Source of the DNA: Octopus vulgaris
Lineage: Eukaryota
NCBI GenBank assembly: GCA_951406725.2
Contig: OX597822.1
Location: forward strand, 78,244,001-78,308,000
DNA length: 64,000 nucleotides
Direction: 5' to 3'
A program made the translations under genes and the position numbers. This document shows, in pieces, positions 1-64,000 of this stretch. The notes beneath the pieces were generated by a model, which worked only from the letters and a program-made list of their open reading frames with translations, searched no databases and was not told the DNA's origin. Each line of letters begins with the position of its first letter. Position 1 is the stretch's first letter.

Positions 1-219
1 GAATGAATTTCCTTTTGACTGATATGAAAATAGTAAATGAAGAGACATTCGGAAAATTTTGCAACACATAGATCTGCGCCTGTGGTTTCTCAAATATGAC
101 TCCCAGAGTATTGATAGAAGAAAGTGTGGCCCTTTCAGAAAATAAACACCCCAATGCTGCAGTTCGCTGTTTCATACATTTGTCACTGTCCTATGCATAA
201 AATTTCATAAATGAATAAT

Positions 220-445
220 CTTTTCTACTCTAAGCACAAGGCTCAAAATTTTGGGATTGGATCGGCCCCAGAACGCAATTGGTATTTAATTTATCGACCT
301 CGAAAGGATGAAAGGCTAAGTAGACGTCGGCGGAATTGATGAAAGGCAAAGTCAACCCCGGCGGAATTTGAACTCAGAACGTAGCGGCAGACGAAAAACC
401 GCTAAGCATTTCGCCCGGCTAACGATTCTGCCAGCTTGCCGCCTT
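220..445 (-). mobile_element. tRNA-derived SINE family A (head GGCGGCGAGCTGGCAGAATCGTTAGC; core TTCATCCTTTCGGGGTCGATAAATTAAGTACC). Further copies near 674-885(+), 6810-6995(-), 27900-28115(-), 37491-37700(+), 37725-37910(-), 43370-43605(-), 50865-51070(+)
   Basis: Many similar dispersed copies in the window; B-box-like GAGTTCAAATTCC. Boundaries approximate. Confidence 0.8.
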
Positions 446-980
446 ATCATAAATGAATAATAAATATCAAATGATGTATGATGTAAGAGAAATAATCTAA
501 CCAAGAATAGATAGCATAAGAAATATTGTATAACATTGGATTAATCAATCAATGGGCAGAGTGGCGCAGTGGAAGTGTGATTGGCCTGTCACATCAGAGA
601 TCCTGAGATCGGCTCAACATTGTGAAGAATTAAGTGCACTTTTTTTTTTTTAAATATTCATGCATCATATTAAGGCGGCAAGCTCACATAATCGTTATCA
701 TGCCAGGAAGAATGCTTAACGGCGTTTCGTCCCTCCCTACGTTCTGAGTTCAAATTCTGCCAAAGTCGACTTTGCTTTTCATCCCTTCAGGAACGATGAA
801 ATAAGTACCAGTTGAAAATTAGGGTCGATGTTATCGACTTATTCCCTCTCCCTGAAATTGCTCACCTTGTTCCAAAATTTGAAAACAACATTTATACATC
901 ACATTCCGTTATCCTTTCGGGATCGATAAATTAAGTACCATCTGAACACTGGAGTCAATGTAATCGACTTAACCTCTCCC

Positions 981-1039
<59 letters not shown>

Positions 1040-1604
1040 GTATATATATATAAAACTCAACTTGTGTGTCTGCTTGATTTTAAAACCAAAATAATTGAAT
1101 TTTGATTGAACTTCATCCAAGTTTAGCTTAATTCGCGCGTGTATAGAACGCACGAGCCGGGCAATACTGCTAGTATATATATATATAGAGAGAGAGAGAG
1201 AGGGGGGTTGGGGGAGAGAGAAAGGCAAAGAGAGAGTGAGAGGCAGAGAGAGAGAGAGAGGCACAGAGAGAGAGAGAGAGAGAGGCACACAGAGAGAGAG
1301 GGGGAAGAGAGCAGGTAAAAAAAACTTAGCTTCCATGCATGTTGAATGATCAATGTTTAAATAAAACATCAACAATTTGCCTTAAACATCGATTACTCGA
1401 CACGCATGGAAGTTAAGTTTTTTAACTGCTCTCCTCCCTCTCTCTATGTCTCTCTCTCTGAAAAAGCATGCCTTTTTCTTTCTCTCTAACTATATATATA
1501 TATATATAAATATATATAATTTCAACAATTGAGGGTAAAATTAATTAATTAATCAATTTCACCAAGTATTCAGTATACAAAGGGACCATTTAAGGCGAAT
1601 TCAA

Positions 1605-1707
1605 ATTATTACATTATATAAAAAGGCTTAGTAAAATAAATTACTTTGCCGCATACAGTATGCGGCAAAGTAATTTATTTTACTAAGCCCTTTTATATAA
1701 TGTAATA

Positions 1708-1709
<2 letters not shown>
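1605..1709. repeat. Near-perfect palindrome: 52-bp arms, 1 mismatch, 1-nt centre at 1657
   Basis: Direct base-pair check: ...ttactttgccgcatac A gtatgcggcaaagtaa... Confidence 0.95.
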
Positions 1710-1761
<52 letters not shown>

Positions 1762-1879
1762 CATACACACACACAATATGGGGGTTTAACTCACTGGTGA
1801 GCCAAACGAATACGTACCCTGGGTAAGTGGTGTAACGGATTATCAGGGTTCCAAGCTCGTAACTGAGATGGGAGGGAGA

Positions 1880-2090
1880 AGTAAAAAATTATTCACACTT
1901 TCGCCATAGCATATCTTTTTTTATTTTTACATTGCTTTCTGCTCATACGTGCTTATAGTTCGTACTATTTGGGTCACGTGATCGAAGTGTGAGCTTAATC
2001 GCACCATTTTTCTTTCTGATTTTACAGTGTAAGCATGGCCATTCCACTAGCAATGTGCACCAAAGCAGAACAAAAAGCAGTAATTGGAGA
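1880..2090 (+). mobile_element. mariner-type transposon 5' fragment
   Basis: ATG at 2035 gives MAIPLAMCTKAEQKAVI, resembling mariner transposase N-termini (CTKxEQRxVI); truncated. Confidence 0.5.
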
Positions 2091-2279
2091 GACGGTAAAG
2101 GTGAACTGGTTCACCATTACCATCTCTCGAGTTTTCTGAACCTTCTTGTCAGCGGTGGAGGTTGACGGGCGCTATATCTGGGGGCTATATCTTGAAAATA
2201 CGCCGGCCCAATAGTTTCCCTTCATAGCAGAATTAATAGTCAAGACTATTTAAGCATTTTATCTGATCAAATACATCCT

Positions 2280-2673
2280 TTGATTGCGGAAATGTTTCCG
2301 GAGGGAAACGCAATCTTTCAGGGTGATAATGCACCAATGCACACAGGTAAAGTTGATACTGAGTGGCACAAGGAACATTCTAGTGAAGTTGAACATCTTA
2401 TCTGGCCACCACAGTCTCCAGATCTCAATATTATTAAACATTTATGGTGCATTTTAGAAACACAAGTAAGGAGTCGATATTCTCCACCATCATCACTACA
2501 AGAACTGGAGACTGTTTTAGCTGAAGAATGGACAAAAATTCATTTGGAAACAATTCAAACTTTGTACGAGTCCATACTTTGTAGAATTCATACTGCTACA
2601 GGCGGTCCTCCTCCATATTAAGATAAATTTGTTTGAAATTTTTAGGTGTTTCCATTATTTTGTCCAACTCCTG
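2280..2673 (+). mobile_element. Tc1-family (DD34E) transposase 3' fragment with right terminus
   Basis: IFQGDNAPMH and WPPQSPDLNIIKHLW motifs; ends tccattattttgtccaactcctg followed by TA. Confidence 0.9.
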
Positions 2674-2700
2674 TATATCAATGTCTATATGAATGGCTGC

Positions 2701-2770
<70 letters not shown>

Positions 2771-3435
2771 ATTCAATGAGAATGTTTATGTGAACGCATG
2801 TGTGTGCGTATACACGCGTGGATAGGCGTGGAAACATTTTTCTATTTGTCGTGTGCGAGTGTATCGAATGCGTGTATCAAGTATGTATTTATGTATGTAT
2901 GTAAATGTATGTGTGTATGTAAGTATGTATGTATGTAAGTATGTTTGTATGTATGTATGGATGGATGGATGTGAGTGTGTGTGTATGTATATAGATTTAT
3001 ATATATGTATGTGTGCATGTAGATATATATGTATGTGCATGTAGATATATATGTATGTGTGCATGTAGATATATGTATATATATATGTATGTGAGTGTGT
3101 GTGTACGTATGTATATAGATACATATATATATATATGTACGTATGTATGTACGTATGTATGAATCTATGTATGTATGAATCAATGTATGTATGTACGTAT
3201 GTATGTATGTACGTACGTATGTATTTATTTATGTATTCTTATGTATATATATATGTGTGTGTATGTATGCAGTAATGCTTTTGTGTGCGTGTGTGTGTGT
3301 GTGCGTGTGTGTGTGTGTGTGCGTGTGTGTGTGTATGCGTGTGTGTGTGTGTGTGTGTGCGTGCGTGCGCGCGCTCGTTCATATTAAGTATTTATGCGAG
3401 CAGATGCATGTGTTTATGCGGGTGCGTGTGTGAGA
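2701..3435. repeat. Compound (GT)n/(GTAT)n microsatellite field; comparable fields at about 5925-6390, 11125-11200, 12735-12880, 19650-20400, 22720-23230, 23740-24065, 28700-29175, 31720-32230
   Basis: Direct reading. Confidence 0.95.
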
Positions 3436-4148
3436 ATGAATGCGTCAGAAACTTAACCTTTCCGCTTGTTTAAGTTATTCAGTAATTGTCGACGGTGGAA
3501 ATGACACGGTTCTATGTTGTCATATTGAGAAAGATCTCAGACAAAAGGACAGCCAGGCCAGACACGATGCAATATGGAAATTGCAAAGTAAAAAATATAT
3601 AAATTACATATTGTTAATTAATAATAAAGGTCATTAATTTAGGGTGGGGGTACGGGGTTATTAAATAACTACCTTGTTTTTTTTACTCGTTTCAGTCATT
3701 AGACTGCGGCCATGCTGGGGCACTGCCCTGAAGGGGTTTTTGTCGAACAAATTATTTTCTTTAGGTTTGTTACTAATTCGATCGATCCCTATTTCTGAAT
3801 CACTAAATTACGTGGATGTAAATAGACTAACACCAGTTGCCAAGCTGGTTAGGAAACAGCACCATGCACAAATGCACACATACATATACATAAATACATG
3901 TACATACATATTATATATATATATATATATATATCATGGAACACCATGATAGATCGTTAGCTCCTACACGCATTTTTTCTCTCCTTGTTTCTCTCCTTGT
4001 TTTTTTCCTGTGTATCTTTCTGTCGAAGAGCGTAGGCACGAAACGTAAAAGACTTGTTCTATTTCTATTCCTGAGCGCCATACTAATACATTTGTTTGTT
4101 TGTACTTCACCTGCCTTCGTCTTTTGTTTATTTTCGTAAACCTTCCCG

Positions 4149-4184
<36 letters not shown>

Positions 4185-4224
4185 GCAGCGTGAAAGGTGT
4201 TTATAACCCATTTAAAAACACACG

Positions 4225-5630
4225 AAAACCGTTAGAAATGAATGGAAGGGAACTTCCTTTTCTAGATATTTTGGAGATTAAGGAAAATGAATCTGTTACA
4301 AACGATCTATATTGCGAAAACACGGATATATACCATTACTTAGATTTTAGATCTTACCACCAATCTCATATTAAAAATTTCCACTTAATATGGAAAATAG
4401 GTATGTTCTGCTGTTCCGGACACAAATAGACAAAAGAAATGACTGGTAGAACTAAAACTATTCTTTCGGGAACAAAAATAGCTTGAATACTTAGGAAGTC
4501 TTACCACGATGAAGCAAAAGAGATCCTAATTTCTGTCTTACGGAGAAACGTTCACTACATATTACATTTGTAATCACCCATGATCCCAGAGATCATAACA
4601 TTTTACACCCATCCAGGTGACACTTGCCAACTCTAAACCAATCATCAAATCTCGGGAAAATAATAACCACAAACTATCAACAGCCGAAGACAACCACCAA
4701 GTCTAAAAAGGCTCTCCTCTTCGCAAACGCGAAATTCACATCAGAATAAATAACACGATGTGGAGATATTTGTTGTGAGACGCGTGAATTAATTGAACAG
4801 GAAAAGACTTAAAAACGAAAAAAGAAAGAATGGAAAGAAAATGATAGTTAATGCAAACATGAATTTAAAAACAAAAAATCTCATTCGCTGCATCACAAGC
4901 CTACGGTATAATGAAAATTATGTCGGCTAAACAGGATCAAAGTCAATTTATTGGGTCAGGGTACATAAGCAACAAATCAAGGATATATCTCTTAGAAATT
5001 CTTCCAATTAGTGGACGTCTAGACCAGAGGTCGCCAAAGGGGTCCGACAGACCCCCTAGGGGTCAGCGTGGAATTACAGATGCCGATGATAGCCAAGGGG
5101 TCGAATGGGGGTCGGTGTGCGAAAGACCAGCTCACCCAGATGAACTGCTTGAAATACTTAGTTAGCGCTATGCTCATCCCTCGCATTTATGTTGCCAATT
5201 TCAGTGAAAGATATTCCAGCAATATGATGTGCTTTCACATTTTCTAACCGTGAAAACAGTTTCATAAAAATTAAAAGTTTAATACTGTATACTCGTACAC
5301 GTAGTTTTAAATGCAAAAAGTGTGTCCTCTTCAATAGAATTTCTTAATTTGTCGTACATGTATATTTTAGCTAACATTTTAATTGCCAGCATCAGTACCA
5401 GGTATGCATTCAGGATATGGTACGGTAGGGTAGGGTACTAAGATATTTTAAATGAGGGTGGTCGATGTGGAAGTAGAAGTGACTAAAAGGGTTCGATGCG
5501 GAAGGAGAAATAGCTAAAGGGGGTCAATGCGGTAGGAGAAATGGCTAAAGGAGGTTGATGGTCGAAAAAGTTTGGCAACTCCTGATCTAGACATTTGTGC
5601 AAATGAAAATTTCAAAATATCTCTTACTTT
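4225..5630 (+). mobile_element. Penelope-like retroelement relic (RT C-terminal part and GIY-YIG region), interrupted by a hAT MITE
   Basis: ELPFLDIL...DLYCENTDIYHYLDFRSYHQSH; INSRRQPPSLK; NLIRCIT..ENYVG; reading resumes LDICANENFKI after the MITE; many stops and frameshifts. Confidence 0.7.
5025..5584. mobile_element. hAT (Charlie-like) non-autonomous element
   Basis: Imperfect TIRs CAGAGGTCGCCAAA / TTTGGCAACTCCTG; 8-bp TSD gTCTAGAC / aTCTAGAC; about 30-bp subterminal tandem repeats at 5455-5560. Confidence 0.8.
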
Positions 5631-6095
5631 TTCGAAGTTTTCATCTACCAAATCTTTGGTCAATCTGGGACTATAGAAAAAAATAGTTGCCCAAGGCACC
5701 GCGCAATGAGACTGAACCTGGAACCATGTGGTTCAGGAGCAAGTTTCAGCTCATTTTCGTATTACTTTCGATGTAATTTTCTTATAGATAAAATTCAAAC
5801 CTACTTAGGGTTTGTTTATCTATGCACGAATGCACGATTAGATTTAGAGCAGTGAATTGCCAATATTCCGCTAATATATCTGTTTGTACGTCTCTGCATA
5901 AACACACGTACGTATACTTTTAGGTGTGTGTGTGTGTGTGTGTGTGTGGACGTGTATGTGTGTGCATGCATAAGCATAAGCATGTGCGTATACATATATA
6001 ACATACACAACATACATACGTATGTACGTGCATATATATATATGTATATATATATACACACACACACAGAGAGGTAAAAGTTGTTTTTCGTATAT

Positions 6096-6141
<46 letters not shown>

Positions 6142-6266
6142 GCTTAAAACTTATAAACTTGTTTATTTTCGCAAGATTAAAACCACAACATGCGCATAGT
6201 CAACATAGTACGATATTCGACTCAAACACGAACATTCACACGCATCAGTTCATTCATATTTCTATC

Positions 6267-6311
<45 letters not shown>

Positions 6312-7030
6312 GCACACATATATACACAGCTTTATATGTGTGTATGTGTGTGTACATACAAATATATATTTGTGTGTGTGTGTGTGTGTGTACATAACAA
6401 TATGCATGTATGTAGGTACGCATGCATGTATGTCAACTGTATTTTGATTTTATAACATCGACATATTAACCCGTGCAGATACTAACCAACTCTGCCATGG
6501 CTTGACTTATACTCCTCTATTGCTAAAACTTTTCATCCAGCGATTAGGTGGTCCACTGTTCTAATCTCGTCATTACCGAATCAGCACTTTGGTTATACTC
6601 AATTTTTCCTCATATTGGCTTGGCAGTTCCGGGTCCGTAAGCTTTGATCTTGAAGCAGCTAAGACACAGCCTTTGCTGCCTTTAGCCCTGAGCTCGTAGT
6701 GATTGATGAGTGCGCTTCTGGTCAACATCAACTTGTTTGCGACGGCCCACATGTTTGCCTTGCAGAGGTTTCTGCTCCCACCTACTACCAGTATTATTAA
6801 TGTGGTTAATGTATATTGGCACAAGGCCAGTAATTTGGGGGGGGGGTAGAGTTAAGTTGATTACGTCGATCCCAGTGTTTAATTGGGATGGAAAACAAAG
6901 TTTACCTCGGTGCCATTTTAACTCAGAACGTAAAGACGGACGAAATGCTTCAAAGTATTTTGTCCGGCTAGCTAACGATTCTGCCACCTCGCCCCTTTGT
7001 TATTATTAATGTATATTAATGCGTATGTAT

Positions 7031-7375
7031 ATACTAGCTGTTGGACCCAGCGGTGTTCGTGTTTTCCGTGTTGAAGTTAAGCCCACTTCTGACCTTGTAT
7101 TGAATAAGCATTTCCTAAGGGACTATTCTATTGATTTTGTTGAAATTTTTTTACGTGAAAAAAAGCAAAAGCTGCAGGAAAAATAGCATCGTTATGGGAA
7201 TTTCTATTCAAATGCCCGATTGAGCTCACTAAAATCGATGCAAACTGAGCATTATCGAGTTTTCGAAAAATTCTGGCCTTATTTGAACTTCGGGGCATGT
7301 GATCTACCTATGTGCCAAAAATCATTAAAAGAGGTTGGACGGTGCGGGAGGAGTTAGAGTAATCCCAAACACACA
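7031..7375 (+). mobile_element. Possible non-autonomous Helitron-like element
   Basis: Starts atactagctgttggacccagcgg and ends ggaggagttagagt..cacacac; resemblance only. Confidence 0.3.
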
Positions 7376-9562
7376 CCATTACACATTAACATGTACAAAT
7401 ATACGAGTGTATACGTAAATGTATACGTATTTATTTCTTTGCACATGTGTCAGTGTATATGTGGGCGTGCATTTTGATATGTATGTGCGCATTATACTTC
7501 CTAGATGCCTTTTATTCTCTTTTATTAATTACAATTCAAGAATTCCCATAAATTTTCCATATGCATCTATACATATAATTGCACAAAGACGCACACAAAC
7601 ATATACGCGCATGCACCAGCGAAGGCACATACAAACACTCACACATAGATATCGTGGTCTACTATAATGCATTTATAAAAATGTGCTATTGAGAATTATC
7701 TTTTAATCTTTACAATATTTCTTTTCATTTTTGCGTTGTTGAACGCAACAATCAATAGATTAATTATCGAACATCTTGTAGAAATACATTTACGTGTATA
7801 TATTATGGCATATGTTATGTACTCATTGTAATTTATCTGAAATACACTGGAATCATAAAAATCCAAAACGCGGTTTTGTTCGTTCGTTCGGTCGGTTGTA
7901 CATATTGTACAGGAAAGTAATGTGCTGGACATGCCTTTCAATTACATCCGTTAGTGGAACCCTGGTTCGACAGTTCCATGGATTTTAGAAACGTAGAACC
8001 ACCTCTCAGTCACTATTGTGTTACTCTGACCTGGAGCAGCAGCACCTGTCAAGGGGGCCCAGCTAGCGATTAATTAGTATGACGCAGAATTGTATCCGAA
8101 AGGAGGTCACTCACAGACACCCTAACAGACCCCGGGCAAATAAAGCCCTTCTTCTGTTTGGCTGCTCAACTAAGAGAAGGTAAATCCATACAAATCCTGC
8201 CTCCTGATATCTACTGAGCTTGGGGTACTTGTCGCACCAGACCAATACAAGTTTGAAGGACAAATGAATGGCACTGGCTCTGCATAATCTATACCCCTTG
8301 TAGTTATAAAGTCCTGCTGCATTGTGGGGCAATAAACTCCAATAGAAAGGCAGACTTATACGGTTATATTTAACTAATATCTACCATCTTTTCCAGCTCC
8401 ATGGGTGCTGCAGATATATTGACTTGTCTTCTTTCGTAGCGTATCGATGAGTGGAGAAGTGGTAAGTTTACCTGGGGCTTGGTAGTTGCTTCTGGAAACC
8501 GCCCAGGCATAATAGAGGCAGTTTATGTTACCGTATCTGCAATACCATCAACCTACGATGAAAAAGCAATGTGGTAATTCTTGTTGGTGTGAGCGATATT
8601 CCCCATTGAAGTTGTTTGTCATGTCTCAAGTGAAATTCTTATAAAATTATTTGGGTATGTGTCGGCAAGTCGAAATTAGTGAAGTATTTTTATGTAAGGC
8701 AGAGTTAGGAGGGTGAATGATGTGCAGATTCTCTGTGACGCAGAAGTGGAAGGACTTAGGAAAAATTTCTTGGTTGCCTCTACCTCGTTTAACACTGCCC
8801 ATGAAATGCCAGTGGTCCCGAGAAATAGTTATAGTGCTGGGTTTGAAGAATCTTGAAACAATGCTCTGAAAATACTACGTAGCTTGTCGATAAACTGCGG
8901 TGAGAGACAGTATCTCGATGTACGTTGGGTTTTTTTCATTCTGAGGATTTACTTTTTAGTAGACAAATCACTACGTCTCAAGAGTTGCATGTCAGTTCCC
9001 TCTATCTATATTTGGTATTAGACATGTTTTCTGTAAGGCTATAAAACACCTTTATGATGTTTCCGTTAAACGACTTGGAAAATTTTTATGTCTCTGCAAA
9101 ACCAATTCTTACTACTGCGCTAGTTACGCCTATTGAGGCAGAAACGTGTAATCATTGTCGTCCTAGACAAACAGACATTGTTCTTTAGCGTCATATCAGT
9201 TTCAAAGAATTCCATATTCGTTAGATTATCTCGTTTCTCAGTTAGAGTTGATCACAATCACCAAGAGGTATTTGTTTACTTTTCTCTCGAAGGGAAAATA
9301 GTTTCAATAAATCAAGAGTTTAGCACGTTTGGTATTCAATATAACTTAGTTCTTCTTTATTGCCAATATTCATGTCACTGGGCTCTACGTTTTTACTCCT
9401 TCTGCATGTGTCTAAGTCTCACATCTGCTGGATCCAAGTTAGAACCACTATGAGTTGATGATGCGTGTCGAGATAGAAAAACGTGTCCACAGTTGTCCTT
9501 GCGTCTCCACAAATAGACAGACAGACAGATAGACGAACAGACAGACAGCCAGGCTGGTAGGC

Positions 9563-9637
<75 letters not shown>

Positions 9638-9831
9638 TGCGCGGTCTTCCACACAGCTTTCGTCTTCCAGATTTACTCACAAGACAATATTCAGGCTGTG
9701 CAGCGAGAGATTGAACCTAAAACCACATTGTGGCAAAGCGGGCATCTTAACTATGCAACCCAATGCCTATATTAGTTCCACAGTATCATGCGTGTTTGTG
9801 TTCATATCTGCACATTTGTGTATGCATCTGA

Positions 9832-9863
<32 letters not shown>

Positions 9864-10121
9864 TTGGGTCATTTCTAGCATACGCTTGATAATAGATCTA
9901 AATTTTCGGCTGGAGATACAAGTGCCGTAGCTTTCCCATGAGATGTACGTCACAGCCCTGCACACATCTGATTAGATTGCAACATTGATTGTAATTAGAG
10001 CGTCTTATATGATGATTAAAGCTAAAGCTAACGTTATCTTTTATCGCTTACTTATGTCAGTTATTACACTACGGCCATGTTGGGGGACTGCATTGAAGGG
10101 TTTAGTGACAAAAATTTTAGG

Positions 10122-10395
10122 TAGTGGTTCTCAACCGGACTCCGTATGACCCTTGGTGGGACCATATAAGTTTTTATTGTTAAAATTTATGTGCAATAAA
10201 TCAATATTTCTCCAATACACAAAATATTTTAGTGTCTTTTATACAGTTCCTAATAATATTTAATTATAAAAACAGTCAGATTTTCATATATATATATATA
10301 TACAGTGAATGGCTGTGGAGCTCCGGTGGAGCAGAATAGGAATAAAAGGGGTCCATGGGCAAAAAGAAAAACCAGAAAACGGTTAAAAACCACTG
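10122..10395. mobile_element. hAT-Charlie-type MITE nested in a SINE B copy; similar element at 59789-59996
   Basis: TIR-like ends TAGTGGTTCTCAACCG / CGGTTAAAAACCACTG. Confidence 0.65.
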
Positions 10396-11144
10396 ATTTG
10401 GGAGAACAAATCCATCCCGGTATTTATTTATCTTTTTTTATCACTAGTACTTATTCTATCGGTTGCTTTTGCCGGACTACTAGGTTATGGGGACGTAAGG
10501 AAACCAACACCGCTTGCCAAGTGGTGATGGGAGACGAACAGAAAAACGCTCTCACAGATACACAGATACACACACAGATGTGTGTGCGCGCGCGCATATT
10601 CATATGACGGGATTCCACACAGTTTCCTTCTGGCAAATTCACTCACAAAGCATTGATCAGTTTGAGACCATAGTAGAGAGCACTTGGTCAAGATACCGCG
10701 CAGTGGGACTGAACCCGGAACCAAGTGGTTAAAAAGTGAGCTTCTTAACTACACAGCATGCCTGTGCCTTTGAAAATTGAATAAATTCATTTAAGAGTAT
10801 CTTTCATCTTGCGTTGATTCGGTGGTATTTTTTTTAATGGTTCCAGTTTGATATATAAACTAATGTTTGTTTTCGAAGAAAGTAAGAGAATAAACCCGTC
10901 CCTAAGTGGGGGGGGGGGTCTTTCATCTTTGAATATCTTTATCAGCAGATGTTGACGAAGGATGACAGATAGTAATTATACGTATAAGGGTTGTTTATAC
11001 TGATGCACAAATGTATACGCATATACATATGCATATGTAAGAAGGAAGAAGGCGGCAGACGAAGAGTGTTTTGCAGATGTTGGCAAATCCTCATATGTAT
11101 TCAAATGTGTGTGTACCTTTCTGATTGTGTGTGCGTGTGTGTGT

Positions 11145-11200
<56 letters not shown>

Positions 11201-11379
11201 TAGCCGAAGGGTTATACCATCAGACAGATTTCCTCGAGACACTCGTTCTAATTATCCGTGCTCCGTGTTCAAATGCCGGCAACAGTTTTTCCATTCGTCT
11301 TCAGGATTCGATAAACAGAGACCCAGTCGCTTCTTCTCTTTCATTCCCTTCTTCCGAATCTCTCTCCCTCTCTCTCTCT

Positions 11380-12730
11380 CTCTCTCTTTCCGTCAGTCAA
11401 AACATGACACAGATCTTATCAAAGTTAATAAGGACTTAGTAGAAAATTTTGTCTACAGGTTTTCTTCCCAAAACAAATATAACGAAACTCCTTGTAAAAA
11501 ATTTTTTAAAAGGCAATAAACTTCCAAAGAACTGAAATATACAGTTTGAGGAATATATAATTTGTCTGAAAAGATCTGCAAACGCAAACATTCCAGCAAG
11601 CTGTGTAAATGCAAAGATTACAAAGGAAGAGCAAAAGGCATTAGAATGTCTACAGAAACTTTTCATTGAAGAAGCTGACAAATGAGGAGCTATTGTAACA
11701 ATAGACAAGACCCATTACAGGGAAATGATTTCGAAACAACCAAATGACATTTCTACAAAAACGTTAGAAACTAAAGCAGACAATGAAAAATTTGGTAAAT
11801 CAACTAACAAGTTCAAAAATATTTTAGCGGAAAATAGATCGGATTACTTAATTAATTTTGAGGTAAGTTTTATAGACTACTAAAAACCAACAGATCTAAA
11901 GAAGCCAATAACAGCTTAAAGGAACTCCAAACACTATGAGTAAAGATTCCTGAACTGTTTGATTAAGATCTACGTCCACACAGGATCGATTAACATTTAA
12001 ACAGTTTACGTGATATAATTTTGAAACCATGGTGCAAATTTATACATAGAGTTCCTAAACCATGTTCCATAAAGAGTGAATTTAGAAACTATCATAGTTT
12101 CGATTTGACCAGCCTTTACAAAAATATCCCTCATGGATTGGGAATTAGAGGCAGTAGAATTCTGGATAGACAAATACTTACACAGTATTCAGTAGAACTC
12201 CGGGTAGACAAATACCTTCACAGAATTCTGGAGGGATTCCCAAAGGAATTTCTACTTGAAGGATTACAGTTGCGGCAAGAAAATAGCTGCTTCTTCTTTG
12301 CTGACCAATAAAAAGGGTAAAGACTCCCTTTAGTCATGAATGACCATGGGATTGCACCTGAAAAGTTACCCTCCGAGGCACAAGTCCGAGCAAGGTTGTT
12401 TGTGAAAGACCAGCAGTCACCCACCGATACAGACTGGCACCTTTGACGTCTCAACTAATTTCTACAGCTGAGTGGACTGGAGCAACGCGAAATAAAGTGT
12501 GTTGCTGAAGAATACAACATACAGCCCGGATAAGGAATTGAACTCACTACCTCATGATTGTGAGCCAGACACTCTAACCACTTAACCTACCTTCGAATAC
12601 GAGAGACAGCAATGGTGACGAGAGTTGCACCAACGTTTACAACACTAGTAGTAAGGTTCCTTGAAAAAATTATCTTTGCCCTTTCCGGAATTTCTTTTTC
12701 AGCATGTTCAATCTTATTCTAAAGGGAATT
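11380..12730 (+). mobile_element. Penelope-like RT relic split by a SINE insertion (about 12316-12587)
   Basis: EEADK*GAIVTIDKTHY, SFDLTSLYKNIPHGLG, FFFADQ, then after the SINE YLRIRETAMVTRVAPTF (degenerate GTAMGT..AP motif). Confidence 0.75.
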
Positions 12731-12732
12731 CG

Positions 12733-12878
<146 letters not shown>

Positions 12879-13161
12879 TTGTTGGCGTATTAAAACGAGG
12901 AATGATTCATTTTTGGAATTGCCTCTCGAAGAAAATATAAATACATAAATTATAGTGAGTAAATATGTAAATATTGTGTTGAAATAGAGATGAACACTAT
13001 TTCTCCATGTGATCGGCTTGAAAATTTGAGATATTAAGATATTTTTCTAAACATGAAACCAGCAGTAGCCTAAATACACAAATAAAAAAATTCTATCCAC
13101 CAATAGTGTTAAACACTCATTTTCATCGTTCAACATATACGTATATATATATATGCATGTA

Positions 13162-13192
<31 letters not shown>

Positions 13193-13654
13193 GCATGTAT
13201 ATATATGGATAGATAAAGTCAAAGGCTGCTCGTGGAAGTCTTCGACTTTTTCTATCTAACAGGGCTTTTCAACACAATATTTACATGCTATTACCTATAG
13301 TTCTATGTGCATTTGGAGAAGCAATTACACGTAAAATCATATATATATATATATATATATAATTTTAATCCAAACGGGAAACAAAAAAACAACAACAAGG
13401 GAACAATTACAGTATTATTATTAATAGGCGCTCAGGAAATGGAAGCAGGGAGGTATGACGTTTCGAGCGGAGCTCTTCGTCGGAAACATAAAGAGGAAGA
13501 GAGAGGAAAGAAAGATCCCGGAGCGGGCAACGGAGATAGAGAAAAAAACGGCTGGTGTTAGCAGTAGCACATGGTGAAAGGCGGATGTTTACGATAACAA
13601 GAGCAAAGTGGGTTTTTAAAGGCAAAAGAGTGGAGACAAGGTTGGTAACGCAAC

Positions 13655-16325
13655 AGATGTGTGTGTATGCGTGAGTGTGTGCGTGTGCGTGTGTGTATGT
13701 GTGTGTGTGAGGCGAGGTAAAAAAACAAAAAATATATGTATGTGTTAGTGTGTGCGTCTGTGTGTAGGCGTGTGAGGTAGGGCGAGACGGTGGTCAGCAT
13801 AGCAGCAGCATAGCAGACAAAGGTCAGTAGTGAGAAAAGGGAGGAAGGAGGAAGGGAGGGAGGGGAAGGGGTGGGGGCGTATGTAGCGTGCCAGCGTGTG
13901 TTGAGTAGTAGTGTGTGTGTGTGTCCAGTGTCGTGGTAGTATTAGTGGCGAGTAGATTGAATGTGTGTAAGAGTGATGTATATGTTTAAGCAATGTGTGT
14001 ATATGTGTGCGCGTGTGTGTAACGAAAAAAAGGGGGGGGGGTAGGAAAAGGACTCCAGCGGAGGGGAAGATGGAAGAGTGGTCCCGCGGAGACGGGCGTG
14101 GGAAAACCCAACGACAAGCGACATCCCAGGAACGGGCGGGAGGTCTCGTCGGGTCCAAGGGCGAGGTGCATGCGGGCGCATGCGTGCGCGAACCGGCGCA
14201 AACGCGTGTGTGCGCGAGCCTGCGAGTGTGCGCGTACGTATGTGTGCGTGTGGATGTGTGAGTGTGTCTGTGTGTATGTCTGGGTGGCAGTGTGTCCGAT
14301 GAATGTATGTGAGTATGTGTGTATATATGTGTGTGCATAGATGTATGTCCGTGTGTGTGTGTGTGTGTGTATGTGTGTATGAGTGTGTATGTATGTACGT
14401 GTGGGTGTGGGGAAGTGTGTGTATGTGCATGTGTGTGCGCGAACATACAGGTGTGTGAGTGAGTGCGTGTGTGTGTATGTATGTGTGAGTGTGTATGTAT
14501 GTGTGTGTAGGATGCATGTATGTGTATGGGTGTATGTATGCGTGTGTGTATGTATGTATGTGTACGTGCGTGTGTGTGTGTGTATGCGTGTAGGTGTGCG
14601 CGTGTGCATGCGTGCATGTATGTGCGTATGTGTGTGTGTGTGCATGTGTGTGGGTATATATGTGTGTGCGTATATGTGTGTGTATGTGCGTACATGTGTG
14701 TGTGTGTGCATGTGTGTGTGTAGGTGTGTAGGCGTGTGTGTATAGGTGTATGTATGTAAGTATGTATGGGTGTGTCCGTGTATGTGTGTATGTATGTGTG
14801 TGTATGTAGCTGTGTGGGCGTGTGTATATGTGTGTGTATGTAGGTGTGTAGGCGTGTGTATATAGGTGTATGTATGTATGTCTGGGTGTGTCCGTGCATG
14901 TTTGTGTGTGTGTGTGTGTGCATGTGTATGTAGGTGTGTGTGTACGTGTGTAATGTATGTGTGTATGCGTGTGTATGCGTGCGTGTGTGTATGTAGGTGC
15001 GTGTGTATGTGTGTGGGAGTGTAGGTGTGTGTGTGCGTGTGCGTGTTTATGTTGGTGTGTGCGTATGTGAGTGTGAGTGTATGAGTGTTTGTCATGCATG
15101 TGTGTGCGCGTGCAGGTGAGTGTGTGTGTAAGTATGTGTGTGTGTATGTTTGTGTGAGTGTGTATGTGTGTATGTCTGTGTGTATGTATGTGCGTATAGG
15201 AGTATGTAGGTATGTGTGTGTGTATGTATATGGGTGTATGTATGTGTGTGTGTGTGCATGTGTATAAGTATATGCGTGTGTGCGTATGTGTGTGTATGTG
15301 TATGTGTGTGTGTTTATGTATGTGTGTATGTATGTGTGTAGGCGTGAGTGTGTAGATGTATCTATGTATGGGTGTGTGTCAGTGTGTGTTTGTGTGTGTG
15401 TAGGTAGATGTGTGTGTCTGAGTGAGGGTATGGCTGTGTAGGTGTGTGTGTGTATGAATGTAAGTGTGTGCGTATACAAGTGTAATGTATGTATGTGGGT
15501 GTGTGTGTGTGTGTATGTGTACGTGTGCGTGTGTATGTGTGTGTGTGTATGCGTGTGAGTGTGGGTGTATGGGTGTATGTCTGTGTGTGTGTATGTCTGA
15601 AGTGGGTATGTGTGTGTATGTATGTATGTGTGTGTGTGTGCGGGTATGTGTGTGTGTGTATGTGTGTGTGTGAGTAGGTGTGCGTGTATGTAAGTGGGTA
15701 GGGATGCATGCGAGTGTGTGGGTATGTATGCAAACATACGCAAGCGCACATCCGAAGCAAGCCCACACACACGAAGCGCGCTCACGCACACAACGCACAA
15801 GCAGTGCAACGCAAGCCCAAAGGGGCCGACCGAGCCCCCAGCGCGCGCCAAGGCGCGCGAGCGCAAAGGCCCTCGAACGCCCCGCTACGCGGGAACCGAG
15901 GATCCATCAGCCAAAACCGGAAGCAGAAAAGAGGGGGGGGGCTGCCTGGATGCAAAAAGGTGTATGTGTGTGTGCATTCAGTGTACGGGTGTGCATGTGT
16001 GGGTATGTATGTATGTATGTATGTGCCTACATGTATGTGTGCATGTGTGTGTGTGTGAGGTATGTACGTGCGGTGTGTGTGTGTGTGAGTGTGTGTGTAT
16101 GTATGTATGTGTGTGTGTATGTGTGTGTGTGTGTATGTATGTCTGTGTGTGTGTGTGTGTGTAAGTATGTATGCGTGTGTGTATGTATGTGTGTGTGTAT
16201 GTGCATGTGTGTCTGTAAGTGTGTGTGATTAAATGTGTGAATGTATGTACGTAGATGGGTCTACGTATGTGTGTGTGAACAGGCGTGTGGGAGGTAGGTA
16301 GGTGGGTGGGTGTGTGTGGGTGGAA
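13655..16325. repeat. 2.7-kb degenerate GT/GTAT low-complexity tract with two GC-rich islands
   Basis: Direct reading; source of the spurious 392, 385 and 626 aa ORFs. Confidence 0.9.
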
Positions 16326-17549
16326 AATATTTTGACAAATTAAACTTAAATGTTGAAGTGAATCGAACGGCTTTTGTGTGTTTCTTAAATGGCTTATAAA
16401 CACCTTCCACGCTGCAATTGTTTTCGTTTCAGCACACGATCTCAGATCAAATTACTTGCTATGCGGGTACATCTCCGTAATATATATATATACATATATA
16501 TCAGGGGCGTGCACTCTCAGGTATGCAAGGTATGCGTTGCATGCCCTGTGATTTTTTTATCCATATGATCGGAAAATTAGATAAAATAGTTACTTTGTTT
16601 CAAAGAAAATCCATCCAGTTGTATTTTGTCTCCCCTTCCCTCTCAGTGACTCTACTTCTGCTTTTAGAAGTCATGCATTGACAAGACCAGCATGTCAGAC
16701 ACTCCCTCTCTGTCTCAGTTTGTCCTTCCTTCCTCTCTCTCTCACTCTTAGCGACTTGTTTAAAAGACATGCTAAGAGGATAGGGCATTTGAAATATTTT
16801 TACCCCCTTCCTCTTTCTCTTAGTGGCTATGCTGTGGGACGACCCGCATGACCTCCCTCTCTGTCTCTTAGTTTGTCCCTCTTTCCTCTCTCTCTCTTAG
16901 TGAATTGATAAAACAGATGCTAGGAGGAAAGGTCGTTCATAATATTTTGTACCCCCTTCCTCTTTCTCTCAGTGGCATGTCATGCTATGAGCTGACCGCA
17001 TGATACCCTCTTTCTGTATCTTTCTGTTTTGTTGAAATTGACTTACAATTTACGCCGGCGCTTCCACGTGTGTGTTCGTATATAAGAACAGCCTTTTACG
17101 AAATCAGTGAAATGTGTGTTATAAACGATATTTTGAGAAATAGTTTTTCGAAAGGAGAATTCGATGGAAAATAATTAATTATATCGGTGGGAGACCAACA
17201 CCGAAAAGGGCTAATGCATTAGATAACATTGTTAAAAAAAAGATTTCCGAAGGCAACAGCCTCACGGCTTATTATTACCACAAAGGAAAATTATCATTTC
17301 ATAATCAGCCTTTTAGAGCACATCATTGAAAATCCTGAAGCATGGGATGATACCACCATAAATTCAGCAATTGGATTCTTGCAAACTTTAAAAGCTCCTG
17401 GTTTCTTATTTTTGTTAGAAGTATTCAGTGAGATTTTTTCTTTTTTCATATTTAACATCCTCCAGAGTAAAAGTCATGACATAGTGTATTGTAAAGATCA
17501 AATAGATAAAACTAGAACTGTACTCGAAAACAAACTTGATAATTTTTCA

Positions 17550-17870
17550 ATCTCTTTTACTTGTTTCAGTCATTTGACTGCGGCCATGCTGGAGCACCGC
17601 CTTTAATCGAGCAACTCGACCCCGGGACTTATTCTATCGGTCTATTTTGCCGAACCGCTAAGTAACGGGGAGATAAACACACCAGCATCGGTTGCCAAGC
17701 AATGCTAGGGGGACAAACACAGACGCACAAACACACACACGCATATATATACATATATACCACGGGCTTCTTTCAGTTTCCGTCTACCAAATCCACTCAC
17801 AAGGCTTTGATCGGCCCGAGACTATAGTAGAAGACCCTTGCCCAAGGTGCCACGCAGTGGAACTGAGCCC
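17550..17870 (-). mobile_element. tRNA-derived SINE family B (head GGCGCAGGCGTGGCTGTGTGGTAAGAAG; tail CAGCATGGCCGCAGTCAAATGACTGAAACAAGTAAAAGA). Further copies near 10040-10770(-), 21670-22715(+), 24066-25700(+), 38408-38815(+), 39232-39770(+), 43998-44190(+), 47545-47720(+), 48530-48845(-), 49110-49445(+), 50480-50830(+), 54540-54945(+), 57545-57770(-), 59000-59405(+), 61705-61990(+)
   Basis: Dispersed near-identical copies with A/B-box-like head (GGTTCAGTCCC) and an internal microsatellite. Boundaries approximate. Confidence 0.85.
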
Positions 17871-18093
17871 GGGGGGAAAAATATGGAGTCGATGCAGGAA
17901 TCGGAATTCAGAGATCCAAGAATATATCTATTGAGCCCCAACGACATTATAAAATGCTTTATAACAAAATTATCAGTACAATAGTTGACCAAATAAAAGC
18001 ACGATATTCATCCTTAGAAGAGTTTAAATTCATGGAACTTTCGAATTTCAACAAATTTGATGAGTATTGCAAACAATTTAAAAATCATGAGTA

Positions 18094-18337
18094 CTATTTA
18101 AGAAGAGTGGTCCCGGTGCGCGCACCCGAGCATCCACGCCAGCTAGTCGTGACTAGTCGATCCTTACTTTGTGTTTTATTTACTTTGTTTAAAACATTAT
18201 TTACTTTGTGTTTTTGTGTTTTATATATTTTATTTAAAAAATTTATTTACTTTGCTAGATAGTCGTAGGATCGACTAGTCACGACTAGCCAGCGCGGATG
18301 CGCGAGCGCGCGCAACGGGACCACTCTTCTTAAATAG
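18094..18337. mobile_element. MITE with long (about 75 bp) TIRs, flanked by TA
   Basis: TA-CTATTTAAGAAGAGTGGTCCCG...CGGGACCACTCTTCTTAAATAG-TA; inner CTAGTCGTGACTAGTCGATCCT is also inverted. Confidence 0.85.
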
Positions 18338-18955
18338 TACCAGGGCGACGTTTTTTTTTGTTAATTCTAGGTCATACGGGGTTGATTGCATATTCAGAAT
18401 CTCCCATATGTAAATCGTAGGAATTCGAAAATTTTTTTTACTGAAAAATTGCCCGGGGGGGGGGCAAAGAAATTCATTGCATGCCCAGCCCCGGAAGTCA
18501 CCGCACGCCACTGATATATATATATAAACCTACATACATACACCCATACATACATACATACATAAATACATACATACATACATACATACATACATACATA
18601 CATACATACATACATACATACATACATACATAAGTAATGGCTGTCCACTAGTGACCGAGGAAATTCATCTCTGACCGTTGCCTGTGCTGAATAGACCCTG
18701 TGCCTGTGCCTCTCGACCCTGCTCACAAGATACAGAGATAAGCCAGGGCCAGAAGTGACAATATGAGTTGCAGGATCAGAAATGTCGAAGCGTCATGATC
18801 TCAAGCGTAAGATAAGGATCCCCAAATAGTCCAATACCATTCCCTGCATATCTTGTTTTTGCATTAGAGTGACCTTCTCCTAGTGACATACTTTAACAAA
18901 ATCGGAGGTGCGCTTCACCCCCCTGTACTCTTCCAATATGCCAGACACCAGCCCA

Positions 18956-18996
<41 letters not shown>

Positions 18997-19219
18997 CATA
19001 CATGCGCACACATCCACACGCGCGCGCGGGATGGACTTTCACAGATTTTCTGTCTACTAAACTCATTCCCAAGGCATTTGTCAGCCCGGAACAATAGTAG
19101 AAGACACTTGCGCAATTTCTTTTTCAGGATTTTAGTGCGTGTGTGTGTGTGAGAGAGAGAGAGAGTGCGCGCAAGCTCAGCGTCTTAGAAACGGATATAA
19201 AAATAGGAGAGATGAAAAG

Positions 19220-19240
19220 ATAATAATAACAATAATGATG

Positions 19241-19326
<86 letters not shown>

Positions 19327-19400
19327 AAGAAGAAGAAGAAGAAGAAGAAGAAGACTTATAGTAGTAGTAAAAATATTAATAGTAGTACTATTACTACAAC

Positions 19401-19456
<56 letters not shown>

Positions 19457-19470
19457 ATGATAATAATAGC
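19220..19470. repeat. Compound trinucleotide microsatellite (AAT)n(AAG)n(AGT)n
   Basis: Direct reading. Confidence 0.95.
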
Positions 19471-20235
19471 AAAATAAAAGAAGAAGAAGAGAAAAACAAT
19501 GTAACAAGTTGTAAACAATGGCGGATGTTGTCCGTTTTCTATCTCATATTTTCATTCCATGTTTACTATGAATGGTATTGGTAGTTTTGGTCTGCTGTGT
19601 CTTGGAGATAATGAAGAAGAAATAATTCTTTGATGGTACCGTTCACTAAAATACACCCACCCACACACATACATAATATATGCATATACATATACACACA
19701 CACACACTGGTACTTATAGACGTCACACACGCACACAGCCAGAAACCGCATATACAAATGTTTTTAAATGCACATAAAAACTATATGTACTGACACGCAT
19801 GCGCACATAAACTCACTCACTCTCTCTCACACACACACACATGCACATACACAAACACACATTTAGATACACATGCACACAGGTGCATATACACATGCAA
19901 GCACAAACCAAAACACACATAGATAATTGCATACATGCATGCGCAGAAAGATATGTAGATATGTACACACACACACACGTACACATGCATGCACAAACAC
20001 GCATGCACACACACACACATGCGCGCGCACACACACACACGCACGCACATACACATACACACACACGCACGGAAACACACAAATGCTAGCACAAAGGTAC
20101 GTACATGCCCACCTACTGAAGCATCCGTACAATTTTTCTTTTCGTAAACAACTCCTTATATGATTAAATAAACGCTATCGTTGATTTATACACAATCATT
20201 CCATATAAATTAGTGTTAATGTGTATGTATATTTG

Positions 20236-20286
<51 letters not shown>

Positions 20287-20582
20287 CTCTCTCCCTCTCT
20301 CTCTCTCTATATATATATATACATATATGTAGATATATATATATATATGTATGTATGTATATATATATATATATGTATGTATGTATATATGTTTGTATGT
20401 ATACTCTACTCTCTCTTTTACTCTTTTACTTGTTTCAGTCATTTGACTGCGGCCATGCTGGAGCACCGCCTTTAGTCGGGTAAATCGAGCCCAGGACCTT
20501 TTCTTTGTAAGCCATGTGATTGGTAAGCTAGCTACTTACCACACCTCCACTCCTGCGCCTGTATATATTTTAGTGTAATATA

Positions 20583-21234
20583 TGGCAGGAAGCATGTCCG
20601 TACCAGCGAGTGCTATGAGATGGGAGGCCACTGGCTAATGAGTGCGCACACGCAGTTCTTTGTTGGAAAAATAATGGTACCATCAGATGGTATCATCGAT
20701 GGTTTTCAGGTCTCTGCTATCGAAGCCGTCGATCCATGTTTGCCAGGGTCTTCGTGAAAGGCCACGTTTCTGCTCCATAATGGATAACGGAGAGGACCGG
20801 CTTTTTGTAGATGCGGAGTTTCGTGTTCCGGGAGATAGAGCAGTGACGCCAAAGGGACTTTCATAGGGAGTACATGGCCCGGGTAGCCAGACAAGATATG
20901 TGGTTGATTTCCGGTGTCAGGTTTCTATTGTTGGTGACTGTAGAGCCCAGGTAGACAAAGAAGCTAACAGACTCCACCAGAGCATCACTCGCATTCGACG
21001 GAGCAGCTGCGAGCTGGAAGCGGTCCCGTGACAGGCTCTGCAGCAGATGACTGGGCGTCATTAACGAAGATCTCCAGAGGTTCGACGTCACCTTGGAGGA
21101 TGCAGAGGTGTGGAATGGAACCGCCAGGGTTGGAGAGCACAGATGGACCTGGTCGGCTCTACGCGTGATGACGTCTCTGTGACGGTTGACCTGAGAACAA
21201 GCAATAGCATGAAGAAAGCAAGACGCAAGCAAGC
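20583..21234. mobile_element. RTE-clade LINE fragment with 5' inversion
   Basis: Minus strand VESVSFFVYLGS..TKLRIY..YGAETW..RWYGH; plus strand WKRSRDRLCSR*LGVINEDL with a GCAA-repeat tail; AATATA on both flanks. Confidence 0.75.
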
Positions 21235-21541
21235 AATATAAGGATCCTTAGAATCGTGTGTCTATCATAGAGTTGAAGCATTGGGGTCACCATGATGTCC
21301 TGGTAATCTGATGAGCTAGCTCTCTTAATCTGCACTAATTTGTAAATATACATTTATATTGCATAGCATGCATATTAGTGCAGACTTCAAAACATAATCT
21401 ATTATACACTGAAATTATTATTACATAAAAAAGGCTGTGAAACAGCCATAAACCTAAAAATGACAAGCGGTTAAATAAATCTATTCACCTCTCATAACTC
21501 CTGACTTTTTATGGTGTACGTATGCATCTGTCTGTCTCCCT

Positions 21542-21589
<48 letters not shown>

Positions 21590-21840
21590 ATATATATAAG
21601 CACACTCATATATATGCATATACATAAATAGATACATACATATATAAATGTATGTATATATGTATGTACAGGCGCAGGCGTGACTGTGGTAAGAAGGTTA
21701 CTTCCCAACCACGTTGTTCCGGGTTCAGTCCCACTGCGTGGCTTCTTGGGCAAGTGTCTTCTACTGTAGCCTTGGGCCGACCAAAGCCTTGTGAGTGGAT
21801 TTGGCAGACAGAAACTGAAAGAAGCCCGTCATATATAGAC

Positions 21841-21908
<68 letters not shown>

Positions 21909-22451
21909 TGATGACGTCCCGTTCCACTTGATTAAAGCCACCTAACGAAACGATTGGTCAAAACATTGATGACGTCACGCTACGCTAGATTGACCACCTA
22001 ACAGGCATTATAAAACCAAGCATTTCACAAAAAATCACTAGAACCACCCAGCGAACTTCCACCATGGGTCATCACAATTGCTTAAGGTAAAAATGAATTC
22101 CTCGCTCTTTCGGAAACATCAATCTTCTGTATTGACCGCTTTCCACCACTTTGATCTGTTTTTTGTATTGAATACGTATCGCCACCGTGGGCCACTGCAT
22201 CGAACACTTTGAAATATACTTCAAACTATATATCAACTATACATGAACTATATATCAACTATACATGAACTCTAAGATGTCTGACTCCGTTGTGTATTAT
22301 AAATGAATTTCTTGTGTTTGACGGCATGAGCTGTCTCTTTTTATATATAACTTTTTTTGATAAGGTTCATTTCAGGAACTGAAACATGTTATAATGTATA
22401 TATAAAAATTAAAAATTGTATAATACAACAGCATTTTCGAACTTCATTTTT

Positions 22452-22495
<44 letters not shown>

Positions 22496-22949
22496 TATTT
22501 GCATTTGCGTGTTTATTTGTTTCCCCCCACCCAACTGTCACTTGACAATCGATGTTGGTGTGTTTACGTCCCTATAACTTAGTGGCTCGGCAAAATAGAG
22601 CAATAGAATAAGTACTAGGTTTACAAAGAATAAGTCATGATGTCGGTTTGTTCGACTAAAGGCGGTGCTCCAGCATGGCCGCAGTCAAATGACTGAAATA
22701 AGTAAAACAATAAAAGAACACACACACACACACACACACATACACACACACACACACACAAACATACACACATACGTATACATATTTTAAATCGACAAGA
22801 GCAGTATAGTGAAGTTGTCACAGGAGGTGGAAAATCAAACGTTTCGGGCGAGATCCTTCTTCATACCTGTATGTATGTATGTATGTATGTATGTATGTAT
22901 GTATGTATGTATGTATGAACGTATGTATGTATGTATGTATGTGTATATA

Positions 22950-22987
<38 letters not shown>

Positions 22988-24000
22988 CACGTATATACAC
23001 AGATTTATATATATAAACACATACACACACACGTATATATATATATATATATATATATATACGTGTGTGTGTATATATATATATATATGTATGTGTATGT
23101 GTGCGTGTGTATGTATGTATGTATGTATGTATGTATGTATGTATGCATGTATGTAGGTATGTATGTATGTACGTACGTATGTATATACGTCCGTATGAAC
23201 ATGCATTTCTGAAATATATATATATATATATCAAACCTAGCATAGAAATAATGGTTGATACTGTTATACAAAAGTCCTTCCAACTGTTAACTTTAGTTGC
23301 AATCTCTTGGGACTTAAACTTAGAATGTCTAATTTTCTCATCTCTATAAATCTCATTTCTTCTTCCTACTTTAGATATCAATACTGTTCGTGTTATTCAT
23401 ATTGACAAAAATATCTGCAGTCGATGAAATAACTTTAAGAAAAGCCAGAATGGAAGTATAGTATTTTATCGTCTGCTTCTTAATGGCGTCGCATAACTTC
23501 CGATGATAATACTTCGACTTCGCTTTTGGCTTTCGCTTAGATTTTGTGGTTTGCTGGCTACTGAGTGTTCTTTAATCTGATCGTCTTAAATCAATTCCTT
23601 TTTGTTAGCTCTTACCGAATGACCAGAAGCGTTTCAAGCTGTTATTTTATTTTTCATTTTTTTCCCCTCCACAGCAAATCAAATAAAGATTGAAGTGAAC
23701 AAATGGGGGGAAGGAATGTTACATATTTATGTACGTACAAATCCATACAAATTTGTGTGTGCGTGTGTATGTGTGTGCGTGTGTGTGCGTGAGAGAGAGA
23801 GGGGGGAGAGTGAGTGAAAGAGAGAAAGAAAGAGAGAGTGAGTGTGCATGCGTGCATGTTTGCGTGAGCGTATATATGGATATACTTGAAATATGCATAA
23901 AGCATATCAGAATATGTAAATATACGCATACGCAATCGCACGTATAAGTATGTATATATATATATATATATATACATATGCGTGTGTGTGTGTGTGTATG

Positions 24001-24064
<64 letters not shown>

Positions 24065-24216
24065 TATGAGTGGCTGTGTGGTAAGTAGCTTGCGTAGCAC
24101 CTTGGGCGAGTGTCTTCTACTATTGCCTCGGGCCGACCAAACCCTTGTGAGTGGATTTGGCAGTCGGAAACTGAAAGAAGCTCGTCATATATATGTATAT
24201 ATATATATATATATAT

Positions 24217-25405
24217 TGTTACGGTTGGCTAAGTGCATTTCGGGTTTAGTTAGTGTAGTGTTTCTGTTGACCCACATAGGAATAATGGCACCATCATGTC
24301 TGGTGAAAATGTGACAGGTTCTTGTTTAATGGGTTTTGGAAGGACCTTTGCCCTTGTGCCGGTCGAGAAAGGGTCAGTGAAGAAGTAAGAGAAAAGGGAC
24401 AGATTAAGGGCTGAGAGCAAATAGAGATAGGGTATAAGCAGTAGGGGACGGATGGAGAGGCTAAGAGACAGCAGGCGATATAGATAGAGTAAGGAATCAG
24501 ATAGCAAATAGAAAGGCTAAGAGACAGCAGGCGATATAGATAGGGTATAAGGACCAGGGCAGTTGGAGAGGGTAAGAGCGATATAGACAGAGGGAGATGA
24601 AGGGAGTGGAAGAAGGACAGAGACGAAGTGAGGTCTGGCAGTTCGCAGTTGGTCGTCAGGAAGGACGGATCTGGGTAGTTGGTAGCTGGTCGTCAAGAAG
24701 GGGAGTCGTTGAGCGGTCGTCAGAGAACACAGACGGATCTTGGACAGATCAGCAGGGATCTTGGAGTTCTTAGGAGCGAGCTGGGATGCGAGAAAGCTTG
24801 GCGGCACTGATTGGGATATATGCAGAGGGGATATGTACAGAAGGATTAGCAGTATCCAGAGATGAGCGCAGAATGGGACACTGGCGATGCAATTGGGAAT
24901 TGAGGTATGTGATTGTGCATTGATATGTGTCACGGTGTATCGGACAGTGGAAAGAACAGTCAAGGACTCTGTCGATGTAGTCGATAAAGAACATTGTGAA
25001 TTGAAGAGTAAAGGACTTGTTGATGTGACGTTATCTGTGATGTGTACCTTTGAAATACTGTATATGACTTGTTGTGTCTCCGGACTGATATATTGTTACA
25101 TGATGTTGTTAAATGCATTGATCTGTGGTATACCCGTATGATGTATTGATTTGTTGTTTGCTTTAAATGTATTTGATGTGTAGCAATTGATTGTCGTATA
25201 AACTGTTGTTTGAATATAAGCCAGTGTTGCCAGTTGTTGCCTTGCCTCTTTGGGTTGTATCTCGGGTTGTGCCTCTGTATCTCTGTGCTGTTGAGGTTGT
25301 AGCAGTATCTATCTGTGTCTCCTCTCTCCGCCTCTTTGGGTTCCGTGGCGGAACTTGTGCGAGCCGTTCGGGACGGGCGACGACGGGGGATTCCGTTCCG
25401 TAACA
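24217..25405. mobile_element. Probable solo LTR (1189 bp) inserted into the (TA)n of a SINE B copy
   Basis: TGTTACGG...CCGTAACA termini (TG..CA, 8-bp inverted repeat), ATAT on both flanks, SINE sequence resumes on the other side, no credible ORF. Confidence 0.75.
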
Positions 25406-25485
<80 letters not shown>

Positions 25486-25725
25486 GTATGGTGTGTGTGT
25501 GTGTGTGTCTGTGTTTGTTCCCCCAACATCGCTTGACAACCAATGCTGGTGTGTTTACGTCCCCGTAACTTAGCGGTTCGGCAAAAGAGAACGATAGAAT
25601 AAGTACTGGGCTTCCAAAGAATAAGTCCCGGGGTCGATTTGCTCGACTAAAGTCAGTGCTCTAGCATGGCCGCAGTCAAATGACTGAAACAAGTAAAAGA
25701 GAAAAAATATATATGTATGTATGTA

Positions 25726-25772
<47 letters not shown>

Positions 25773-25959
25773 GCACGCACACACATAAAACAATATAGTT
25801 TTTGTTACTTACATGCTTGTTCGTATACTAAATAAAGTAGTTGATACTTCGGAAAGTATTGCTTAAATGTGTAAGGGTGTGTGCGCGTGCGCGTTGCCGT
25901 TTAAGTCGATTGACCTCTACCCATAAATTTCAGGCCTTGTGTGGTTGTGTTAGAAACTA

Positions 25960-26375
25960 TTATTATTTATTTATTTATTGCTCACAGGGGAGGCTAAACA
26001 AAGAGGAGGCAAACAAGGACAAAGAGATTAAGTCGATTAGATCGACCCCAGTACGTAACTTATTTAATCGACCCCGAAAGAATGAAAAGCATAGTCGACC
26101 TCGGCGGAATTTGAACTCAGAACGTAGCGGCAGGCGAAATATCTATTTCTTTACTGCCCACAAGGGGCTACACACAGAGGGGACAAACAAGGACAGACAA
26201 ACGGATTAAGTCGATTAGATCGACCCCAGTGCGTACCTAGTACTTATTTAATCTACTCCGAAAGGATGAAAGGCATAGTCGACCTCGGCGGAATTTGAAC
26301 TCAGAACGTAGCGACTGAAGAAATACCGCTAAGCATTTTGCCCGGCGTGCTAACGATTCTGCCAGCTCGCCGCCC
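25960..26375 (-). mobile_element. Tandem array of SINE A subfamily units
   Basis: Repeated unit of about 180 bp including the tail TAATCCGTTTGTCTGTCCTTGTTTGTCCCCTCTGTG..AAAGAAATAG (read on the minus strand). Confidence 0.8.
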
Positions 26376-26982
26376 TTGGGACTTACTGCAAGCCTATAAG
26401 CTATTGAATCATTATTATTTTGAGATCTGAAGAAAATCTGGAGCAGAGAGGACATGCTATTGATGAAGTAGCGAATGACAGATCGATTCACTAACTGAAA
26501 GATTAATTAAAAATTCAATTAGTTACTTGAAATATTGACTAATTGAGAAATAAATAATTAAGAAGTGAAATAGAGCCAGTGCATGTGTTTATTATTGGAA
26601 TAATAACCCTCCCGAGATACAACAAAATATATTTCAACACACGAGTTCACGTCACGGATCTTGCAGACCAAATACGAAAACAATAAAAAGTCGTTTAAGT
26701 CTTAAAGCCAAAATGTATCCCTAGAGGGAGATTTTGTGTACTAATCGTCTTGATAATCTCCGTTTACCGCATTTCTTTTTTTGTGGTGTCTTACTTCAGC
26801 CATACTGTTAATTCCATATCAGTTATATACTAGTTGTAACGCTCGAGGTCTAGTGGTTAGGGTGTTGCACTCACAATCGCTAGATTGTAGTTTCGATTCC
26901 CGGGCCGGGTGGTGCATTTTGTTCTTGATCACAACACTTAATTTCACATTTCAAGTTGTTTCTCTTCACTCAAGTGCAAATG

Positions 26983-27410
26983 GGTCGCCCCTGCGACGGT
27001 ACGAAGAAAGGCTGAGGACGCTCGACCTTTATTCTCTTGAAAAACACCGCCGCCGTGGTGATCTCATTCTCGCCCACAACATCATAAGCGGGAAGTGTAA
27101 CCTCTCGAAAGAGCTGTTCTTCACTCCTGCTCCGGAGCGTCGGCTGCGGGGTCATTCCGAAAAGCTCTACCTGCGACGATTTCATCTCAATCGAAGGAGA
27201 GGAGCTTTCTCCGTCCGGGTTGCGGATCCGTGGAACAAGCTGCCAGACGAGATGGTGAAGATGCCGACGACCGCTTTGTTCAAAGCCTCCCTGGACCTCA
27301 AGTGGCCTGAACTCTTTACATGAACACCACCCTGTACTTAACTCCATGTCCCCCTACATGGCCTTGCTATTTGCTTTTGAGCCAAATTAACTAACTAACT
27401 AACTAACTAA
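26983..27410 (+). mobile_element. 5'-truncated CR1/L2-group LINE 3' end inserted in a tRNA-SINE
   Basis: YEERLRTLDLYSLEKHRRRGDLI..LRGHSEKL..FSVRVADPWNKLP..FKASLD; stop at 27323; (AACT)n tail. Confidence 0.9.
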
Positions 27411-28394
27411 AAGCCTGCCGATCATGGCAATGTTAGCTTGCTCACCTAGCCGGCGAATGTGGCGTCATTCGAAAGCTAAAACAATGTGAAGCGCATTGTG
27501 ACCAGCGATAGACTGCTCGACACCGTGACCCCGTGACATACTAGCTAAGGCAGCAAGCTGGTAGAATCATTCGCGCATCGACAAAATGCCTAACGGCATT
27601 TCTTCCGGCTCCTTATGTCCAGAGTTCAAGTCCGGTATATCTCAGCTTTGTACCAAGGTAGCTGGAACCGACTTTCTCCCCTCCACTCAAAAATTGCTGG
27701 CCCTGAATACTGCAAAGGGTCGGCGTTCCTTTCAGAGAGAATATTGTGATTTCCATGGAAACCGAGTAAACGGTCTTATGAATCCAAAGATTATTACACA
27801 TACTAATTAATATGTAAATTTAAAGATTCATTGCTTTCCTCGGTAGAGTTGCATTCTCGACGGAAATTTCCTTATGCACATAAAGTTCAGCCCAGGATAT
27901 TAATTTCAAAATTTGGCACAAGGCCAGCAATTTTAGGGGTGGAGTTATATCGATTATATCAACCCCGGTGCTCAACTGGTGCTTATTTTATCGACCCCGA
28001 AAGAATAAAAAAAAGTCGACAAGGGTGGAATTTGAACTCAGAACATAAAGACGGACGAAATGCCATTAAGCATTTTCCCCAGCATGTTAACGGTTCTGCC
28101 AGCTCATCGCCTCACTTCGGCTTTTGATATTAAAAATAAAAAGGTTTTCCTATCACTGATCTATGAGCGCAAGACCCAGGGTCGTCCTAGTAGCAATATA
28201 TGATCCGGGGCAAATGAAAGCATTGGGTCCTGTAGTATTTATATACTGACACCAAATCACAACATAAACTAGAAATGGGTCCTTAAGCCCGTAAGCCCTA
28301 CCCCCACCCCAGGAAACTTCCCAGACAGCACTGACAACACTAATTACATCAACAGCTCCTCAAATACAAAAATACCACCCACAACGCCACTTTC

Positions 28395-28620
28395 ACCAAC
28401 ACCATCACCTCCTCCAACACCATTACCCTATCCACACCATCGCCTCCACCAATACCATCACCTCCTCCAACACCATTACCCCATCCACACCATCGCCTCC
28501 ACCAACACCATCACCTCCTCCAACACCATTACCCCATCCACACCATCGCCTCCACCAACACCATCACCTCCTCCAACACCATTACCCCATCCACACCATC
28601 GCCTCCACCAACACCATCAT
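28395..28620. repeat. 53-bp minisatellite, about 4.3 copies
   Basis: Unit accaacaccatcacctcctccaacaccattaccccatccacaccatcgcctcc starts at 28395, 28448, 28501, 28554, 28607. Confidence 0.92.
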
Positions 28621-29120
28621 CGCCACCAACAACAACAACCACGAAAATAATTTTAAAGAAAATTAATCTTTAGAAAAACATCTGCTCCATAAATGCTTTT
28701 TAACCAATGTGTGTGTGTGTGTGTGGATGGGGAAGCGTATATTTATGTATGTGTGTGTGTGTGTGCGTGCGTGTGTGTGAGCGCGCGTGTATGTGTGTGT
28801 GTATTTCGTCGTATGGCTATCGTTGGTGTATTTAAGAATCAATGTGCAAACGTATGTATGCAACAATACATGTATGGATGTATGTGTGTGTATAAGTACA
28901 TACTTTTGTATGTATGCACGTATGCATGTATGCATATGTGTATGTATGTGTGCATGTATGCATGTGTGCATGTATGCATGTGTGCATGTATGCATGTGTG
29001 CATGTATGCACTATGTATGTATTATGTGTGTGCGTGTACGTGTATGTATGTAAGAATGTAAATAGACACCATTTTTTGTGTGAAAAACAAGTCTGTGCTA
29101 GCGAACTATTGCTGTTTCTA

Positions 29121-29163
<43 letters not shown>

Positions 29164-29607
29164 ACATGCATGCACACATTTACGCCTTTAGGTGTGGCTA
29201 TATCCTTCATTGCTGTGGGTGTATTGATATCGATGTTGGTGCCTTTAATGTTGTTAGTGACGGAGCCAGTCATAGAAATCGCATTAACGTAAGCAGTGGC
29301 GGTCATCGTGAACGTTGTTTGAGTAATGTTGTTTGTTTTTCATTCTTAAGTAGAAGTTATAGCTGTGAAATTGGATTATAACGTGACCGGATGTTTCGTC
29401 ATTGGATACATAAATATATTTCACTATTCATAATAAAAAGAAATAGATTTATACGAATACACCTCTTTTTTTTATTTTAAGCAGAGAAATTTTAAAAGAA
29501 AAATAATATTTCTTTTTGTTAAAACAAAACTTGACTGAAGATAATGAACCAATCCGGCGATAAGTGTTGCCACAAAATATCCGTACAACAAATACTTGTA
29601 TATAATG

Positions 29608-29687
<80 letters not shown>

Positions 29688-29692
29688 TGAGA

Positions 29693-29983
29693 GGGTACAC
29701 GGACGGGCTGCCGAACGCACTTTTGCCTAAGGACAAGAAGCTGAAACCAAGAAGCTGAACGGACACATTGCCGAACGGACACATTGCCGAACGGACACAA
29801 TGCCGAACAGACAAGATGCCGAAAAGATATACGAAAATTAAAATTTAATCTCGTTAAATCTTAAGTGCCAAAATGGTGTATTAGTCACTAAACTATGTAG
29901 GTAGGAATGTCTTTTTTTTTATTGTGTCCGTTTGACTTCTTGTGCTTCGGCAAAAGTGCATTCGGCACCCCGTCCGCGCACGA
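29693..29983. mobile_element. MITE with imperfect TIRs and 16-bp subterminal tandem repeats (tgccgaacggacacat)
   Basis: Left CGGACGGGCTGCCGAACGCACTTTTGCC versus right reverse-complement CGGACGGGGTGCCGAATGCACTTTTGCC. Confidence 0.75.
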
Positions 29984-30329
29984 TCCTCCTGTCTCCACTT
30001 TTTTGGCAGCTTAAATCTTCTTTCAAGCCGGATCCTAATTAATTAGTCACCACCTGAAATTGGTGAGGAAATTTTACGATAATTTACCATCCCAGCCAGA
30101 CAAATGTCTGGGTATATAAACTGATCTAAAAATGAACTTGTAAAAGGACATTGTCAAGAAATACAATTAAACCGGTTGTTCTCAAATTAGGCGGTACTTC
30201 CCCCACCCACCCTGGGGGGGGGGGAATCCAGTGGGTGCGTTGAAGAAAAGTTGGGCGATAATGAGTTTTCTTTGAGGTCTACTAGTCCGGCTTATTTGGT
30301 GTTGTATGGGTCATCAGGAAGAGAGTACT

Positions 30330-30737
30330 TCCTAAGAAGCTCACTTCCAACACGTAGGATATTGTTTTCTTCGCTTTTCAGCACTAAGTTAATGTATCTG
30401 TTTTTTGCTGCTGTTGTTTAGTAAGTATTGTCTGAGAGAGACTATGCAACATTCGAAGGCTGTCTGCACTCAACTCGAGCCCCGACCTCCTTTATCTCTT
30501 CTTAAGTAAAGCCTGTTGATATCACTATTACAGCGGAGATATCCAGGTTGTCAGATTCTTGCGGGTTTTAATGTGGGTTTCGTCTACAGACCAATCAAGA
30601 ATCCCAAATGTAGGAATCAGCACTGGTGCTGCAAATGCTTTGTGGGATATTGTCTTGTTGTAAGAAGAAAGTTCGGACTGCCATATTTTTCTTAGTCTGG
30701 TGTAATATTCTTGGGTCAGTCTATCTTTATTCACAGT
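30330..30737 (-). mobile_element. R4/Dong-like non-LTR retrotransposon relic
   Basis: EYYTRLRKIWQSELSSYNKTISHKAFAAPVLIPTFGILDW..KTRK..SDINRLYLRRDKGGRG. Confidence 0.75.
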
Positions 30738-30778
30738 ACCTCCGTACGATATATTTTCATCAATATTTACGTACTTGA

Positions 30779-31385
30779 AGGCGACGAGCTGGCTGTTACG
30801 TTAGCAAGCCGGGCGAAATGCTTAGCGGTATTTCGTCTGCTGCTACGTTCTGAGTTCAAATTCCGCCGAGGTCGACTTCGCCTTTCATCCTTTCGGGGTC
30901 GATTAAATAAGTACCAGTTACGCACTGGGATTGATGTAATCGACTTAATCCGTTTGTCTGTCCTTGTTCGTCCCCTCTGTGTTTAGCCCCTTGTGGGTAG
31001 TAAAGAAATAGGTATTTCGTCTGCCGCTACGTCCCGAGTTCAAATTCCGCCGAGGTCGACTTTGCCTTTCATCCTTTCGGGGTCGATTAAATAAGTACCA
31101 GTTACGCACTGGAGTCGATCTAATCGACTTAATCCGTTTGTCTGTCCTTGTTTGTCCTCTCCGTGTGTAGCCCCTTGTAGGCAGTAAAGAAATAAGAAAC
31201 GTTAGCACGCCCGGGAAAATGCTTAGCGCTATTTCGTCTGTCTTTACGTTCTGAGTTCAAATTCCGCCAAGGTCGATTTTGCCTTTCATCCTTTCGGGGT
31301 CGATAAATCAAGTACCAGTTTCGTACTGGGGTCGATAAAATCAACAACCACCCCAAAAAAATTTCGGGCCTCGTGTCTAGAGAAG
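30779..31385 (+). mobile_element. Tandem array (3 units) of SINE A subfamily
   Basis: About 184-bp period (ggtatttcgtctg at about 30827 and 31011); opposite orientation to 25960-26375. Confidence 0.85.
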
Positions 31386-31752
31386 AAAAGAATATCTAAG
31401 TACTTGTAGCATTCTTTGTGTGGAGCAAGAGAAATAATGAGGCCATAACTGCAAAAGGTTTTGTGTCTGGAAGACTGATTTTCCTCGTTCAACGATCGAA
31501 TAAGAACATTTCTTCTGGCCAAATTCCATTCTTACGTCAGCTGGAAATGTTGTTATTAATTCCAGTTGTTGTTTGTTTGTTTTTTTTTTTTGGCATTGCT
31601 AACATTTTTAGCATAAATCTTAAGATCATCCGCGAAGAAATTATGGATTCCATTAATTAATATCTGTAGCATTGCAGACTAATGTAACCATTTGTTTTTT
31701 GAAACAGAGATGAGAATGAGTATGTATGCATGTATATTTGTATGTATGTATG

Positions 31753-31788
<36 letters not shown>

Positions 31789-33570
31789 TGTATGTATGTA
31801 TGTATGTATGTATGTATGTATGCATGTATGTATGTATGTATGTATGTATGTATGTATGTATGTATGTATATGTGTATGTATGTGTGTGTATGTATATATG
31901 TGCATGCATATATGTATATGTATTTATGTATGTGTGTATGTATGCATGCATGTATGCATGTATGTATGTAGGTATGTATGCATGTATGCATGTATGTATG
32001 TGTATGTGTGTATATATATATGTATGTATGTGTGTATGCATATATGTATGTGTATTTATGTATGTGTTGTATGTGTGCATGTATGAATGTGTGTTTGTAT
32101 GTATGTATGTATGTATGTATGTATGTATAAGTGTGTATGTATGCATGCATGCATGCAAGTATGTATGTATGTATGTATGTATGTATGTATGTATGTATGT
32201 ATGTATGTATGTATGTATGTATGTATGTATGTTTTCCTGGCAGGTATGTGCCGAGATGTAGAAATATTTGGGTTGGTGTCAGAGGGCGCAGCAAGCTCCT
32301 TAAGAATGTGGGACCTCAGATCTTTGTCAAGGCATCCCTCTAAGCGAAGGCTCTCTCGTATATAAAACCTGCTGCTCAACCGGCTCTGATACCTTGCACT
32401 TTGCTTGCCTCTAGGCTTCTTGAAATTGCTAGTGAGAGACGATGGATGGATTAGAATACTATGATAATTCAAAGGACCGGCCGAACACTTACTGTCTCAC
32501 GTCGATTCTGCCTAGGTATTAACGATAAAGGTAAATGCGTCTACAGAATTTTCAGCCAGTTATCAGAATTGTCAATCCAGCCGATCGGACAACTGGAATG
32601 ATCATCATCGAAACTGACGGAAATCCATTTATATTTTACTTTATAATATGAGTATATGAACGAGTGTCCTTATATGCACGATAATCTATTTATTTATATA
32701 TGTGGTTATATTCCACTCTTGCATGCCTCTCTTTATCTCACTCCCTCTTTCTTTTCCTTCTCTCTCTCCCTCCCTCTCTCACTCATACACGTGCGCGCGC
32801 ACATACGCACATTGATCATTGGTACTGCTTTGCGGTTCATCTATTGCCAAGACGCACAAACAAAACTTCTAAAACGTCGTTTGACTTGCACCCCAACATC
32901 ACTCAGACCGTAATGCTGAAGATATAAGAAAGATAGTAGTTAAGGAATTCAAGATATCTCTAATAATAAGGGACCATCACTGCTGGAAAACTTAAGTCTG
33001 TTCGATAATGTTTGAGATGTAGCGAAAGAAAAGTAACGAAGAATGTCGACTAGAAAAAGACAAAATTAGTTAGATTATATGAGTTGTGTCCCTTGAAAAA
33101 GCTAAGGTCAAGTCAATAGGAGTTATTTCCCTTGCATATCTTTTGTTTTGTGTTTGTCGTTATACAGGGACACCGACTCGAAGAACTTTTCAGTCAAACA
33201 AATCGGCCCCAGTAGTTTTTTTTTTCTTTTTTTTTTCGTAAGAAATTATTCGATTAGTGGGAGTAATGTCCATGACACCTCCTTTGCAGATCCTCCCAGA
33301 ATTGTGAGAATTATGGAACCAGCGACTCAGCAATAATGTTATAATTCCGGAATAAAACTTTCAGAATATTTTTGAGTTAAGACAGTGAAAAAGAATGTTT
33401 CTGTTTCCAGCTCCCACATTCTGGATATCTTGTAACTTTTACTTGTTTCAATCATTGGACTGCGACCATGCTGGAGCACAATCTTCAAGTAATTTTGTTG
33501 CAATTTTTTGTTTTGCTTTGGGTTGGGGGGGGGGGGCTTCTTTTTTTTTTTTTTTTTTTTTGGTACTAAT

Positions 33571-33676
33571 ATAGTATGCGGTCTACCACGATGTCAAACA
33601 GGGTTATCTACTTTGTCTTTCAGATATTTCCAGATGTTTCAGAGATAAAACACTTCAGATATTTCAAAGATTAAAA

Positions 33677-33731
<55 letters not shown>

Positions 33732-34453
33732 AGAATCATAGTTTTAGCATCTAACCATGATCATTCAATGGCCTGAGTGTGTGCTCCAGTCACAGGATCC
33801 GCATAATGGTCGTCGGTGGTTCACTGTCAGATGATGATAACCTATGGCATTTAAATCATTATAAGCGGGCCACTCATCTGAATGAATTAGTGAACCTTTA
33901 TCACATTCTCTCTCAATAATTGGGATCAGACTGTTCCCATCATGCCATTCCACACAAAAGCATCAACAGTCTGAGCCCTACTTGAGACCAAAAACCCACG
34001 AGCCATCAATTCTATGTCCATGGTTCCTGTTGTTTCGTTGTTCTGCATCACTGTCTTCGAAGAGAGGAGCGTTGTTGCCATTCAGCATTCTTCCTCAATT
34101 GTATTTTCGTCAACCAGCAAATCTTACTTCGTCAATCTGAATGGGGTTATCATTCGTTCCAACCATCTTCCCTCGTTGTACATGATAAACTATGGCCCCA
34201 CACACTTCGCAAAACATATCGTACCAGTCAGTTATTGTATTTTTAGATTTTCCTGTCAGAGTCACTGCTGTGATCATGGGTATATCCATGACAAAGAAAA
34301 ATATTAGTTCTAAAATCTCGCTCAAGCTCAGCTTGCAGTTTAATTTGTTGTTAATGTCCGAATGATGGAAAAACAAGTATCCTTTAGTAACTGAACGTTT
34401 AAGGTAGATAACCATGGCTATACTGTTTAACAACGTGGTAGACCGCATACTAT
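33571..34453 (-). mobile_element. Merlin / IS1595(ISXO2)-like DNA transposon, internally deleted
   Basis: TIRs ATAGTATGCGGTCTACCACG; motifs IQIDEVRFAG*RKYN*GR, WVFG, LIPIIE..GSLIHSDEWPAY..GYHHLTVNH, DPVTGAHTQAIE. Confidence 0.85.
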
Positions 34454-34923
34454 CCTAGCATCTTTTTTTTTTTAGTCGATCAAAATCCCCCAAATATTAA
34501 TTTTTAAACCTGGTACTTATTTTATCGCTTACTTTAGCTGAACCGCAAAGTTATGTAAAGACACCTGCATCGGTTGTCAAGCAATGAAGTGGAAGAGAAA
34601 TGCGCGCGCACACGACGGGCTTCCATATAGTTTCTGTCTACTACATTCACTCATCATGCTCAAGATACTGTTCAGAATAGAGCTATTGTAGAAGACACTT
34701 GTTCAAGGGGTCATGCAGTGGGACTGAACACGAAACCACATGGTTACAAAGTGAGTTTCTCAATCGCTTTGGCAACTTTCTCCTTTTCTTTGATAAGAGG
34801 CGGTGATTATATTTTCTTCAGCTTAGATCGATTAGAAAGATTCTTTCCGTCGTCATCCTTGACACCAGTATCTAGTCAATTAGTCTTTGATCTGCCAATG
34901 TATACGCATTGATATATCCTAGA

Positions 34924-35632
34924 CAGTGGCGGCTCGAAGATAAAAGATTAGTAGGGGTGGCTGTTTCAGAAAAATTTTAGCCGTTGTTTTAATATTGTGT
35001 AAAAGGAAAAGAACATAAAAAGAAAATTTTTACATAAACTTGATTGGTTCGCGTTTTAGCCGCTGCCGGGTAGAGTGTTTAATTTGTTTACTGAACACCG
35101 CTACGAATTCCTCCTTGTTTTCCAAAAATCCCCACTAAAGCACAAAATAAGGAGAGGGTGGAAATCTGCCCTATTTTCAAATCCTGGCAAAAACACTATA
35201 GCTGGAAGCAGAATAATAATCTAATTCTACACTTTATCACATTCAAGAATATAAACACGTTTCTAAGCACAACACGCGCGGAGTCAAAAAGAAACACCGC
35301 TACATTTCTCCAGTTCGCCAGGGTCGACATTGCGTGGACCACAGTGCTCTCTCTTCCTAGCGTGCAGCTTCCTATCTCGGACATGTGAGCATGCGCACAA
35401 CAGCCAAACACCACGTCGCTGGAACTGTGAAGCGCACAGCTCTATACAAGGAGTTTTGTATTTTTTTCTTAAACTAGAGGATGGCTACTGACATTAAGCT
35501 TAAGGATTATATAATGTACAAATATAAAGAAATAATTAAAGAAAGAAGGACTCATATTGAATTTTATCTATAATATCGAGTGGAAATAGGGGGTGCTGCA
35601 GTTCCGCAGTGCCTATACACGAGTCGCCACTG
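34924..35632. mobile_element. hAT MITE with perfect 8-bp TSD
   Basis: TIRs CAGTGGCGGCTCG / CGAGTCGCCACTG; ATCCTAGA at 34916-34923 and 35633-35640. Confidence 0.9.
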
Positions 35633-35807
35633 ATCCTAGAGTATTGTCAGTTTGTCGTTTTTGTTCCAGTGTACGTGATATAGGTAGGTAGCTCTGTCAG
35701 GCATGGTTGTATGGATTAGAAGTTTGCTCACTGCTCAGACGTACAACTGTGAGCCCCATAGTGCGGTCCGGAGGAGTGGAGCTTTTCTTAATCTTTACTG
35801 ATCACCT

Positions 35808-36185
35808 TCAGTTGTGGTTCATTCCGTTCATTTGGGCATCTTCTTTCTTCTTTTGCTGACAGTTTGATGTTTTTTGCTCTTTTACCATCTCCTCCTCATC
35901 AAATACGATGAGATAGTACTGCTGCTTTTTATGACAGAAAGGATACGTTTGGTTATTAGCTTCTAGGACTTGGCACGAGGGGAATCGTTCTACTAGTTTC
36001 GAAAATGTTGACAATGGAGACCTGGAGACTGGACCTGCTCTAGCTACTCTCTGCCACTGTTCCTTCTCTACCGCATGTCCAGCTTGTCCAGCTTGTCCAG
36101 TTCTTTGGGATAAAAGAAAAAACATTCTCGAGTGACCCTTGCTGCCACAGCTATAACATCTCTGCTTTTTGTTCTCTGCTATCAA
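35808..36185 (-). mobile_element. Retroelement gag/ORF1 relic with degenerate zinc knuckle
   Basis: RCYSCGSKGHSRMFF (Cx2Cx4H, final Cys lost). Confidence 0.45.
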
Positions 36186-36489
36186 TCAAATGCTTTTCGT
36201 TACTGATCCCTTATCTGGGCTCGGCTTTAATGTGCCTTTGTGATTTTCTTGAATAGACTTCCATCAGACAGCGAGTGTCGTTTTACATAGTTCTCATAGA
36301 TTAATTTCTTTTGTGTGGGTTTGGTTTTGTTCAGATTTTCTAATGAATTAGCAACACGGGAAAATCTGTCGTTTTGACAAATATTTGCTTACATTTTCGT
36401 CTGGTGTGTGTTTGCGAAAGTTGTTGATAAAGTTTTTTTATTCCTAACATCGTCACCCATATTTTATGTTTTAGTATTAATATTGTTCA

Positions 36490-36920
36490 TGGGTCTTCCA
36501 CATGTTCCATTCCTTGTTGCGATGAAGTAGCTTGTGTGCCTTAATGACCCTGGGAGTTGTGCCAGCGGAATGCAAGCTCCTGGTAGGGTCTCCTATGTTG
36601 GACAGATCAAAGGGTAGCAGCCATATTAATATGGACTGTCTCGTCCCAGAGGTAAAAATGGGTTTGTCTTCAGCCAATACCCCTACCTGAAAACAAAAAC
36701 AAAATGACAGAGGCATTGATGACAATTGAAAATCAAGAGGAATTGAACGAGAAAGGCCTTCCTTCATGGAAACCTATGAACCCGCAAGGGAAGTGGAAGA
36801 GAAGACGCCCTAAAAATAGCTAGGGGCAGGATACAGAGACAGAGCTAAAAAGGCAGGGATTCAACTGGAAAGAAGTAGAAAAGATAGTCCAGAATCGAGA
36901 GCAGTGCTGAATAGCCGTTG
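36490..36920 (+). mobile_element. Short RTE-derived element (putative 5' UTR joined to ORF 3' end)
   Basis: 3' part reads NPQGKWKRRRPKNS*GQDTETELKRQGFNWKEVEKIVQNREQ, typical of RTE C-termini. Confidence 0.55.
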
Positions 36921-39900
36921 AACAAAGGAATATAGTTCTTTTGCTCTGTTTGTTGAGAAATGTGTTTAAGGATTTTTTTTTCTCTGATTGTAAAAGACAT
37001 AGCGTAACTAGTTGGATGGGAAAGCGATAGGGCGGTTCTCCTCGAGCGATGATTCTATGGGGCAGTTCTTTTGGGTCTGCAGTATAAGCCTGTGTAGGGG
37101 GTCTGGACACGATAAACTCAAGGGCTCTGTCGGTCGGTATACACTCTAACTTTGACACAACTTCATGTCCGTCATGTGTTTATAATGAAAGTGCAAAAAT
37201 AAAACAGTAAAAAAAAAAACAGATCTTAAAGAATTCTCCGATGTGAGGAGTATTCCAATAAGGATTTTTGGGGGAAATAATCTAAAAAAGGAACAGCTTT
37301 GGTTTCATGAGAAAGCAAGTAATAACCCAAGTCTTCGGGGCTCATATAAAACGTATTTTGCCACGGTGAGAAAACAACACCAACAACAACAGAGATGTTG
37401 GCGAGTTTCTCATTACAAACTGTGTAAGGTCATTGATTTTGCACTCCTATATAATTGATAAGTGGATGCTATATCGGGGTAACTAACAAAATGGCGAACG
37501 ACAGAATTGTTAGCACACCGGGCAAAATGCTTAACTGTATTTCATCCATTTTTACGTTCTGAGTTCAAATTCCGCCGAGGACAAACTTCCATCTTTTCGG
37601 GGTCGAAAAAATAAGTACCAGTGATGCACTGGGGTCGACGTAATCAACTATCCCTCCCCTCTGAAATTGCTGGCTTTGTGCTAAAATTCAAAACCAATAT
37701 GTGGAAGCATTTATATAATATTCCTTTCTACTATAGCAGAAGGCCTGAAATTTTGCAGGAGTAGGGGGGGGTAAGTTACTTGTTTTATTGGGCCTCGAAA
37801 GAATAAAAGCCAAAGTCTTTATTGGCGAAATTTGAACTCAGAACGTAAAGGCGGACGAAATGTCGCTAAGCATTTTACCCAGAATGCTAACGATTCTGCC
37901 AGCTCGCCACTTTAGCCTGTACTATAAGAATAATCTTTTATATGCAACAGGAGCAGTATTAGATTAAAATAGCCATCTGGGTATCAAACATAATGTAAAT
38001 ACGTCGTGGACGTTAAATTTACTGTCGAAAATAATGCATGTTATGGACGTGCTGCGTTTAAAAACACAATATACATATATCGGAGGCAGGCGAAAATCGT
38101 CCTAGCAGCAACTGGCGAGGGTGCCAAAAAAGTTCAACCTCTATGGATTTTGTCAATAATTGTTACCAATAGATTCCATCTTAGCATGTAGTTTATTGTG
38201 AATAAAAACTATTGACAATGCTTAAGGAGGCAGAAATGCATCAGGCATTTTCATCAAATGCTGCTAAGACGATTTTCATCTGTCTCTGATGATTATTGTA
38301 TCTTTAATCACTGCACGTCCATAAGAGATGTTATCTCAGGACGAATAGCGCAGTAAAATTGCCTTCAACGATGATTTGACATTGAATATAATAATATTTT
38401 ATTTATAGGTGCAGGCGGGGTTGTGTGGTAAGAAGTTTGCTTCCGAACAATATGGTTCCAGGTTCAGTCTCTCAGCGTGGTACCTTAGGCAAGAGTCTTC
38501 TACTATGACTTCGGGCTGACCAACCTTGTGATAGGATTTAGTAGACGGAAACTGAAAGAAACCCGTCGTATATATATGCATATGTGTGTGTATGTGTGTG
38601 TATATGTCATTGTGTCTGTGTTTGTCCCCCTCCACTGCTTGACAACCGGTGCTGGTGTGTTTATGTCCCCGTAACATAGCGGTTCGGCAAAAGAACCTGT
38701 TAGAATTAGTACCAGGCTTTGAAAAAATTAAGTACTGGGGTCGAATTCATTCCACTAAAAATTCTTCAGTGCGGTCAGAATGGCCGCAGTCTAAAAACTG
38801 AAACATGTAAAAGATATAAAAAAGGGTTAGACAGAATTTCTTGAAGAGATGCAGATAATGCAACGAAGCACTAAACAGGGGTTTTACAAAGGCGTGCGGA
38901 GTTGAAGGGACAAATTATTGAAAGACGGGGAAAAGAAAGAAAGTTGTTAATAAAAATCTCGATTCTAAGACCAGGTGGTGCATTGTGTTCTTAAACAAAA
39001 CACTTCATTCACGTTGTTCCAGTCTACATTGTTGTAAATGAGCCGGCAATGGGTGGGAAGTTAACTCTGCGACGGACCAGCGTCTTGTCCAGGGTGGAGA
39101 GTTGTGAGAATGAATTAAAAATTTATTTTGAAATAAATGCATTTACACGGAATAAATTATATATTAAATAAAGTATGACTCAGCACAGTAACTAAAAGAA
39201 GGTAACTATATAGAAATTGAATGTCCGCATAGGCGCAGGCACGGCATTGGTGTGGTAAGAAAGTTACTTCCCAACTTACAAGATTCTGAGTTCAGTTCCA
39301 CTGCGTGGCACCTTGGGAAAGTGCCTTCTGTCATAACCTCAGGCTAACCAAAACCTTGTGAGTGGATTTGGTAGACGGAAACTAAAAGCCCGTCGTGTGT
39401 GTGTGTGTGTGTGGTGTGCGTGCGTGTGTATGGTTGTGCAGTTAAGTATCTAGCTTTATAACCACGTGGTTTCGGGTTCAGTTCCATTGGACGGTACTTT
39501 GAGCAAGTGTTTTTTTTTTCACCATCACCACGAACCACCCAATGCTTTATGGCTGAATTTCGTAGACGGAAACTGTATGGAAGCCCGTCGTATAAATATG
39601 TGTGTGTGTATGTGTCGTTATGGTTCTCCCTCCACTGCTTGACAATCGATGTTAGTTTGTTTATCTGCCCGTGACATAGCAGTTCGGCGAAAGATATCGA
39701 TAGAATTGATACTAGACTTTTTTTTTTTAAATAAGAACTGGAGTCAATCTGTTCAACTAAACCCTTTACATTATATAGTGTATCCTGTTTTAGACGGTAG
39801 GGTGTGATTTGAGGGTGATTCGGCTGCTATTTCTGGCAGTTCAGAGGACTACGTAAAGGTTCCATTGTTTTGTATTCATTACTGAATTAATAAAAAAAAA

Positions 39901-40192
39901 TTGTCTCTGTTTAACCTCAGGTAAACTCTGACTGAGCAGATTTATAACCAAACATATTCCAACAGTGACCATCTCATCATGTATTTTTGGTATAGCATAT
40001 CTACAAGTACGTAATCCAATGTTCACTTCCGTTTTGAAGACCGTGGGTTCATTTTTGTGTGAGATTTGCAGCTATTTCTAGCAGTTCGATCGACCATGTA
40101 GAGACATCCTCATTGGCTATTCATGAAAATGGTAAAATAGAGTAATCTCCCTTGTCAGCCTCTTCTGCAATAATGAATGGATAATTCTAAAA

Positions 40193-40311
40193 ATGTCTGA
40201 AGTTGCAGAAGGAACTTGTTCCAATTCTAGCAACGATGCTTCTCAGAAACGGTCTGCTTTCGGTAATCGCCATTTAACAGATTCCAGTAACGTGTTCCAG
40301 CACAACGCTTG
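40193..40311 (+). CDS. METTL2: METTL2 alternative first coding exon 1a (cytosolic-type N-terminus [40 protein letters not shown])
   Basis: ATG in aaaATGt context; matches the recalled METTL2 motif KRxxFGxRxLxD..VFxHNAW; strong donor TG|GTGAGT, phase 2. Too short to be in the ORF track. Confidence 0.9.
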
Positions 40312-43300
40312 GTGAGTAGTAATGTCGTTGCTTTCCTTCTCTGTTCACAGTCTTCTGTTTAAGTATTGACAGGCAATATGGAGCTTCGATTCGATTCGAT
40401 TCCTCTCGCTCTTGGAATTCCTCGTCTCTTTAATGACAACGAATAGTATTTTCCCTCCCACCCTCATTTATCAGCACCAATATCCTCTTTCTTCTCCTCG
40501 TCAACGTCATCATCACTATTATTATCAACATAGTCGTCTTCGTGCTTATGTTATTATCATTACTACAATTATCATAATCGACCCACAACCAAAGCTTCAA
40601 CAAGATCATCACCACCACCACCACCGCCACTGTCAGCTGCATTAATTTACTAACGAGCCAACGTGGGAGCCCCTACATAGTCACTCGATCTGCTAAAAAT
40701 AGCAAAATCTCTCTCTTTCTCTCTCTCTCACACACACATACACACACACAAATTCTACCTCACTAAAAATTGCAGGACTCATTGAATAATGCCGTCCAAA
40801 GTACACTGCGTCTAGGAAAAAAATGAAAAAGAAATACGGGATAGCCACGGCTTAATACCTTCGATTAGAAATCTGTTGAGCTGATTGAACAACAATATTG
40901 ATCTGGTAACGCGTCAACGAGGAAATCTCAACGTAAATGTTCTACCTACTAAAGATAACAGCTAACCTCTTTCTAATCACAGCCTACTGTTACAAAAAAA
41001 AAAAAAAACACGTTGGACATAGAATCGTGTATATAGCTAAAGAAGCCAAGTTCATAACAGTAACACTTCTGATTATAGATAAATAATATCAATTCCAGCT
41101 GAACTAGGATGAAATGATCTTGCTAAAAATAAAACTACTTTATCTCAAAAATCTTCAGTAATTCTATTTATTTCATGAAATTGTTTATAACTCTAAAAAT
41201 ATCTTCACATTTATTCCGTCGGCGGAATTTTGTCACCCAGTATTCAGATCAACACACGTGCGTGAAAGGCACATTGTAACTGTTGTATTGATGGACGCAC
41301 TTTTTTTAAGAAACAAATAATGTCCCAAAAATTCACCCATAATCTTTAATGGACAAAAAACTTTTGTCCTGAATATGCACTGCTGAGATCGGTGTGCATC
41401 TGATATGCAGGTGCGTCTTTTTATACCGTAAAATACGGTAGTTGCTATTTTTGTTTAAGTGCAGATGAGTTCTGGTCTGGTAGACGTATAATCAAAGGCA
41501 TTCCTCTTGTGTTGTAACCATCCTGTCTTTTCCCTGAATACAGGGAACCCAGGATCATATTATGCAACGTGCCTTTTCTAAGACTAAAAATTTGAGGGAG
41601 ATTTGGCTGCTATCTCTAACAAGATGAGTGACCATGTAATGGCTTTGTCGTTGGCTCGGTTCGAGTTGAATGCATTAAACGACAACTACCGAAAATAGTT
41701 ATTTGACTGCAATCAGAATTTCATTATACATTCTTAATATTACGGCTCGGTTGGACTGGAAGGATCGATTGAGTGACTGATAACATCGCTTGCACTATTT
41801 AATTGTGTATCTTATCGTTCTGAGTTCAAATCTTGCCGGAATCAACTTTACTTTTCATCCTTCCGGAATCAGTAAAATTCAGCACCAGTCAAGTTCTGGG
41901 ATTGGTATAATCAATTGCACCATCCCCGATAGTTGTGACCTTGCACCTATGTTTAAAAAATCAATATTAATGATAAACATACATGAAAAATTTAATCGTA
42001 AAAAGCTTGTGAGAATCTTAATAAACTGAACGTCGCTTTTGTAAATACAGGATTTTTTAGTCCCGGGAGATCGACCCTGGTCGAGTAGACTTGCAATCAC
42101 AGTCAGTCCTGCTGTAACATCCATTATTTCTTTCAGACAGTGTATCTACGACCAAAGGCCGATGAGTTGCGTGCGCACTCACACACACACACAAAAGAAG
42201 GCAAAAGAGAAAACCTAGGGTTTTCTAAATATCTTAGTATTTTCCAATTCACTGCAAAACATCGAGGTACACGTGCAAATCGTAAATGGTAAAAGATCAT
42301 CATTTAATGTCTGCTTTCCATGCTGACATGGGTTGGACGATTTGACATGGTTCAACAAGCTATAAAACTCACTTCATATATATATATATATATATTATCT
42401 TTTTACTTATTTCAGTCATTAGACTGCAGCCATGCTGGGGCAACGCCTTGAAGAATTTTTTAGTAGAATGAATTGACCCCAGTATTCATTCTGTCATTCT
42501 TTTTTTTTTTACCAAACTGCTAAGTCACAGGGACTATGTATCATCATCGTCATCATCATCATCGTTTAACGTCCGTTTTCCATGGTAGTATGGGTTGGAC
42601 GGTATATAATATAATTTAATAGTAGGGTAAGCTGGTTTATGGGGTTACCCTGGTTTTCTTGCTCATGGAATGGGAAAAGCCTCCATATTTTAAAGAGCTC
42701 TCAGGCCAGCAGTATTTTGGGTCTGAAGATATGCCTTAAGGCTAAACCACCTGTGAGCAAGAAACCCAGGTTAACCCCATAAACCAGCCTACCCCACTAT
42801 ATTAACTGCTCTACATCTTAGAATGTGCTTTTCCTCCCAATTTATGTATTTCTACAAATGATCCTAATATATATATATAGACACACACACACACAACGGG
42901 CTTCTTTCAGTTTCCCCTCCACCAAATCCCCTCACAAGGCTTTGGTCTGCCCTGAACTATAGTAAAAGACACTTGCCCAAGATGCTGTGCTGTTGGACTA
43001 ACCCCCTACTCAATATTATGATAATTATTTAACACTTTTTATACCAACCTTCTGGACACATCATTGGTTCAGTGCTACAAGCTTTCTTGTCTAAATTTAA
43101 CCGTTTAGTATTTAAACCAGCCACATGTGGTCCAAATATTCAACCTCTTTTATGCTCAGAGCAACGAAATCTGGCCTCTCACACCTACCCTACTATGTCA
43201 TTCTAAGAATTAACAGATTCAGCATTGAAATCTTGAAGTTTTGAGATAATGCATGATTAATCCAAAACAAAGAGTGAATAAATAAGCTTTACAGTTAACA

Positions 43301-43644
43301 GAAAGAAATCAGAACATTGCTTTATGGGTTTAACCTTCCATCATAATTTCTGTTCCAGTCTGAATAATCCTTTTTACTATGGGCACAAGGCCTGAATTTC
43401 TAATTTTTTATTTGGCAGTGGTGGGGCAGGGAAGTCTTGTTGATATCGTTAGCACCAATATGCAGTTGATACTTTATTTTATCAGCCTGGAAAGAACGAA
43501 AGACAAAGTCAGCCTCTGCAAAATTGAACTGAGAACGTAAATATGGACAAAAATGCCACAAACTAAGAATTTCACTTGGCTTGCTAACACTTCTGCCAGT
43601 TCACTTTTCATCATTTTCAGAATTAATTGAAGCAAAAACAGTTT

Positions 43645-43683
<39 letters not shown>

Positions 43684-45742
43684 GTTGTCGTTGTTTAACA
43701 TCCGCTTTCCATGCTGGCATGGGTTGGACAGTTTGACTGAGGGCTGGAGAGCCAGCATCTGCACCAGGCTCCAATCTGATCTAGCAATGTTTCTACAGCT
43801 AGATGCCCTTCCTAACACCAACCAATTCGAGAGTGTAGTGGGTGCTTTTTTTCTACAGGAATATTCTATGAAAAGGATTAATATTAGTTTTAGAACTATG
43901 ACTTTTCAGTTTTAGTTTTCGAATATTCTACCTGTTTAATCTTGATCTTACTGCCTCTAAACTGTTTTATACTGATTTTAGAATATTATAACTTTATGGT
44001 GCAGGCATGGCTGTGTGGTTGAGCTGCTTGCTCCTCAACCACATGGTTCTTGATTCAGTCCCACTGTGTAGCACCTTGGCCAGGTGTCTTCTACTACAGA
44101 TCCAGGCTGACCAAAGCCATGTGAGTGGATTTGATAGACAGAAACAGTGTAGAAGTCCTTTGTTTGTGTGTGTATGTGTATCCTTGTCTTGATATTACAT
44201 AATTGTTATAAACAAGCATCACTGTCACACATGAGATGTTGTTCGCTTCCAGTATTCCATGAAAAATATATTTGCTGAGGAAATATCATCTTGCTTGGAA
44301 ACAGGCGAGAGTTGGGAACAGGAAAAGCGTCCAGCTGTAGAAAATCCACCTCATGAAAAAGTGGACATTAAAATGATGATGATACAAAGTTTTTAGATTA
44401 TTATAATTGTTTGATATTGGTTTCAGAACATTTATTTTCTCTGCAGCCCATGATATGGACCAAATCAGCCATTCCCTATTGACACTGTAACTGTTGCTAT
44501 TGGGGAAGCTGTATGTCGGGTAAAACTGTCTACAGTCACAAACAGGGGCCTCCTCATCTATCTTAAGCAGACTTCCCAAATAGGATTAGCATTGTTTGAC
44601 AATAGGATCCCTTCATTCTATACTTCCATTTTAATTCTAACAACAAAAGTCTTTTGTCTGTATATTTCAGAAGAAATGGCATCTCGTACTGTCTCTGGAG
44701 TTACACTCAGCCTACTGAATCGACACATGATGTCCTTTCAGTATTGTATATACCGCTCTATCCCACAAATTTTGCATTGCTCATCACGCTCTACATCTCA
44801 GCAACGTCCCAGGGGTGGGGCTAGGCCTCTCACTGACCCTAATAAAGTATTTAGCCACAATAATTGGTAAGGGTGTTTCCACTCTTTCTTTATTCTCTCT
44901 GTTTTTCCATCCCTAATTTTATTTATAGCTTATCAGATGAAGGAGAGCAGTACCCACAACACCTTGAAGGGCCTCCAATTCTGCTACCAGTTCATAGATT
45001 GCTGCTGAAGGAAGCAGCACCTGTCCAGACACTCAGTTATCCCCTGACCAGGTTCAAATGCTTCTAACAGCCTAGTCTCTGATAAAATCATCCAAGGGAC
45101 AGACAATGGTGTTAAACTGACATTTTACATCTACCATCCAACAACATACATAAAACACAGTTTATCTGATGGGCTTACACACAATTTTCATTTACCAAAT
45201 TCCATTTACGAGGCTTTGGTCACCTCCAGGCTATGGTAGAAGATCCTTGCCAAGGTGTCAAACAGTGGGATCAAACATAAAGTATAAAAAGACAAAAAGA
45301 AATAGTTGTTTCTCTACAAGACACCTGTTCCTGCCCTTCTGTTATACTTTAACCTCTTATCACCAGGCTTAAAGCCCCAATTTCCTCAATACACTGTACC
45401 CAGCTCCCTTGAGAGATCTTGCTTTGTCAGTTACTCGGTGACCTCACTAGTAATCGTGCTACATGCAAAGCACCCAATACATTCTGTAAAATGGTTGGCG
45501 TGAGGAAGGACATCCAGCTGTAGAAACCAGGCCAAAGCAGACACTGGTGCTGGGCACCGTCCGCTTGCTTATCAGCTCCTGTTGAACCATCTAATCCATG
45601 CCAGCATGGGAAACTGACATTAAATGGTGATGATGATGATGATGATAGCAATGAGGTACTCCTTTCTCTTCTTTAGTCTTCCACTTTTTACTAACCCATC
45701 ATCATTTTCCCTTCTTTATATAGTGTGTGTGTGTGTTTCTCT

Positions 45743-45810
<68 letters not shown>

Positions 45811-48800
45811 TTTGCTCAAGTTACACAGTTGTCCCAATGTTGCCTTTGCAATCATAGTAAATGCATCAAACTAATGATTAACCCATTTGTAACCTATAAC
45901 CAATAACTCTATTGTCTACATAATGCAATATAAAATAAGCAGATAAAACTGTGGAGTTCAGGGCTGGCCAACCTGAGGCCCAAGGGCCGCATGTGGCCCA
46001 TAGCTTTTTATGATACTTTCTTGAAATGGGTTTTTTTAAAGAAAGATTTTTTAAATTTTTCTCAAAAATTAAAGATTGTAATGAAAAGTGTTAATAAAGC
46101 AATAGCCTACAATTTTATAATTTTCTACGAAAAGTATGAAAAATTCTTGATTCTGTAATTTGATTATTTGTGGCACTCTGTCAGTTACGATGATGAGGGT
46201 TCCAGTTGATCTGATCAATAGAACAGCCTGCTCGTGAAATTAACGTGCAAATGGCTGAGCACTCCACAGGCACATGTACCCTTAACATAGTTCTCGGGGA
46301 GATTCAGCATGACACAGAGTGTGACAAGGCTGACCCTTTGAGATACAGGTACAACAGAAACAAAGAAAGAGTAAGAGAAAACTGTGGTGAAAGAGTACAG
46401 CAGGATTCACCACCACCCCCTACCGGAGCCTTGTAGAGCTTTAGGTGTTTTGCTCAATAAACACTCACAACATCCAGTCTGGTAATCGAAACCACGATCT
46501 TATAACTGTGACTCTGCTGCCCTAACCACTGGGCTATTGCACCTTCACTTTTTGACTATTAGTGCATATTTTTCTTCTGATTTATACTCATAAATATAAA
46601 GACCCCACCCCCACCCGTCTTCAGTCATGAATGACCATGGGATTACACCTGGAAAGCTCCCCTCTGAGGCACAAGTCCAGACAAGGTTGTTCATGAAAGA
46701 CCACCAGTCTCCCCTCTCTACCCCACCAATGTTATTCAAGGGAAAGGCAAAGGGGCTGATACAGCTTGGCACCAGTGACATCATATCTCATCTCTACAGC
46801 TGAGTGAACTGGAGCAATATGAAATAAAGTGTCTTGCTCAAGAATACAACACACAGCCTGGTCAAGGAATCGAACTCACTATTTCATGATTGTAAGCCCA
46901 GTGCTCTAACCCCTGAGCCACACACCTTCACATTTATACTCATATAAACCATTTAATTTCAGGAACTATTTTTGGTATCATGCGATGATGTTTAGCCTAG
47001 TGATTAGTTATGATCGCAAGATCATGGTTTCAATTCCCAGACCAGGCAATGTGTTGTGTTCTTGAGTAAAACACATCTTACATTGGTCCAGTCCACTCAG
47101 CTGTAAATGAGGAACCCTGTGATGGGATAACATTCCATTCAGGTGAGGGGAGTTGTGATTTCAATAACTTACATACCATAGAAACAGGGTAACCAGCCTT
47201 ATAAGTCCTAGGACTTGAGAGAGTGATGTGCAGGGGACTTACTTTTTAGTATCACATATTGTGTTTGATTCCACAGACTCTAGTTGATATAGAGCAGCTC
47301 AGGAACAAAACCATGATGCATGAGACTAAACCACAGCATGTGGAGTTAAGCTATAATGAATGGTACTAAACCATAGAACATGGAGCAGAACTATAGTTTT
47401 AAGGTGCTTAAACTACAATTTTATGAAGCTTAAACTTCAATGCATGGTGCTAAGTCACAGCACATGCAGCTAAACAAATAGCTGAATCTAAGCAACAGTT
47501 TATGGAATGATATGGAGCATAGCCATGATATTTAGAGCTAAGGTGAAGGCATGGCTGTGTGGTCAAGAAACTTACTTCCCAGCTATATGGTCTTGGGTTC
47601 AGTTCCACTGCACAGCACCTTGAGCAAGTGTTTTCTACTACAGCCCAAGCCTTGTAAGTGGATTTGGTAACCAGAAACAGAAAGAAGCCTGTTGTGTGTG
47701 TGTGTGCATATCTTTCTCCTGACATTCCATGTTAGTTATAAACAAGCATCACAGTTGTACAGGTGATGCTGTTTGCTTCCAGTTTCCATAAAAAGAAAAA
47801 TGTCTGGCCTCAGGAATGTTACCTTATTTGGAAACAGGTGAGGGTTGCTGACAAGAAAGATATCCAGCCATAGAAAATCTACCTCAACAAATTCTGTCTG
47901 ATTCATGCAAGCATGGGAAAGTGGACATTAAGATGATGGTGATGACAATGATTGCCTTGCAGATGTCCAGAATGGATATTGGTTGCTTCATTCTCACTTA
48001 CAAAGGTGGAGGGTCACAAGTGAAAGCCTAATGGCCTTCCCCTTTGAATAATTTATAAAATATATAAATAAAATTTCACCTAATTGTTGTTAAAAAATAT
48101 TAGTTGATTCTGGAATTTTGTATGTCATTGGTGAAGACTGGTGTCTTTTTATATTTTTTTTTTGTTATGGCTTGTATAAAAGAGAATTTATTATATATAT
48201 ATTTTTTCTTTTCACTCTTCTATCCAGGGACAATGTAGTCTGGGATGCATCACAAGAATCTGAAGCTCGACGTATTACCGAAGAACAGGCTGCTGACCTT
48301 GTGTCATTTGAGAAACAAGGTTAGAGAAGAATATCCAATCAAATTAAACTGCTCACCCTCTTCACCACCACCACCACCTTTACCACTACTACCTCTTCTA
48401 GCACTTTCAAAACCCTCTCTACTACTACCACTACCGTCACTATCACTACCACCACCATTACTACTACTACCTTTGTTGGTCATTTGATGATCCTTGTCAC
48501 CATTCATCTCTATCCTTTCATCTTCTATCCATTACTTGTTTCAGTCATTTGACTGTGGCCATACTGGAGCACCCCCTTGAAGCACTTTTAGTCAAATCAA
48601 TTGACACCAGTACTTTTTTTTTTTTTAATTTAAACCTGGTACTTATGCTATCAGTCTCTTTTTGCCAAACCACTAAGTTACAGGGACATAAACACACTAA
48701 CACTGATGTCAAATTATGTTGGGAGACAAACACACCTCCACATGCACACACAAACATATATATATATACACAATGGGCTTCTTTCAGTTTCCATCTACCA

Positions 48801-51800
48801 AATCCACTCACAGAACTTTGTTCTGTGTGAAGTTATAGTAGAATACAATTCCATTAAAAAAATTTTTTTTTAAGGAGCACTCTTATTTCTACCCTAATCA
48901 TATGGGAAAGTTACTTATGATAGGGTTGTATCTATACTTTACATATTTATGGTTTAGATCTCATCTCTTTCAACCCCTAACACCTCAAAAGCCCTTCACA
49001 TCATAAGGGGTGCTTTTGATTGACTCTGCGTGTCGTGGTCTGAAATAGCAACCAAGTTTTGGTTTTTGGTTGGCACTGTTTTACTTCTCTCTCACCATTT
49101 GGTTTCATATTCAGTCTCACTGCCTAGCACCTTGGGCAAGTGTCTTCTTCTATAGCCTCAGGCCGACCAAATCCTTATGAGTGGGTTTGGTAGACGGAAA
49201 CTGAAAGTAACCCATTGTATTTATATATATATGTATGTGTGTCTGTGTTTGTCCCCCACAATCACTTGACAACTGATGTTGGTGTGTTTACATGCCCCGT
49301 AACTTAGCAGTTCAGCCAAAGAGACCAATAGAATAAGTACTAGGCTTACAAAGAATAAGTCCTAGGGTCGATTTGTTCGACCAAAGGCAGTGCTCCAGCA
49401 TGGCTGCTGTCAAATGACTGAAACAAACAAAAGAATAAAAAGAATGTTTTCATGTTTTAAAATTTTCTTTTCTGTTTTTTTAATCAGTTGAATATGAAGA
49501 CAAGGCCTATGAGTTCTGGGACCATTTTTACCAGTTACACCTGGATAAATTCTTCAAAGATCGGCACTGGCTCTTCACAGAGTTTCCAGAGTTAGCTCCA
49601 GAAGCGAAACTCGAACCACCAAATTCCCATCCTTCAAACAGTCAATCAGAATCAGAATCTGAACCAGAACCAGAACCAGAATCCAAGTCCTGTTCCGGTT
49701 CTGAGCAGTGTGATCTGGTGCCAGAAGAGCAGCAACAGCCAGAGCAACAACAATGTGAAGGCCCCAGCGAGCAGGAACAAGTTGAGAATGAACATGAAAC
49801 ATCACAAGCTTCCACTAATACCAATACTTCCATCATACCTCAAGTGACTGTGAGTGAAGAAGAGGTGAATGACGATCCTGACAAAATCTACAGATTCTTC
49901 GAAGTAATGGAGTTTTACTGTCTTTCTTCATCCTTTCTCCTTTTCCTTTTTTTTTTTGTGTGTGTTTCTCATAGTTGCCATCTTTGCCACTCACTGTATC
50001 CATCCCTACATACCTCTAACCTTTATCTCTATCACCGTACATCTCTTTCTCAATTGAGATAAGAAAAAAGGGTTTAAAGTCATCTCTAATCGAAGCCTTC
50101 TCTCCATGACTATCCTGTCATAATTTAAGTCAATGTATCTAGATTTACATTATTCAGTGTGTCTTTCCTCTTATTTTAAGACAGCAAGATGTAGTTTGAG
50201 AAGAATTTGGCTGCTCCTTCTATCAGTTTGAAAGACCAATATGAAGGCTACCTCACTAGACTGCAAAAAGTGTTTTATTGTTATAATTGGAAGAATTGGT
50301 AGAGGCGATGTTTAGTTGTGAATCTTTTCATTCCAAGTTCAATTCTCACTAGATTCAATGTTGCCTTCCATCCATCTGGGTTCAATAAAAGAAGATACCT
50401 GGGAAGTACTGGGGCTGATGGTGACAATTAACACACTTCCCTTCAAAATTGCTGGCCTTCGACTAAATTAAAAGCAGTTTCCAAACCACATGGTTCTGGG
50501 TTCAGTCCCACTGCATGGCACCTTGGGCAAGTGTTTTCTACTATAGCCTCAGGCTAACCAAAGCCTTGTGAGTGGATTTGGTTGACAGAAACTGAATGAA
50601 GCCTGTCGTGTGTGTGTGTATTTGTACCCCACTACTGCTTGACAACCAATGTTGGTGTGTTTATGACCCCGTAACTTAGCAGTTTGGCAAAAAGGACCGA
50701 CAGTTTAAGTATCAGGCTTAAAGAGAAAAAAATAAGTCCTGGGGTCAAGTCATTCGACTAAAATTCTTCAAGGCAGTGCTCCAGCATGGCCACAGTCTAA
50801 TGACTGAAATAAGTAAATGAATAGAATAATAAAAGAATGGTTTATTAATTATTGTGAGATGTAAGATGGCAATGCTGGCAGAACCCTTAGCATGCTGGAC
50901 GAAATGCTTAGCAGCATTTCTTCTGTCTGTGTTCTAAGTTCAAATTCAGGTGAGGTCAGCTCTTCCTTTTATCCTTCGAGGCCAATAAATACCATTCAAG
51001 TACTGGGGTTGATGTAATCAACTTTCCCCCACCCTCCTCAAAATCTGCTGGCCCTGAGCTAAAACTTAAATCTATTATTATTGTCAAATGTAAGAAGGCA
51101 AGCAGACAGAATTGATATACTCAGGTAATAATTATTTTCTCTAATGAGTTTGTATATGTTTGTGTAGGTGTGTGTGATTGTAATACTTATTTTTAACAAA
51201 ACAGGTAGAATATGGATGGTAAATCAAATTAATACACTTGTCAATGTTATCTAGTGGTTGTCTCTTGAGATGTGACATCGATCATCGTTTGTTACTGAAA
51301 GAATGCTGGTTTACACATGCAAACATTCATATACTTCCCTTGTACACACACATACACACATAGAGTTGAAACACTGTTTGATTTTTCTTTTCAACGTTGA
51401 ATGTTCACCATCCCACTTCCATTGTACACACACACTCACACCGCCCTTTTACATACACACACATATATGCTCACACAAAGTTGAAATGCTGTTTGATTTT
51501 TTTTTCACCATAGAATTTCCATCGTCCCACTACCAGTTTGCCATCACTCCTTCCTTTCTCATTCATATATTGTGACAGAGAAAAACACAAGAGCATTATT
51601 ATAGTAGATTATTTTATATTTTCTTAGTGTGTTTTTTAGTAGCTTCTCTCCTTACTCTGCTATCAAATGATCCCTGTTTTTTTTCCCTTTTTGTGTCAGG
51701 TTGGCTGTGGTGCAGGCAACACAGTTTTTCCAGTCTTAAAAACCAACAAGTAAGTTTCATAATTGATCCTTCAAGTTTTATTTGTTTTATTTTCCTATCC

Positions 51801-54470
51801 ATGTATCACCTCTCTACAGCAGGACACCTGTTTCTGTCCCCTTTTCCTACTTTAGCCTCTCTACATGTAGCACATAGCCATGCCCCTTAATATTGCACCT
51901 CAACACTGCAAAGTGGTTTCATGAGTTACTTGGTGATGCCATTTGTGCTGATAACACAACAAAAAAAAAAGCATCCAGTACACTCTGTAAAGTGGTTGGT
52001 ATTAGGAAGGGCATCAAGCTGTAGAAACCATGCCAAAACAGACAATTGAAGCTGGGTGCAGCTCTCCTATTTGCCAGCCCCTGCCAAATTCCCCAATCTA
52101 TGCCAGTATGGAAAATGAATTTTAAGTGGCAGCGGAGAATTTAAAAGGCATTGGTAAAATAACTAACTTTTATTTTCATTGGTTGGTTGGTTAGTTGGTT
52201 GGTGTTAGGAAGGGTATTAATCTGTAGAAACCCTGCTAAAACAGACATATGCCCTTCACACAGTCCTCTGGCTCATCAGCTCCTGTTCAACCATCCAACC
52301 AATGCCAGCATGGAAAAGGGGACATTAAATAGTGATACGGATAAGCATACACACACATATGTGGTGGTGGGGTTGTGTCTCCCTTTTTTGACATCACGTG
52401 ATAGTTATAACTCAGTGTCATTGTTATACAAGCAATATCATTCATTTCTGATATTATTCTGTAAAAATACATCTGTCAGTGCTTGAAAACAGGTATAGGT
52501 TGGTGACAGAAAGAGCATCCATCTGGAGAAAATCTGTCTCAAATAAATTCCATCCAACACATGCAAGTATGGAAAAGTGTAAGTTCAAATTTGAAATGAC
52601 ATTATATATAATAATAGAACATTTTGATCATTGTAGGTTAACTCAGTCAAAGTCAACCTGTGGTTAAACAACACAATCTTTAAGCCCTGATCACGGGATA
52701 TCTCACAGAAGCTAAATCTATGACACACCTTGATTTACCATCTTAATTCATTCCTGAAGACCATTTGTCTCCCAAAACTATTTTTCCAACAGGAAATTCA
52801 AGAGAGGCTACATTGAATTGAAGCAGGGATGTGCACTGAATGGAAACTCAACAGAAACTGACACCCTCTTGTTGATAATCCCAGCTCGTCGCTACCCTGT
52901 GTATTCTTTATTCAAGACATCATTTGTCACACAAGACATTTTTATGTTTGAAACATTGTCTCTAAACCAATTTCTTCATGATGAGAGGCATTCGTAAACC
53001 AAGGTTCCATTGAATATCTTGGGACATAAAAGATTCGCCTCTGTCTGATCGTCTAAGTTTGTGTGTGTGTGTATGCATGCACACGTTACCTCTATTATTT
53101 AACCCTCTTCATACCAACCCAGCTGAAACCACTTCTGGCTCTGTAGTACAAACATCTTGTTCGCATAAGTTTTGAATTAAAATCTTCCACCAAATCTTAG
53201 TCACAATTTATGTTCCTAACACTAGCTTAATGATAACTAAGTTATTTTACTAAATTCTTTGTTATATTTTAAATTAATTGAAAGAAACACAGAGCATCTC
53301 AAAATAAATACGGTAACGAAAGGGTTAAAGCTAATTTTATTAATTTCTGTTAATTTCAGTAACCCTAACCTTGTGATATACTGCTGTGACTTTTCTTCCA
53401 AAGCTATTGATCTTGTCAAGGTAAGACTATACCATTCGAATATTCTTATATACTGTGCTACACAATACTGTGTCACACCACAATTCAATACTTGATTTAT
53501 GCTACAACTCAGTACACAATAAATTTATTTACACAGCAATAATTTATTTAGGAATTATCTCCCATGTAACATTTGTAAATTTTCTCCCTTTGTAATGCCT
53601 TCCTATTTATCCCTGCCTATCATATGATTGCTAACTTTAGACATTTATTTTTGCCATCATAACTAACTAACTATATATAGTGTTTATGGCTAATGGAAAG
53701 AAAATATAGATTTACAATTAACATAACATATTATTATTATATTATATAGCTACAAATATAATCCTACAAATTGTTTCAATTCAGACCAAATAATGAATTA
53801 ATAAAAATTTCGTGTTTATGGCTAAGAATCTCAGTAGGGAAATATTTGACAAAAATTACATATGAGGATTGTTAGATCCTAGAATATATATATCATCATG
53901 TTGATCCACTTTTAATCCACTTTTCTATGTTTGTAAGGGTCAGATGGAATTTGTTTACTGCAGGAAGGGTATCATAGAAAAGCTGCCTCCACTAATTCTA
54001 TCTGACCTATGCAAGCTTAAAAAAGTGGATGATAAATGGTGACAGTGATGATATAAGGATAAAGATCCTTCTCTAGTCATATAGACTCATGGGGCCAGTT
54101 TCCCAGTTTCTGACATATACATTCTCCACCTGGAAGGGACACCAGTCCATCGCAGGATTGCTCATTTTTGTGAAGGGAAGTGTTTTGTTCAAGAACACAA
54201 TGCATTGCTTAGTTAAGGAATTGAAACCACAATCTTACAATCAGGAGTCCAGCACCCTAACCACTAAGCCATGCACCTCCACATAGACACACAAAAATTC
54301 TATTATGAAAGCAAGGCATGTGTCAGTGTGGGTGGTAAGCTCTCTGAACACCAGCTGCAAGAAACAAGCACTGTTGCCACATTTGTGCAAAACGATGTAG
54401 GTATGAAGAGCCATATCCATCCCACTTTAAGAGAACAATCCAGCTGTGGCAGATAGATAGATGATAGACA

Positions 54471-54513
<43 letters not shown>

Positions 54514-54702
54514 TATGTGTGTGTGTGTGTGTGTATACAGGTGCAGGAGTGGCTGTGTGATAAGAAGCTTGCTTCCCAATCACATAGTTCTGGGTTCAGT
54601 CCCACTGCGTTGCACCCTGGGCAAGTATCTTCTACTATAGCCTCAGACCAACCAAAGCCTTGTGAGTGGATTTGGTTGATGGAAACTGAAAGAAGCCTTT
54701 TG

Positions 54703-54735
<33 letters not shown>

Positions 54736-57700
54736 TTGTGTGTCTGTATTTGTCCCCCCACCATCACCTGACAACTGATGTTGGTGTGTTTACGTCCCCA
54801 TAACTTAGCGGTTTGACAAGAGAGACCAATAGAATAAGTACTAGATTTACAAAGAATAAGTCCTGGGGTTGATTTCTTTGACTAAAGGCAGTGCTCCAGC
54901 ATGACTGCAGTTAAATGACTGAAACAAGTAAAAGTATAAAAGACTAGATAAACAGATAGATAGATAGCATATATACACATGCTCTTAAATGATTGAACCA
55001 TCAATAAAATAATTTCCATCACTTCCTACTTCAACAGGAACATCCAGAATTTGAACCTTCACGCTGCTACCCATTTGTATGTGACATCACCAATGAGTAT
55101 TCTCCAGTACCGTTTGAAGAAAACAGCCTCGATATTATTATTATGATATTTGTCCTTAATGCTATTAGTCCAAACAAGTAAGAATCACTTTTGTCTTCAC
55201 TCAACAACCGTCTTTACTTCTATTTCACTTTGCACTCATCATAAAATGTTGTTCTATTTCTTCCTACCTACTTTCATACATGAAAGTATGTAGGAAGTAC
55301 CAACTCCACACAGCAGTGCCTGTGCCTAGGCTGTGGATCCAAAGCGTTTTATGTGTTTGATTTTCTATACAGGTGATGATGATGATGATGATTTTTATTA
55401 TTATTATTATTATTACACTAAAGTTGGAACAATAAAGATATTACTCTGTTACTGTTTGCCCTTGTGATAAAATCCCCCAGCACACTCTGTTAATGTGGTT
55501 GGTGTTAAGAAGAGCATCTAGCCATAGAAACAATGCCACAATGGACAGTTGGATTCTGGAGAGCTCCCTGCTAGCCAGTTCCATGTCAAACCATCCAACC
55601 TATGACAACATGAAAAGGGGATGTTAAACAATGATGATGACAACGACAACGCTGGCTTCTTCTTCCTCCTCCTCCTACTCCTCCAGCTCTGATGCAACAG
55701 AGATATTCCTGCCATGACCACCTTGTCTTTTATTCACACAGAGTGCTTTTAGCACTACATCAACTAATGTGTCTTTTCCTCTTCTTTATGACATGAAAAT
55801 GTAATTTGAAATTCCTCTGCTATTTCGTGTGACAGAGGTTCTCCTCATTGAAGTATATTATATATCATCATCATCATCGTCATCATTTAATGTCCCATGT
55901 TCCATGCCAGCAGAAGATGGACTGTTTGACTGGATCCTATGGGCCCAAGGCCTGCATCATGCTCCAGTGTCTGCTTTGGTATGGTTTCAACAGTTGGTTA
56001 CCCTTCCTAACGCCTATCACTTTACAGCACATGCTGGGTGCTTTTTTCGTGCCACCATGCAACTTGCAGGACTACTAACTCCAAGGGGGGAATGGGGTCA
56101 GTTTTATGCTAGGAGATGAGAGGTTAACCATTTCATTATCATATTTATGTTAAAATACACTACTTCTTCTTTTAGCTAATTTGAAAATAATGGAGCATTT
56201 AGTAAAATAACTTTTTAAGCTGGTGCTTGGTACATAAATTATCATGAAATATTGGTGAACAACTTTGATTTCAACCACTTTAAACTAATTAACATCATAG
56301 AAACAGGAGTGATCTCAGGTAAATGTTGGTGCAAAAAGAGTTAAAGCAAGGAGTGGTTGGCATTAGGAAGGGCATCCAGCTGTAGAAACCAAGCCAAATT
56401 AGACTGAACCTGGTGCTGCTCCCCAGCTTACCAGTTCCAGTCGAACCATCTAACCCATGCCAACATGGAAAACAGATGTTAAATGATGATGATGAATGCC
56501 ATGGTATATTGAATATTCCATCTCCTCTCTTTTACCTCAATGCTGTCTTTACATTTACTCTACTTCTCTCTCTCTCTTTCTCCCGACAGGATGCAACAAA
56601 CTGTGAACAGATTAAGTAGTTACTTGAAACCAGGAGGTCTTTTACTGTTCAGAGATTACGGTCGCTATGACATGGCCCAGCTACGATTCAAGAAAGGTAA
56701 GCAGGATTTGCTTCAGGGAGTCCTGACAATGCAGTTTGTTGATCTGGGATTGAAAGTGATTGATTTCTGAACCACAAGGTCATAATTTCAGCCTATTTCT
56801 ACATCCATTGTGTTTGCTGTCAGGTATCTTGTGGCTATGTTGTTAAGAAGTTTACTTCCAAACCATATGGTTCCGTGTTCAAACTCTCTGCATGGCACCT
56901 TGGGCATAATGTGTCTTCAAACATAGCTTTTGGTGGAGGAAATTTGGTCAACAGGAATTATGCAGAAACCCTCATGTATCTATGTGTGTGTGTGTGTGTG
57001 TGTATAGGGTAACCGCCTTTGGTCATGAATGACCATGGGATTGCACCCAGAAAGTTCCTCTCTGAGGCACAAGTCAGGGCAAAGTTGGTTATGGAAGGCC
57101 GTGCATACCAGCTTCTCCCCTCCACGCCACTGATATTATCCAAGGGAAAGTCAAAGGCCAATACAACTTCACACCAGTAATGTTGCAACTCATTTCTACA
57201 GATGAGAGATCTAGAAATAAAATGTCTTGCTCAGGAACACAACACACAGCCCAGTTCAGGAATTGAACTCACGACCTCATATAATCGTAAGCTTGACACT
57301 TTAACCACTGAGCCATGCGCCTTCACATATATATATAGAGTGGCGAATACTCATTATAAATATCACCACCAGTGGCCTAGCATGTATAAAAAGTCAATAG
57401 ACAACATATTCGTATTTCAAAATAGAAAATTACCCTTTAACAGGTAGGCTGCTATTTCTAGCATGTAAAAATTACCTGTTAAAGGGTAATTTTCTATTTT
57501 GAAATACGTATATAGTTATATAGATATATATATAATGTGTGTCTTTTGTCTTTTACTTGTTTCAGCCATTGAATTGTGCCCATGCTGGAGCACTGCCTCA
57601 AAGAGTTCTCTGGAACAAAACCCCACTACTATTTTCTCTTTATAAGTCTGGTACTTATTCTATTGGACAATTTTGCTGAACCACTAAGTAAAAGATTGTA

Positions 57701-60700
57701 AACAAACCAACACTGATTTTCAAGCAGTGAGGAGAACAAACAAAGGCACAAAGAGACACACCCACACACACAGCAGTGTGTATATACAGTGTATAACAGT
57801 ATATATACAGTGGAGGGAACCAGTGGAAGAGGAAGACCCAGGAAGATATGGGATGGGTGGTGAAGCACATCCTTCAAATGTTGAGCCTTACAAAGGCAAT
57901 GACAAGCAACCGGGACCTTTAAAGATATGCTGTACTTGAGAAGACTCGACAAACCAAGTGAGATCGCCCATTTAAGAGCACCCTTCAATCATCGGGCAAT
58001 ATGCTTTGCTTGTGAAGACTTGTTGAACTGAGTGAAATCGTAGTTATGGCCAATGCCAGTGCTACTTGACTGCCACCTGTGCTAGTGGCACATAAAAAGC
58101 ACCATTCAAGCATGGCCAATGCCAGTGCCACCTGACTGGCACGTAAAAAGCACCATTCGAGTGTGGCCGATGCCAATACCACCTGACTGACTCCCGTGCC
58201 TGTGGTACAAAAAAGCACCCACCACACTCTCAGAGTGGTTGGTGTTAGGAAGGGCAACTAACTGTAGAAACCTTGCCAAATCAGATTGGAACCTGGTGCA
58301 GCCTCCTGGCTTGCCAGTCCTTAGTCAAACTGTCCAATCCATGCCAGCATGGAAAGCGGATGTTAAACGATGATAATGATGGCAACAGTTTTCCACCCAG
58401 TTTCCATCTATCAAATTCACTCGTAGACCATTGGTTGGCCCAGGGCTATATAGTAAAAGACAGCTGCCCAAGGTGCAGGGGGCTGAACCTGAAACCACAG
58501 GGTTGTAAAATGAGCTTCTTAACCACAACCAACCCTGTGCCTCCACATAACCAAAACCTTAAATTTCTTATGATTATCAGTTATGTTCTAAGTTGAAACT
58601 CCTTTGCATTTCACTTTACATTTAATGTTCCTCTTAATCTTCCCGTAAAAATGTGTCTACTTGTGTCCCCAGTGTATGAAACGCCTTGTCATTCTTCTCA
58701 ACATTTTTTCATTACCACACACAGGTAGATGCTTGTCAGAAAACTTCTATGTCCGCCAAGATGGTACTCGAGTATACTTCTTTACCCAAGGTAAGTTCAC
58801 TTTCAGTAACATGAACACACACACATGCATAGACATGTATTACCAGCCTCTCATTGAAACAGCAGGTAAATCTCTTTTAACTCTTTAGCATTTAAACTGG
58901 TCTTATCCGGCCCGAATACTCTACCTCTTTTTGGTTTTCAAACCACCCAAATTCAGCCTTTCACCCTGCCCTACAATTCTGTTAAAGATAAAGATATACT
59001 TTGGGCAAGTTCTTCTACTATAGCCTTGGTCCGACCAAAGCTTTGTGAGTGGATTTGGTAAACAGAAACAGAAAGAAGCCCATCATATATATATGTATGT
59101 ATATATATATGTGTGTGTCTACATATATATGTCTATATATATACATATATATATACATATGTATGTATATATATGTATATATATATATATATCATCATCA
59201 TCATCATCATCGTTTAACGTCCGTTCTCCATGCTAGCATATATATATACATTTATGTGTTTGTGTCTGTTTATACCGACAGAATAAAATACTAAGCTTAC
59301 AAAGAACAAGTCCTGGGGTCAATTTCATTGACTAAAATCCTTTAAGGTGGTGCTCCAGCATGGCCATAGCCAAATGACTGAAACATGTAAAAGAATGAAA
59401 GAATATCATTGAAACTTCATAGCTACAAGATAACTGCATGATTAATTAGAAAACAATGTGAATAAATAATCATTACATTGGCCAGAGTAAGGGTTCAGTC
59501 ACATCATTCCATCATCATCAGCTGTATTCTGTGCTGGCATGCGTTGGACAATTTGACAGGGTCCAACCAGTCAGAAGACGCCCTCCCCATCACCACCACC
59601 ACTGCATGTTTTAGCATGGTTTCTATGACTGAATGCCCTTCCTGACTATTAACAAAAAAAGAGTAGGATATTTTGGGTTTGTGGTTAAGAAGCTTGTTTC
59701 GCTACCATGTGACTTTGGGTTCAGTCCTATTGCATGGCACCTTGGACAGTGTGTACATGTGTGTGCACATGTGTGTGAATGTTTAGATCAGTGGTTCTCA
59801 GCTGCAGCTTCCAGGGCCACATGTGGGCCTCAAGCATCCTTCCAGCAGGCCCTCAATGGTCTTCTCATAATAAATACGATAAATTTTACTTTACTTGACT
59901 TGCGTTTTATTTATTCCTTTTTTTTTTGTGCACACTCCACCCCCAAACTCCAGGTTTCGAATTTGGCTCAGATATTAAAAAGATTGTGAACCATTGACAA
60001 ATATCTGCTAGTTCTGTGCCTTTGAAGATGAATAGAATAAGAGATCCTTTAGCATGAGAATCGGTTAATTCCAGGAAGGGAACTGGCTGCTTGTTTCCAT
60101 GTGCTTCACATTGTCACCGATTTAGTATAAATGTCTCCTTGGTTCTGTTCTTTGGCTTGCCAGCTCTTGTCTAACCATCCATTCTCTACCAGATGGAAAA
60201 ACGGACGTTAAATGATGATGATGATGATGATTACCAAAACATGTCATCCTCATTTTAAAGGTGTATGGGAGCTTATTAAGGGAGATATAGGGGCAATTCA
60301 ATAATAGGCTGAGTTACCAAGTCACAATAGGATAGCAGGAAGGGGCCAGTTGTATAGACCAGGTCAGTCCCTGATGTTTCTAATGAATAGACCTCTGATC
60401 AAAGTAACACAGCTATTACCATCTCATCATACTTTCATACATAATAAGGGCTGCCTTATCAAATTATATGTATCCTTTTTAAGAAGAACATAGTAAAGTA
60501 TGCTGTTTCGAGCAAGTGAAACTGTCAGGTACAGGCACTCTCGTCGCCACGCAATTATTTCCCTTAGCACCATAAGACAGAAAAAAATAAAATGATATAT
60601 TTAAATGTTGGTTGATTTTTTTCAGTTTTCCTTTCAGTAGGGAAAATGGTTGATTGAAATGTGCCAACATTATTACGATTATATAACTGGTATTTATTTA

Positions 60701-61437
60701 ACTGATTCCATAGTCTCAAACAACTGAAAGTCAAAATCTCACAACTGCAGCCCATGGGATTTTCTGAATGGTATATCTAACAAAGAATTACCAACAATTG
60801 TTTTAGCAATGCATCCTTTCTGACAATGAGCCATGTCTTATGTTGCCTGCTTCTCAAAAAGAGGTTGCTTTTGTCTGTTTTACACAGACATTGTTGGTTA
60901 GACAATGGAAGGGTGAAGAGGTGAACCGTTATTAGGATGTGATAAGGGCTGAAGTTGACCTGAATCCAGCCCTGCATATACACACACACTCATACAAACA
61001 CTCACACATATACACACCTAAGGACACTCACTCAATCACACGTACACACACCATGAAAAAAGAGGCTAACCACAGACTGTGTAAAACATGAGAATGAGAA
61101 AAGAGGTTAACCACAGTCACTCGGCTACTAGAAATAGTGACTAAATCTTCCCGATTTCACCTTACCATCCTGTTTTTGCCTGCTTGATTAATATTGACTT
61201 GTGACTGAACAACCAAAATCGAAATTTAAACCCTTCTCAATTAAACACTCAAATATATAATTTTTTTTTTTCACCCTCTCTTTTCCAGATGAGCTAAGAC
61301 AGATGTTCACCCAGGCTGGCCTGGTGGAAGAGCAGAACATCATTGACCGGCGCCTCCAAGTAAACAGAAGTCGACAATTGAAGATGTACCGTGTGTGGAT
61401 CCAGTGTAAATATCGCAAGCCGTTGTCAACGAGTTAA
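40193..61437 (+). CDS. METTL2: Spliced METTL2/METTL8-family (Trm140-like) tRNA N3-methylcytidine (m3C32) methyltransferase. Isoform A join(40193-40311,48228-48319,49488-49903,51700-51749,53360-53420,55038-55177,56590-56696,58725-58790,61289-61437) = 399 aa; isoform B uses 44676-44866 as first coding exon = 423 aa
   Basis: Hand-spliced ORF is open with GT-AG introns and matching phases (1200 nt for isoform A). Family motifs seen: [38 protein letters not shown] motif [71 protein letters not shown]. Confidence 0.95.
42619..42800. mobile_element. Small MITE with about 50-bp TIRs in METTL2 intron 1
   Basis: ATAGTAGGGTAAGCTGGTTTATGGGGTTACCCTGG..CTTGCTCA / TGAGCAAG..CCAGGTTAACCCCATAAACCAGCCTACCCCACTAT. 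Confidence 0.8.
44676..44866 (+). CDS. METTL2: METTL2/8 alternative first coding exon 1b (putative mitochondrial presequence plus [21 protein letters not shown])
   Basis: Acceptor ttttgtctgtatatttcag ends at 44670; ATG in gaaATGg context; the 3' part is homologous to exon 1a; donor TG|GTAAGG in the same phase 2. Confidence 0.85.
48228..48319 (+). CDS. METTL2: METTL2 exon 2 ((W)[30 protein letters not shown])
   Basis: Pyrimidine tract plus ccag acceptor; first G completes TGG with either exon 1a or 1b; donor G|GTTAGA. Confidence 0.92.
49488..49903 (+). CDS. METTL2: METTL2 exon 3 ([35 protein letters not shown], acidic low-complexity insert, KIYRFFE)
   Basis: aatcag acceptor, open frame, FFKDRHWL motif, donor GAA|GTAATG. 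Confidence 0.93.
51700..51749 (+). CDS. METTL2: METTL2 exon 4 ([16 protein letters not shown]; SAM-binding motif I)
   Basis: tgtcag acceptor, GTAAGT donor, 50 nt. Confidence 0.95.
53103..53324. mobile_element. piggyBac-like MITE with TTAA TSD; related degenerate copies near 43100-43335, 56125-56345, 58878-59490
   Basis: TTAA-CCCTCTTCATACC...GGTAACGAAAGGG-TTAA. Confidence 0.75.
53360..53420 (+). CDS. METTL2: METTL2 exon 5 ([20 protein letters not shown])
   Basis: tttcag acceptor, AAG|GTAAGA donor, CDFS motif. Confidence 0.95.
55038..55177 (+). CDS. METTL2: METTL2 exon 6 ([46 protein letters not shown])
   Basis: caacag acceptor, GTAAGA donor, SLDII.IFVL.AI.P motif. Confidence 0.94.
56590..56696 (+). 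CDS. METTL2: METTL2 exon 7 ([35 protein letters not shown])
   Basis: CT tract plus gacag acceptor, G|GTAAGC donor, LKPGG..FRDYG motif. Confidence 0.96.
57411..57508. repeat. Perfect 36-bp inverted repeat with 26-nt spacer in METTL2 intron 7
   Basis: CGTATTTCAAAATAGAAAATTACCCTTTAACAGGTA (57411-57446) and its exact reverse complement (57473-57508). Confidence 0.95.
57805..58385 (+). mobile_element. RTE LINE 3' end with (GAT)n tail; tail-only copies recur in the introns (e.g. 43645-43850 -, 45430-45650 +, 55480-55640 +, 56350-56495 +)
   Basis: [25 protein letters not shown], then CCATGCCAGCATGGAAAGCGGATGTTAAACGATGAT. Confidence 0.8.
58725..58790 (+). CDS. METTL2: METTL2 exon 8 ([22 protein letters not shown])
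   Basis: acacag acceptor, G|GTAAGT donor, YVR.DGT motif. Confidence 0.96.
61289..61437 (+). CDS. METTL2: METTL2 exon 9, terminal ([49 protein letters not shown])
   Basis: ttccag acceptor; conserved C-terminal motif; TAA at 61435-61437. Confidence 0.96.
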
Positions 61438-61471
61438 TTGTTATTTTCTTAGTCAACATTGAAATTTAGCA

Positions 61472-61483
61472 AATAAAAATAAA
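61472..61483 (+). terminator. Tandem AATAAA polyadenylation signals of METTL2
   Basis: AATAAAAATAAA about 35 nt after the stop codon, in AT-rich context. Confidence 0.6.
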
Positions 61484-62519
61484 TTTATTAATTTAAAACA
61501 GTGAAAAAAAAGTAACTTAATACAAACAGTTTTGCTGATTTCAAACAAAGATGTATATATATATATATCCTATGTGTATATACATATATACACATATAAA
61601 ATTATCTTGTATGTATGAGTATGTGTGTGTATATATATATGTATCTATCTATCTATCTATATATATATGTATAAAACTTTGTGTGTATGCAAGTATGTCT
61701 GTAGGCATGTGCTTGGCTGTGTGGTTAAGAATCTTTGGAATCATGTTGTTTCAGGTTCATTCCTACTGCATGGGTCAACCAATGCCTTGTGAGTGGATTT
61801 GGTAAACGGTAACGGTATGGAACCCTGTCATATGTGTGTATGTCCTTGTAGTTTAGTTGTTTGGCAAAAGAAACTGATAAAATAAGTATCAGGCTTTAAA
61901 AAGCTATATCCAAGATTCAAATTGTTTGACTAAACCCTTGAAGCTGGTGCCCCAGCATGGTCACAGTCAAATGACTAAAACAAATAAAAAGATAAATATA
62001 TATGTAACCTTCATCCACTTTCCATGTGGGCATGGGTTTGTTGGGTCTTCATGGTCCATGTGAATTGATGGCTACCCTGGTATATACAAGGCAGTTACAG
62101 ATATGTTGCAAGGAACAAAGAAGGATCCAGGTCCTTGGAGTTCTATGATTCCAATAACCTAATTCATGAAACCGGTCAACCATCTAAACCTCTACCACTC
62201 GGATGAACACCCTAGTCAGATAGCCTTCACATTCTCCAGAAAATGGAAATAATGTCTACTTGTGAATACTAAGTCTTTCCCAAGTGAAAAATGTACCATT
62301 TAAGATTGACTAGTCATTAATTATATCAAAGTAAGTGCAGACAGACCGTCAGAGACAAAATAGCCTGAGGAGAGAAAATATGGAAGCTGATAACCACATG
62401 TTAATTGAAAGAAATATTAGATGACATTGAGAAGATGGAGATTTATGACTTACAATAGAAAACAAATCACGCAGTGGGAGATCATCAGCTAAGACCACTG
62501 AGAGGAATTGATTTCTACG

Positions 62520-63130
62520 GACAGACAAATCATAATTGGTGAACCTGCTGTACAACTGGATTTGTGATCGCAATGCATTACAGAAGATGGTGAAAGATGA
62601 AAGCGTCTGCCAAATGGACACCTCATCAGTTAACAAGCTTGTCAAAAAAGGTGGTTAGTGATAAGAAGGCAAGAAAGGCTGCTGGACCCTCAAGAGATGA
62701 TCACTGAAATACTATAAATACATGGCAAAGTAAAATATATTAGTCAATCAGGTAGTAGAGGAGTGTGTTGTCTCCATTGACTTTCGCATCATCAATTGAT
62801 ACAAAAACAAAAGTGATGCTTTGGTAAAAGCAACTGCAGAGACATCAGATTGATAGACCAATATGGAAAGCAACAAACAGAAGTTTTCACTAATTAGGAA
62901 GAGGGAGATAGAGCTTAAGTGAAATGTTGGCCAAGGTATTCCATTACCTTATTCCTGGTGAGACAACTACAAGAGATGTTATTAGCAAAAATCAGTCCAC
63001 TATACTTAGTATTCACTGACCTGGGAAAAAGTCTCTGACGGAGTTTCCCACTAAGTAAGTCGTGTGATGGCTAAGAAAACACTGCAGATGAATGTTTGTG
63101 AAAGCCAAGCAAATATTGTATCATGATACT
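62520..63130 (+). mobile_element. Heavily decayed LINE (probably RTE) RT relic
   Basis: Fragments YKNKSDALVKSNCRDIRLID and FTDLGK resembling YKGKGDA..CxNYRGIxLL and FxDLEKA. Confidence 0.45.
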
Positions 63131-64000
63131 GTCATCAGGGTGAGAGTGAGCCACAAGTTGAGTAAGGAACTTGGCATCCAGCTATAGAAACCATGTCGAA
63201 ACAGATAATGGAAGCTGATGCCATCTGCCAAACCATCCAACCCACGCCAACATGGAAAATGGATGTTGATGAGGAGAAGGAGGATGAAATGTATATATAT
63301 ATATATATATATATAAATATATCCATATATACATACATATATGTACATACCTACATATATATGTATATATACATGCATATATGGGTACAGGACATCAAAA
63401 AAATTAACAAAAAGAGACACAAGAACAGAAAAAAACACAGAAAACAAATTTTTTGTCGAACAAAAGAAACAAATAGAGAAACGAGACAGGCAACATAAAG
63501 AACATTCCCTTCATCAGTTGTCCCTCGTTTTATCTACCCCGCATTTCGATGGTAGGGACAAGACGCAACTTCATATTATGTTGCACAGACAAATCTCACA
63601 ACTGTTTTGAGGTCCTAGAATGAGGTTGGGCTATGAATATTGTATGAGAGCTATCTGAGATTTGAAAAATTATTAAAATACTCCATGAAGCAAAAAAAGA
63701 TCATATTTTCAAAAAGTTAGTACGCAGTTTCAGATACCATAGAAAGTAGAAAACAATTTAATCTTTCATTGTTTCCCATTAAAATTTGTACATATTTGTT
63801 TCCACTTGTGGCACAAGGTCTGATAAATTTATATAGATAAAGTGCTCCACCAGTATCTGTGGCAATTGTGTCCCTCATTAAAAGAAATATATCTTCAAAG
63901 AGTTTGCACACACTTTTAAGAAATACCATAGAAAATAAAAGTACCACAGGGAAGTTTTCAGTTCCAGAGACACAAAGAAGGGACTATTTTTCAGTGTCCA

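Follow-up and report, generated by a model that had tools for sequence, protein, structure and literature searches.

Exon-by-exon assembly of an intact METTL2/8 gene in Octopus (within the window, the whole 64-kb stretch of DNA analyzed here), taken together with RNA contigs and with protein isoforms of other animals, leads us to a reading that we hold with reasonable confidence: a single gene has two N-termini, reached through exon 1a or through the cassette exon 1b, and is the likely ancestor of METTL2 and METTL8. An earlier note on this DNA had proposed one gene with a cytosolic-type and a presequence-type N-terminus created by exon duplication, which our results support; a search of the octopus genome for a separate METTL8 gene found none. 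Its suggestion that the locus represents the state before the METTL2/METTL8 split emerges as probable from lamprey signatures, isoform pairs in 17 species, and the exon layout of human METTL8.

Structure of the octopus gene

Exon 1a and eight core exons, with GT-AG at all joins (Table 1), encode a protein 100% identical to O. vulgaris P0004, and exon 1b (coding part 44676-44866, 191 nt) followed by the core gives a protein that matches O. sinensis X1 (P0001) at all but 4 of 423 residues. Both proteins are present in RefSeq, under the name METTL2, as the unexplained isoforms X1 and X2, X1 being the 1b form, in two Octopus species. As had been described, both exons carry the family motif (its pattern occurs twice in the six frames of the window and not once in 30 base shuffles); both have a phase-2 TG/GT end, and joining either to exon 2 yields W-D-N. 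From position 42501 onward CpG o/e drops to 0.15-0.36, and exon 1b lies in this CpG-depleted gene body, at 0.15-0.29 compared with 0.8-1.0 near 1a. The cryptic exon listed in Table 1 is probably splicing noise.

Table 1. Features of the octopus METTL2/8 gene (window coordinates)
Feature	Position	Strand	Basis
CpG-rich surroundings of exon 1a, probably the sole promoter region	38501..42500	.	CpG o/e 0.78-1.01; promoter role putative
Exon 1a coding part (119 nt), short acidic leader and motif block ending HNA-W, METTL2 type	40193..40311	+	Equals P0004 N-terminus
Exon 1b acceptor, pyrimidine tract and CAG	44645..44670	+	RNA contigs begin aligning at 44670
Cassette exon 1b (196 nt): 5 untranslated bases, ATG 44676, predicted presequence, motif block ending HNN-W	44671..44866	+	RNA contigs, RefSeq X1
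Cryptic exon joined to 1a, in-frame stops	44929..45212	+	One contig, depth 2.6, run X3
Exon 2, shared, 92 nt	48228..48319	+	Size equals human METTL8 exon 5
Exon 3, 416 nt, FFKDR motif and acidic low-complexity insertion	49488..49903	+	
Exon 4, 50 nt, SAM-binding GxGxG motif	51700..51749	+	
Exon 5, 61 nt, CCDF	53360..53420	+	
Exon 6, 140 nt	55038..55177	+	
Exon 7, 107 nt, FRDYG	56590..56696	+	
Exon 8, 66 nt, DGTR	58725..58790	+	
Exon 9 coding part, up to stop codon	61289..61437	+	

The octopus protein scores above the cut-off for Pfam Methyltransf_12 and contains a class I SAM domain with GxGxG, the FFKDR motif, and an N-terminal R..N.WD block; residues D260, D339, and T367, counted by hand on the alignment, are the counterparts of the catalytic D230, D309, and T337 of human METTL8. 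By sequence, the gene groups with the METTL2/METTL8/Trm140 m3C32 methyltransferases, and its product is a predicted enzyme of this kind. It shares the a-type block, FFKDR, the insertion, and the class I SAM domain with vertebrate METTL2A/B and invertebrate Mettl2, which install cytosolic m3C32 on tRNA-Thr/Arg, although none of 52 jawed-vertebrate METTL2-type matches (cluster representatives) has a b-type block. The closest solved structures are those of METTL6/Trm141 (E 1e-56). Identification of the gene as METTL6 was ruled out, since METTL6 lacks the N-terminal block and has its own locus on contig C15, the only other relative found in the octopus genome. An Rfam search of the window returned nothing, an NCBIfam search returned bacterial methylases only, all below the cut-off, and an Atlas search with 1b gave no usable match; a homolog search limited to the region returned two proteins.

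Splicing and predicted translation of exon 1b

The two junctions predicted by the earlier note were both seen in RNA contigs, 40311>48228 (1a to exon 2) in run X2 (record 10) and run X3 (record 17) and 44866>48228 (1b to exon 2) in runs X3 and X9. In the contigs of these last two runs, which come from one study, the order is 1a, then 1b, then exon 2: the sequence joined ahead of 44671 matches the 3' terminus of exon 1a, there is zero cover upstream of 44660, and a CAG acceptor at 44668-44670 stands five bases ahead of the 1b ATG. This acceptor is weaker than those of exons 2 to 4 (pyrimidine share, 0.64 versus 0.86 to 0.91). Exon 1b is thus a cassette exon spliced after 1a and not an alternative first exon, as had been supposed, because it has an acceptor, 1a letters upstream, and CpG-depleted surroundings. 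The earlier note took 1a and 1b as alternatives; in these contigs the two are joined in one mRNA in different frames, and their junction creates a stop. There the first base of 1b completes a TGA that turns 1a into a 39-codon upstream frame, and the 1b ATG comes 4 bases past it.

The 1b junctions were seen in two of seven runs, and the contigs show presence, not absence: X1, X2, and X5 held no 1b piece, and nothing aligned on 1b from X4 or X20. Contig depth in run X3, a rough figure, was 28 for 1b versus 232 for the joint of 1a to exon 2. The runs, none of which is recorded as RNA, were guessed to be so, and they were available as assembled contigs whose alleles match O. sinensis.

Exon 1b, as stated earlier, is rich in Arg (seven residues) and has no acidic residue before D54; exon 1a has E3, E6, and D15, to which we add D30. 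The 1b leader has a net charge of +4, is acid-free over 42 residues, and has a hydrophobic moment of 0.70 against 0.30, and the start context is good (G at -3 and +4). In a structure model of the 1b form, residues 7 to 45 are disordered and residues 51 to 130 have pLDDT values of 83 to 97. Composition, hydrophobic moment, and modeled disorder fit a predicted targeting presequence at about residues 1 to 45, and we consider it highly probable that the 1b protein is made and mitochondrial. R50, N62, and W64 are invariant in all 76 aligned proteins; because the exon holds these three family-invariant residues of the folded domain, copying had to take in the whole exon, and adding a presequence behind it would not have sufficed.

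We propose that splicing of exon 1a straight to exon 2 would yield a predicted cytosolic tRNA m3C32 methyltransferase, and that inclusion of 1b would stop the 1a frame at the junction, with a restart at the 1b ATG giving a likely mitochondrial form that would be imported. With 39 codons in the upstream frame and its stop only 4 bases ahead of the next ATG, re-initiation would be disfavored, and such a frame could also mark the mRNA for decay. Translation of 1b would most likely depend on the 1a ATG being bypassed, either by ribosomes through leaky scanning or by transcripts that start inside 1a; re-initiation past the junction stop would be an alternative route. A search upstream of octopus 1a for an ATG in its frame showed that stops intervene.

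Human METTL8 requires a loop motif of C32, U34, G35, and A37, and the octopus mt-tRNA-Thr loop, C32-U33-UGU-A37-A38 in sequence, fits it. Of the two substrates that the earlier note had named for METTL8, mt-tRNA-Thr thus fits, whereas octopus mt-tRNA-Ser(UCN) has U32 (contig C227), which makes m3C32 impossible on it. This leaves mt-tRNA-Thr as the only predicted substrate of the pair, which the 1b form may methylate.

Isoform pairs and the vertebrate paralogs

The two-exon arrangement does not appear to be an octopus peculiarity, and exon 1b, whose conservation the earlier note had proposed checking, has counterparts elsewhere. Among 23 compared isoform pairs, 19 part exactly at the W/D boundary and share all later residues through the C-terminus. 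The 19 represent 17 species (molluscs, decapods, amphioxus, and lampreys) together with a Lampetra pair made across species and another amphioxus annotation; outside Octopus the evidence consists of predicted protein sequences. In all 17 species the start codon, the motif, phase 2, and a leader that is basic and poor in acidic residues have been kept in b exons. In 14/14 pairs the b leader exceeds the a leader in basic character; these pairs come from related species and are not independent. The residue before W is not Ala in any of the 19 chosen b blocks and is Ala in 138 of 150 others, and Pro stands where the a type has Gln in 13/19 b blocks. A b isoform was not seen in the clusters for Montipora, Dreissena, oyster, Holothuria, and Thrips, nor a b exon among the echinoderm, hemichordate, and cnidarian proteins examined. 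Presequence-like extensions occur on a-type exons in several lineages, and Mytilus X1 and X2 show a three-residue difference near the start of the b leader.

The lamprey isoforms divide between the two types: X1 has the ending APLGSR..HNMW, found also in METTL8 of shark and bowfin, and X2 the METTL2-type ending RPRFG..HNAW. An a block is present in 52/52 jawed-vertebrate METTL2-type matches (cluster representatives only), and NMW in 13/13 members of two METTL8 clusters. Homology of the lamprey b exon with the METTL8 exon is very probable, and the most likely origin of METTL2 and METTL8 is that each kept one of the two exons of a single gene. In the core tree one clade with a support of 0.996 unites METTL2, METTL8, and lamprey, and the invertebrate genes fall outside it; the octopus core lies outside this clade, not in a METTL8 ortholog group, and the octopus gene is a pro-ortholog of both METTL2 and METTL8. 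A test of the placement of the lamprey gene, which excluded P0175 and P0226, found positions with METTL8, with METTL2, and outside both all compatible with the data. For a putative METTL2-TLK2/METTL8-TLK1 paralogy the only hint here is a METTL2 protein, P0068, filed under TLK2.

Exon 4 of human METTL8 (155 nt) begins with 12 untranslated bases, followed by an ATG, the presequence, and the motif, and ends in phase 2; it is skipped in Iso4. Octopus 1b is likewise an internal, skippable phase-2 exon with a short untranslated lead, an ATG, a predicted presequence, and a motif block, followed by a 92-nt exon, and six of the next seven exon sizes are equal or within 3 nt (human, 92/371/50/64/140/107/66; octopus, 92/416/50/61/140/107/66). 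The catalytic residues also correspond. Skipping of the human exon gives a form without the motif block, whereas skipping of octopus 1b gives a complete METTL2-type enzyme from 1a; the octopus gene differs further in the position of its core outside the METTL8 clade and in an mt-tRNA-Ser(UCN) without C32. The first 50 residues of human METTL8 send GFP to mitochondria, and Iso1 is mitochondrial while Iso3 and Iso4 are nucleolar (PMC9023283, PMC8752778, PMC8980813).

Origin of the b exon and alternative readings

In the exon tree all b blocks together form the best tree, and a mollusc-only duplication was rejected (p-AU, 0.037); this test excluded the Plodia and Limulus b blocks, which have no a partner and group with the a type, all outgroups, and seven redundant rows. 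A single bilaterian origin of the b exon seems probable to us. If the presequence exon had arisen by copying on two or more occasions, in protostomes (NNW type, octopus among them) and separately in chordates (NSW/NMW type, the line leading to METTL8), the octopus gene would be a convergent analogue and the pre-split state would be left to amphioxus and lamprey; we regard this as unlikely, though deserving weight. Separate origins are compatible with the tree (delta lnL, 4.5; p-AU, 0.40 on 24 columns), protostome-to-chordate likeness is mixed (z from -1.95 to +2.85, with negative crustacean blocks), no b exon was seen in the echinoderm, hemichordate, and cnidarian proteins, and the extensions on a-type exons suggest that targeting is easily gained. 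Against this, the unconstrained tree parts all b from all a blocks, chordate b blocks exceed the null against protostome b blocks in 8/9 cases (z, 1.4 to 2.6), b blocks share the non-Ala residue before W and often Pro for Gln, and the internal-cassette layout is common to octopus and human.

Two readings of 1b itself are each very improbable in our judgment. As mainly a poison exon, it would stop the 1a frame and tune enzyme level by nonsense-mediated decay, with little 1b protein; the junction TGA does lie far upstream of later junctions, and 1b has lower contig depth and was absent from five of seven runs, but a poison exon needs no open frame such as b exons keep in 17 species, and the human homolog of the exon is known to undergo translation and import. 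As a true first exon with its own promoter, it would make the 1a-1b junction a minor by-product. Contigs cannot reveal start sites, few tissues were sampled, and the Mytilus difference hints at another upstream exon in that genus; the 1a letters ahead of 1b and zero cover upstream in both runs, the acceptor 5 nt ahead of the ATG, and the CpG-depleted surroundings nevertheless argue for a cassette.

The cassette-bearing gene is probably what jawed vertebrates inherited and split into cytosolic METTL2 and mitochondrial METTL8. On balance we lean toward a fuller history in which one gene has had, since the protostome-deuterostome ancestor, a duplicated, motif-bearing cassette exon that makes an upstream frame of the first exon and gives a mitochondrial enzyme; the mitochondrial m3C32 enzyme would then predate vertebrates. 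METTL2 and METTL8 would be its halves after vertebrate genome duplication, with lampreys keeping both; nucleolar human Iso3 and Iso4 would be relics of the skipped form; and lineages that lost the b exon (oysters, some echinoderms, perhaps frogs after METTL8 loss) would have re-made targeting by an in-frame upstream start.

METTL8 has been treated as arisen in vertebrates (PMC8980813) and as chordate-only (PMC8662637), which implies invertebrate mitochondria without a dedicated m3C32 writer. The literature searched, which lay mostly outside subscription journals, contained no description of a two-exon gene or of invertebrate mitochondrial m3C32. The isoform pairs would give METTL8 a specific origin, offer an explanation of the odd human isoforms, and lead us to expect m3C32 on the mt-tRNA-Thr of many bilaterians; should metl A/B of Drosophila prove to be such a pair, for which we have a hint only, the idea could be put to the test in a genetic model. 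Known general classes with which to compare the gene are tRNA enzymes sent to two compartments through alternative 5' exons or start codons, and duplicates between which splice forms have been partitioned. The octopus gene would resemble these in serving two compartments from one gene, with later duplicates each keeping one form; here, in contrast, the duplicated exon holds essential folded residues and is a downstream cassette, and a junction-made stop reduces the first exon to an upstream frame, which would be a case of such a stop controlling compartment. Two N-terminal blocks on an identical core also constitute a natural swap experiment on the block's role in substrate choice; a 2023 paper reportedly deals with the METTL8 N-terminal extension and may bear on the motif's role.

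Structure and splicing of the octopus gene

The Octopus vulgaris METTL2/8 gene carries two motif-bearing exons, and this two-exon feature is real, with a corrected layout. The positions that the earlier note assigned to exons 1a and 1b were borne out, as were their phase 2 and TG|GT ends; either exon spliced to exon 2 gives W-D-N, and eight core exons complete the gene in the window model. Translation of 1a plus the core is identical to the O. vulgaris protein P0004, and 1b plus the core differs from O. sinensis isoform X1 (P0001) at 4 of 423 residues. RefSeq entries for O. sinensis and O. bimaculoides comprise X1 (1b, 423 aa) and X2 (1a, 399 aa); O. bimaculoides 1b has 5 of 64 residues changed and an intact frame. 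Two copies of the motif pattern are present in the window, against none in 30 shuffles, and the exon ends align without gaps (34/66 bases identical). A 2.8-Gb genome search, with 27/27 candidates scored, found a single further locus, on contig C15, matching METTL6.

Coordinates of features in the window and at the METTL6 stretch L018
Feature	Position	Remarks
Repeat-rich DNA	1-39000	microsatellites/repeats
Short element-like frame	26757-27323	within repeat-rich DNA
Exon 1a	40193-40311	METTL2-type N-terminus
Short frame inside 1a	40236 (start)	13 codons
Exon 1b	44671-44866	presequence-type
Cryptic exon	44929-45212	low depth, spliced to 1a, contains stops
Exon 2	48228-48319	shared, 92 nt
METTL6 last coding exon, copy 1	L018:2798-2926	
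METTL6 last coding exon, copy 2	L018:6739-6867	

Splice forms were read from contigs of seven sequencing runs aligned to the window. The joint from 1a to exon 2 was found in contigs of runs X2 and X3, and 1b in 2/7 runs (X3 and X9, a single study), as two alleles matching O. sinensis. In X3 and X9, the unaligned letters following 1b match the beginning of exon 2 and those ahead of it the end of exon 1a, with zero genomic cover upstream of 44660; a CAG acceptor lies five bases ahead of the 1b ATG, and 1b sits in CpG-depleted DNA, 1a in CpG-rich DNA. The earlier note had taken 1b for an alternative first exon, a reading contradicted by the preceding 1a letters, the acceptor and the CpG-depleted surroundings; 1b is thus a 196-nt cassette exon.

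At the 1a|1b junction, TG|A closes the 1a frame at a length of 39 codons; 4 bases beyond this stop lies the 1b ATG, in a different frame and with G at both -3 and +4. Because of the short frame inside 1a, five short ATG frames in the 150 bases upstream of its ATG, and patchy X3 cover there (present near 40070, contig depth about 167; absent at 40125-40183), the route by which ribosomes would reach the 1b ATG is only inferred. X3 also shows 20 unaligned letters ahead of 40186, a position without an AG in the window; a 5' UTR exon, an indel or an opposite-strand transcript are candidates for its pattern at 40050-40190.

Distribution and origin of the exon pair

Among clusters picked mostly by "isoform" in the name, which are not a census and hold predicted proteins rather than exon order, 19/23 compared pairs diverged exactly at the W|D junction and were identical from there on. 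They cover molluscs (two Octopus species, Pecten, Argopecten, Mizuhopecten, four Mytilus, two Haliotis and Gigantopelta), decapods (Scylla and Penaeus) and chordates (Branchiostoma lanceolatum, Petromyzon and Lethenteron), together with a Lampetra pair drawn from different species and another annotation of amphioxus. The four pairs that did not fit were oyster (upstream extension), Limulus (no a-type partner) and two extra isoforms differing elsewhere. Plodia, Limulus, Eriocheir and B. belcheri had b-like blocks without a partner among the proteins compared, and no b block was seen in the clusters examined for Montipora, Dreissena, oyster, Holothuria and Thrips. In supplement 3 of PMC4986895, Drosophila melanogaster metl isoform A scores 253 against Trm140 and isoform B 247, with 154 for each against Trm141, a pattern that would fit isoforms differing in the N-terminal block.

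The b exon probably arose once. The free exon tree placed every b block apart from every a block, and in topology tests on 24 columns and 30 sequences a single-origin constraint carried a penalty of 0.02 log units. The two-origin constraint carried one of 4.5 and was not rejected (p-AU 0.40). Chordate b blocks resembled protostome b blocks above a null of 150 other blocks in 8/9 cases, and the reverse test gave a mixed outcome. A duplication confined to molluscs was rejected (p-AU 0.037).

The evolutionary reading, in which one two-exon gene probably preceded the METTL2/METTL8 split, gains support from the structure of the lamprey and human genes. Lamprey X1 ends APLGSR..HNMW, as in shark and bowfin METTL8, and X2 ends RPRFG..HNAW, with a 323-residue core common to both. 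Lamprey b and METTL8 blocks grouped together in the exon-block tree (support 0.96); in jawed vertebrates, the a block was present in 52/52 METTL2-type hits and NMW in 13/13 members of two METTL8 clusters. The core tree united METTL2, METTL8 and lamprey (0.996), with lamprey closer to METTL8 (0.907), a position that topology tests did not fix. According to PMC9023283, exon 4 of human METTL8 spans 155 nt (12 untranslated bases, ATG, GFP-tested presequence and motif), and exactly 155 bp separates the Iso1 from the Iso4 product; the exons after the human motif exon measure 92/371/50/64/140/107/66, against 92/416/50/61/140/107/66 in octopus. Human exon 1 closes with an ATG frame in phase 2, which is joined to the 92-nt exon in Iso3 (same paper); this is possibly a remnant of exon a.

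Basic, acid-poor in-frame extensions were also seen on a-type N-termini of frog proteins (P0046, P0097, P0100, P0105, P0118) and invertebrate proteins (P0346, P0077, P0044, P0030, P0034, P0101, P0358), mostly upstream of a second Met; we propose that they might be a second route to mitochondrial targeting. The 2016 BLAST table in the PMC4986895 supplement, built on old annotation, has no METTL8 entry for Xenopus laevis, a lead that METTL8 may have been lost in frogs.

Predicted function of the 1b form

Localization, activity and translation route of the 1b form are predictions. By our own heuristics, the net charge of the b leader exceeds that of its a partner in 14/14 pairs from related species, and the helical moment is 0.70 for octopus 1b versus 0.30. 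Octopus 1b has four Arg/Lys and zero acidic residues across the 42 residues preceding the motif. Its structure model is disordered at 7-45 and folded at 51-130 (pLDDT 83-97). R50, N62 and W64, invariant in 76/76 aligned proteins, all lie within the duplicated exon, so a mitochondrial form would need its own copy of the block.

The mitogenome is contig C227 (15,651 bases); its COX1 match falls in three pieces, and 37 additional COX1-like matches lie on nuclear contigs. By sequence comparison, its tRNA-Thr loop, C32-U33-UGU-A37-A38, matches the motif given as a requirement of human METTL8 in PMC8752778. tRNA-Ser(UGA) has U32, and tRNA-Ser(GCU) has C32 yet also C35, a loop type that the same paper describes as not methylated by human METTL8. 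The catalytic residues correspond to octopus D260, D339 and T367.

Dual targeting through 5' variation and the partitioning of splice forms between duplicates after duplication are known classes, and the octopus gene is therefore a variant within them. Listings from literature searches contained no description of a two-exon METTL2/8 gene. PMC8980813 presents the vertebrate rise of METTL8 as its apparent origin, PMC8662637 restricts METTL8 to Chordata, PMC4986895 counts two homologs in invertebrates versus three in vertebrates, PMC8373065 describes the N-terminal domain as unassigned, and PMC11514484 adds nothing to this picture.

Surrounding sequence

The repeat-rich part of the window has coding frames only in simple repeats and in the short element-like stretch at 26757-27323, with no other long frame, and an Rfam search gave no match there. 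The METTL6 last coding exon is present twice, 3.9 kb apart with identical translation, and represents either a tandem copy or an assembly artefact.
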